A DNA stretch of 64,000 bases, taken from NCBI GenBank assembly GCA_964188305.1, contig OZ076889.1; one strand, written 5' to 3'. Positions 1 through 64,000 of the stretch are shown in pieces. The stretch's first letter is position 1, and each line of letters begins with the position of its first letter. The position numbers and the translations under genes were made by a program. The notes below the pieces were generated by a model. The model did no database searches. It worked only from the letters and a program-made list of their open reading frames with translations, and was not told where the DNA came from. This stretch comes from Podarcis bocagei. Lineage: Eukaryota.

Positions 1-33
1 CTTTTGCTGAGGTTGCCTGTGCTGTCTCTGCAG

Positions 34-123
34 ATAGCAACAGGTGTGACAAGCAGCCAGCCTATAAAACTGGTCCAGGTCCCGCAGACCACCACCTATA
101 TACCAACTACTCAACCCACAATT
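34..123 (+). CDS. ZMYND8: ZMYND8 (PRKCBP1) penultimate coding exon, 90 nt
   Basis: Acceptor tctctgcag|ATAG and donor ATT|gtaagt. Phase-1 frame reads SNRCDKQPAYKTGPGPADHHLYTNYSTHN, matching human ZMYND8 SKRCDKQPAY...PNY as recalled. Phase-0 frame (IATGVTSSQPIKLVQVPQTTTYIPTTQPTI) is also open. Convergent synteny with EYA2 as in human. Confidence 0.85.
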
Positions 124-1824
124 GTAAGTACTGCTTTTGGCATTGAAACAGCTCATTATCTATTGTGGGGGGCGGGGTTTTCTCCTGTGTTATCAGGACA
201 TGAATTCACCGGTCCCAAGTCTATATTTGCAGTATAAAACGCCTTATTTTGCCGTACAACATCTCCATTTCCCTCATGCCATATAATTTCATCATAGAGC
301 CAACCAAGGATTCAAAGACTAGCCAACATTCACACATAGTTACAGCTGCAATTTTGGGGGGGAGGGGGGGTAAACATTACTGCAAATATGGTGAGCTCTT
401 GCTTTGTGCAATGTGAACAAGTTTTATTTTAGCGCTATCCAGGTTATGCCAAACAAACCAAGCCCTAACAATATTGCATATATGTTCTGTGTTTCTGGAA
501 TTGTCGCATTGCCATTGTACGTCACGATCTTTTGCTGCTGAGATAGGAAATGTTGGCTGTGATGTAGGAATTAGGCCACTGTTCCGCATCCATTTAATCC
601 CTCAGGCTTCTTAATTTCTTTTGTGCAATCACCATGTGGTAAGCAAAAATTTAACTATTCATCCTGTGCTCTTCAGGCCCAAAAATGCTCAACAGAGAGA
701 CTGAGCTAGAGTTATTTGTAACAAAGTGAACTTGGAGCTTCTTGTTTCAAAAAAACTTTCCGCCACAATTAGAAGATGGAGGGTGGTGTTGGGATTTACT
801 TCTGCCTAAAATGATTTTACCTTAGAAAGTTCTGTTGGTTGAGTTTTACCTTGCTTTGCTGACCATGTTTGATCCCTCCGGAGCGGCATGTTTTCCTCAA
901 AATCAGATGTCCTGGTGATCCTGTTTTAATTTTTAACAATACTGCCTTAAAGCAGGAGGGAGAGCCTTGGTGATTTTTCGCCCTACTTGACATTTAATTC
1001 TATAATTTACAATGGTCAGTACCAAATGTTCTGTTTGGCCATACCAAATGTTCCATGTACATTTACTGACCTACTGTGGTCATAATGCTAACGATCCTAC
1101 TGTTTCAAGGCACAGTGCCCAAATCCACTAATTCTCTTACTATGTGAGTATTAGACATGTTTTATTAGCAACATCTGACCTAATGCTATTGTGGAATGCA
1201 TATATGAGTTTAGTAATAAATCCTAATGCCTTAAAGGGGCTCAACACATCAGCATGGTTCAATATTCATCCTACAGTTTGTGTAAAGAAAGCACTGGATC
1301 AGTTCCTGGTACATGTGATGGAAGTCTCCAGGTTACTACATTTTGAAAACACCACAATCATGGTTTGTTTTTTTAGCTGTTGTGCCCATTGTCTCCTGTA
1401 AATTGTTGGTTTGTGAGCACTTTGAAGACCAGGATTTACCATCTGATTTGAGTGAACACACATTGTTTAAACAATACATAGAGTTTGTTTTCTAGTGACA
1501 AGACAGAATATTTGTGTAATACAGAAACTTCAAACACTTTTAATCAGATTTCTACTGTTTAAGGGATTGCTTGCAATTATATTGAGAGGAAAGTTACACA
1601 CAGGTCTGAGGCTATATAGCAAGGAATAGGAAAACTCATTTTTTTGACTCGGTACTGAATATCTTGTACACGGCTCAGAGTGCTTATTATGTACAGTAGT
1701 GTATTATTATGTATTGTGCCCTTTATTTCCCGGGTAGTATCATGCTGAGGGTTTCTCATGACAGGCAATCCTACGTTTCTGTGCTTGTGGTTGCTGACAT
1801 GTGTGTTTTGGTTTTAATCCACAG

Positions 1825-1926
1825 ACCATTCCTGTAGTAGTAAGCCCTACAGCTGGGACCGTGGCAATGAGAACAGGAGTTCAGTATGTTCAGACAACAA
1901 TGCCTGTCCAAGTACGGAGAGTTTAA
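1825..1926 (+). CDS. ZMYND8: ZMYND8 last coding exon, phase-0 frame TIPVVVSPTAGTVAMRTGVQYVQTTMPVQVRRV*
   Basis: Acceptor ttttaatccacag|ACC; in frame with the phase-0 reading of exon 34-123; TAA at 1924-1926. Confidence 0.7.
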   Translation, partial: TIPVVVSPTAGTVAMRTGVQYVQTTMPVQVRRV

Positions 1927-1994
1927 CTGCTAACAAAGGAATCCAGGCAGCTGTTGGAGTATATAATCGTCTCTGTAATAGAAATGTTTTTTAA
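1825..1994 (+). CDS. ZMYND8: ZMYND8 last coding exon, phase-1 (human-like) frame (Y)HSCSSKPYSWDRGNENRSSVCSDNNACPSTESLTANKGIQAAVGVYNRLCNRNVF*
   Basis: Aligns to recalled human YHSRSNKSSWSSSDEKRGSTRSDHNTSTSTKSL; TAA at 1992-1994. Confidence 0.6.
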
Positions 1995-3228
1995 AAAATC
2001 CCCGCAGTTCATTGGATTAACCTCAAAGGTTCAGACTTTTAGCTTTGTACAGGTGTACAAAGCATTTATTACACTACATTAATGTAAAGCATTAGCGCTG
2101 GCTTTAAAAAGCTTGAGGACTGGTAAAATTCATGGTAAATCTATGCTTCTGTTGTAAATTATGTACATTTTGTGGATGATGTTAGAGTACCATCTCCTTT
2201 TTATATTTGTATTGACTTCGACGTATAAGGAGTGTTGGAAGCTGGTGAAGGAAAGGTTAAATCAGACTTGCCACAAACACCACCAAGAGAAATGGTTTTC
2301 TGGGAACTGCAGTTGCACACATAAATCAAGAATGAGAAGACTGAACCACTTGCCTTGCCTTTGGAGACGGAAAAAAACACACGCCTGCACATTGGTTTGT
2401 GCAACTGAAGCTGGAACTTGCCGTTTTAAATTTGTTAAATCAAGCATTTCCAATCTTAAGGCTCCTCGTACATTAAAGGACATATTTTGTGTTTCATATT
2501 TAAAATGAGAGAGATTGTTTACAAAATGGGGGGGGGTTAAATTTCATTCATGCTAAGAGAAAAGGAAAGTCGGAAGCTAAATATCAGATCAATAGTTCCA
2601 GAGATAATGAAAATGGATTTTGGGGCGTATGCTTCCTACTAGGTTATGTTTCAGTTGTATTGCTGCTGCTTCTTTTTTTAAGTGTCCAAAGGACTTTGAA
2701 ATTGTTTTCAAAGGGAACAAGAGCTATAGATGGAGAAGACTCTTTACCAGGAAACGAGGGCAAAGGACATTGATGCTGGAATAGAGCATGTATTATGGGA
2801 TTTTTATGTTTTTATGTAAGCATGAAACAGTACAGTATGAGAGAGAAAGTAACCCATGAAAACACTGTCTGTTACACTTAAACTGTAGTACCATTTTGTA
2901 TGTTGTGTAAACAAAGCATTGAACAAAGCAAGGTGATGTATGTATATGAGAAAATTAATTGTATTATATCATTCCAGTACATTTTGTTGTACATTTTAGT
3001 CATATTGATTTCTCCCATTGTTTATAAAGGATGCGGTTTGTACAGTCTCCAGCTAGTACACACATTAGAGGAAAGAAGAAGAAAAAAGCTAGAAGGAAAA
3101 AAAAATCAGGAGCAGAATATTTGTGAATTGCATTGTGTCAAAGATAGCCTAGCTGGCCTTATTTGTGAAGCATAATTGCTTTTAGCATATGGAAGTATTT
3201 TTTCACATTTTCTTTGTATAAAATTTGT

Positions 3229-3234
3229 ATTAAA
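3229..3234 (+). terminator. Probable ZMYND8 polyadenylation signal (ATTAAA)
   Basis: Ends a repeat-free, AU-rich 3' UTR of about 1.3 kb and is followed by a T/GT-rich downstream element (ttttttgattattgtgtttctttt). Confidence 0.55.
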
Positions 3235-4185
3235 CTAAATATCTTTTTTGATTATTGTGTTTCTTTTACTAAAGCAGGTGACGCACAATATGCTTTGGGA
3301 TTTCCCAGTTTTTTTCAGGGCTCTTTAAGTTTCTTTAATTCTTCCTTTTTTTAAATTAAACTGTTTTAGAAAAAAATGGGTCATGTTGGGTTTCCATTTT
3401 CCTTCTGAAAGCCAGGTTACATTTACATGTGTCCTTTAAAAACAACAACTCATTCTGATCCAGCTGTATTTCTCTGGTAGTTGATACTTAACTGCATCAC
3501 TACTTGGCATGCTTACTTACAGTTTTATATTACTCTCTTCACTTGTTCTGCCTAGCAATAGAAACTGTTCTGAGAGCACTGCAGCCTTCCTATTCAACAT
3601 TAGCAAATATGCAGATGTTTTCTTGTTTTCATCTGCCTCCTGGACATTGAACAGACACAGAAGAGTAAGAGGTATTTTACTTTTTATTTATTTTAGAATT
3701 TGTCAGCTGCTTGCTTTTCCGCACAGCTAATAAGTTTTGTCTGTTTGATGCTTAAATAAGGCTAAGCACATCAAATTATCTCAGGTTCCAAAATTGAGGT
3801 GCCTCTGAGGAGGACTGAGTCCCAGCCAACCTAACCTCAAACAAATGAGGTCCAGAGCAGCACCCTGGGGCAGAGAGGCTGAAGAATTTTTGCTGCTTAC
3901 TAATGCCACCTTTACTAGTTTGGTTTCTCTTTTTCTTCGTTCTCTTCTTTTCTTTTAACAAACTAAAAATCTACTGTCTGTATTTCACTCTTGCTTTCTC
4001 ATAGCTTTGGCTGGCAAGTCAAATGTTGAAAAAGAGAGAGAGAGGAGAAAAAACAAACCAATTTCAGGGTTGTCAAAGTCATCAAACTGACTTCCAGCAT
4101 CTTGGGATCTCCTAATGTGAACCTTCACCATGGCAATAATTATTTGCCACCAGAGAGCCAAGTCTGTTTCACATCTCACATCACA

Positions 4186-4292
4186 GTAGCTCAGACTCTT
4201 AATCTCAGCATTGTGGGTTTGAGACCCATGCTGGGCAAAAGATTCCTGCATTTCAGGGGGCATTCCAACTCTACAATTCTGTGATTTATGAA
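4186..4292 (+). mobile_element. tRNA-Lys-derived SINE with CR1-like tail (degraded)
   Basis: tagctcagactcttaatctcag...gggcaaaagattcctgcatt...ttccaactctacaattctgtga; same family as 21036-21188. Confidence 0.6.
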
Positions 4293-6084
4293 TCATGCCA
4301 GCAGCTACCACCACAGTCCTGCCAACAATAAAGCCCATCTTAAGACACTGCACCCTTCCGTTCTGTAGACCATTGTACTGTGAGGCCCCAAGACAGACAA
4401 GAACAACTACTTGAGATTGAACCTCTAGTCTTTGGGGAAAGTTGTTCACCAAAGTCCAGTGTCCTTTCAAAATGTAGAATATCACTCATGCAGGAAAATG
4501 AACAAGTTTACATATTATGCACAGTTTGGACTTGATCAGTTTCAAGAGACACAGGCTCTTTAAAAACCATTGCTGCTTGCCAGTCTATTTAAAGCACACT
4601 GTGTTCTGACTAATAACGTATTGACACTTCTCTCAAATAATCATGATGATCCTGATCACAAGCAGGCCACTACTGCGTCACTTCATCTGACATTTAACGC
4701 CAAGAAGCAGGCAGCTTGTGGGTAAAAAGTAGACATGATAAGAGATGTGGGATCTATGGTCTCATTAAACTCATCACCCAAAAGAGCTGCTTTGGTGGTG
4801 GGTAGGAAGCAGAGCCCACCATTGGGACCACAGGGTTGCATCCCACTTATGTCATGCTCAAGAGTAGACCCACTGAAATGAGTAGACTTAATGGGAGCTG
4901 TTCGCTGCTTCAGAATAAAAGCAGTCAGCCCTAGTAAGTTACTGCCACTTTTCTAAAAACGACAAACAAACGAAAACTACTAAAGCAAGTTTCGCAAAAG
5001 TAGCTTGTAAGAGCAAGACTGAAGTTAGGAACTTGATCTAAGGGACTTTTTAAAGGGGGGATATGGCAGGACAGTCCCAAGAACATGCCTGTTTCTTCGG
5101 TAACCTCTTGTTCACTCTAGATATGTTTACCGGGGAGGAAGTCCCTTGGCACTCAGTGAGGCTTACTTCTATGTAGAAGTGCCTAAGACAGAATTGATCC
5201 TTATTAGTAAGGACTGCAAGCTGGGCTTTCCTTTATAGATTTGTAAGATTACTAGTAACCGAGTTTAGTGTTTGCTTGCTTGTCTGTCACGGGGGGGGGG
5301 GAGTCATTGTGAGGGAGTGACAGATACCCCTTTTCCAAACAACACGTTAGCGCACCAGCAAGCCCAAAGGCCCATTTTCTTTCCTTACTGCTTCAGCTTG
5401 CAAAAGCAGCCTGTATTTTTTTTTTTACTCGTATTCCTTCCCTACAGTTGGTGTGCTTAACTAGGCTTGCTTTTTCCATTTTGCTTAAATTATGCTGAAC
5501 AACTTGCATGAAAATACATTTGTGCTTTCCATAGAGAGAAAAAATAGTATGGTGACAGTTGGAATAACCATTCCCTTGGCACCAGGGCTTTATCAATCCA
5601 TTTTAGTAAAATTTTCTATTGTTTCTATCTTGCAAGCAGGAAAATGGTTTTTTCTTTGTCCCATGGCAAGCTGTTACTGAGGGTTTGCTGCCATCGTGTG
5701 CCTGTGTCTAGAAACTACACACACAAAATAAAATGGCTGATAGTAGAAAAAGAGTGTCTATGAGATACGGGTTTATTTGTAAGATTGTGATAGAAGAAGA
5801 AACCTATATGTCTTTTCTCAGTGAAACCACACAATAGGGCTATCCTCTGACCACAATATTTATCAATGGGATTGTGTGAGTTTCAGCTCCCAGCCCAGAT
5901 AGCAGTGATTTTGACAGTTTCTGAACTTGGGGATACTGCTTGTTATAAAGTCTTCCCCTTGCCTTCCTAATGCCTATGCCATTTTTTATTTTATTTTTGT
6001 TACTAGTTAAAAATGACTTTTTGTCAAGCACCATGACCTTTTTTGCAGCAGCACTTTTGTAGCCCTTTTGGAAGCCCAGCCACT

Positions 6085-6530
6085 AAATAGAGGTGTATGA
6101 AATTATGCATGGTGTCGATAAAGAGAGGGGTTTTCCTCATCATCTAATACTGAAGCATCATGCGGTTATCCCATGTTGGAAGATTCGAAACAGGCCAAAG
6201 GAAATGCCTCTACAAGCGCCACATAATTAAACTCTCGGATTCACTGCTGCAGATGGTTTTGGCTGCCAATTTGGACGGCCTTAAAGGAGAGATCATAGAA
6301 ATTCAGAGAGGGCATAAGGCTATATCCATGACTCTTTGTCATGATAGCAATGTTCAGCCTGCACTGTTGGAGGCAGAATGCCTCTGAATACCTGTTGCTG
6401 GGAAACATAACTAGGGAGAATGCGGTTACACGCAAGGCCTGATTGCAGGCTTCCCAAAAGCATCTCATTGGCTACCATGGGAACAGGATGCTGGTCTAGA
6501 TAGATCTTCAACCTGATCCAACAGGGCTTC
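6085..6530 (+). mobile_element. CR1 LINE 3' fragment
   Basis: Decayed ORF2 end (gaggtgtatgaaattatgcatgg...) and 3' UTR (aacaggatgctgg...ctgatccaacagggct). Boundaries approximate. Confidence 0.65.
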
Positions 6531-6998
6531 TTACTGACAATTGAATGTTACCAGTTGTTATTTTGGTCCTTTGTATGCTGTACATTGCCTCTCATCCAGG
6601 GCTGGCATATGCATGGTCACTTGGGTTTTCTTGTTTAGAAGTGGCACAGATGATACTTCTTGTGAGGCCAGGCTAATCTCCCTCTTGTGCGTAGATGGAA
6701 TAAAACTGCTGGTGGGTAAAAAACCTGCAAGAGTCTTGCAGCAAGGCTTTACCATCTTTCTTGCTTGCTTTGGCCATGCAGAAGAGCCCTACAATGGGGC
6801 AGAGCCACATTGGGAGGGCAGGGCTGCTGCTGAGAATGGCAGCCTCATGTTGAGCTCCCCTTTCCCCCTCTGCAGCATGGCATTAAGCTGTGTGTTTCCC
6901 ACACCTGCTAGTGGCAGCGAATAACATGCAATGGCAGTGGGGATGTGCTTGGCGTCGCAGAATCAAATATGTTGCAGAGGGATAATATGGGGTGTTAG

Positions 6999-7445
6999 GT
7001 ATAGTTAAGGCTATGGTTTTCCCAGTAGTGATGTATGGAAGTGAGAGCTGGACCATAAAGAAGGCTGATCTCCAAAGAATTGATGCTTTTGAATTATGGT
7101 GCTGGAGGAGACTCTTGAGAGTCCCATGGACTGCAAGAAGATCAAACCTCTCCATTCTGAAGGAAATCAGCCCTGAGTGCTCACTGGAAGGGCAGATTGT
7201 TAAGCTGAGGCTCCAATACTTTGGCCACCTCATGAGAAGAGAAGACTCCCTGGAAAAGACCCTGATGTTGGGAAAGATGGAGGGCACAAGGAGAAGGGGA
7301 TGACAGAAGACGAGATGGCTGGACAGTGTTCTCGAAGCTACCAGCATGAGTTTGACCAAACTGCGGGAGGCAGTGAAAGACAGGAGTGCCTGGAGTGCTC
7401 TGGTCCATGGGGTCACGAAGAGTTGGACATGACTAAACAACAACA
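6999..7445 (+). mobile_element. BovB (RTE clade) LINE, 5'-truncated 3' end
   Basis: IVKAMVFPVVMYGSESWTIKKA...IDAFELWCWRRLLRVPWTARRSN...LQYFGHLMRR...LEKTLMLGK is the BovB ORF C-terminus; ends gactaaacaacaaca; premature TGA at 7301. Confidence 0.93.
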
Positions 7446-7604
7446 GTACCTCTGGTGGCAGACATGCCATGCTCTTTCTGGGGTAGTCCATCCACCTTTG
7501 GTCCCCACCAAGAACTCTCAGCTCTCAGCTGTGGCTCGTAGAAGCTGTCAGCATACGACAGCAGACACATTCCTGAAAATGACTTCAAGTGGACGGCTAA
7601 AACA

Positions 7605-7785
7605 TAGCCTGGCAACAGTGCATCCGCATTGCATGCAGGAGGTCCAGGTTCAATCTCTGGCATCTGCAGGCAGGTCTGGGAATGTTCCCTGCCTGAAATC
7701 CTGGGAAGCCACTGCTAATCACTGTGCACAATACTGAGCTAGATCCTGGGACACTGGTCTGATTTGGTATACGAGAGCTTCCTGC
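7605..7785 (+). mobile_element. tRNA-Ala-like squamate SINE (Squam3-like) with CR1-type tail
   Basis: ttgcatgcaggaggtccaggttcaatctctggcatc...cctgaaatcctgg...caatactgagctagat. Confidence 0.6.
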
Positions 7786-9581
7786 CTCTTCCCTTCCATG
7801 CTTTAAAAGAACTTGGCATCTTAATGGTCAGATTAACAACCATATGTTGTTTGCCTATTGCTTTCTCTTTGTTTTATGATCTTATTGTCAGCATCATTTA
7901 TGAATCATTACGTTTCAAAATCCTTATAACCTTTTATATTCAAAACAGTACTTTTTAAAAAAGAAAGAAAGCTGAATTGTGCTTTTGCGATGTCATTTTA
8001 TTTATATTCGAATAAGTATCTGAAATGGGCCTCTGAATGGGGTGGGGGGATATGATAGCAAAAATGTTATAGCTGGGAGTGGGGCTGCTGATTGTATCCT
8101 GCCCTCCAAGAGGTAAGTGGCACTGCTTTCCCTTCTTGAAAATCAGCGGTAGTACAATCCAGCCAAAGTTGAGGATTTTCATTCCCACTCATTTAAACAG
8201 GAGGTTTAAGTACATCTCTTGGGTGATATTTATACTCAAGAGTAGACCTACTGAAATCAACAAACATGACTTAAGTTGGGTCCGTTGATTTCAGTAGGTT
8301 TACTCTGAGTAAGTGAGTACCACTGCTCCTGATGTAATAACTTGGTTTTAAAAATGTTTAATGAGGATTAGAACACACCCATGTACCCAATACTTCAGTA
8401 TGTATTAGCTCTAATACTAGATACATGTTGGTTTTGCCCTGAAGCACAATCACAGAGGGGAATACACATGGAAGACTCCTATAGTAAGTAGGGAAAGGGC
8501 TAGCAGCAGTGATACAGAATGCTTCATTAGACCAAAAAGTGAAACAGCTTAACATATCTTTCCCTTGGAAGCAGCCTCTCTCTCAGTATGTCAAGCCTCA
8601 TTTTCTCAAAAAAAAACCCAACCTTTTTTATAATTAATTATAGTTTTCCTTTTTCCCCCTTTGGCAAATGGCTGGTGTGGATGCAGCAAGAATCCTGCAA
8701 CAAATAAACATTTACAATCTTTCTAACCCCCCCCCCCAAATGAAATGTAACAAATGAATTATAGCTTTTATGATAAACACCTACACACACCTAAACTAGG
8801 TTCTTAGGATTTCTCCCATGCAGGTTCATGGATTCGGAAATACGTTGATCCTGGAATAGTATTTGGAGTCTGAGATGACAAGGCTCTGTGAAGCTCCTTG
8901 GAAAGGTATTTTCTTTCTTTGTGACAAAGGATTTGTGATGACAACAGCTGCTGCATACTGATGCAAACAAAAGTGGATATTTGCTGCAAACCTTCCTTCA
9001 GTGGATTTCACAACAGATACAGGCTGTGTAAACAAACTCATTTTTACCCCTTCCTAAAATGAAAACAATGACTGCAAAATCCCATACAGTTAGGCCAAAG
9101 TAATCTAAAATCTAAATAATGGGATATAATTGGTCCAGCCTAAATGGCTTCAAATGTGAATCAAACAGCATATTTGTTTCAGCTCTGCTGTACACCTGCC
9201 ACCAGAGAGACTTCCACTCAACTCTCTGAGGGGATCCTGATGATGATCTCCTACACAAAATAATATTTTGATTTCCATTCCAGGAGCCAAGACTGGCCTG
9301 GCTAAGATCCAGGAAGAGTGCAAATCCTATGTAAACAGAGCAGGGACTGACTAGCAAAAATCCCACAATAGCAGTGCCAACAGTGATCTCCATATATTCC
9401 CCCACCTAGGACTTGGGAGGGGTGTGGGCTAAAATAATTGAATCCATGCACACCATGTGTGTGCTCCCATGGCTTCATTAGAGCCATAATTGAGGGCGTT
9501 AAGATGTTTGGACTATTGCTTTTTTAACCTGGTAACAAAAAATAAACTATCCATGGTTGTGCTTGTCCAAACTCCATAGTA

Positions 9582-9935
9582 CAGTGGTGCCCCGCAAGAC
9601 GAATGCCTCGCAAGACGGAAAACCCGCTAGACGAAAGGGTTTTCCGTTTTTGAGCTGCTTTGCAAGATGAATTTCCCTATGGGCTTGCTTTGCAAGACAA
9701 AAACGTCTTGCAAGTGTTCTGATTTTTCCCCGCTCCCCCCCTTTTTCTAAACCGCTAATAGCCTTTTAGCCACTAATCCGCTAAGCCTTTAATAGCCGCT
9801 AAGCCTTTAATAGCTGCTAAACCGCTAATAGTGCTAATCCGCTAAGCCGCTAATAGGGTTGCTTCACAAGACGAAAAAACCGCTAGACGAAGAGACTCGC
9901 GGAACGGATTATTTTTGTCTTGCGAGGCACCACTG
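9582..9935. mobile_element. Tc1/mariner (Tigger-like) MITE
   Basis: TIRs CAGTGGTGCCCCGCAAGAC / GTCTTGCGAGGCACCACTG, TA TSD on both sides, internal CCGCTAA(TA)G repeats. Confidence 0.85.
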
Positions 9936-10324
9936 TAGTTCTCTGAAGGGGATAACAAACCACTGCTGCAAAAAGAGCTCCTGACCTGACTGGCTAGTCT
10001 AGTTTGTTGCTGGAAGCTGACCATGTTCACCGTGTCTGAGAACGGATTATTTTCCAGTGTCTGTCCTGAAACGCTACCTGAGCATTGTGGGAGCCACCGC
10101 TTGGTCCATCTGAAGGGGGAAATGGGTACCATAGGAGCTCTGTTGACAGTGTAGCTCAACAGCCAAATCCAATAGGTATCTCAATGCTTGTGAAAGATGC
10201 TGTGCAACTCTTAGCCCAAATTGCACATTCACTGTGGATCTCACCCTTTTTAAAATTTAAATCACACTCAGATGTAAAAGATGGCGTGCAATAGGTTTTA
10301 GCTATCCACTACAGTAGCTCATTC

Positions 10325-10680
10325 CAGGCATGGAGAAAGTGGATAGAGAAAGGGTTTTTTCCATGTCTCATTAATGCTAAAATTTGTGGGCATTCAGCGA
10401 AATTGAATGTTGGGCAGTTCAGGATAGACAAAAGAAAGCACTTCTTCATACAGTTCCCGGATGGCTCCCACCAGCTCGGATGGCTTTTTAAGGTTACATA
10501 AATTCATGGAGGACAAGGCTATCCATGATGACCAGCCACAATGGCTATGCTCTGTTGCTACTGTCAGAGACTTGTCTCTGTCTCTGAAGACACAGGCAAC
10601 TGGTTGGCCATCATGAGGAAAGGATGCTGGGCTTGATGGGCCAATGGCCTGATCCAGCACAGCTTGTTCTGGGTTCTTAT
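10325..10680 (+). mobile_element. CR1 LINE 3' fragment
   Basis: ggagaaagtggatagagaaag...aggatgctgggcttgatgggccaatggcctgatccagcacagc. Boundaries approximate. Confidence 0.65.
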
Positions 10681-12595
10681 TCTAAGAGTGGCCTTCTTAC
10701 AGGTGGCCTTTTCCTCATTGCTGGGCTGAGTGGTGAGTATATGTTCAATAGCAAAGCACTGGCTTTATCAGTGTAGATCAGAAGTGAGCACCCTGTTATT
10801 CTAGGGCTTTATGTAAGTGCTGGGGGAACGGGGGTAGGAGGAAGGGGGGCAAGAAAGATGGAGAGTGAGGGAGAGAAGCAGAAAGAGAAAAAGGGAAAAG
10901 GATGGCCGTGCCTACCTCTGGCTCCACAGACTTTTAACTAAGATCCTTTTGACTCCAGCCTCAGCCAACTCTGAGATGCAGTCAACTGATTACCACCAAG
11001 GGACTATGAATCTCAGTGGAAAGAGTTGCCCACCCCTAGCACAGATGTTTACTAGTTGCAACACAGAAAGGTAGCAAGGCTGAGAGAAGGTTCTTTGTCC
11101 ATCAATAAAATAGCCCCATGCTTAGTTCACTGCCCCCTCCCCAGCCACGTATTTGGCCACTTCCCATGTCTCTTTGGCCGTGTAGTGTGGCTTTGCACCC
11201 GGGTGTGCATTATGGCTCTTGCTCTAGCAAAATCTTTGGTCTCCAGTGCATCTAGGTGGTTGTTCAGTTTGTGCACAGCAATTAATCTGTTCAGATCACC
11301 ACAGGGAATTATCCCATGATGGTCCGCAGCAGGACAACACTGGATAAATGCTAAAATAAATTATCAGACACGCTAACCAGGATGAATCTGACAGAAGCTG
11401 CCAAATCTCCCACAATATGTCCCTTCAGCATAGTGTCATGAAGTATTCTCGTAATTCCCACACAACAGGATGTGCTATTAGAGAGAATGTGGCAGACTGA
11501 TACAGCAACCTCAAGATTCCAGGCAAAAGCAATGCTTTCTTGATGGACAAGTGCTAAAAGATTCAGTTTTGCTGTCTATCAAGGCTCTGGCTTTCAGCTG
11601 GCCCTGCATCCCTCGAGACTTCCTGTCTTTAATTCAATTTGTTCCTCTCTTGGAAGCCTCAAAGTTGTCTTCCTTTTCCTTCCTTTTGGTTTCCTGTCCT
11701 GGCCTTGCGGCCAAATGTATGTCTGTTTTTAAGAATAATTCAGCAGCCAACACTAGAGCCAGAAAAGCATGCTTTGTCCCTTTCTTGTCTTCTCCCTCTA
11801 GACTCCAAAGGCCAGGACATCCACGGAGGCGCATGGGAGCCTACCTCTTCCTGATATTTCAAGGTTCCCTCGGGGGATAAATTTTAGGGCTAACTACTGC
11901 AAAGCCTCGTTACCATAAAAACCATCCTCCTTGTTGCAAAACCCCAATAAACATCAAGTCAGAGTTGCCCTGATACACAGTCTTTCCCCTTTTCTTTCCC
12001 CTAGGTGGTAGTGGTTTGCAGGGTGAGGCAGTAGTGCTCACCTGACCTCCTGCTCACCAGCATCTCTGTAGCTCACTGGGATGAAGTGGGGTGGGGTGGG
12101 GGGTGGCAAGGTGCAAACACACAAGGAGTGTTTGGTATGTAATTGCACTGCGCCAACCTTCCCCCTTTCCCACTTGGTAAGTCACAGCAGTGCCACCAGC
12201 CACTACCACTCCTGCTACCCCATAACATGGTGTGAGTGGTGAATATGCAAGAGGTCTCTCAAACTTAATCATTTCTGCAAAATCCATGAATGCACAGGAG
12301 CAGTCTCTGGATATGGACCTTAATACCTCCTGGCTTTGTGTTGGCGTTTAAGCAGCCGTCAGCAGGGGACTATGAAGCAAAATTTTGCGGCAGCGATGGA
12401 GAACCTGTAGCCCCCTGGATGTTTCTGTACTACAACTCCCCTCACCATGGGCTGTGCTGGCTGGGACTGATGGGAGTTGGAGTGCCACAGGACCAACGCC
12501 CCTGCTTTACAAGATCCAGATAAGCAGGAAGCGAGGCAACGAGCTCCATCTACGTCAGTAAGCAATCACGTTAGCCCTAAAATTGTAAACATAGT

Positions 12596-12601
12596 TTTAT
12601 T
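12596..12601 (-). terminator. Probable distal EYA2 polyadenylation signal (AATAAA)
   Basis: Minus-strand AATAAAactatgtttacaattt about 750 nt after the stop; a second AATAAA lies at 13023-13028. Confidence 0.5.
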
Positions 12602-13345
12602 GCCATTCACTCATCACAAGGTAACTCTTTCTCCTGACCATGCGAAAACAAGATGGCAGCCTACAGAGACATGGGTGCAGCCCACATGCCACAGTTTCCA
12701 AAAACTAGCTATAGTTTTTACACCAAGAGTCCCACATGTTCTCATTTCAAATGGACATGATAATGATTGTTCCCCACAGTTAACCTTGGAGAAGAGAGCT
12801 ATTAAATTAGAATGGGCCAAGTCCATCCAACTCAGCAGATACAAACACAGGTACTGAGCTTAATATCAGAGTAATAGGATTAGTTCATAAATTAAAAAAA
12901 TACCAAAAAAATCATCTGTTTCAATCTTTCCCCTCCCCACCTCAGAAACTCCTCTGAATTGATAAAACTGTCCAGCAAATATGCCTAGAAACTCCATGTC
13001 ACGTCTTCCCACCCTATTCCCATTTATTAAAAGCAAGAAAGGAGAAGGGGGGGAAAAACCCTAATGAATTAAACCAGGACTGATCTTCCTGCATGCCTGG
13101 AAGTAATTTACATGGCAAATGTCCCACTTCAGTTTTAAGCATCCAGTTATTAAGGTCATTTAAAGGTTTCTTCTCCATCCAAAAAAAGAAAGAAAAGAGG
13201 AACTTGGTTACGCTGTGCTCCTGGTGCAGATTCTCTTTAAAAGACTTTCATACAAAAGAGCTCCACCCCAAGAGAAAATGCCAGGAAAATAGATCTGTGT
13301 CTTCGGGAGTGATGGCGAAGCCCACCGTGGAGACTTCTGGGTCTG

Positions 13346-13426
13346 CTACAAGTATTCCAGCTCCAGTGCGTGTCGCAGAGCCTCAAGGTCGGCGTGGCAG
13401 GAGATCCTCCAGAAAGGCATGTTGTG
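13346..13426 (-). CDS. EYA2: EYA2 last coding exon HNMPFWRISCHADLEALRHALELEYL*
   Basis: Acceptor ctcctcctag|CAC; TAG at 13346-13348; 81 nt, phase 0. Confidence 0.96.
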   Translation of the reverse strand, partial: HNMPFWRISCHADLEALRHALELEYL

Positions 13427-13751
13427 CTAGGAGGAGATGTTTTAAAACAGGAAAAGGGTCATAAGACGTTCCCTGAATCATCACCCAAACAGTGGTAATT
13501 GAGTAATGTGACCAGTTTCATTTATATAGAATCTAAAAAAGACATGGATAATCATTGTATGCGGGTGGGGCAGTGATCAAAAGAGAGACAACCATTACTC
13601 ATCAGCCTCAGCCAGCAGGGCTGATACCTAAGGATGATGGGAGTTGTAGTCCACAACATCGAAGGGGCCACATTTTCCTCATCCCTGATATACAACTGGC
13701 TTGCTCTATAGTTTACATCTCATTTATAACATTTATATTCCACCTTTCATC

Positions 13752-13890
13752 NNNNNNNNNNNNNNNNNNNNNNNNNNNNNNNNNNNNNNNNNNNNNNNNN
13801 NNNNNNNNNNNNNNNNNNNNNNNNNNNNNNNNNNNNNNNNNNNNNNNNNNNNNNNNNNNNNNNNNNNNNNNNNNNNNNNNNNNNNNNNNN
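13752..13890. other. Assembly gap (139 N)
   Basis: Run of n bases. Confidence 1.
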
Positions 13891-14003
13891 GGATTTTTGT
13901 TGGGATGGGGGAAGGAATTTGTTAGGAGGGGCAGGAATTTGGGGGGAGGCAGAAACAATGTGACTGGTCAGTTACATTTTTCTATTGTTTTACTATGCCC
14001 ATG

Positions 14004-14270
14004 ATTTATACCCCACCCATTTGGCTGGGTTTCCCCAGCCACTCTGGGAGGCTTCCAACACATATAAACACATAAGAATACATCAAACATTAAAAACATT
14101 CCAATACAGGGCTGCCTTCAGATGTCTTCTAAAAGTTGTGTAGTTCTTTATCTCCTTGACATCTCATGGGAGGGTGTTCCACAGGGAGGGCGCCACTGCC
14201 AAGAAGGCCCTGTGCCTGGTTCCCTGTAACTTCACTTCTTTCAGGGAGGGAATTGCCAGCAGGCCCTTGG
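14004..14270 (-). mobile_element. L2 LINE 3' fragment
   Basis: tttataccccacccat...gggagggtgttccacagggagggcgccactgccaagaaggccct; typical squamate L2 3' end in reverse; similar copy near 49410. Confidence 0.6.
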
Positions 14271-14274
14271 TTCT

Positions 14275-14400
14275 CCCCTCTCTCCATTTTACTCTCACAA
14301 CAACCCTGTGAGGTAGGTTAGGCTGAGAGACTGTGATTAGTCAAGGTCACCCAGTGAGGTTTATGGCTGAGTGGAGATTTATGCCCTGGTCTCTCAGGGC
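14275..14400 (-). mobile_element. MIR-like CORE SINE fragment
   Basis: ctcacaacaaccctgtgaggtagg...aaggtcacccagtgag. Confidence 0.55.
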
Positions 14401-15170
14401 CTAACAGATGGCTTTTGTTCATATCTGTCTGCAGTGCATTTGACATCTTTTCACCCCACCTTAAAAAAACGGTGCAGGAGCCAAGGTGGAGTCCTTTGAT
14501 GTAGAATAATGCATTGAATGTGCATACCAACTTTTGTTTTGGTATTTCAGACTTCAAGGCAAAAATCTCATTGTGGTATTATTGTGGGTCTTATTTTTAA
14601 ATCTGAGTGGACTATATGAAATATATATGTAAAAGGTGTGAGTGCTATTCATATCTCCATTATGCAGAGATTTACTCTCTCCCACTGTTAAAATGCAACT
14701 CAGTCTGCTGCTGAGTAATTATTATCAACCACCCATTTCAAGTAATCTGCTATTTCCCCCATTTCACCAACAGATGAATAATCACTGCCTTAGAAATATC
14801 TAGGAATTATCTGAAGAGTACAGTGGCTGGGCTGAGATTGGAAACCAGGCCTGCCAGATCTAAATCCAACCTCATACACATGATTATAACTGATTTATCA
14901 CCATTTTCTTCCCATACTCAAGACACCCAGTAAAGGTGTCACAACTGAGAAATCGGGTGGTTTCATGAACCATCCGAAATTTGGATTTGGGACTGGGGAG
15001 AGGTGTGCTGAAATACTTGCTCAGCTTTCTGGATGGACAAATTATTCTCCCCTAGTCTAGCCTACCTTATAGGGATGCTGGGAGGATAAAAAGGAATGAT
15101 GATGCCACATATGGTGATCAAACTGGGAGGACTGGTGGAATACGTGTGTGATGAAAGTAATGTAAAAACA

Positions 15171-16027
15171 TAGTATTGGCACAAAAATGGAAACAAGAAG
15201 AATTACCGATGAAAGAAGAGTGGCAAATGAAATTAATGGACTACCGTATTTTTCGCTCTATAGGACGCACCCGATCATAGGACGCACCTTGTTTTAGAGG
15301 GGGTGAACAAGAGAAAAAAATCTCCCCCTCTCTGTGCAGCACCCCTTCAGCGAAGCGGCAGGAGAAACGGAGCCCCTTCCATTTTTCCTCCTGCTTTGCT
15401 GAAGGGGCGCTGCGCAGCTCTCCCTCTCTGTGCAGTGCCAGGAGAGCAAGAGGGGTCGGTGTGCACTGACCCCTCTCGCTCTCCAGGCTTCAGCGAAAGG
15501 AACCTGAAGCCTCCGGAGCACAGTGGGAGCGCTCCCACTGCGCTTCGGAGGCTTTACGTTGCTATCGCTGAAGCCATGGAGCCTGCATTCGCTCCATAAG
15601 ATGCACACAAATTTCCCCTTAGTTTTTGGAGGGGAAAAAGTGCGTCTTATAGACTGAAAAATATGGTATGCAGAACTAGACAAATTGACAGGAAGGATTC
15701 GAAACCTGCGGGACCAGAGATTCTTAGAGGACTGGAGTAAATATTTGAATTATCTGAAAAGCAATTGTAATAAACAGATTACGCTAGTAGGATTGCAAGA
15801 AGTTTTATGAGGAGGATTCTGCCAAATATTGCAAGGAAGATTATGAAGAGAATATCAGTTAAGGATAATTAAAAGTAATAGAGAAATTAAGAAATGCAGA
15901 TTAAGTGATAAAGAATGGAAAATCTTCAGAGGTAAGTCTAAAATATTGTATAACATAAGAAGTTATGTTAAATGACTGTTGGAAATGATATGTTAAAAAA
16001 TTAATAAAAATGTATTTTTTAAAAAAA
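15171..16027 (+). mobile_element. L1 LINE 5'-truncated copy (ORF2 C-terminus, 3' UTR, A-tail), interrupted by a MITE
   Basis: Removing the MITE gives VLAQKWKQEELPMKEEWQMKLMDYAELDKLTGRIRNLRDQRFLEDWSKYLNYLK. AATAAA plus A-rich tail. 18-bp direct repeat gaaagtaatgtaaaaaca at 15153-15170 and 16028-16045. Confidence 0.85.
15244..15666. mobile_element. Tc1/mariner (pogo/Tigger-like) MITE nested in L1
   Basis: TIRs CCGTATTTTTCGCTCTATAGGACGCAC / GTGCGTCTTATAGACTGAAAAATATGG; TA TSD; CpG-rich. Confidence 0.88.
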
Positions 16028-16809
16028 GAAAGTAATGTAAAAACAAATCCGAAGTCAGCCGCCTGCCCTTGAAGAAGAAAATGCCACTACTTCCACCTCA
16101 TTTGTTCCTCCTCTGCTTTCCCCACATGGCTCTGCTTCCATTTAAATGATCTGTTTTTCTTTCTCTGAAGAGATGAGATGTTGGCAGCGCAGCCACGCCT
16201 GCTGCTCAGCTCCCATCCATTCATCACTCGCCCCGACAGGTGAAGAGAAATGACCCACTCAGGCCGAGAGATATCATCAGGACTGCCCTCCCCATGGGTT
16301 TATAGAGCTCAGGTGTGTAGTCACCCTTGCTAATGATCATCATCAATCAGAGGCCCTGACAGCTCCGGGCAAAGAATGTGCGCCCATTAAGGGGGAAGAG
16401 GCTTAAAGCAGGAGACACCAGCAAAGGGGGCCCCCTCTTCTTGCGGCACAGTTTGTAAAAGGTATTGCTTAACCCCACTGCCAGGGAGCCGGTGGCCTTT
16501 GATGCACCTCCGTGCACTGACCCTGTTACCTTTGAAGTTCGCGGGAGCCCTGTCTGAAGCTTCGCGCTATTATTATGACTTCTTCACTTTCTTCCTAATG
16601 CATTTCTGGCGTTAACTTTTAACTCCTGGAGAACCGACCCATTTGCTGGGCAGCTGCTCAGCTTACAGAAATCTAAATCAGCCCGACAGTGCATGCACAC
16701 AGGGGAAAAGAGAGGTGTACAGCCTAATGAGGCAAAGAGTAGCTTTCTGCAGTGTGTGGGTGTATGGGTTTTCATTTGGAAAACAGCGCTGGGGGAAAGA
16801 GATGGGGGG

Positions 16810-16960
16810 CCTTAGGTCCATGGTAAGAACATATACCTTCCACACAGCAGAAGGTGCTAAGTTCAATTCTCGGCATCTCCAAGTTGGGCTGTGAAAGACC
16901 CTGTCTGAAATCTAAGAGACCCCCTGCCACAGATCAATGGACGCACTAGCAAAGCAACTT
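16810..16960 (+). mobile_element. tRNA-Ala-like SINE (Squam3-like), degraded
   Basis: tggtaagaacat...cagaaggtgctaagttcaattctcggcatctccaag...gaaagaccctgtctgaaa. Confidence 0.5.
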
Positions 16961-17257
16961 TGTGTGCTCCACCCCACACACAGCAGAAATGAGGAACAGC
17001 AGATCTCGACGCACTCACTGACTCACTCTTACTCCTTATTTATGTACCTAACCAACAGTTGTTAATCAAGAGCAGTTTCTGTAGCAAGTGGGAAACTGTT
17101 GGAAATTCCTCAACGGCTGAGGGGGATGGAGAGAGGATTTACAGTAGGAAATTGCTCACAGTGCTTTATGAACTTTCAGGCCAGGAAAAAAATAATGAGC
17201 TAATTTCTATTCACGATTCAGGTAAAAGGTGAGAATGCTTTCTGAGCTATTCTTTTA

Positions 17258-17470
<213 letters not shown>

Positions 17471-17913
17471 TTAGGGGCGCATTCATCTAGCCCAGGGGTG
17501 GGGAACTTCAGGCTCCCCTGACCTGTCTCTCTGGTCCTTGAAACTCTCCCTGGGCCACACTCAAGGGCTTTTGCTTGGCGGGCACACTTTATGCTGGTCT
17601 GGATGGAGGAGAGAGAGGATTATGTGCAGAAACTAGCCCTGCCTGGGCAGCCCCTGCCTTTGAGAACCTCCAGGGGTAAAGTCAAGCCACTGTGTTAGCA
17701 GCACCAAAGCACAAGCCTGGACAGTGTGTATGGAGGTCATGGACTGCCCAGACAACCAGACCCCCCACTCTCAGCACCATACTGAATTCCACTCATGGGG
17801 TTTATATCCAACACTATTCATACTCACAGCAGACCCACTGATATTAGTGGACATGAGCAACCTAGGCCCATTAAATCAACAGGTCAACCCTGGATGCAAC
17901 CAATTGTTCTTAC

Positions 17914-18035
17914 CTGTCTTTGTTGCACTATAAATATTTTCAATTGGGAAGACAGTGCCTAGTCCATAAAGCAGGACTTTTGCAAGAGCTGGTATGAGCT
18001 GGGTTGTAGTCACCAAAACATTTACACAGTTGGGC
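17914..18035 (-). CDS. EYA2: EYA2 exon [40 protein letters not shown](G)
   Basis: tgcag|G ... G|gtaaga; 122 nt. Confidence 0.96.
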
Positions 18036-18578
18036 CTGCAAGACAGAAAGCAGTGACAGAATTAAAGTCAATGGGGACCCCTCCCTTTCCACCCTCCCCC
18101 CAAGAGATCTTTGCTTTTCTGCTCTATTAGGCTAAACTGGAAGCAGGATATAAGGTTTGCCAGCAACGAGTCCCTTGAAATCAGTGATTAACACAGTCAG
18201 CAGTGGCTAGACTCTTAAAACGTTTTTCTCCCTCCATAATTTATTATAACTCAAAACTAGCCTGAAAGAGGAGTACGTCACAAGTAATCACACACTGGGG
18301 ATATAAATGGTGTAAAACTCCAATAGCATTTACACTGCACCCCCCTTGGGCAGCTGACTCCCTTTATTGCTTTCCTGCTTTCTGCACAAAACTATTATAT
18401 CTGGGAGCCAGGATTGTTCTGGTTTTAGATCTAGTTCCCCATCACATGTCCAGATGTGGCCCCCCACAAATTTGGCCAAAGGTGTCCTATAAATAAACGT
18501 GCCTCGGTTTGTTTGGAGAACACAAGAGGAAAGTAAAACTTCTTGCAGCCTGGAGACGACTCCTTAAGCCGTTCTTAC

Positions 18579-18693
18579 CGGGAATGTATCAAATCCAGAG
18601 CTTTCAAAGCATGTGTTAGCCAGAGATCAGTCAGCGCTTCCAGTTCTGCTCTTAACTGCAGCCAGGTTTCCCTCTTAGGAGCTCCTATTAAAC
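18579..18693 (-). CDS. EYA2: EYA2 exon (G)[37 protein letters not shown](R)
   Basis: ccacag|GT ... CG|gtaaga; 115 nt. Confidence 0.96.
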
Positions 18694-20524
18694 CTGTGGA
18701 TAGAGAAAGCTGCGTTTGTAGCTGGTTCCAATGGGAAGGCGCGGAATAGCTTGCACATGGCTTCTGCAAAGCCATGGAATCATTGAGTTGGAATGAGCCA
18801 GAAATCCAACTAGTACAACCTGATGCCCAAAAGGCAGGGCCATCCATCCACCAGCCGCCTATACGTGCCCCCCACCTGCGCAGTTGATAATCACCATGTG
18901 CCAAAGAGCTGGGAGCGAAACTGTATTGCAGGGAGGTGCTTGTAACAAAATGAAGCAGCACATCGCTGGTTGGTTTTCCCTCCTAAGCCACTTGTGGTAG
19001 AGCTTTCCTCCCCACATCCCATCCCGCCCCCAGCAGGCCCCAAGTCTCAGTGCTGCAGTCTCACACGGTTTCTCCTTTGAGTGGCTGCAGCAGCCTTTGC
19101 CAACCGGGTGCCCCCCCAGTTGTTCTTTCAGTTAGCTGTGCTGGCTAGGGCTGATGGGGAGTTGGAGTGCAGCCGTTTGGCCAAGGATGCGCTACAGCTT
19201 CACCCAGTCCTGAACAGCCCTCCTGTTCTTCCAACTGCACAGAGCCAGCTTCAGTTTCTCTGGGGTGTCCTCAGGCAAGACTCCCTCAGTGGGCCACCTT
19301 AAATGGGAGCATCCGATTTAAGTGCTTTGGTTTTTTAAATTTAAATAGCACCTTGCTGGGGCTTCATCAAATGGCCTTTTCCCTTCCGACAGCTTCGGTG
19401 GGGCAGGGATTTCATGTGAAATTGCAGCATGGGAAATCTACCCACATAATACAGTCCTGATAATGACACACACCCCCCCCCCCGCTTGTACCTGCAATTT
19501 AAAGATTTAAAAACCAGACACGTTCATTGCATTCGTGCAATTAGTGTCATGCCTCATTTGACCTGTGATGCTCAAATTGTGTGCACGTTTCCCCTGAGTT
19601 CTCTTCTCCTACCCCTCTGTGCACATGCACACCTTCTTTACGGTTGTGGGATACTGCATTCTGAATCAGAGGGTCACAGCGAGGGGCTTCTCTCTTTCCC
19701 TATGAGCTGTTTTCCTTATCACACTCGCCCTGTCCAAGGTGCTTGACACTTGCAGGGCGAAAGATGCAGGTGCTGGTATGTTTTCTCCTGCAGGAGGTCA
19801 AGCAACATTGGAAGGCCAATTTCGGTAAGAAAAGTAATCCTTGGGGAAAGAGGTAGGAGCCTTTGGCTCACTCACTTCCCTATATACCTCGGGCAGAACA
19901 TTCCTACAACTGAGCACCATGTGTAGTTAGAGGCTTATGCTGCCTCGGAGCAGTCTTGGAAAAAGTTGTGTTGATGAAGTCAAAACTGGCCCAGAGTGGG
20001 TTTGGATTTTTATTGTTATTTTTTTACATTTATCAGCTGTTAAATGTTTTATGCGTGCCTTTAAAAACATATTCAGCAGAACATGCACCATGAACTTAAA
20101 CAATAACCATTAAAGGTGCAGGCCATTTCCTGCAGATTAGTGACTGTCTGAAAGGAGCCAATGGTCTGAGCTGAAGCAGACAGCTAGATAAGCCCAACCA
20201 GTTATTATTTCTTCAGTCCCCCTGAAAAGCTGTGTGCCAAGGTCATTATTCTGGATAATAATGGCAGACAATGCACGTTTAAAATACCTGGAGGAGCAAT
20301 TGCCGTTTCTCCCTCCCTCCTTTCCAACCCCTTCCTGCCTTTTTGGTGTTAGTTCTAGCTATGTGACGGATGTGAAGATGCAATGCTGAGCAGGTTCTAC
20401 CATGAACGATGCTGGGGCTGCATTGTGGGGCTCCACAATGTTTTGTAATGGAATTGTGAAGGTGAATGGCAGGCTTTCTGGTGAAGCTCCCCCACTCCCC
20501 TGCCCAACTGGACCGTGGCTACAG

Positions 20525-20648
20525 ATCATAGAGTTGGAAGGGACCCTGAAGAACATCTAGCCCAAATAACTAAAATGCATGAATATGCAGCTATCGAACC
20601 TGCAACCTTGGTGCTATCAGCACCACGCTCTAATGGACTGAGCTAACC
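20525..20648 (-). mobile_element. tRNA-Ile-derived SINE with CR1-like tail
   Basis: Reverse complement GGTTAGCTCAGTCCATTAGAGCGTGGTGCTGATAGCACCAAGGTTGCAGGTTCGAT resembles tRNA-Ile, then ...ccttccaactctatgatc. Confidence 0.65.
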
Positions 20649-21035
20649 TGAAGTCGTTAGAAAGTTTTTTGAGCCCCAGCACCCCAGGAGAGTTTCTATT
20701 AACCACGTTTAGTATTACATTAGCCTGATTCACAAGGTGATTTCCCTAACTTCAAGTGTTAGCCTGGGTCTATGACAGTGGGCTGCTGCTGCTGCTGAGG
20801 CAGATAACTGCTTTTCTGTATGAATTGAAAAACACCAGTGACTAAAAGCAGTATATAATGAAAACATTCCCCACTAGCAGATTCCCCTCTGGAGCTGCTC
20901 TGTGAAGATCCCAAGCAAGTTGGTGCTGATGGAGGAAGGGAATACATCTGTGTGTGCATGTCTGTGTATGAGTGTGAAACCCAAGACCAGTTCTCTAAGA
21001 TCTTAAGTAGAAGTCTTTCCTAGCGCTCACACTCA

Positions 21036-21188
21036 CAGAATCACAGATCATAGAATTGTAGCATTGGAAGAGACCACCAGGATCATCTAGTACAACCCTC
21101 TGCAATGCAGAAATCTTTTGCCCAAGGTGGGGCTTCAACCCATGACCCTGAGATGAAGAGTCTCAAGCTCTATCAACTGAGCTATCTC
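21036..21188 (-). mobile_element. tRNA-Lys-derived SINE with CR1-like tail
   Basis: Reverse complement GATAGCTCAGTTGATAGAGCTTGAGACTCTTCATCTCAGGGTCATGGGTTGAAGCCCCACCTTGGGC resembles tRNA-Lys, then tail ...tacaattctatgatctgtgattctgtg. Confidence 0.7.
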
Positions 21189-21699
21189 AAGAATACAGGC
21201 CCTTTAAACTGCTCACCGGCCACCTTAAACCAGGCAATGTAGACCTAGCAATAGTATCTCTCCACCTTCAACATATAATAAAAGCAGGACTGGGAGTGGG
21301 GTCCAGAGCAATAACGACCCCAGTATTTTGCTCCCATGACAAGGCTACCCTTATAAGATCAGCCCATCGTGTGACCCAGCTGCCCCCAACCTGCTGCCCT
21401 TCAAATGCTGTTGGACTACAAACCCCATCAGCCTCAGCCAGCATGTCCAATGGTGGGATCCATTGTACAAAACATCTGGAAGGTACCAGGTCAGAGGAAG
21501 GTCGCTGTGATCTCTCACCAAATTTGTTAGGAGAACTGGAAAATAAACAACATCCCCCCCCACTTTTTTTTGGTACTTCCACGTCTCTAAATTGCAAAAT
21601 ATGCAAGCCGTTCTCTGCATCTGCTCTGAAGAACAGGAAGGCAAGAGTCTTAACAAGGATGCAAAGGAGCCTTCCCTGATGGGTTGGGGAGACACTTAC

Positions 21700-21860
21700 C
21701 GCCGACATTGTTTTTGTAGGTGTTGTAAAGTTCTTTCACCCGCCGGTAGCGGAATGCTAATTTCCTCATCCAATCAACTCCCCCGTGAACTCCCGAGCCC
21801 AGACAAAGATTTGCTCCAGCGGTTGAACTGTGAAAGCCATCTGCTGAGAAATTATATGTG
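21700..21860 (-). CDS. EYA2: EYA2 exon (S)[53 protein letters not shown](G)
   Basis: ccacag|C ... G|gtaagt; 161 nt. Confidence 0.96.
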
Positions 21861-22711
21861 CTGTGGCAAAGGAAGGAGGAGAGGGGAAAGGAGTGAAATT
21901 ATAACCTACGCTTCCCATTAGGACGGATAAACTAGACAAGAGGAAGACATGCTCCAGACTTCTGGCTAAACTAGAGTCAGTGGACGATGAAAAGAAAGTG
22001 TCCTTCCCCATTTGCCCTGTAATTTTGTCCTCTCTTCCTATGGTATAGAGATATCAGTTGATGTACATTCGCTCACTGAAAAGGGTCATCTATTGACTCA
22101 AACTCTCAGCTAGTTACCATATGCTTTTATCAACATGCTGATGAAACGAAACATAAGATAAAGGCAATGAACGGTCCACCTGGAAGCCGGCCTTTGCAAG
22201 TCCCCACAGGATTAAGGGTGTCTGAGCAAGCAGTTTGTGAAAGCAGGGAATAACTGCACTGCAGTTCTGAGGCTACTGCATATATGGTCCTAAATCAGAT
22301 TTAAAGCAACTTGGCTTTTTGGTGGCCCCATCAATGGGTTGGCCCCAGTGACAAATATTCCCTATATTCCCTTTGCCCAATGGGAACTTGGGCTCCAATG
22401 GTGAAGGAATGGGGTCACAAGCATATGGTTTGATTGTTGGAGAATTAATTTGAAGATAAGAGATGCACCCCTTTGTCAAGTGTCAGGTGCATTTAACTCT
22501 TCTCTGAAACTTCTGGTACTAGATACGGTAACTGCTTGAAAATACAATAATGAGATAACTGCACTCTCCCCATAGAGCAGAAAAACTGGCCAGATCAAAG
22601 AAAAAACGGCTAAATCAAGCAGCCTCCAGTATATGTCATTGGCTATTCTCCAAGTATCCATAAATAGCTGGGGGACTAGTTACACTGCATGCTGCAACAC
22701 AGTCGCCTTAC

Positions 22712-22770
22712 CTTAAATCTTGCCCATTGTCGTCTGATGACACATCATCTATGTGTATCTGGTCACAATC
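22712..22770 (-). CDS. EYA2: EYA2 exon [19 protein letters not shown](S)
   Basis: ttttcag|GAT ... AG|gtaagg; 59 nt. Confidence 0.96.
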
Positions 22771-23191
22771 CTGAAAACCATTTCCAAAAACAATCAACCA
22801 GGAAATGAGTATTGCTTTGTAAAAACAACAATGGAGAGATTTTGTGCAACAGAAACCATGCTGAGGAAAGATTCCCCCAACAATTTCTGGTCAATTATAG
22901 TAATCACATTACAAGCAACATTTCAGTCAGATACCACATTCCCAGAACACGAGTTATATGCGGTTAAACACAGCAATTCTCACAGACAATAAGGTCACTC
23001 ATACAACTCGGTTACCCACCTAAGGGTAAATTGTTTCCTATTCATTCCAGGCAGTGTTGAAACATGCAAAGAAACATCATTGTCTTTCAGGAGGACAGCA
23101 CCATTAATCGTTTCTATGCCTAAACCTACAAACTTCCTTCTTTAGAGAGAACAAGGTTCCAAGGAAAAGGAGACCAACACCAACATATATA

Positions 23192-23409
23192 CAGTGGTAC
23201 CTCAGGTTACATATGCTTCAGGTTACAGACTCCGCTAACCCAGAAATATTACCTCGGGTTAAGAACTTTGCTTCAGGATGACAACAGAAATCGTGCTCTG
23301 GCGGCAGCGGGAGGCCCCATTAGCTAAAGTGGTGCTTCAGGTTAAGAACAGTTTCAGGTTAAGAACGGACCTCCAGAACGAATTAAGTACTTATCCTGAG
23401 GTACCACTG
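23192..23409. mobile_element. Tc1/mariner (Tigger-like) MITE
   Basis: TIRs CAGTGGTACCTCAGG / CCTGAGGTACCACTG; TA TSD. Confidence 0.88.
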
Positions 23410-23707
23410 TATCTCTTTCCAATAATGGTATTGTTACATGTGTCTCACTTCTGAACGTGGTGAGAAGTTTCAGGGGGAATGTTACCTGGACTTGGCTTAC
23501 TCAATATAAGAAAATAGAGGAGGGCAGTGTACACAACATACATTTTAAAGCACCCCCCCATAGCAACTGTAGTATGTTAAGGGATCTAGGAATGACAGCT
23601 TTGTGAGGGGTAAACCACAGCTGCCAGGACTGTTGTCATGAATGTGCTTTAAATGTATGATGTATACACAGCCAAGGTCTGTGGCCTTTTTATAGCATTT
23701 GCTTTCT

Positions 23708-23879
23708 GTAAAGGTACCAGTACCCCTGACCATTAGGTCCAGTCGCGGACGACTCTGGGGTTGCGCGTTCATCTCGCTCTATAGATTGAGGGAGCCGGCG
23801 TTTGTCCGCAGACAGCTTCCGGGTCATGTGGCCAGCATGACTAAGCCGTTTCTGGTGAACCAGAGCAGCGCACGGAAAC
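23708..23879 (-). mobile_element. Sauria SINE, 3' portion
   Basis: cccctgaccattaggtccagtc...cagcttccgggtcatgtggccagcatgactaagccg shared with the other copies. Confidence 0.85.
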
Positions 23880-23961
23880 AAAAATTTCCTTACAAAAATA
23901 TAATTGAAAGCAAACAGCAGGCACTCCTACAAGGCAGCTGATCTGCTGCTCCACACTAGAT

Positions 23962-24345
23962 AATGATGATGATTTGTTGAATTTATATACTGCCCTATAC
24001 CCAAAGGTCTCAGGGTGCTTCACAGAACAAAACCAGAATATAAGACCACAAACTATATAATCAAAATAAAAACAACAACCCAATAGCCCCCATCCCCCCA
24101 AAAAAAAACACATTTTGAAAGGGCACAGGATGTCTCAAATCAACCAAAGGCCTGCTTAAAAAGGAATGTTTTTGCCTGGCGCCTAAAGGCAAACTTCCCT
24201 GGGGAGAGCATTCCACAGATGGGGAGCCACTGCGGAGAAGGCGTGTTCTCATGTTGCCACCCTCCGGACCTCTCGAGGACGAGGCACATGAAGGAGGGCC
24301 TCAGAAGATGATCTCAGGATCCAGGTAGCTTCATATGGATAGACC
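23962..24345 (-). mobile_element. L2 LINE 3' fragment
   Basis: (GAT)n tail, tttatatactgccc..., ggggagagcattccacagatggggagccactgcggagaagg. Confidence 0.6.
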
Positions 24346-26003
24346 TGGGGTCTTGCAACGCACATGCAACGAACAGCCTTCAGCAAACAGGTGCATACTC
24401 TGTATCCCACCTTATTAGCTTTTGCACCATATTTCCCAATCTCTGGTGGCTATTATCTTCAAAACAATCAAGCAAACTCCATCTCCTAACCTACTAATGA
24501 AGAACCACTAATTCATCAGTGTTGTTGCACTCAGGTTCTATAGGCTTCCTATAGACATGTGGTTCACCACTATGAGAACAGGATGCTGGACTAATGGGCC
24601 ACTGGTTGGATCCAGCTGGTTCTTATGTTCTTATCACCAAGCTGTTAGTTAGCAATCTGCCTAAGAGAGGAATGCTCAGCCACAATAATTTTTACACCAC
24701 CAAACAAATGTGCTGATATGTCATTCATAGCATTGGCTGTTGTTTATCAATGACTGGAAGAAGAAAAACAGGGTAGTGATGATAAGGGCAGAACTTGAGG
24801 ATGACAATTATTCCATGCTAATTGGCAGAGTTCAGCACCTTCGAACTGTGTCAATACAAAAAATCTTAAGGAACCAGGAACAGTGGCCTGCCAAGAACTC
24901 TTAGGGGATGATCATTTCTACTTGCTGAGCACAGAGGAAATTGTGACAGAAAAACACTACAGCTATCAACCTTATTATTTGTGCATGCCTATAAAGTTAT
25001 ACAAAAACTTTGGAGGAGAAAAGCAACCAAAGCCCATCTTGGTAGATAACGGACTTGGAGTTCAGCCACTGTGAAATATGCACTCTAAAACCTTATCTTC
25101 CAAGTTCTTTATTGTCTGAGTGGAGGAGGCCTCAACCTCAAAAACTTTAACTATGTTATTTTAATGGTTTCTTTATTTGGTTTGACATTCCAAATTCCTA
25201 AAGAGTCAGGAAGCTTCCTTCCGTGACCCTCGCAGGGCAGAAACAAAAAAATCATGCTGCAGTGAGTGTACATGCAAATCAGAAAATTGCTTCCGCTACC
25301 CCCCCCTTACCCCACCCCAAAACTATCACATTGACTTGGTATTTTCACAGAGTTGCAAAAGCTTCAAGGGAGGAAGACTTTTACTGAGTAAAATTTAATG
25401 AGTAGGGTGGGTGATGGCAAAACTACACACTATGCTAACTGCATTTAAGGTGATCAGTTTTTAAATAAAAACACTGAGAAGCATTTGGAGCAGAGCAGAT
25501 GAAGAAATATTAACTTTTCTTGACGGAAATAGCCCTGTGAAGCTGTTGTTTGCATCAGGAAGGAAGCTCATTGAGTTGTAGAGTTGGAAGGGTCACCAGA
25601 CGGTCATCTAGCCAACCCCCATGCCAGTGTTGGGCCTAACGTAAAGGATCCAACGGTCCAGCATAGTTATAGGTGAGCGAAGAGATTATGGCTATATACT
25701 ACACCTCCAAGATCAGAGGCAAGATGCTTCTAAATCTCAGGTGCTAGGGATCATGAGTGCAAGAGGGCCATTTCCCTCATGTCCAACTTGTGGACTTCCC
25801 AGAGACATTTGATTGGCTGCTGTGGGAGACATGATTCTGCACTAGATAGGCCTTTGGTGTGATCCAGTAGGGCTCTTTGTACGCTGTTCTGTTTTGGAAA
25901 GACAGATCAGGATCTGAGGGGCCAAGGGCAAGGGCACAGAAGGCCAAAGGCAGAGTCCAGAGAAGACAGTGAGATGGGCAGGGCAAGATGGGTGAGGTGA
26001 AGC

Positions 26004-26313
26004 CAGGGGAGGAGGAAGGGGTGTGGTGCGTGCGGGTCACCCTGGGTGTCACCAGTGAGGGGAGTGACAAAATGCCGGGCGGCACTCACCGTGGGGCCTG
26101 CAATGCGCCAGAGCCACAAGTCTCTCCTGGGACAGGTGGCTTGGGCGCGCACCCAAATGGTCTGCCCACCGCCTCCCCCCCAGCTGAAGGGCAGCTGAGT
26201 GGGAGGAGGCAGGCAGACTCCGGAGGCCCCGTGGTGTGCCCTGCCCCTATGAGTGGCTCGCCCCGCCCCTGGGCACACCACCCCAGGTGCCCGAGTGGCT
26301 TCCTCTGCCGCTG
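26004..26313. mobile_element. hAT-type MITE, GC-rich
   Basis: 8-bp TSD ggtgaagc (25996-26003, 26314-26321); imperfect TIRs CAGGGGAGGAGGAAG / CTTCCTCTGCCGCTG. Confidence 0.75.
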
Positions 26314-29177
26314 GGTGAAGCACCCAGATGCTGCACTGCTATTTTCACTGATGGGTTGCTCAGAATAAGGAGCTGATTCTGAAATCTAGACTTTACAGGG
26401 CCCGATAGATTCAGGTAGGCTGATACTGCAGCCTACACAGCATCCTTCATGCCCAGAGGTTGGCCATGGTTGCCAAAAACCCAGTACACTGGTGGAACAG
26501 GCGATAAGGTGCCCAAGGCTGCTTTACTGAGGCTCCTGATTGAGACCTGCCCCAAGCCCAGGATCCTTACACGATACAAACATGGGATTCAACCCATGCA
26601 CATTTACAGGTGTGTTTCTTTAAACTTCCTTGACGTTCCTTAAAAAACCAAGGACCATCACAGCAGAGACACAGATCCTGCTTTCGCTCGCTTGTGTGCG
26701 TTACAAGCCAGACTTTTGCTGAAGGCGAATCTGATATGCCAATTCCATGCTGATAGTAATATCTATAGTTCCTTCCTTCCTTAGTCACTTTTCAGGCTGC
26801 ATTTTAAGTGAGGGCTGACTCTACAAACATGGCCCAAGAAAACAAAATTAAAAGCACATTTCTGCTGGCACACTCGCATGCCTTTCCAAAATGATAAAAA
26901 CATTCTCAGCCGTGCATGCGGATTGTGAAAAGCCACGCTGGAATAATATTGTCGCAGCCCACTCAACTTGAGTTGCACTGCGCAGCGCAATTATGTCAGG
27001 GGAAAGGCATTTGTAGGGGGGGGGGAATCTGCTTTTCTCATTTGTGAATGAATTGTTCTGTATGCTAAAGTTTGACAACAGTAGCGATCACATTTCTGAC
27101 TTAATAAAATACCATGACACTTAGTGAGACACTACCTCATAGTCCGTTGCCGACCGACACTATCATGTTACTGGGTAAAACACAGCAAAGCTGGACAAGG
27201 CAAGAATGTAGACCATATTTTACTACAGTACTTGGTTACCAGACTAATTTTTCATTCTTGCAGATTTTGCTTTTGAGACCTTGGTGAGCAACGAGGAGGA
27301 TGTGAACATCTGGGTGGCTCAACATGAGGCTCCAGTTTGGCTTGAATAAAGTTTGGTAATGAGGACATTTCCAAGACCAGGCTCCACATCTGTTGGCTTT
27401 AACTGATATGCTGAGATCTCATAGGGATCTGTGATTGCTGTGCCTCTTACAGGCCATGTGGGTAATTAAAATAAACCACAAGCACTACTTGTAGTCTCCA
27501 AGAGCAATTGCTATGGTGCTGTAATGTTTAGATCATCTCTCTCTGGTGATCAAATGCGAATCGGTATCTATAAATAAGCCAACAGGAGATGGCAGGCTCG
27601 CAAGGGAAATTCTGGATTTTATGGGCTCCAGAAGTTAGAAGATAGGATTGTGATTTTGTAAGTTGTCCAAAAAAAAGAAGAAGAAGCCAAAATTCTTGTA
27701 TTCTGCCCCTTAGGACTTATGCTTGCAAATGACACTGCAGTTTCATTCCTAGTATTGTAATTTTCTAGCCAGTATGGAATTTGAATGCATACACACCCAC
27801 ACCCACCCATACCCACCCTGATACTACAGACATTTGGAAATAGAAATAAAAGTAATTTACAAAGTTACTTTGGTGCTCTGATTAAAATGTGTACGTTCCT
27901 CGTTCAAATATAGTTTTTTATTTCTTTTCTGGACATCTCAGCCTAAGACAGAATGACTGTCCCGCCCCCCTCAAAAGCCCATATCTTACAATATGAACAT
28001 TGGTTGGCTCTCCTATAAATATGATTTCACTGTCCAAGTAAACTTTACTCTAACAGATCAACATGTTAATGTGCTTGAGAATTTGGGCTGCTAATTTAAA
28101 GCATTGCTTTGGATACGCAGTTCTTTAAACACTTCTCCAACAGGGCAAACGGACTTAAGTTTCAGAATGCCCAGTTGATATAATTCCATGAACATGGATG
28201 TTAAAAGTGCCAATACAATTGCACAACCAGGAGCAAAGCACATCAAAGCATCCACAATGTGTTCAGGGATTACATCACACTCGGTAGAACTTCCCACTTT
28301 CCATAGGAATGGAAAAGCAAGAGGTTAGCTTGAACCAGGGACTAACGTGAACAAAATTTACACCTCCCTGATCCTCTTGGTCTCGCTACTCCTCCAGCCT
28401 CATGAATGCATCTTATTTACATGCTAACCTACAAATAAGCCTGCTGGACCAATTCAGTTTTGGGTTATCTAGTCTTGCTTACCTCCTCATATACCACTTG
28501 ATGGTGCTACAACATACTGCAACTCTGGCAGATCAAACAGGGCACAATTCCCTCTGCTTGCCTTTCTACATCCCTCTCTTTCACTGACTCTCTTTCTCTG
28601 CATTTCTTTAGGCCAGCTAGACTAGATGACAGAGATGCAGTCCTGGCATTGTCTTTTTACACAGAAGCTACAAACGTGACTGCATCTGTGGCAGAGGAGG
28701 GGCTGCTTGAACCTTTCTCTATTACCTGTCCCCCCCCTCCCCCCCGGATCCAATTCCCTCTCCCAGGGACATTTCTTCCTGCACAGGAAACATATTTATT
28801 TCCTTTAAGCAGAGAAAAAGCACCAGGAAGGAGCAGTATTGATCAAGAAAAAGTGGCTCCATACCCGCCCACTCAACTCTTCTGTTCTGTGCAACTGGAA
28901 CTTTTACAAGTGCCACTTAATGTTTGTTCTGCGCTAGCAAGGAACCGATCCTTTAGTGTAGCAGCACCTACACTCTAATATTAGCCAGGTGTGTCTGTTT
29001 TTCCTGTTACTGGTGCCTTCTGAAAACTGCTTTGTTCAGGAAAGCCTACCCAGAAGACATGCCATTTTACGACGTGTATTTGTTTTTAAATGTAGATATT
29101 TTGATAATTGAGCCTATTTTTAATTTTATTGGCATTTTCTTCTGAACATTTTATATCGTTTCATGTTAAATGCTTAA

Positions 29178-29518
29178 AGGGACCCCTGACCATTAGGTCC
29201 AGTCGTGACCGACTCGGGTTGCGGCACTCATCTCGCTTTATTGGCCGAGGGAGCCGGCGTACAGCTTCCGGGTCATGTGGCCAGCATGACTAAGCCGCTT
29301 CTGGCGAACCAGAGTAGTGCACGGAAACGCCATTTACCTTCCCACCGGAGTGGTACCTATTTATCTACTTGCACTTTGATGTGCTTTTGAACTACTAAGT
29401 TGGCAGGAGCAGGGGCCGAGCAACAGGAGCTCACCCCGTCACGGGGGTTCGAACCACCGACCTTCTGATCAGCAAGTCCTAGGCTCTGTGGTTTAACCCA
29501 CAGCACCACTCGCGTCCC
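29178..29518 (-). mobile_element. Sauria SINE, full length
   Basis: tRNA-related head GGGACGCGAGTGGTGCTGTGGGTTAAACC on the - strand; 13-bp TSD gttaaatgcttaa (29165-29177, 29521-29533). Confidence 0.92.
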
Positions 29519-31299
29519 TGGTTAAATGCTTAAGAGCGCTGTTTCTCTAAAAGTGGACTTGGGGACTTTGGACCACTTTCAAGCCTGGTCCAGTGCCTCC
29601 TGGTTTGCCTGTTGCTCCCATTAGCTCCACCCTTTGACTGGTCCAGTCAATGCCAGCACCAGCAATTCCTAGCATGCCTAGTGAAGATAGCGATGTTCAA
29701 GAGTGGAGGAGGGAAAGGTAAGGGCCAGGGGTGATTTTCAAGGACATTAGAAATCAATTATGATTACAAGCAAAAACAAAATCTCAAAGCAGGAATGGAA
29801 AGGGTATAAGAGAAGAATGTTATTAGATGAAGAAAATGTAGGAGTCCAAGCGAGGAGGGATGTAAGTGAACTGCTGAATAGTGTGGCTGGGGAGAACAGG
29901 TACAAGTTGAAAACAATGGGCCAGGGTCTTTCACAACAATTTAGGGGGATAACTCTCTTCTTCTGTGCAAAATCAGTATGGATGACTGATAGAAGGCCAT
30001 TCAGTTGGAACGAAGCTGCTATTTAGCATCGTATGGGAGCTTCCCTTAGCAAAAAGGAAGCTTTTCCCCACTCCTCTGAACAAGCTACATTTTCAGGGTT
30101 CTCGGGGGGACGCTATGACTGTTAAAGTGGTATAATGGTTCTTTCAAAGGTATAGATGATTTGCTTTCTGAAACTCCATGGCAATGGGTGTTAAAGAAAG
30201 AGAAGCTGCGATCTCTCTTCGATTTACAAGCATCTTGTCTTCCAACACAGCACTGCTTTGGACGTACCAAACTCCACCTTGCATGAGAAATTCTCTCAGT
30301 GAGCAAGCAGGGGGACTGACTCTAAGGGGGAAAGGGGCTTGTGAGTCGGTTACTTTCTCTGTCCCCTGCCTGCCTCACCTTCCCTGAGAATTTTTCAGTG
30401 TGAAGTACCATCTTGTGCTCTGGGGAGCAAATGCAACGTTGAACACACAAATCAGAAGCACCTGAACACTCCTTCAGCATTTATGCATATTTAACTTTGC
30501 ACAACTGCAACCTTTGACACTCTCAGAAATCAGACTCCAATTCTTATAACACAGGGTTTGCTCAGGCAAATAACCATTCCATCATGAGAAGAGAGAGTTG
30601 TGGTTTTTTGTTTTTTTTTCTATACTAGCCTCCTAGAGCCAGTGCTGTGTTGTCTAAGGACATCTCAGCCACAAACTAATGCAAACTGCTCCGTCTAGCT
30701 GGCTAAACTAAGCATATTTTTAGCACTGCAATTGCTGGTTTGCCATGGGGCAATACACACTTTCCTTAGTCAGGGTCCATTCCGTAATCAAATTGCAAAC
30801 AGAATTTGGATCCTTGCACCAAACAGATTTCAAGCTTTTGGTTTGCTTGAAGTATATTTAAAAAGACAAATCCTTAAAAAACAGCCTTAAAAAGATGAAG
30901 GCTGTAACTGCTAAGATCTCAGACTGCAATCCTATACACATTTACCTGAGAGCAAGTCCCAATGAACTTAGTAGGACTTACTTCTGAGTACTTATGTAGA
31001 CAGTCAGTCCCAAATGCCTTCCAGAATCCCAAGGGCACCATTTGCCCTCCCACATTTTTATAAAGCAGGACATAGTATTGTCCCGTTTTCTGCAAGGTGA
31101 CACCGGACCCATTTACTCAGATCAATAATGTTTACATAATTTATGCCATTCACATGCTGTTACTTAAATTTATGCAATTCACATGGCTTTGGTTCTTTGG
31201 GTTGTAGAATTCTTGCTTTTTGAACTGCAGCAGGCCAAGAAACCCAAAATTACTGTTCTCTTATGTGGGATGGGAAATAAAGAGGTACAAATGTTCAGG

Positions 31300-31665
31300 T
31301 GGTTAGGTAGAAGTTTTCCCTCCCTGTCTCATAGCACTAAAAATCAGGGTCATCCAGTACAACTGATTGGCAACAGATTTAGCGCAGACAATAAGAAGTA
31401 CATCTTCACACAGCATGCAGTTAATTTGCGGAACTCGATGCCAGAAGACGTGGTAATGTCCTCTAGCTTATGAAGTCTATCAATGGCTGGGGCCTCCAGG
31501 TTCAGAGTCAATATGCCACTGAATCCTACTTGGTGGGAGCAGCCACAGGAGAGAGTTATTGCCTTCATGTCTCGCTTGCAGGCTTCCCAGAGGCATGTGA
31601 TTGGCCACTGTGGAAAAAGGGATCCTGAGATGGATGGACCAATGGTCTGATCCACCAGGGCTTTA
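31300..31665 (+). mobile_element. CR1 LINE 3' fragment
   Basis: Reads GHPVQLIGNRFSADNKKYIFTQHAVNLRNSMPEDVV (CR1 ORF2 end), followed by the CR1 3' UTR. Confidence 0.7.
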
Positions 31666-32307
31666 CTTTTGCCCTCCCTGCTTGCAATGGTGTGTCTTCT
31701 AATATGAAACAAGCCCTTGCTTGCCTCCTGGTGAGGAATTGACAGCACATATGCTAATCCTCAGATGCTTTTGGGTGGTCTGTAGCCTCTTGTTAGAATC
31801 ACAAGAGGCCCAGATTTCTGGCTGCAGCTTTGGCAACGTGGGATCATGAAACAAGAAGGCCCAGTAGAGATTGTGGTTTCCACGATCTGGTGGTGCCTAG
31901 TCCCTTTTCATTCCTCCTGACAGACGAGTGGTTTTTTGTAATTGGGTCTAGCCATTATTGAACAAGTATATCTCAGAGGCAAGTGCCACATGCTCATGAG
32001 ACACGGCTTCTCTTTCACCACAGCATGTATGAAAACAAGAACCGCATGCAGCTGAGATGAATGCATTAGCTGCAGCTCGTGATGTGCTTCCAGGTGGTCC
32101 CCGCTCAGTAGAAACCTATGGGTCTCAAATGGGCGAAACTTTGTAGAAAACAGAGAACAAAAAAGATTGGCTTCTTTTCTGAATGAGCAAAAAGTGATGG
32201 TGGCTGTTCAGAAGGAGTCAGGCTGACACTTCTTTAATGCTTTCCCCCTTTTACTTTCATCCCTAATCAATAAGACTGCTGGCAGAGCCTGTATTATTTA
32301 TTATTGT

Positions 32308-32459
32308 CACTGCTTTTTTCTGGGGGGAAGGGAATGCAGGGGTACGGATACCCCTAAACAGTTTGTGAATCTAAGTTTGGCTTCATTGAGGGGCAGTATT
32401 TCAATATGGGTAGGAAATTGAGAGTACGCCTAAACATTTTTTTTAGAAAGAAAGCACTG
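32308..32459. mobile_element. hAT-type MITE
   Basis: TIRs CACTGCTTTTTTCT / AGAAAGAAAGCACTG; 8-bp TSD attattgt / attattat. Confidence 0.7.
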
Positions 32460-33132
32460 ATTATTATCATACAGTGCCCAGCTATTTCAAATGCTGTGAT
32501 AATGATGAAGATGATGGGGAGGGAGGGAGGGAGGGAGGGAGGGGAAGATAATAGGAGATACTGATCTGCATCTATTTAGCTCTTGCTATGTGGGCTCAAA
32601 GCTAGTTTGATACATGGCCCTTGGCTCTGCAGGTAATTTAGCTTCACCAATTTATTAATGTTATGCTGATGATGATTTGGGTTTACCTGCTGCAACTTGA
32701 GTGTTGCTTTTGTATTATTGGGTCTTGATCACATGAAGGAGCCAGCTTATTTCCACCCCAAACTAACTAACAAATAACCAATAAAACAGGAAGCCCCAGG
32801 AGGCACAGGTAGCAAAGGCTTCATTCTTGAAATTTAGCAATACAGACACACAAAATTGTGACCATAACCCTCCTTTCACTGCCAAATAACCAGGGAGGAA
32901 AAACGTAAAGAAGACAGATTCAAATACTCTCAAAATATAATTTTACCTGCAATTATGTGCAATCCTATACAGACTTACCCAGGAGTTCAGTTCTACTGAA
33001 CTCACTGGGGCTTACATCTGAGTAGACCTGCACAGGACTGCACTGTAACAAAACTTTGGTTATAGAAGGACAAATGTTTCCAAAATGGGTAGATAAAAAG
33101 GACGTATAAATTGAAAGGAAACCAATACCTAC

Positions 33133-33222
33133 CTCGAGGTCATTAAAAAACAGGTGAGTATCTGCAAGGTTGAAGATCATTTCTTCCATCATAAGGCCTA
33201 TCCGGACGGATGTGGTGGTGTC
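33133..33222 (-). CDS. EYA2: EYA2 exon [30 protein letters not shown]
   Basis: ttctaacag|GAC ... GAG|gtaggt; 90 nt. Confidence 0.96.
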
Positions 33223-34415
33223 CTGTTAGAAAGGAAAAGCTGTCAACCATTTTAATATCTTTGGATTTTGGGATTAAATTTTGAGAAAACATATGATACT
33301 GAAACTCTACACTGGGGAAAACAAACAAAAAAGTAAGAACTTGCACCAGAATTAGGATATGTAATGCTATTCCCTCCTCTGTTCCTGTCTATCTTAACTT
33401 TATATATATAAAAGGATACCCCTACATCTTTCTCTCCCTCTCCTATAAACCATGGCAGCACAATACGGATTTCTATAAGCCTTGCCCTAATTTTTTGCAG
33501 ATTTCTGTGGAGGCATGTAATTGAATGGTGAGGTTAATCAAACAAATCCGTCTGGGAGAACCTACAAAGCAGCAAAATGCACAGACAAGAGTGTATTTCT
33601 GTCAACCTTTGCGGCAAATAGTGTTGACAACGGTTGATGTATATACGCATGGACCTAAATTATTATACATTCTTGATGTAGCTGTTAATTAAAGAAGAAT
33701 GGCTGCGGTTCCAGCCACATGGGTAACTTATGGGGGGCTGCATTGAAGGAAAAGGAAAGCTCTGATAACTTGATTGCATTTGAACATGAAAGCTAAGGGC
33801 CATCATCATCTCTTTTACTCAAAAGGTTTTTGTTTCAATATCCCCCCCCCCGAAAACCTTTGTGGCTATAACAAAAGCCAACAATAAACAGAACAGCACA
33901 GAGATTACAGAAACAGCAACTGGCTACTCAAAACGTTCTAAATCCCTTTCCCCACTACAAGTTACTGGATTGCATCTACTTTTTTCTTATATATTTGAGA
34001 ACAGGCCTCTGCCTCTTTCCAAGGGCTGCATGTGCAGATCACATGGGTAAAGATTTCACCAGGTACGGTCCATGAGTGCACCCCGACAGGGGAGTAATTG
34101 TTTGTCCAAACAGTGTTACATGAGCCTACAGTGATGTAAAAGTAAGTATGGGAAATTTCTTGTAGCTGCTGTTAGTTTTAGCACAATGGGCTCACATCTT
34201 CTCCTTTGTCGACACTCACTCAATATCACCCTTTCCCATCTTTCTGGCATGTCCCACCTTCCTTTTTAAAAATAATTTTCATTTTTCATTTAAAAAAACC
34301 CAACCACAACACAATAACCATTTTTTATTTATTTGTTCACTTGAGATAACCAAATTTACATACTGTTTGACAGTACTAATACTTCTAAGCGATTTTCTTT
34401 TTCAAGCGGTTTATG

Positions 34416-34660
34416 TGCTCCTGCCAACCTAGCAGTTCAAAAAGCACGTCAAAGTGCAAGTAGATAAATAGGTACCGCTCCGGCGGGAAGGTAAACGGCA
34501 TTTCCATGCGCTGCTCTGGTTCTCCAGAAGCAGCTTAGTCCTGCTGGCCACATGACCCAGAAGCTGTACACCGGCTCCCTTGGCCAATAAAGCGAGATGA
34601 GCGCCACAACCCCAGAGTCGGCCATGACTGGACCTAATGGTCAGGGATCCCTTTACCTTT
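34416..34660 (+). mobile_element. Sauria SINE, 5'-truncated
   Basis: Body matches the other copies; ends ...ccctttaccttt. Confidence 0.9.
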
Positions 34661-34670
34661 ATATATATTC

Positions 34671-35260
34671 TTTTTTCTAATATTTTTATTGGTTTTCATG
34701 ATAACAAACATCTTATAACAATAAACATTAAGAAATAAAAAAAAATTTGAACAACTGTATCATTTTGCATAATGTTTGTATTCAATACAGTGTCAAAATA
34801 TGGAGTTTCTCCCATCCCCCGACTCCCCTCTACCCCCTCCATGGTTCCATGATTTCATTGTTAAATCGTGCATGCCCAAATCATATTTCCATCCATTCAT
34901 ATCTATTTTTATCTATTATGATAGTATTGCAAGTGTTTTTTAGAATCCTGCCGATGTATTTACTTGTATATAATGCTTTGTCATATATGCAATAAAAGTT
35001 TCCCGTTCATTTTTAAATTTGTTATCATCCTGATTTCTAAGTCTACCAGTTATTTTAGCCATCTCTGCATATTCCATTAACTTATGTGCCATTTTTTTGT
35101 GTGTGTGGGAATTTTCTCCTCTTTCCAGCATTGGGCTATCAATATTCGTGCAGCCATAGTCGCATACATGAAAACATTTATATATTTTTTTGGTATTTCT
35201 CTTCCTATAATTCCTAATAGGAAGGCTTCTGGTTTTTTAACGAAGGTTATTTTAAACAAT
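34671..35260 (-). mobile_element. L1 LINE 3' fragment
   Basis: FKITFVKKPEAFLLGIIG...YATMAARILIAQCWKEEKIP / KLMEYAEMAKITGRLRNQ is homologous to the L1 at 15171; AATAAA and A-rich tail at the low-coordinate end. Confidence 0.8.
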
Positions 35261-35474
35261 ATATATGTATTATTTCAAATATCTCAATAAAATTATAAAA
35301 AAATAAAAAGAGAACCAACCACATCTTCTCATTCTTGCATTGGAGTCAAAAAGGCAAATGTATCAGCATTAACGGAGAGAAAGAGATTTAGATGCTTGTT
35401 AGCTAAACCTTGTGAAGCCTCATGCCTAAATATTTTATTAGTTTATCTGATCTGATCTGCCATAGAGGGCATAG

Positions 35475-35478
<4 letters not shown>

Positions 35479-35532
<54 letters not shown>
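35479..35532. repeat. (CT)27 microsatellite
   Basis: Direct reading. Confidence 0.98.
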
Positions 35533-35534
<2 letters not shown>

Positions 35535-35784
35535 GATTTCTGTTGACTGGTTTGAAAAGCAGCCTGCACATGATGTTAGCCACAATCCACATATATCCTG
35601 TTTTTTTCTTGGGAAAATGCTGCATTTTGATGCGTTCTCCCCCAAACCAGCTTCCATCTGAATGGAGAAAAAGAATGATCTGGCTGCGTTTTAAGCGAGT
35701 GATGTGTACAAAGTCTCTGACTACATGGGGAGACTTCAGTGCATGCAGCTGTATACAGCGGGGCTCTCTGCAGATACTCTATGA

Positions 35785-36014
35785 CAGGGGTCAGCAAACT
35801 CTTTCAGCAGGGGGCCGGTCCACTGTCCCTCAAACCTTGTGGGGGGCCGGACTATATTTTTTTTGGGGGGGGATGAACGAATTCCTATACCCCACAAATA
35901 ACCCAGAGATGCATTTTAAATAAAAGGACACATTCAACTCATGTAAAAACATGCTGATTCCCGGACTGTCCGTGGGTCAGATCCGGCCCCCAGGCCTTAG
36001 TTCGCCTACCCATG
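35785..36014. mobile_element. hAT-Charlie MITE (OposCharlie1/OC1-like)
   Basis: Perfect 8-bp TSD ctctatga; 5' end CAGGGGTCAGCAAACTCTTTCAGCAGGGGGCCGGTCCACTGTCCCTCA. Family assignment from memory. Confidence 0.8.
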
Positions 36015-36792
36015 CTCTATGAATTAACTGTGTATGAAACAGGGGCTGAGCCTGCCACTACAGAGCCATGTCACTTCACTGAATGCATGATTAAAATTTA
36101 TTTAAAGGGTCTTGTGTCTCTCTATTAAAGGGGTAGAGATTTTCCAAGGAGAATTATTGCAGCTGGAAGATTCAGCAGCGTGTTTGGTTATGAGTTAACT
36201 TGCTCATTCCTTGTATCTCTAGAGGCGGCAGTAGCCTTGAACAGAAAACATGCTTGGAACTAGGTTATTTTTTAAAGAGAAAACTCTACCTACAATATTC
36301 AAGCTTTTGGCGAAAAGTAATAGTATATTTTCAGTGTTCACACTTACAATTTTTAGACGTTTTGTGCCAAGTAGAGATTGTATTTAACACAGTGCTAAGG
36401 CTGAGGATCTGTCAGTTGCAAGGATTTTCCTTGCAAAGCAGAACCTTCTCCCCCTCTTGACTCTCTCCACATCTGTTCTGAGGTCCCGTCCGTCCCCCCC
36501 CCCCCGCTTGCAATGCAGGAATCTCTTGCCCAACGTGGGGCTCAAACTCACAGCCCCAAGTTTCCTGTTGCACTAGAGGGAATCCTGGCTTTTGCTAGTG
36601 AAATTATATAATTGATATAGTTGAATTCTGATATCCTGAAGTACTCTCAGCTTTTCTCCTAACTTTGGTACTCTGCCTACCTATGCTTGCTCTACCCATG
36701 TGGCTACCCAAGTTTTTGTTTAATTATTTCCCCTGATTCTGCTAGGCTTGTTTTCTTGTTTTCTTGAGGTTAAGGCATCCTATTCAACATTA

Positions 36793-37036
36793 GGTAAAGG
36801 TAAAGGGACCCCTGACCATTAGGTCCAGTCGTGGCCGACTCTGGGGTTGTGGCACTCATCTTGCTTTATTGGCCAAGGGAGCCGGCGTACAGCTTCCGGG
36901 TCATGTGGCCAGCATGACTAAGCCGCTTCTGGCAAACCAGAGCAGTGCACGGAAATGCCATTTACCTTCCCGCTGGAGCGGTACCTATTTATCTACTTGC
37001 ACTTTGACGTGCTTTCGAACTGCTAGGTTGGCAGGG
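36793..37036 (-). mobile_element. Sauria SINE, 5'-truncated
   Basis: (ACCTTT)n tail on the - strand; flanking acatta repeat. Confidence 0.9.
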
Positions 37037-37867
37037 ACATTAAGGTGTCCCTAATGACGGCATGAAAATAAGCAGGTGGTGGCACATTTCATGTTTTAGA
37101 CCTCATGAATGTCCACAAAAGAACAGGAAAGCCGGTCAAGAGGTTAAGGACTATTCTTTAGCATTTCTCCCATCATGTTTACAAACTTCTTTCCATGGCC
37201 TTGAGGGCTAGCAACGTTTTTATTTAAAGAAAAGCTGGGCTTGCTAAATAGCTTTCAACTATGGAGCAAATCCTACAAGGAAAGTCCACATTCTTCTTCA
37301 GACTAAGGAAACAACTCACCAAAAAAATGTTTTCTTACTTCTCCCCTATTAAACCCAAGACTTCATATCATTACATCTATTGTTAGTTTGCCTTTTAAGC
37401 TTCTTTTTCATTACCTTCATACCGGACCTGCACTGGGGAGCTTTTTATTTTAATTTCCTTTTGCTTTTCCAGCTATTCTTTGGTCCCAACACACCATTTC
37501 TTTATAATTTATTACATCACCACAGGCACTTCTATCAAAATGTTCTTGTAAATTTGTTTTAAGTCGTCTCTATTGAATTTAGTTTGATTTTCTTTCATAA
37601 CCTTTCTCAGACTGAATAAATATATTTACATGGGAATTTTCCTATATCAAGTGTAAGAGGGAGGAGGACGTTCTGTAATTCGTAATTAGTGGCTTAAATT
37701 AAAACTCAATATATGCATGCCAATCAAAACTTGATCACCCAGGTGCAGGATCGGGGCAACAGTGTGTGTGTGTTTAAGTGCAGAATCCCAACACACTGAA
37801 GACTCCAGCAAGCAAGCTAAACTTGGCTTAGCATCCATGTTTGGTCTCATCTTTCTGACAGGGCTAT

Positions 37868-38580
37868 GGGGAAGGGTTATAGCTCAGTGGTAGAACATCT
37901 GCTCTGCATCCAGAAGGTCCTGGGTTCAATCCCTCATATGTCCAGGTGGAGCTGGAAGAGAACATTGTCTGAAACCCTAGAGAACTGGTGCTAATCAGTG
38001 AAGGCAGTGCTTAGCAAGTGTCCAGGCTAGGAGAGCTACTCTGATGAGGAATGGGGGGGGGTGGACTCCCCCTGCCCCTGCTCCTGACAAGGATCCTGAA
38101 GCTGCCCAGGAGCAGTGGAGCGGTATAGATTTGGAGCAGTGGTTTGCAGAGGGACATAGTTCAGAAGACAACAGCTGGGCAGAACTGAGTGGGGAACAGC
38201 TAGGAGAACAACAGGGAGGGAGAGAATTAGCAGACTCCCTTTCGCTGGAAAGTGTCCAACCAATCAGTCTAAGATCATGGAGAGCAAATAAGAAGCACAG
38301 AAGGTCCAAAGGTCCAATGGTTGCGAGATCAGGTTGCCAGACAAAGGAAGTGACAGGGGTGGCTCGGGGGGAAGTGGGTGGAAACCTTAATTGGTAGCAC
38401 CTTTCCTCCAAGAATGGAGTCTTTGTTCTTTTGCTGTGAACATCAAAAATATATTTAACTGGTAAGAGACTATTTTCACTTTGTTCTGCTTATCCATGGC
38501 CAAAGGGAGGGAGGAAGCCATTTCTCCGAAACCTGACAGCTAGGTGGACCAACTTCTCATAATAAGGCAGCTTTTTTATG
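37868..38580 (+). mobile_element. tRNA-Ala-like SINE (Squam3-like) split by an LTR insertion
   Basis: Head tagctcagtggtagaacatctgctctgcatccagaaggtcctgggttcaatccc runs to 38018; resumes gctaggtggaccaa...ataaggcagctt after 38538. Confidence 0.7.
38019..38538 (+). mobile_element. Solo LTR (probably Gypsy/ERV-type), 520 bp
   Basis: TGTCCAGG...CCTGACA termini; 5-bp TSD gcaag/gctag; cleanly interrupts a SINE. Orientation is inferred. Confidence 0.7.
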
Positions 38581-41054
38581 ACAGATTGGGCCATCTTTTT
38601 CTCACTGCTGCAACTGAGAGCCAAACAACATGTTCCAATAAAAATACACACCTTGTGCCGAAAGCATTTATGTTTAACACCATCCTCCTTTCTGTAATGG
38701 CTAGTAGAGCTTACCAACTTCCTGATGCTTGGCGTTTTCCCCACCCTCTGAGGATGGCAGCCAATGATGTGGAGTGGGGATTGGGAAATGTGGAACACAA
38801 TGTCAGTAGTTGGCTAAGTTCCACTAGCCGCTTTAGAGGTGGCACATTTATAGAACACTGAATATTTGGCCCTGATTGGTCAGGCCAACTGTGGGAACAA
38901 AGCATTGCATCAACTCTTGAAAGCATTCCAGTGCATGTTCTGACGGCAAAACAGTACATAACCCAAGGTAGGGTGAAGCAGGATGAAACCTAAGTGGATA
39001 TGTGCTAGAACACCCATAAGTTAAATACTGTGGCTGCTACCACCAATTATGTAACATGCTGTGCAACCTCTGGTGTATTCATTCCCATAACATTCCCCAT
39101 TATTATTCTCATTTTCCAGAGGAAGGATGTAAGATGAAGATGATGCTACACCGGTATGGTAAATCATTCAGCTCAGATAAGGGAAGCAAGCATGCAAATC
39201 CCTTTTCAGCTCTGAAGCTCACAAGATCTTGGGCAAGTGGCACTTAATCTCAGCCTAGTCTATAACTTAGGGTTGCCGTAATGCTGAAATGCCACTCAAG
39301 ATCTTCTTGGAAGGGAAGTATATAAATATTATTGCCCAAGGCCACCCAACGGACCCCCAGGGACCTGAACCAGGGTCTCTCCCAGATCAATGCCCGGTTC
39401 TCTATCCCTGCTATCTCCAACCTCATGCCCTCCAGATGCATTGAGCTAAAATTCTCATCATTCCAAAACAGCTATGATGTACCTGGTTAGGGAAGGCTGT
39501 TCCTTCCTATCGTTCCACAGTAGCTTTATAAACACCAATGTGAAACGAAAAAGTCAAGAAATGGCGACTACGTGAATCAGCTTGTGGAGGGAAAGGAACA
39601 GGCATAATTACTTCTCTCTAGCAGACACAGGTATGGCACCACCACCCAGCTTATCATCCTAAAGTGTGTTTTTTTAATCCCTCTTCCATGTCTTCACATC
39701 TAAATCCAATAGGTATTGAGGAAGGGAAAACACTGTTCTATTGATTTTCACTTTCCCAATTCCATTGGCTTCTAAAGTTTCTATATCAAGCAACTGCTTT
39801 CTGTATTGAATAGTTTAGTGAAGAACCCCACCTTCCCCTTGTCTACCATGAAACCGCTGCATCTTGCAAAGGATTATGGGAAGACTATTGCCTTCATGCC
39901 CTGCTTGTGGACTTCCTAGGGGCGGTTATTTGGTCACTGAAGGGAAAAGGATGCTGGACTTGATGCATCATCAAACTGATCCTGCAGGCCTCTTCTATGT
40001 ATTCTAGGCTTCTCTGAGTCTAGGGTGGATCCTAGAACAACACTCAGCACCTTCCTATGGTTACACTTTGCTAACGGCAATTGGCTTTTCAAAAAAATCT
40101 TGTTATTACTGGTCTTCTAACTGGGGAGCCCCAGAAAAACACGGCCCTGCAACACTGTTAGAAAAATCACTGCTCTAACCCAACCTAATTTATCTGTGTG
40201 TTCCTTTTCAACAACTGAATGCACAAACCTGCCATATTCCAAGCCTTATCACTGATCCATCTAGCTCAGTATTGTCTACTTTGACTGGCAGTGACTCTCC
40301 AGGGCCTCAAACACAGACTTTTCCTAGGTATGCAGCTCAAGAGCCTTTTAACTGGGGGGGGGGGGGAATCTGAAATCAAGCCAACCTTGGTTAAAGCAAA
40401 GCAACTACCCTACCTCTGAGCCACAGCCTCTCCCAACTGACAGTTGAGATGGAGTTGCTCCAACATCCAGCAACCACATTGCAAATCTGTCTCAAATGCT
40501 AATCTTTGGATAGGTGTGCAGGCCATGTTTGTGGGAGGAACAGAATTAGAAGGCTTCTGCCCAACTAAAAGCACCAGGCGTGCCAATATTTTGGCACTGG
40601 TTATTACTCTTATTCAGGAGTGGGCCAATATTTTGCTGGAATCCAGCTACCATCATCTCCAGCCATTGGGCATGTTAGCTAGGCCTGGTGGGAATGAAGA
40701 GTCCAGCAACATATAGAGGGCACCATATTGGCGGCTGCTATTCTTATTAGTTTGAGGCACTTGCATTCACAGGTTTCTTTTTACATTTCGACTTCTGTAA
40801 AGTGTTGTGTACATGTGTGCATACACAATGCTAGCTTGAATGACAATATCTCTCAAGTTCCCCTGGCTTTTATCGTAGGGGAAAAGGACATCGGCTGCAG
40901 CACAGGGTGGTTGTAGCCATACACTTTCCTCATACAAAGAAAGAAGAAATTTCTTATGTCTGTCTCTATGAAATAAGTGCCTGTGTGTGAACTGAAGAAC
41001 ATGTGTTCTTCAGTTCAGAAGAACATGTGAACTGAAGAATGCATGCGTTTTGTA

Positions 41055-41188
41055 CAGTGTTACCTCGGGTTAAGAACTTAATTTGTTCCGGAGGTCCCTT
41101 CTCATCCTGAAGCAAAGTTCTTAACCCGAGGTCCTATTTCTGGGTTAGCGGAGTCTGTAACCTGAAGCGTCTGTAACCCGAGGTACCA
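41055..41188. mobile_element. Tc1/mariner MITE, same family as 23192-23409, reverse orientation, internally deleted
   Basis: ta|CAGTGTTACCTCGGGTTAAG...GTAACCCGAGGTACCA; shares gggttagcggagtctgtaacctgaag with the reverse complement of the 23192 copy. Confidence 0.8.
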
Positions 41189-43723
41189 ACATGAATTTGT
41201 CAGGTTGCATATTTCACATTGCTGGACTTTAATGTGCAATTATTTATATGGGGAGAGCTTGAGTGTGAAGCTTCAGGGGTAGATGCCCCTGTATTTCTGA
41301 AAATACAGAGTTCAGCCTCTGATGCCGTGGCTTTTAGTTTACTTTCATTAAAAAAACAAACATTTGATTATACTTGTTTTTGAAGTGCACACTAAGCCAC
41401 ACATTGCATTTTTATTTTTTTTAAACCACCTGCAGCTACTCCTGATCCACTTGGCAGGTCCTCTGCATTCAGTTCTCCTGTAGCTGTTGCTGAAAATGTA
41501 AGGGAAGTTGGAGACCGACTTATCTTTGGCAATCTCTCAAGCGCAAGTCACTCTTTCTTACTTCAGTTTCTGGTTCCAAATTACTCAAAGTCCCAGACTT
41601 ATGTCTTAACTGGTAAACTGTTAAGACTTGCATGCCATTAGTGAAAGGGCAGAGAATGAGTGCCCTTCCATTTTACCTATGTGCCAATTCATCTGACATT
41701 CCAAGTGTTTGCGTAATGTGTTTCTACATCTCTATCTACATTTTGCTTTTTCAAAAACAAGGAGCGCACTGCACAAAATCTCTCCCCCCCCCATACACAA
41801 ACTCCTCTTTTATAGAAACTATCAGACTTCCTAAGCTCCTGCCAAGTACTTGCTTACGCAGTGAACAAATAATGACTTTTCCACCAGGAAGAAAGCATTA
41901 ATTAAGTGTATTTGTCAGACTTCTATTCTAAAGGGAAGGGGGGGTTATCTTTTGGAGGTGTCAGCCAGAGGTGAAAGGCAGATTAGTATGCAATTGAGGG
42001 CCTTCTAAGTTAAATCTCATCTTTGCGGTTAGTTGTTAATAATGAAGTTGTCAGTAAAGAAAGAGTTTAATGGTTTTAATTTGGTTTAATTACTTGGAAA
42101 TGCTTGGAAATGGGACTAGTTTGTTTGCTTGTATTAGCTAGAAAAAAAAGAAGCAGAGCTTGTGAAAAGGGGAGAGAGCAAGAGGGAGGGAGAAAAGGCT
42201 GAGCCACATGCCTGAACGAGGGCAAGTTATAATCTATTCTTTGGTTGCTGAGTTTCATGCCTTGCTGAGAAAGAATACACATATAAATTAACACGGCTTA
42301 GTAGTTAAGCAAGCAGCAGAGGGGAACATTTTTCCCCAACTCCGGAACTCCATTATAACTTTCCTCAAAACCTATTGCTTCATTCTTCTCTTATTTTATT
42401 TTTTAAAATCACCTTAGGTAATAATTTGTGTTAATATAAAACCAAAAACTTGGGTCGCTTTACACAGCTTTTCTTATAAGCATTCACTAATACTTTCCCA
42501 TAACTCCATTAATGGCCACTAGAGGTTCAAATATAGTCAGATCTGACTGCCCAGGCTGCTTGTCCAGCTGGTGATTGTCAGTGGGCAACCTGAAGGTCCC
42601 TTCTCTCTCTTCTTATGGTTTTTTGTTGTTCAGCTGGACTTGACAGTCCTTCAAATAGTGGATGCTTTCAAATAGAGGGCTATCCTCTGTAAAATAGGAC
42701 ATTTGGCCATCCTGTGAGCTGGGGACTGGACATGGCACAAGAAAGAGGAGAGGTGCAAATCAGAAACTCTATGGGGTGATGGGTACCTGGGCTGAGCATT
42801 TAGAAGATTCCAATTAGTGCAGATGTAACAGCTTTTCTAACATCAGTGGTTTGCACTCCCTACAGTCATGTCAAGCCATGAGAACTTCGGCACACTCAAA
42901 CTTCCCCTTGTTTTTTCTCTTTAAACACAATCCAAAGCTGCTGAAAACACAACACTAGCTGTCTTGCACAGCTCCACTAACAAACGATATAGTGGCACGT
43001 CTAAAACAGTCTTAAGATTGCCTACAATGACTGAATGCTTTTATTATTTAACCTAAAAGGGCACTGAACACAAGATTCAGCCTCTAGTAGGTTAAGCAAA
43101 ATATTTCCTACTTCCTCAGAAAATCCTTCCCAAATTGTATTCATCTTGAGTTAATCCACCATCTACTGAGCGAATTACAGCGTATTTGTTTTGAAAATCT
43201 ATTTTATAGAATTCTAAAGGGCTGTGTTTTCCTTAGGAAGGGCTTATTCTGCCTTTTCTCCACTTTCCCCTCTTTCCCCCCCTCTTGCTTTTTAAAGAGG
43301 GATGCCTGCTAAAAGGCCACGGCGGGTTTTTAATATCCCAAGGTGCCCAGCCCATATGAGTAACAAAATGTAAATAAACACAGCTGAACCAGGAAGAAGA
43401 TGGAAGGTTTTCTCATTATAGAAATAAAATAAACAGATGTCCTTAAGCACTTTGGCTTATGTTTGTCAAAGGAATGGAGAACTCTTAGATGTCTGAACAG
43501 CAGCAGCAACGGTACATACTTATTAGGCCAATTCTCAAACAAAGCAAAGAATACATGCCATTCTGAATTAGCTAATAGAGCTCAAGGGGAAAGTCTACGT
43601 ATCTGAGTTGAACCCTCACAATACAGATTTTCACAAACCAACAACAACAAAAAATCTTTGCAAAGCAAGTAGATTTGAACTTCTTCAATTAATTTTGCAG
43701 TGCTAGAAAATAAAACAAGTTCT

Positions 43724-43724
<1 letters not shown>

Positions 43725-43759
<35 letters not shown>

Positions 43760-43760
43760 T
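43725..43760. repeat. (CTTT)9 microsatellite
   Basis: Direct reading. Confidence 0.95.
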
Positions 43761-44320
43761 TTGACAGTGCAGAGAATGATAAAAAGCATCATGGGGCTAG
43801 CCAGCAGAACCATGAATCAACATGATGCCATTTCAAGGAAGATACTAATTTTAAGGGAAATTAATGTGACTACTGCAACCATATGATAAACTAAAGTTCT
43901 ATTCTGATAGAAGTTCCCCCCTTGAAATAATTAATGCACAATTGAACTCTGTTCTGTTCAAGCTTGAGAATACCATAAGAAGACCTGAAGTTAGGAGAGC
44001 GTTTAGGAGATTTGTTGCTCATAATAGCCCTATTCAGACCTTCTTCATATATAGTAAGGGGGCTGTGCTAGCTGACTTCTCTCCCTTTATCCTGTCCCTG
44101 TTGCATGACTACCCTCCATGTGCTGGACAATCAGGGATCTAAATCATGTGCGGAGTCCCCATGCATACAGCAAAACTTTCCACTACATATCTTTGCTCCT
44201 CAGTGTGTGGAGGGTGGCAGAGCAGGCAATGGGGAAATGAAAGAGAGGGCCGAGCTAGTTAGCAAGAGAAGGATCATGCCTCAATAGGGCTAATGTAAAC
44301 TCTGTTCTTACCTACATATA

Positions 44321-44649
44321 AAAACGTAAAGGGACCCCTGACCGTTAGGTCCAGTCACAGACAACTTTGGGGTTGCGGAGCTCATCTCGCTTTATTGGCC
44401 GAGGCAGCCGGCGTACAGCTTCCCGGTCATGTGGCCAGCATGACTAAGCCGCTTCTGGTGAACCAGAGCAGCACACGGAAATGCCATTTACCTTCCCACC
44501 AGAGCTGTACCTATTTATCTACTTGCACTTTGTGCTTTTGAACTGCTAGGTTGGCAGGAGCAGGGACCGAGCAACAGGAGCTCACCCCATCGCGGGGATT
44601 CGAACTGCCAACCTTCTGATCGGCAAGCCCTAGGCTCTGTGGTTTAACT
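44321..44649 (-). mobile_element. Sauria SINE, near full length
   Basis: 9-bp TSD ctacatata (44312-44320, 44650-44658). Confidence 0.92.
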
Positions 44650-45311
44650 CTACATATAGCTGGTGTGCTAAAGGATAGGGCCTGCACATCCTGCCCTTTG
44701 CTTATGCTCACTGCATGTAATGCTTATGCGATAAAACATGATAAACTGTTGATTTTCATCCCTGTAATTTTGCTGGGTATCAGGTGCATTGGACTACACT
44801 TGTGCAAACAACTTACACACTGTATCTATTAGGTGTAAGTGAGCCAACTCCATTAAGCAAGCAGACAATTCCATGGGACCACCACAAGCTGAATAAGCCA
44901 AAGTTGAATAAGTCAAAAAGAGCAGATTCAACCTTTCCATGCATTAGCGGATGCACTGTGAAGTCATTCCTGCTTTCTGCATGGACTGAGTATGCTTGGA
45001 ACTAGTGCACAAAACCTAGCGGGCCAAGATTAGCGCACTGGTCAGAGGTTCCCCACCCCTGCTGCCCATCTTAGGTGAATAAACAGCTTCTGTACTGAGC
45101 TCTGCCCGTGGATCTAACACATAACCACTGTGCCTTGCCTAGTTCCATTATGGGTTCTACCCACTCAGACCCTGCCCTGGGTCCGCAGTATTGGTAAGAT
45201 CACTTAACCTAGACTTACCAACCTGGTGCCCTCCAGATATTTTGGACTGCAAGACCCACCAGCCACAAATAGCATGGTGAATGGTTAAGGATGATGTTTT
45301 ATAGTCCAAAA

Positions 45312-45447
45312 CAGGCTTAGGCAAAGTCGGCCCTCCAGATGTTTTGGGACTACAACTCCCATCATCCCTAGCTAACAGGACCAGTGGTCAGGGATTATGG
45401 AAGTTGTAGTCCCAAAACATCTGGAGGGCCGACTTTGCCTATGCCTG
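45312..45447. mobile_element. Palindromic hAT-type MITE
   Basis: About 60-bp inverted arms starting CAGGCTTAGGCAAAGTCGGCCCTCCAGATG; perfect 8-bp TSD gtccaaaa. Confidence 0.88.
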
Positions 45448-47343
45448 GTCCAAAACATGTAGGCGTTTCCCGGTTGGGAAAGACTAACTGAACCAATAGT
45501 CTGCAGGTGAATACAGCAACTGAGTTCTAATTTTGTGCTTTTATCTTGTAAACCACCGAGATGAAGGGTGGCATAGGCATTTAATAATAATAAAATAATA
45601 ATTACTATTATCATGGCCTTTGATTACTTTGTGAAAGTGTCCCCCCCCCCAATTCTCAACACAGCGTTGACATGTGTTGTGACTGTGGATCACCTGAAAT
45701 AAAATACCTGAAATTTGAGTTGAGCTGCAAAGTTCAGAATGGATGAACAAACTAATGTGAATACAGAGTTTGGCTTCAGAATGTGTATGAAGGCAATTAA
45801 ACAGGCATCCCCAGGCTTCAAAGTTATTATCCAAATCTGGTAGGGTGATCTACCTTCCTTAAATGGAAGCAGTGAGTTTTGGCCCCATTGTGTCTCCTCT
45901 TCTACTGACACTCCTTCACCTTCTTAGCAATAAAGGGAATTAGCATGATGTAATTTCATGTTTTTAGCCCACCTGTTTTTACCCGAAAGCCATAACAGGA
46001 AGAAAAAAAAAAGCTGGAATTGCTCACCTCAGTTGTACAGAGATTTGGTTCTATACAGGTTTCGTGATTGTGGAATTAATGCCTGTCATGGGTAATTAAT
46101 GATGGATTATGTTTCAAGATTTGCATGGGAAACCTACTGACTACAAAAAAGATCAGAGCTAACACAACTAGGATTACTTGAACTTGGTCACACTTGGCCA
46201 AGGGAAAGTGAGCTCTTGCAATAATTTGTGCAGGAAAACCCCACTGCAAAATGGTTTTTCGGTGTCATTCTTTCGTGTAAGATTTTCCTTCGAACTATAT
46301 CCCAAGATGTTAAATAATGACGATAAAAATAATATTTATCATTGTAATAACAGCAACAACAACAATGATTATTAGACCATCCTCCCTTCAAAGCTCCTAG
46401 GAACTTCCATGTACAAAAACTACAATAAAATACAATGTTTTAAAAATAAACACTGAAACCATAAAATTATCAAAGCTCACAAAATTCCAGCAGCACATGA
46501 CTCACAACGAACACAGCTGGCCAACTATTGCATCAGCCCCAATGCCAAAAAAACCAAATATGTCTGGAGGGGGACACAAATGCACTTCTGGTGGAAGAGA
46601 ATTCTATAGCCATGGTGCCATAACAGAGAAGGCCCTGCTATGAGTCACCATGGAACAAGCCATGGCTGTAGATTAAACTATGATCTGGACTATTGGAGTG
46701 GATCTCAAGTGATGGTTTGGCAAATAATGAGAGAGACACTTATATTTAACCTTTGCCTATGGAATCTGACAGTGCAATCCAATACATGTCTACTCAGAAT
46801 TCTCACTGTGTTCAATGTGGCTTTTTCTCAGATAAGTAAGCATAGGATTGCAGCACTACTTTACAAATATAATTATCCTATTAGCATAGCCATTTCCTCT
46901 TAACCATCTTTTTACACTGTGAGACCAAAGACAAGACTACTTTGTGAAGTATCATGAAACGACAGGTTCAAAGATTCTATTGGCAGATGCTGAAGGACGC
47001 TGAATTCTTAAATTGTTCAACCCCAAATCAGCAACTGTAATCAGTAGATTAGACCCCAAGGGGGAAAAATTGCCAGAATAAGGACAGTGCCATGATTAGG
47101 AACTGCTGTGCTGATTGAATTAGGCAAAGGTTCCTTCCACACCAGCTGCTTCATCTGGAATTGCTATCCTTTGTTCATTCACATTTTACAGAAAATCTAG
47201 ACAACGTTACAGCCATTCTATTGCATTCCAATGTTTTCAGTTTTGTCCCCATCTTTTTTCCAGACCCGATTGGTGGCAATTTCCCTCACATACAATGCAA
47301 CTGCAGTGGCAGCCTATCCATCCAATTTAGCAAGAATGTGGTA

Positions 47344-47575
47344 CAGTGGTACCTTGGTTTACGAACTTAATCCGTTCTGGAAGTCTGTTCTTAAACCGAA
47401 ACTGTTCGGCGCACTTTCCCTAATGAGACCTCCCGCCATCAGTGCCCTTCCACCATTTGGATTCCATTCCTAGACAGAGGTAAAGTTTGCAAACCGGAAC
47501 ACAATTTCAGGTTTTGCGGAGTTTATAAACCGAATCATTTGTAAACAGGACTGTTCTTAAACTGAGGTACCACTG
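47344..47575. mobile_element. Tc1/mariner (Tigger-like) MITE
   Basis: TIRs CAGTGGTACCTTGGTTTA / TAAACTGAGGTACCACTG; TA TSD. Confidence 0.85.
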
Positions 47576-47577
47576 TA

Positions 47578-49247
47578 CTCTGGGAAAGAGAAGAGATCCC
47601 AGCAGACTTTAGGGATGCCAAAATTATCAATCTCTTTAAAAAAAGGTGAAAGAACTGATTGTGGAAAATATTGAGGCATCTCTCTGTTAGCTGTGGCAGG
47701 CAAATTTCTTGCAAGGATCTTGGCAAACCGTCTCTTAACTATATCCGAGGTGACCCTTCCTGAATCCCAAAATGGCTTTCGGCCTTCTAGAGGGACAGTG
47801 GACATGATTTTCACCGCTCAACAGCTTCAAGAAAAATGCAGAGAGCAAAACCAACCCCCGTATATGGGATTTATTGACCTGACTAAGGCTTTCAACACTG
47901 TAAATCGTAATGCCCTGTGGACTGTCCTTCTGAAAATTGGCTGCCCAGATAAATTTGTAAACATCATTCGGCTCCTCCATGATAATATGACAGCAACAAT
48001 CGCAGATAACAATGGCTCTCAAAGTGAACCATTCACAGTGGGATCAGGAGTTAAACAGGGTTGTGTTATTGCCCAGACTCTATTCATTATTTTCATTGCC
48101 ATGATCCTACACTTTGTCGAAGGGAAACTCCCTACCGGAGTAGAAATCATATATCGAACAGATGGAAAGCTCTTCCATCTGAGCAGGCTCAAAGCAAAGA
48201 GTAAGGTTACTGTAACTTCCTTCATAGAGCTTCAGTATGCTGATGACAACGTAGTGTGCACACGCTCAGAGGATGACCCCCAAACCATCCTAAATATCTT
48301 TGCAGAAGCTTGCAAAAAGCTTGGCCTATCACTCAACATCCAAAAAACCAAAATGTTGCACCAACAAGTACAAAATAACCCCTCTGAAACCACAAATCCA
48401 ACTCAGTGGTGTAACATTGGAAAATGTCGATCACTTCTCCTACCTAGGCAGTTATCTTTCCACAAGGGTCAACATTGATGTTGAAATCCAGCATTGCCTG
48501 AGCTCTGCGAGTGCGGCTTTCTCCCGATTGAAGTGCAGAGTGTTTGAGGACTGAGACATTCGCAGGGAAACCAAAATGCTTTTTTACAAAGCTATTGTAC
48601 TACCAACCCTCCTATATGCTTGTGAAACATGGACCACTTATAAACACCATCTCCAGCTCCTCAAAAGATTCCACCAACGGTTTCTCCAAATTTTTTTACA
48701 CATCACTTCGGAAGACAGGAGAACTAATGCTAGTGTACTGGAAGAAGCAAAGATCACCAGTGTCAAAGCAATGATTCTTCAACATCAACTTTGTTGGACT
48801 GGTCATGTTGTGCAGATGCCTGATTATCATCTTCCAAAGCAGCTACTCTATTCCGAACTTAAAAATGGAAAGCGTAATGCTGGTGGTCAACAAAAGGGGT
48901 TTAAAGACTGTCTCAAGACAAATCTTTAAAAAATGTAGTATAAACACTGACAACTGGGAAACACTGGCCTGCGAGTGCTCCGGTTGGAGAACAGCCTTTA
49001 CCAAAGGTGTCATGGGCTTTGAAGACAGTCAAACTCAGGACGCAAGGGAGAAACGTGCTAAGAGGAAGGCACGCTTGGCAAATCCACACCGTGATCAACT
49101 CCAGCCCGGAAACCAATGTCCCCACTGTGGAAGGACGTGTGGATCCAGAATTGGCCTCCACAGTCACTTACAAACTCAGTGTTAAAACTGTGTTTATGGA
49201 AGACAATCTTACTCGGCTACGAGTGATCGCCAAAGAAGAAGATGATG
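47578..49247 (+). mobile_element. RTE-clade LINE (non-BovB), 5'-truncated, disabled reverse transcriptase
   Basis: RT motifs ESQNGFRPSRGT, FIDLTKAF, GVKQGCV, LQYADD; C-terminal CPHCGRTC...H..H; frameshifts and stops near 47672, 48390, 48552 and 48927; short GAA/GAT tail. Confidence 0.9.
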
Positions 49248-49362
49248 TGCCTCATCGTCAGTCAATTTCCATTTCCTGTGGATGACAGGGGGCACTTTAA
49301 ATATTGATCTCTTCATCTTCTTTTTTAAGTTGCAAAGTAATGCTTTTCTACACATGCACACA

Positions 49363-49535
49363 TACTACTACTACTACTACTACTACTACTAATAATAATA
49401 ATAATAATTTTTTATTTGTACCCCGGCCATCTGTCTGGGTTTCCCCAGTCACTCTGGGTGGCTTCCAACAAAGATTAAAAATACATTAAAATGTCACACA
49501 TTAAAAACTTCCCTAAACAGGGCTGCCTTCAGATG
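49363..49535 (-). mobile_element. L2 3' end with (TAC)9(TAA)6 microsatellite tail
   Basis: Homologous to the 14004 copy (ctgggtttccccag.cactctggg.ggcttccaaca...cagggctgccttcagatg). Confidence 0.65.
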
Positions 49536-51632
49536 GGAATGAAACTTGCAATTGAAGCACCCTATCCTTAGCAGGGGACATAAACTGACTGATTGAGGTT
49601 CAATTCATCAATTGCTGTTGCCATCCTGAACAGGAAGCTAATGCAGAGGCAAAAGCCACAGAGAGAAAGATTCTAATTATACTTACAGGGGACCTTTGAT
49701 GAAAACTAGGCTCAAATCTGAGCAAACATTATAGAACAATATTGACCACAGTACAGTGCTATATTAAGTGTTGTGAGGAATCACCATTTAAATTCTGCTT
49801 CCTGCTGGTTGTCAAATGCCTCAGGAGCGCTAAAAGGCACTAGTATAGAGTTTCCTCTTCAATCACATGGACTTTCCTTTCACAAGGAGATACCAGAAAC
49901 CTTCCAAACACTTTAGCAGGTTTCTACATGATGAACAATGTTTTGGGACTTTTTATATTTGCCCACATCTAAAGGCAGACAATAAATCCATCTTGCTAAT
50001 TATACATCCGGCTTGTTATAACCATCATAAAACAAGCCCAGCTGGTAGAATCATAAAATGATGTCAAATTATATTCCCGCAGCCATAGCAGCAGTGTTCA
50101 AGGCTGTTCGAACAACTGCCAAGTTGGTCATCTCAATCTAATAAATAGCAAACACAGCCTCTTCCACTTCATATTAAAGTACTTAAGCATGTTCTAACTC
50201 AAAGAAGTTTTGAATTCATTTGTCATTATCAGTAAAAAAGGAAAAGAGAAAAGAGAAACTGTAATTAGAAAACAAATAAAATGATGACCACCTGCTTTAG
50301 AGGTCTGTTGTGGTTATTAATTATTACTCCACAATAATCTCACAATAAATGAGAAAGTTATGTGAATTCATGCATCTTTTGCTACTTGCAGACATGACCT
50401 CTGACGAAATGTCATATGACATGATAGGTGGGGACGAAAAATGAAATTACTTTTTGGTATGAAGTTAGGGCTCAGTTCTCTACCTGAAGGAGAGCAGAGA
50501 AAATGGCTGACGTTGCATGCCTCTGCTCTTTCACAGTACCAGTTTCCCAGAGTTCCTTGGTACAGAGTCATGAAAGTCAAACAGTTTTGAAACTAGGCTC
50601 TATATTTTTGCACAGTTCAGATGAATTAAAGGGCTCTGTCACCCTAGCACAACAAATCCGCTTTTTAAAATAATCACAGTTTTCGCAGTTTGGAAAGCAA
50701 GAGAAAAATGCACTGAAAAGTGTGGGATGAATGAAGAGTTTGCTGAATCAGGCCAGTGGCCCATCGAGTCCAGCATCCTGTTCTCACAGTGGCCAACCAG
50801 ATGCCTGTGGGAAATCAGGAAGCAGGATCTGCACACAAGAGCACTCTGCCCACCTGCGATTCCCAGCAACTGGTATTGAAAGGGAAATCACCTTTGACAG
50901 CAGAAGTCAGATATAACAACCAGGTATAATCTAACCTCCATGTAAGCTTCCTGCAAGCAAATCAGGATGAATGCTCAATAAAGAACTCATCCACCCTTAG
51001 AGACATGCTATCTCTGATAGAAGAGGCAGCAAACAGACTTTATGACTAGTTGCAAATGCTAATGTTGAATTTTGAGGGAGGTTTGTTCCTGTGGTTTTTA
51101 GCTTGAGGAAACATTCAAACCACACCTGCAGTCCGAAATGGCACAGTCCAGTACCACATACATCACACAAAGCCTGCTATTTGTGTTGTCTCTTTTACAC
51201 AAGCCTTATCTGAGGAAAAACCCCAACCAGGTGCTGGGCAGAGGGGAGTCAATCTAAAATAATTGGTACCTTGATCAAGCAGGAGTTCTTGTATCATGTC
51301 TGCTGAATAAATTGTTTTTCTTTTCTTTTTTGAGAGAGGAAAACCTTGACAAGAAAAACAGCTCATTGTCCTATTTTGGAGAAGTCGAACAATACTCTTT
51401 TGAAGAACTTGAGTCTCTTGGCCGTGTGATGGGATGTTAATTAAATTTTCACATGTTTGAGGGAAATACCACTGGACTTAGTTATATTAAATATATTCTG
51501 AAGAAAAATGAGCAACATCTGCTAGAAAAGCTGGCGTATTAAGCCGCCCTTGTAATTTTCAGTGTGTTCTGGGTGGACAAGCAGCAACGGGGGCGGTTGG
51601 AGGGGGGAGGGAGAAGACAAATTCCACAATAC

Positions 51633-51716
51633 CTTCCCATATCTGGATGCAAACGTTCCCGTGAGTAAGGAGTGAAAAATAATTATCGTCTCGTCCAAGT
51701 CCCACACAAAAACACG
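51633..51716 (-). CDS. EYA2: EYA2 exon [28 protein letters not shown] (catalytic DxDxT motif)
   Basis: ccacag|CGT ... AAG|gtattg; 84 nt. Confidence 0.97.
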
Positions 51717-52851
51717 CTGTGGTGAAAGACAGAGGGGTGGGGGAAGACAAAAATCATACCATATTAGTTGCAGGAATATATTCGTTTGGGATCCAGCCTC
51801 CCTCAAACCAGTGCTCTCCAGATATCTTAGACTACAGCCCTTTATATCATCAACACATTCTTGTTATCTTCACTCATCCAGTTCCATCACCTTAGCCACC
51901 TGAACGTTGGTTGCTTCTAGAAACAACTCCATATTTTCTCTCCTTATGACACCTGCCTATCATACAAACCCTTTATAAGATCTCTTCTTTTACATAAAGG
52001 TTGGGGAACTTGATCTGGCCACAGTGTGCCAGATCCTTATCTCCTCCACCACTTATGGCCCAAGTTTGAAAGGAGTGTCAGGACCACCCAACTGTCAATC
52101 ACCTGAGATCGCAACAAAATCAGCTGATTATCTTTGGGACGTCAAATCAGTGGGCTTGAAGTCATCAGCCATCCAGCTGGCTTTCTGCAGGAATCAGCTG
52201 TGCCATCAAGTTTCCCACAGGAAACCCACTTGAACCCACCAGCTCAGACGTTTGCCTTGGGCCCTTGCCAAAGGTTTACCTGGTGGTGGCAGTAGCAAGC
52301 AACCATTTTGATTTCCCACAATGTCCCTGATGTAGCATCAGTCTAGGGCATTGTGGGAAATTAAAACAGGCCGCCACCAGATAAGCTTACACCAATGCTG
52401 AGAGGGAGCCTAACAGAAGACACTTGGCCAAGGGTCCCTTCAAACCTGAAGCCAGACCGGGTATTTTATGAACCTCCCTGGGTTACATCATATGAAGAAA
52501 AACAGAATCAAGAAACCACAATAAGGGTGAAAGGTTACATCTGCATAGTTTTTCTACCAGATGTACATGTAACAATAATCTGTTTTGAAATATATTCTAC
52601 TCATAAGTCAAAATAACAGCAAGGACTTTAAAAACTTGGGGAGGAAACAAGTTATCTGGTAACTATATTATTTAATTTCAGTAGGGAAAAACCTAGTTAC
52701 AGGTTGGGAAGCCTAAGTTTTACTCAGTGTAGTGCCATTGAAACTAATGAAATTGACTAGGTCCATTAATTTCAATAGGTCTACTGCCCTGGATTTAGTC
52801 AAATACAAATGAAATAGGGTTGGGGTGAAAGAAACCCTCTAGACATCTCAC

Positions 52852-52976
52852 CTCAATTTCGGTGTCAGCTGATGGGGAGGGATCATTGTTTCTTTTCGAT
52901 CGCCCTCGTAGCTTTCCATCCGTCCCTCTGTGCTGCCTGTCTGTGTCTGTGTCTTTTACAGGTGTTGTATATTCAC
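52852..52976 (-). CDS. EYA2: EYA2 exon (G)[41 protein letters not shown]
   Basis: cctgtag|GT ... GAG|gtgaga; 125 nt; phase 1 to 0. Confidence 0.93.
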
Positions 52977-53135
52977 CTACAGGTATATATAGAAAACAAT
53001 TCTACTCAAAGCCAACTTCCTATGTTATGGTTCTTGAGCTTCTTGAAAAACTACACAACAGTGTTCCACTTATCATCAAAGAAGCAGAAATGACAATTGT
53101 AAGATCCTTCAGCGAATCACCATGGTATCTTAGCA

Positions 53136-53272
53136 CAGGCATAGGCAAACTCGGCCCTCCAGATGTTTTGGGATGACAACTCCCATCATCCCTAGCTAAC
53201 AGGACCAGTGGTCAGGGATGATGGGAGTTGTAGTCCCAAAAACATCTGGAGGGCCGAGTTTGCCTATGCCTG
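53136..53272. mobile_element. Palindromic hAT-type MITE (same family as 45312)
   Basis: CAGGCATAGGCAAACTCGGCCCTCCAGATG...CATCTGGAGGGCCGAGTTTGCCTATGCCTG; imperfect ttagca flanks. Confidence 0.88.
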
Positions 53273-56200
53273 TTTAGCAAATCTTCAGACCAAATCAGGA
53301 AGCCACACACCTTGCTAAAGATGAATTTCCTGGTTTGGTTGTAATGTAGGGCTCGTCTGCTAAGTTGAGGGGAACCAATTCCCTTGTCTCTTGTCTTATC
53401 TCAGCTGATTCTGTTCAGATCTTGATCATTTGAATACAGCAGTGCAAAAGGACAGGGCGATTAGTAACCCTGAGATTTTTTAGAACACCAAAGGGGTAAA
53501 ATTACTCTTTTGTAGTAGTACAACTCACCTTTTTTTAAAAAAAGAAAACTAATTATTCTACAGAAATAATGCAGCACTACAGATCTATATCTATCATCTA
53601 GCTAGCTAGCTAATCTATCTCACCCTAGGAGGTATTAAATGTTTCAAAAAAGGTTTAGAAGCATCTTCAGAGGATAGATTATCAAAAACTTTTTAACATT
53701 CCATCACACCTGTTTCACATTTTAACCCAGAAAACAATGGGTTCCCACCCAACACCTCAATGAAAACAGGGATATTTTATAAGTTGAATTACAATTTTTA
53801 ATTAAAATTGCAAAAAATCAAAATGTAACACAATTTTAACAGCTTGCAACATAGTCTGAAGAAAAGGTTTGCCCAATTTCGAATAATGTTCCACTTAAAA
53901 TCAATAGAGCTTTCATTTATTTTTCAAACAAACATGCTTAGAACGGAAGTTTTAATTCAGCCAAGCAGCTTAACAGAGTTCCGAAATTTTTGAAATAATC
54001 AAAGAATTGTTACTTGCCTTGGGTCTTTAAGTGGTGTTTATTGTGGGCAATGTTAATGTTGACAAGAGACCACATTTTAAATAACCTTTTTGAATACCAC
54101 TGACTTCAATTTTTCCTTTTATATGGAGCTCTCCAATCCCTCTAGCAATTCAGATGTAGCATTTTAAATAGGAATCTGGTTCATTTTTTTTCATGGGAAG
54201 GATTTTGAAATCTCAGGCTGAGATCAAATCTAACGAGGGGGAAATACTCCAAAGTAATTTTGCAGTAATCTGCGTTAGCATTTTGTTTTCTTTTAATTTA
54301 CTATATTTTTTTCTGTTTGACTAACAACAGATGTGCAGGGTTGTTCCTTAAGTGAGCACACCCCACTTTGGGTAGTACATACAGTGATTATCCACAAATG
54401 ACGTGGTGCTTTATAAAAATGATATAGGCTGCTAATGAAAATTTCGCTGGGGAAGTGATATACTGACTGCATTCCAACAGAACATTGGAAGATGATGACA
54501 TTTAAGCCCATAATTGATAGTTAAAAACTAAGCACTCCAATAGATCACGGATCACTTCAAGAAGTATGGAAGGGCATTTATTTAAAAGAAATAAAATAAA
54601 CATAGAGCTCACTGTTTACTTAGCCTGTTATCTGTAGCTTTATTTAAAAGGTCCTCAATCAGTATGAATGCTTGTTAAACTAAGAACTTATAAGTGGTTG
54701 CTAAAAAAATGTTTTGTTTCTAGAAAATAAAATGAGAGCAGTGGTATTTGCTGCTATTGTTGATGATGATTATGTGCCCTCTTCCTACAGACAGCTATTT
54801 AATGACAGAATTTCAGTTTCAGTCACTTGTCTTGCTTTCTTCTCTGTCTGATCTTGACTTGTTGCATCTAACTACAGCTGCACTGGGACTAATGCTTTCT
54901 AGATGTGAAATAATTTCCCTTCCATTAGCCTTCTTTCAACATTTCACCAGCCTTTTCTAAATTTAATATCATTATTTTGAGCCCCTAATTAATACAGTAT
55001 TGTATTTGGCTTTTTTGGGGGCAGGGGCGGGAATTGTACTGCCCTAATGATTTGATGCCAATATGCACACTCTTATGACAAATAACAAAGTTTGCTCTAT
55101 TGCACTAATATCGAAAGAGCTTCATTGACTTGCACTATGTTTTCGGACACCGACTGAAGTTATGGTTCTTACTTTTCAAGCCCTGTCCTAAATCGTCTGA
55201 GTTCAGAGCAGATGAAGGACTAACTTATTCCATATGAAACTGCCTCTCAGTTAAGATCAGCAGCTGGCATCCTTCTCTGGACCCCCTGGCACTTCAAGCC
55301 AGGAAAGTGATTATTGGAAAAGGTCTTTTTGGGGGTGGCACCCTTGGGATACGAGCCTGACAATAACCACCATGATTGTTGCTTAGGACACAGAACAACA
55401 TATTATTATTATCTGTTATATTTCAGAGACCTTTTAAGTTAACAGCAATGTGCTTTTTAAAGGCTTTATTTTAAACTGCCTATTTATTTTCAATTCATTA
55501 TTTTTATATTATTTATTTATTTATTATTATTATTATTAATTATTATTATTATTATTTATTATTAGTTTAAAGCTGCGTTTACTTAGGAGCAAGCCCTACT
55601 GAATCCAACCGCACTGTTAATCTATTATTGTATTCAGTATATCATAAGAAAGTCTTGTATTTTCTTTAACACGTGGGAAATCTAAACATATATCCCAATA
55701 CATCATCCACAGAAACTAATGTATAGTTTATGCTGCAAGGATTGGGGGGCTGCGGGAAAAGAAGCATCACAACTGAAGCTTAGCTGGAAGCAGGAGCAGA
55801 CAGCACAGGGGTAGCAGTGCTGTGGGGCCACTCTCTCAAGAGCAGCATCCCTGCTGCTCACCTGTACAGCCCGAGGATGGAGCAATGAGGTTGCGGCTGT
55901 GTGGGTGCAATGCTGGGCTCCACCAGTGTGCTCTAGCAGCCTTGACTTCACCCCTGCCCTGCCACCATCAAAGAAAGTAGCGACGGCTCTACTGCCAGGA
56001 GGGCAGCTCTGGAACACAGCCGCACCCTGCCAACTGCTCCTGCCTAGAGGTTACACCGTTTGGTTTGGGATCCCACCCCCCCCACCCCGTATTCTTAGAT
56101 TTGTAGGATCTGGCTTTCTATATTTAGTACTAAAATAAAGATACTCTGCACTCACCTTGAGCCATTGCCATTCATATTTCACTGGTCCTGAAATATCCTA

Positions 56201-56305
56201 AAAACAGGATCCTGCACCCAGGCTAAAATTTAAGCCCTGCACATAGTTGTACTTTTTAGTTCATTTTAACCAGGGGAGGGATTTCCAATCATTAAAGACA
56301 CCTAC

Positions 56306-56486
56306 CAGAAAGTGATTCGGTGCTCTGACTGTTGTTAATGTTGTGCGAAGACTCTTGGAGCGAGTAGGTCGATGTTGGGATAGCTGATGGACTGATGCTA
56401 TTTGCAGACATGTAAGAAGAGTTGTAGGAAGAGCTGTAATACTGCGAATATTGGCTTTGGGTGAAGCTGGGATATGAAGAATACTC
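56306..56486 (-). CDS. EYA2: EYA2 exon [60 protein letters not shown](G)
   Basis: tctttcaaag|GAG ... G|gtaggt; 181 nt; P/S/T/Y-rich N-terminal domain. Confidence 0.93.
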
Positions 56487-56964
56487 CTTTGAAAGAAGAG
56501 ACAGCAATGCTAATCATTCTCCAAATGTTTGAAAAGCAGCACACCTAATTAAGAGCTATGCACTTTGCAGGCTAAATATAACCAGGCTTACAATATTTCC
56601 CCATTTTTCTTGCCATTATCATATTCCCCGCTTCTGTGCACAACTGTGTTTTGCAGAAGTAGCATCACCTTTGAATTTGCTGCATTTGCCAGGAAGCGCT
56701 GACAGTAACTTGCTTATTTCATGAAATCTAGTGCCAGGAATCAAGCAAGCCACTTCATGGGACTGCATGCATGTAATAGCACTTCTTCATTTTTTTTCTA
56801 AATAGCAACACCACAACATCAATGTGAAAATGTGATAAAAGAAAACTATTGCACATTTAAAAAGTAGTCTTGCCCCACTTGTTTTTCCTCTTGCACACTG
56901 CATTTATACAGCAGTGAGTCCCATCTACCTGGTGGTTGTTAAAACACTTTTAGGGGATGCACCT

Positions 56965-57243
56965 TAGAATCATAGAGTTGGAAGAGACCACAAGGGCCAT
57001 CGAGTCCAACCCCCTGCCAAGCAGGAAACACCATCAGAGCACTCCTGACATATGGTTGTCAAGCCTCTGCTTAAAGACATCCAAAGAAGGAGACTCCACC
57101 ACACTCCTTGGCAGCAAATTCCACTGTCGAACAGCTCTTGCTGTCAAGGAAGTTCTTCCTAATGTTTAGGTGGAATCTTCTTTCTTGTAGTTTGGATCCA
57201 TTGCTCCGTGTCCGCTTCTCTGGAGCAGCAGAAAACAACCTTT
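56965..57243 (-). mobile_element. CR1 LINE 3' fragment (younger subfamily)
   Basis: tagaatcatagagttggaagagaccacaagggccatcgagtccaacccc...agttcttcctaatgtttaggtggaatc. Confidence 0.8.
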
Positions 57244-58659
57244 GTTTCTTAAAAAATCAACACCTGCTGTATACCTGTGAACTGCAAGGCCAGTACATGA
57301 CTAAATTATAGAACGGCTCTGATCTATGAACTGGCACCATAGCTATAAAAGCTTTCTGCTTAATCAACTCATCAACCCGATCCCCTTCCACTGACTTACT
57401 TCCTGCTTTCATCAAACCATGGTTTGCTCTTATCCCATCAAACAATATGCCTTTGAATACCACTTACTGGAGGGTGATGTTACACTAATGTTCTGCTTGG
57501 GATTTCCCATGGGCTCTTGTGAGAGCAGAGAGCTGCACTAGATGGCTTTCTCCAGCATGGTTCTTACGTTCTTAAATCAAGACTGCTGTTTTCTGCAACC
57601 CTAGTTTGGGGAGTGAGCTCAAGCCATAGCTTGTCATTTCAAATTTCACATATACCAGGAAACTATGGTTTGATGAAACCAGGAACAAATTCACTGAAGT
57701 GGGGCATGGGAGTGGAGGGGGAATATGGAGAGCATGGCTTGTTCTCATAGTGCCAAACCATATTCAAATGTTCTGTGTGAACCAGTTCTATGTATATACC
57801 ACAAGACAACACTGCAAAATGTGGCTCTTTGCAGCATGTATTCGTTCATATTGCACCCTCAGAGAAATGTGCACATCCTCCTTTAATGTGTACCTGCTAA
57901 CTGTGTACTGGGCAAAGAAGCCCGGAATAAATTACCTTTCCATGAAATTCATTAGGCTGTGCCATAGCTCACATCCAACAACCTCAGCTATATTCTCTAA
58001 CCGACAGGTCCAGCAGTCCTACAGACCAGCAACAAGCAGCTGAAGGCTAGAAAGTTTAGCTCAGCAGCAACTGCACATGACTCTGTTGTGATGCCACCCA
58101 TTCCCAATCTCACAGTGAAACCATGGTTTAGCTTGCTGAGCTAAGCTCTATTCCCAAGCAGCATGCAAGAAGGAAACAGCATAAAAACCTGTTTCTCACT
58201 TGCATGCAGAGGTTACAGAGGCAGGCAAACTTAAACTTAACCATGGTCGTCAAACCAATCCATGATTTCACGTTCTGGTTTGCTGCAACCTTCTAATACA
58301 GGGGCAGCCAACATCATGCATTTCAGATGTTGGACTGCAACTTCCATCAGCCCTGGCCAGCATGATCAATGATCAGGTGTGATGGAAACTGTAGTCCAAC
58401 ATGTGGAGGCACCAAATTGGCTATGCCTACTGGAACCATCTAAAAGTATGTGCCTTTATCACTGGCGTGGGGCCTGTCATCCCAACAGCCCCAAAACAGG
58501 AAGTTCTTTCAAAGCTTATAGGAAACTGAATTTAGGATGTAATTCTTTAAGATACTTGTATGCTCCATAACCTCAGTGATTTCAGTTTATCTTCGAATGC
58601 TTATATTTCAGCCTTTGCACAAACAAAAGAAGCATAGTGACTTCATACTTGGTCTACAC

Positions 58660-59091
58660 CAGGGGTCTGCAACCCGCGGCTCCGGAGCCGCATGTGGCTC
58701 TTTTACACCTTTGCCGCGGCTCCGGGGCGGATACTAGCGAGGGGAGGAGGCGCATTGTGCGTCCCAACACTCCCCACTGTGGCGGGCGCTGTACTGGATG
58801 TGATGTCGCATGGGGGCGGTGCGTACATTGTAAGGGGCATGTATGCTGGTCACTGCATTGAAAGGGGGCATGTACGCTGGTCACTGTTTTGGAGGGGAGT
58901 GAAGAACACACACAAAAAGGTAACTTGTTAATTTAACGTTTATTTCTATGAGGAGGAGTAATTCTGAGGGGTCAAACAAAGAAATAATAAAAAAGTTATT
59001 TTTATAATGACTAGTTTTGCGGCTCCCAGTTTTTTTTTCTTCGGAAATGGGTCCAAGTGGCTCTTTTTGTCTTAAAGGTTGCAGACCCCTG
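58660..59091. mobile_element. hAT-Charlie-type MITE, young
   Basis: Perfect 15-bp TIR CAGGGGTCTGCAACC; perfect 8-bp TSD gtctacac; CpG-rich. Confidence 0.92.
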
Positions 59092-59727
59092 GTCTACACC
59101 AATCTTTATGAGCAAGCATTCTCATATAGTGTTTCTGCATGTAATGTTATCCACATCATATATTTATCCACATGCTTTATATTTAAAGGTGCTAACTTAT
59201 GCAAAGCATGAAGTTCATCAACAGGTGTATGTCCAAATTAGGAAGAGCGCAAACAGGCTCTGATGGCTTCATATTCGCAAGTGTCTCTGAGTGATGCTTT
59301 AGAATGTTGATTCACATCTGTTACCGAAAGCCAAGAAATAAGCCAGCACTCTCTGCAAGATGATGGAAACTGCTAATTTTCAAAAAAAAGATGTTCATGT
59401 GATACTGTGGTGTCCCCATTGTGACATGTTTCAGCGTCACACCCAAAGTGCTGAGATTGGGCTGGGACTGGTTGGAGGAAGAAGGGGGGTGGGGAGGTGG
59501 AGGAAGGAGTGTTTGGTTGATTTCGAAAGCATTTGGTTTCCAAGTCCCTTGCCAAGCTGTTGAGATCTGTGAGCGTCCATAGAGACGTACGCTTTTTGTC
59601 CCTTAAGAAGGAGACGTTATGTATGATAATCAGAGACAAGTATCAAGGAAGTTACTCATGTCCATGCGGCTGAAATATGAACCACCTCCTTTTCAGGACA
59701 TTTTTTAAAAAATGGTTAAAGTTGTAC

Positions 59728-59795
59728 CTGGTGCACTGTGCTGAACCCTGAAGAACTCGTCAGGCCGTTGGGCCCCTGGTAAATCCCTGAGGTGC
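59728..59795 (-). CDS. EYA2: EYA2 exon (G)TSGIYQGPNGLTSSSGFSTVHQ
   Basis: ttctcttag|GC ... CAG|gtacaa; 68 nt; resembles recalled human YQGGNGLGNAAGFGSVHQ. Confidence 0.88.
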
Positions 59796-61635
59796 CTAAG
59801 AGAATAGAAGAAGAAACAAGATAGGTAATAGAATTCCATTAAGCCCAATACAAATGGCCAAATTATCCTCAGAGGGCAGATCCTTGCCCTGCCTTTACTT
59901 GATCTTCTGTATAACCTGTCAATGGGTAGGGAAGATTTTAGGAGCTTAAGGATTTTGGAACATAAGATGACACTGCTGGATCAGGCCAAAGTCCCACCTG
60001 GTCCAGCACCCAGTTCCCACGGTGGTCAACATATGAAGCTGCTTTGTACCAGGTCAGAAGTATTTGCCCACCCTAGGTCAGGATTCCTGCAAGACTATGC
60101 TAAGATTCTGAAACCTCACCTTTTCAGGTACTTGCCTTATGAAAACATCCTGTTACTCTGCATTTCTTAAGCTCTAATTAAAATAACAAAAATAATTCCT
60201 TCTTATATCACTACTGCATCTTTCTGAGGAATGTCTTATTTCAGGAAGGGGTATGTTAAAAACAACAACTAAACTACCATTTTGCAAGCAGAGTGTCAGG
60301 CACAAGAGAAATGGCCTTTTCTGTGGTAGCCCCATGCTTCTGGAACTCCTAACTGGTTGAAATCCAGAAGTGCACCACATTCCAATATATTTGGAAAGCT
60401 GGTTTCAAGTGGCTTTTGGATAGGCAATGTTATTCTTTTACAGCTGAACTGATGGACTAAGGTCACATCCATGCCACACATTTGACTTATCCCTGGCAAA
60501 ATGGCCCTGGATTGAACAGAAATTAGTTTACCTCCTCTATTGTTGTCCTCTACCACCCCCCCCCAAAAAAAATCCCAAGCAACTTTCTATTTAAGAAGAA
60601 CTTGATGAACCAACTCCTTGACACAATTTCTCATTGTAGGAACTGCCAGCATCTTTAGCCGTAAAGCAAAGACCAGTGGAGTGCTGTTTTAGCCAAAGCA
60701 CAGGAACAAATGCCTCTCAGTGTCTCCATGCTGCGACCTTTCTCCGAATATCCGCTTGTTTGTTTTTATTTTAAGACCCTAGATTAGGCAGGGGAATGGA
60801 CAGCTGAACAAACTGCAGCTCGCCAAGTGCAGTCAGTCACAAAAGCACATGCAGAGAGAAATAAATCTCATGCCAAAAAAAGAAAGAAAGAAAACCACCC
60901 CACTCTAGGAGGAGAATCTGCTTCCAGAACTAATTTGCCATCACATTTGGCCTTTAAAAAACATTTTGCACAAGGGGAGGGAGGGGAGGGGGGGAATTAA
61001 AAGCACAGGAAAGGTCAAGAGCTAATGATCTCTCAATGATGTGGAGCTTGCCTTAAGGGTGCCACTCTGGGACGCTGCTCCATTTGGGTATTCTCCACCC
61101 AGCCCTGCCCTGGGCTCAGCTTGGGAGCATTCATGCCAAGGGGATAAATCATAGAAGCAGCTATGTGTCAACAGCTTTGCATTTCCAAGCCAAAAAAAAC
61201 CAACCAAAACTCTCTAGACTCAGCACTTCAAATTCACGCATGTTCAGAGACCAGGGCTGGATGAATTGAAGGCAAAGCAACAGAAGTGAGTTGTTTGTTT
61301 GCCCCCACCAGAGAAACTCTAGGCAAAAGCCCTTGCTGAAGTGGAAGAGGAAGGAAGTTTTCAAACTGTAAGAGGTGTAACACTCACCTTGCAACCACTG
61401 GAGGATCAAAGAGATCACTTAACACAGAACTAGATATATTTATGAAGGGCTGATGACTTGGTGTGTGTGTGGGGGGGGGGGGAGCCTCAATTATGGCCTG
61501 TTAGTATCAGTATGCATCCTCTTCCTAGACTATGATATTCTGAAGTATTTCTCCATGTTGCTCAGTATCAGGGACTGCTTTGACTAGAAATAAGAGAATT
61601 TTTAATTGAGAGCTTTGCTGACATTCATTGGCTTA

Positions 61636-61981
61636 AAAAGGTAAAGGGACCCCTGACCGTTAGGTCCAGTCGTGGCCGACTCTGGGGTTGCGGCGCTCAT
61701 CTCGCTTTATTGGCCAAGGGAGCCGGCGTACAGCTTCCAGGTCATGTGGCCAGCATGACTAAGCCACTTCTGGTGAACCAGAGCATCGCATGGAAACACT
61801 GTTTACCTTCCCGCTGGAGCGGTACCTATTTATCTACTTGCACTTTGATGTGCTTTCGAACTGCTAGGTTGGCAGGGACTGAGCAACGGGAGCTCACCCC
61901 GTCGTGGGGATTCAAACCACCGACCTTCTGATCGGCAAGCCCTAGGCTCTGTGGTTTAGACCACAGCGCCACCCGTATCCC
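61636..61981 (-). mobile_element. Sauria SINE, full length
   Basis: 13-bp TSD attca(t/a)tggctta at 61623-61635 and 61982-61994. Confidence 0.92.
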
Positions 61982-64000
61982 ATTCAATGGCTTACTGATG
62001 CACTTAGGTGATACATAATGCACTCGTTTTATATATTTATCTGTGTTTGCCACTTTATAAGGAAAAAACAAAGCCATTTACAGCAACATCTTTATAATAA
62101 TAATAAAAACCATGAAAAATAAAACAAAATCAGAGGCTTTCAACTAACTATTAAGGAAAGATGTTTTCTTAATTGCCTGTGTTTGGCAGCACAGAAAAAT
62201 TGCCCAGCAGGCTCTAAAAGGTTAGAACGTAAGGTGTCTGCTGAATCTCTATCAGCAGAGCATTCCACTTATTTGCCACAACAAAGGTGAAAAACTTTAC
62301 TCGCAGTTGGCTGTTAGGGGGGACAGGTAAATTTCCTTCCCTAGCTTGATCACTTAGGGCCCAATAAGAGTCCATCGCAAAGTACACATGCCAATAAGTA
62401 CCAGAAAGGCAGGTGGGAAGCAGCAGTGACTGGTGCTGATGAAAAGTTCTTTCTAAAACCACTCAGGTGTTATTGCTGCCTTGCCTGTCCACCAGGACAG
62501 GTGGGGTGCTGCCCCACCAACCTCAGACTGCCCTGAGCCACCCCCACCTGTCAACTTCCTCTTCTTTAGTCTAAGTGTTGCCCCATCACAGATCCCAGGG
62601 CAGATTGCAATAACCAGAACAAAGAATAGCACTCATGAAACAGAATAAACAAGAACAGGTAAAATAACATAACTAAAACTGCAGAATGACACATACACCC
62701 CGGCAGACTAAATCAACATCTCACAAATGCCGGAGCAGATAAATGTGTTTTAAGTTGATGCCAAACTGGAAAATGAATGGGCTGTGGAACTCCTTGCTAC
62801 AAGGAAGACACTGTGTCAAAGAGGTTAGCAATTTCTGAAGATGAATTAGATATCAGTAGAAAACTATGCCAAACTGCCACCATTTTGTGACTGGTTCTGT
62901 CCGTGCGGCACCATTTTCTGACAGGTGGGGCTAGTAATTTTCAAGCCATCTCAGGTGGGCCCTATGGAACCCCTATTCTACACTGGTTGGCAGTGGCTCT
63001 CCAGTCTTTCCCAGCCCTGCCTGGAAGTGCCAAGGTTTGAACCGGAGACCTTTTCCATGCAGGAAAAGGGCTTTTCCACTGAGCTATGACTGCCCTCCAC
63101 CTGCCTTTCAGCTATTGTGATTGTGGGTCTGTGTCATCCAGCTATCGTTCGATCGCATGCGCTCCTTTAAAATCAGAAGCACAAGTCAAGATCTTTTCCT
63201 TTTGGATCCTCTCCACATGGAGCATAGTTCACATCTGTGTTCAATCAAATCAGCTGCTAAAATGTCACAATGCTCTCATTCACAGGTAACACAGAGAACA
63301 TTTAGCTGGTAATAAAACAACCTAGGTATTAGAGGGGAACAGCCCTTCAGATATACAGTACTGGAAAGTACTTGGTAGGAAAACTCTAAATTGACCCCGT
63401 GCCACGGGCTTTCCTAATGATGGATTGTGAAATGAGAACATCTGAGCACATAAGGGCAACACTCAAAATGAAACCATTAGGAAACCCATGAGTGAAATAG
63501 CCCGCGTCCTTTCATGACAAGCTGATTCCATTTGCCATTCCTTTAATGTTTCTTTAATAAATGTGTGCCACACTTTAACACAATTGCATCTGTGCCTGAG
63601 CCAGGCGATGCAGCGTGTCTCAACCTTGGTGGGCCACATGCCTGGAGGGCCTTTAACTTTTGTAAACTTGTGATGTGCGGTATATATATATTTTTAAGAA
63701 AGGGTTCTCACTGTACTGCACATAATTAACAAGACTTATTGGTGATATCTATATAATATCCCTGCAATGTTTGCCAAGCATTTCCATGCTGGCAAATTGC
63801 AACAGCTTTATATATATATTTAGCATTATAAAAAGATGTGGCAGGGCAGAATAGGACCAGCTAATGCACATCTCTACAGTCTATTTTAATCAAGACAATT
63901 ATTGCCATCACAAATACAAGCAATTTCAAAATTATTGAAGATAGTTATTCATGGTTTGTAAAGCCCCAGGTTGAATGTACTAAAGTTCTACTTGAATCAA

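Follow-up and report, generated by a model that had tools for sequence, protein, structure and literature searches.

The 3′ end of ZMYND8 in Podarcis bocagei raises the question whether two exons can encode two different C termini. The exons lie at the start of the window, the whole stretch of 64,000 nucleotides (contig OZ076889.1) that was analysed here, and, once spliced, they are free of stop codons in two reading frames. An earlier note, written from the letters alone, proposed that they are dual-coding and give this chromatin reader two unrelated tails. Here, we ask which of the two frames is read in this lineage, how an open second frame can be explained and whether it may be the coding frame elsewhere.

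The terminal coding exons of ZMYND8

The window begins 33 nt 5′ of a cassette exon, and the preceding ZMYND8 exon lies outside it (Table 1). The cassette exon is flanked by ...ctctgcag on its left and gtaagt on its right, and the last exon starts right after ...atccacag. At the splice junctions the letters are AG/ATAGCA, ACAATT/GTAAGT and CAG/ACCATT. These splice sites are canonical and coincide with those of annotated ZMYND8 models, and the same borders are found in seven other species. Of the words sampled from window positions 1-4000, a share of 0.54-0.63 was present in small sequencing runs, which are probably RNA; this is about the share of exons and UTR.

Table 1 Features at the 3′ end of ZMYND8 in the window.
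Feature	Position	Strand	Remarks
3′ splice-site region, intron 5′ of the cassette exon	14..33	+	polypyrimidine/GU-rich tract and CAG
Penultimate coding exon (cassette)	34..123	+	90 nt; AG / GTAAGT borders; frame 0 = IATGVTSSQPIKLVQVPQTTTYIPTTQPTI
Last intron	124..1824	+	GTAAGT donor, CAG acceptor; 1701 nt
Last exon, coding part, frame 0	1825..1926	+	TIPVVVSPTAGTVAMRTGVQYVQTTMPVQVRRV and TAA
Conserved 3′UTR	1927..2928, extends past 2928	+	alignment to Crotalus, Phrynocephalus and Gavia
Overlapping +2-frame ORF (P1)	36..1994 (36-123 joined to 1825-1994)	+	85 codons; regarded as untranslated here

Frame 0 of the spliced exons has 63 codons, IATGVTSSQPIKLVQVPQTTTYIPTTQPTITIPVVVSPTAGTVAMRTGVQYVQTTMPVQVRRV, and ends with the TAA at 1924-1926. 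The frame offset by +2, called phase 1 in the earlier note and P1 hereafter, reads SNRCDKQPAY...NRNVF and ends with the TAA at 1992-1994, whereas the third frame has many stops. The peptides TGVQYVQTTMPVQVR (frame 0) and CDKQPAYK (P1) would tell the two frames apart.

A search with the 33 frame-0 residues of the last exon against 1.84 billion representative proteins returned a protein of 1194 amino acids with the same terminal peptide, together with fragments. This protein, alligator ZMYND8 isoform X6, was the seed of a word search with the tail region, the best 120 matches of which are cluster representatives (clusters of 90% identity). Full-length matches with PF00628, PF00439, PF00855 and PF24324, that is, with the PHD-bromo-PWWP-MYND architecture, terminate in the frame-0 peptide. 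Among the best 120 matches the frame-0 tail was present in cow shark, sawshark, elephant shark, sturgeon, coelacanth and lungfish and, within the tetrapods, in a caecilian, many frogs, salamanders, turtles, crocodilians, birds, squamates, platypus and echidna. Squamate models of Podarcis, Elgaria, Heteronotia, Paroedura, Sceloporus, Salvator and Vipera, among others, match the window in all 63 of 63 residues, for example Elgaria multicarinata isoform X3 (XP_063001765.1) and Podarcis lilfordi isoform X2.

The cassette exon and the stretch at 1825-1926 form the terminal coding exons of the ZMYND8 (PRKCBP1/RACK7) orthologue. The earlier note had assigned them to ZMYND8, placed their borders at 34-123 and from 1825 onward and reported two open frames, one terminated at 1924 and the other at 1992. 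The assignment is borne out by the identity of the frame-0 tail to annotated squamate ZMYND8, which is a direct observation, and borders, coordinates and translations are exact. The T/V/P/Q-rich frame-0 peptide, which had been described as protein-like, is a genuine ZMYND8 tail according to the protein matches. Very probably, the terminal exons are translated in frame 0 into a C-terminal tail that is rich in T/V/P/Q and has VQVRRV as its end, and this tail has remained almost unaltered since jawed vertebrates last shared an ancestor. For this genome the exons are the ordinary, already annotated C terminus of ZMYND8 and hold nothing new. Searches of the literature for dual coding of PRKCBP1, and with five peptide strings from both tails, found no paper; PMC3427357 deals with another, short ZMYND8 isoform. 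Among solved structures, none spans the region from the MYND domain to the tail.

Chance and selection in the two open frames

How unusual is an open P1? Synonymous recoding of the 63 frame-0 codons in 100,000 trials left the +2 frame free of stops in 43-47% of cases (43% with uniform codon choice, 47% with weighting by third-position composition); the +1 frame was open in 0.4-2% of the same recodings. The +2 frame is often open because the T/V/P/Q-rich peptide has few codons starting with AA, AG or GA, and a stop in this frame requires a frame-0 codon ending in T followed by such a codon. The 22 additional stop-free P1 codons in the 3′UTR are expected with a probability of ~0.2 given the UTR composition. 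As directly observed in these trials, the openness of P1 is no greater than chance and composition give.

Selection was followed by codon position. Both exons were compared between the window, Crotalus adamanteus, Phrynocephalus forsythii, Gavia stellata, Xenopus tropicalis and Acipenser oxyrinchus, and the last exon alone also came from a second bird and from frog transcripts (8 species including the window). Minimum substitutions were counted, and pN/pS is based on Nei-Gojobori counts. At frame-0 codon positions 1/2/3 there were 6/4/15 substitutions in the cassette exon of the 6 species (p 0.016), 10/2/50 in the last exon of the 8 species (p ~1e-14) and 16/6/65 in both combined (p ~1e-15). 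The third codon position of frame 0 is the first of P1 and, therefore, nearly all changes alter P1 residues; in the last exon 50 of the 62 substitutions are at P1 first positions. Frame-0 pN/pS was 0-0.18, except for the cassette comparison between window and Xenopus, where it reached 0.71 because synonymous change is so rare there. In P1 the differences per exon were 0-1 synonymous and 3-23 nonsynonymous, and P1 residues change at the rate of frame-0 synonymous sites.

The same pattern is seen directly in the proteins. Amino acid identity to the window in frame 0 vs P1 was 62/63 vs 50/62 for Crotalus, 62/63 vs 52/62 for Phrynocephalus, 61/63 vs 51/62 for Gavia, 57/63 vs 38/62 for Xenopus and 54/63 vs 30/62 for the sturgeon. 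In the sturgeon, P1 is stopped at codon 11, right after SNRREEQPAN. It is open in all five tetrapods with both exons, ending after 74, 83, 85, 101 and 116 codons. Judged from these substitutions, frame 0 appears to be the only frame under purifying selection. The earlier note had suggested comparing constraint and stop codons frame by frame and had named a single upstream donor phase together with neutral change and accumulating stops in the other frame as the outcome that speaks against dual coding. The result comes near to this outcome, since P1 is unconstrained and has a stop in the sturgeon.

Alignment of the last intron with its counterparts in two other squamates covers only about 190 of its 1701 nt, and intron and 3′UTR differ from those of Crotalus and Phrynocephalus. 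The first 1002 nt of the 3′UTR align end to end, with 73% identity to Crotalus and 76% to Phrynocephalus, and 665 nt are aligned to Gavia (loon) with about 80%. Conservation of nucleotides around the stop is, from these alignments, a property of the whole 3′ end of the mRNA. An Rfam scan of positions 2965-64000 found no family. P1 is very probably open as a side effect, as the composition of frame 0 rarely makes +2 stops and the nucleotides of exon and 3′UTR evolve slowly.

Gene models and frame use in other lineages

Among 316 non-therian ZMYND8 models 218 have frame-0 tails and 42 have P1 tails. The 95 squamate models use frame 0 in 90 cases (cassette included in 50, skipped in 40) and P1 in none; of the others, 3 end before the MYND domain, 1 has another last exon and 1 reads through the upstream donor. 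The 42 P1 models come from birds and one tortoise, and all are labelled 'partial' (bird) or are derived from Ensembl/UniProt. With a bird P1 tail as query, a collection of 5.8 billion clusters gave 33 representatives, all of them models from birds or tortoise and none from a mammal. The bird entries are named 'PKCB1 protein, partial' or 'Protein kinase C-binding protein 1, partial', and the other representatives are UniProt/Ensembl-derived models of Chelonoidis and Serinus. Many of these P1 models read ...ACAVSAD/SNRCDKQ. ACAVSAD is the P1 translation of the end of the intron (14-33 in the window), and these models therefore read through the acceptor; the tortoise models also cross the donor (...STHN/CKYIIII). 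The end of 35 of the 42 models is ...STKSL. From their labels we assume that the 'partial' bird models were projected from a mammalian protein. In the 316 models no P1 model of any non-mammal was judged splice-consistent, as the P1 models checked all cross splice sites, and we regard the 42 bird and tortoise models as annotation errors. Such frame-shifted tails in public ZMYND8 models can mislead comparative work.

One of the two mechanisms proposed in the earlier note is an upstream alternative donor that switches the frame. This finds no support here, with P1 in 0 of 95 squamate models, and extra exon sequence in other lineages leads elsewhere. Bird XP_ models with an extra upstream exon read KSKESVT/DPSV and stop at once; in the Gavia genome this exon begins with GACCCATCAGTGTAG and is preceded by a polypyrimidine tract. 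A homologue of it, or another frame-shifting exon, was sought in the squamate intron 5′ of the cassette, and BLAST gave only AT-rich non-coding conserved blocks. Frogs have transcripts, and X. tropicalis also curated isoforms, with an extended upstream exon that contains a stop (after VRIAGR or VRIAGP); the extension measures 37 nt (3n+1) in a second frog species. These extended isoforms give a protein without the tail, and P1 is not reached. All five other species have GTNNGT as their upstream donor, so that use of a +4 tandem donor might in principle move the reading into P1; as GTNNGT is the donor consensus, it was dropped as evidence.

Altogether, it is very probable that ZMYND8 in this lineage has a frame-0 tail only, with a regulated in-frame cassette, and that P1 is a by-product and not a second coding frame. 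Probably, no transcript of this species brings ribosomes into P1. The dual-coding claim itself is thereby not supported for this genome: splice-consistent models of non-mammals use frame 0 only, frame 0 alone seems to be under purifying selection, and P1 of the sturgeon is interrupted.

For human ZMYND8, we take the canonical tail to be ...HSRSNKSSW...LLPKESRLDTFWD, with an optional insert VSKRCDKQPAY...AQKY. This tail resembles the P1 translation of the window (SNRCDKQPAY..., YHSCSSK..SW, ...STESL). Presumably, it (...STKSLLPKESRLDTFWD) changes register where the bird 'partial' models end (...STKSL), and its end, LLPKESR, lies in the frame-0 register of the window, past the frame-0 stop. The change of register would imply an indel in the mammalian lineage. 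Unlike the human tail as we assume it, P1 in the lineage of the window has neither constraint nor a splice-consistent model. P1 and the LLTKESR that the window reads past its frame-0 stop would still resemble the mammalian protein because the 3′ end of the mRNA is conserved as a whole.

The second mechanism of the earlier note, in which sauropsids and mammals read the exons in different frames, agrees with all results obtained here. We consider a lineage-specific use of the frames rather probable: non-therians would read frame 0, and therians would have gained a stop-free upstream insertion of 3n+1 nt and read P1, so that the two tails would occur in different lineages. The assumption is compatible with reading frame 0 only in the window. 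The frame-0 tail extends from sharks to monotremes, and no therian is among the best 120 matches though the platypus tail scores 215 bits. The bird 'partial' models stop exactly where the assumed human tail shifts register, the window has LLTKESR at the place of the mammalian LLPKESR, and an extension of the upstream exon by 3n+1 nt is old, as seen in frog transcripts, where it carries a stop. However, the mammalian half of the argument rests on the human sequence given above, the origin of the bird models by projection is an assumption, and therian frame-0 isoforms could have been absorbed into clusters (90% identity) that are represented by longer proteins. For the step in therians itself, we lean slightly to the idea that P1, a silent by-product in this reptile, became the coding frame by a stop-free insert comparable to the frog extension.

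The idea of a mammalian P1 is plausible, and it is the only part with some novelty. If true, P1 of therians replaces or adds to a tail conserved since the first jawed vertebrates, and this chromatin reader would offer an example of overprinting that can be dated. What is found for the function of the mammalian tail of the cancer-relevant ZMYND8 may then not be transferable to other vertebrates, nor the reverse.

The cassette exon and comparison with known two-frame loci

The cassette exon is in frame, and models that skip it read ...KSKESVT/TIPVVV.... Elgaria multicarinata and Podarcis lilfordi, like other squamates, also have isoforms without the 30 residues, and skipping forms are found in birds and crocodilians as well; this behaviour is seen directly in the models. 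Inclusion or skipping of the exon adds or removes the 30 residues and keeps the frame. The synonymous sites of the exon are almost frozen: pS between window and Xenopus is 0.08 in the cassette vs 0.81 in the last exon (Fisher p ~1e-7), between window and Gavia 0.08 vs 0.33, and within tetrapods it is 0.08-0.17 for the cassette. In addition, the 18 nt just 5′ of the cassette, cctgtgctgtctctgcag, show no difference between the window, Crotalus, Phrynocephalus, Gavia, Xenopus tropicalis and Acipenser.

Regulated cassette exons often have highly conserved synonymous sites and flanking introns. The exon at 34-123 resembles them in its length, a multiple of 3, in the presence of both isoforms and in its conserved flanks. 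Length, inclusion and skipping, invariant flank and low pS together are what is commonly seen in regulated alternative exons, and the constraint is probably due to splicing control. P1 coding would hardly account for it because P1 must then run through another 55 codons of the last exon, in which it is unconstrained. It should be added that a human 'exon 22' of ZMYND8 is regulated by hnRNPM/ESRP1 (PMC6140460) and a human 'exon 33' by Matrin3/PTB (PMC4365034); both are leads only and do not imply orthology to the exon at 34-123.

The conservation could also point to a function of the RNA besides splicing control and coding, for example as a structured element or a binding platform. Such a function would fit the frozen synonymous sites in tetrapods, the flank of 18 nt that is invariant from sturgeon to lizard and the strongly conserved 3′UTR, but a length divisible by 3, both isoforms in many species and conserved flanks are classic for a regulated alternative exon, and the Rfam scan downstream was negative. 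We consider an RNA element improbable and prefer splicing control.

Least probable, and hardly to be expected, is true dual coding, in which a minority isoform with a 3n+1 upstream donor or exon would read both exons in P1 and attach the second, unrelated tail: P1 is open over 85 codons here and in five tetrapods, a second coding frame could also produce the very low synonymous divergence of the cassette, related species have the GTNNGT donor and mammals reportedly use P1, but the openness is at chance level, GTNNGT is merely the donor consensus, last-exon substitutions strike P1 first positions, P1 residues diverge in Xenopus and sturgeon, its ends vary and the sturgeon has a stop, squamate models and splice-consistent models outside mammals lack it, and the last exon, with frame-0 pS up to 0.81, lacks the conservation signature of two coding frames. 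Well-known examples of two frames in one exon are CDKN2A (INK4a/ARF) and GNAS (XLalphas/ALEX). There, one organism translates both frames, and each of them has a conservation signature. The terminal exons of ZMYND8 are similar in that they are open in two frames and that alternative upstream exons could choose the frame. Unlike in CDKN2A and GNAS, only frame 0 leaves a conservation signature in ZMYND8.

The cassette exon and its 5′ flank

Synonymous sites of the 90-nt cassette exon are nearly frozen among tetrapods: between the window and Xenopus, synonymous divergence in the annotated frame (pS) is 0.08 for the cassette and 0.81 for the last exon. Preceding the cassette are 18 nt (cctgtgctgtctctgcag) that do not differ from sturgeon to lizard. 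Judged from sequence conservation, the cassette exon with its invariant flank is probably a splicing-control element. An AT-rich block of ~130 nt, conserved between bird and squamates, precedes the cassette exon by 100-240 nt.

Alternative exon ends in frogs and birds

The exon before the cassette is extended in frog transcripts and in curated X. tropicalis isoforms. The extension, 37 nt (3n+1) long in the transcripts, contains a stop (VRIAGR* or VRIAGP*); in the isoforms that carry it the conserved tail is missing and the last exon becomes UTR. In birds, the MYND-linker exon is followed, ahead of the cassette, by an alternative exon that gives the product ...KSKESVT|DPSV*; BLAST revealed no homologue of this exon in two squamate loci. 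Furthermore, the cassette donor is read through in many bird XP_ models (...TTQPTI|VSTISSF...), which points to either a retained intron or an alternative 3′ end beyond the cassette. The same read-through, if applied to the window, would give ...TTQPTIVSTAFGIETAHYLLWGAGF...*.

The frame-shifted (P1) tail, read in the overlapping +2 frame, is present in 42 public ZMYND8 models from birds and tortoise. In those that were checked, intron ends are translated (ACAVSAD, CKYIIII). We judge these models to be annotation errors, probably projected from a mammalian protein.

Features of the ZMYND8 3′ region and the models that bear on it
Feature	Location or models	Remark
Cassette exon + 5′ flank	window 14-123; loon L008:33830-33937; Crotalus/Phrynocephalus L009:68074-68181, L010:55304-55411; X. 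tropicalis L011:52713-52820; sturgeon L012:19046-19153	
AT-rich conserved block	L008:33611-33745; L010:54759-54896; L009:67580-67709	outside the window, before its start
Frog extended exon	transcript L002:1-961 (also L003-L007); L011:51968-51988	
Bird alternative exon	L008:32738-32752	start of exon = GACCCATCAGTGTAG
Bird XP_ models with donor read-through	P0089-P0098, P0253, P0255, P0259, P0260	
P1-tailed models	P0134, P0146-P0149, P0151-P0158, P0161-P0163, P0165, P0166, P0169-P0180, P0251, P0252, P0257, P0261-P0263, P0267, P0279, P0290, P0321-P0323	
3′UTR	window 1927-2928	conserved non-coding sequence

The 3′UTR and the remainder of the window

Farther downstream, a 261-aa ORF (47693-48478, +) matches the reverse transcriptase RVT_1 (E = 4e-29) and is probably a non-LTR retrotransposon fragment. 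Positions 13752-13890 are 139 consecutive N, an assembly gap or masked stretch.

The 3′UTR stretch 1927-2928 is alignable over its full length at 73-76% identity with two distant squamates, and two thirds of it at about 80% with the loon, in contrast to the adjoining intron, which is almost unalignable.
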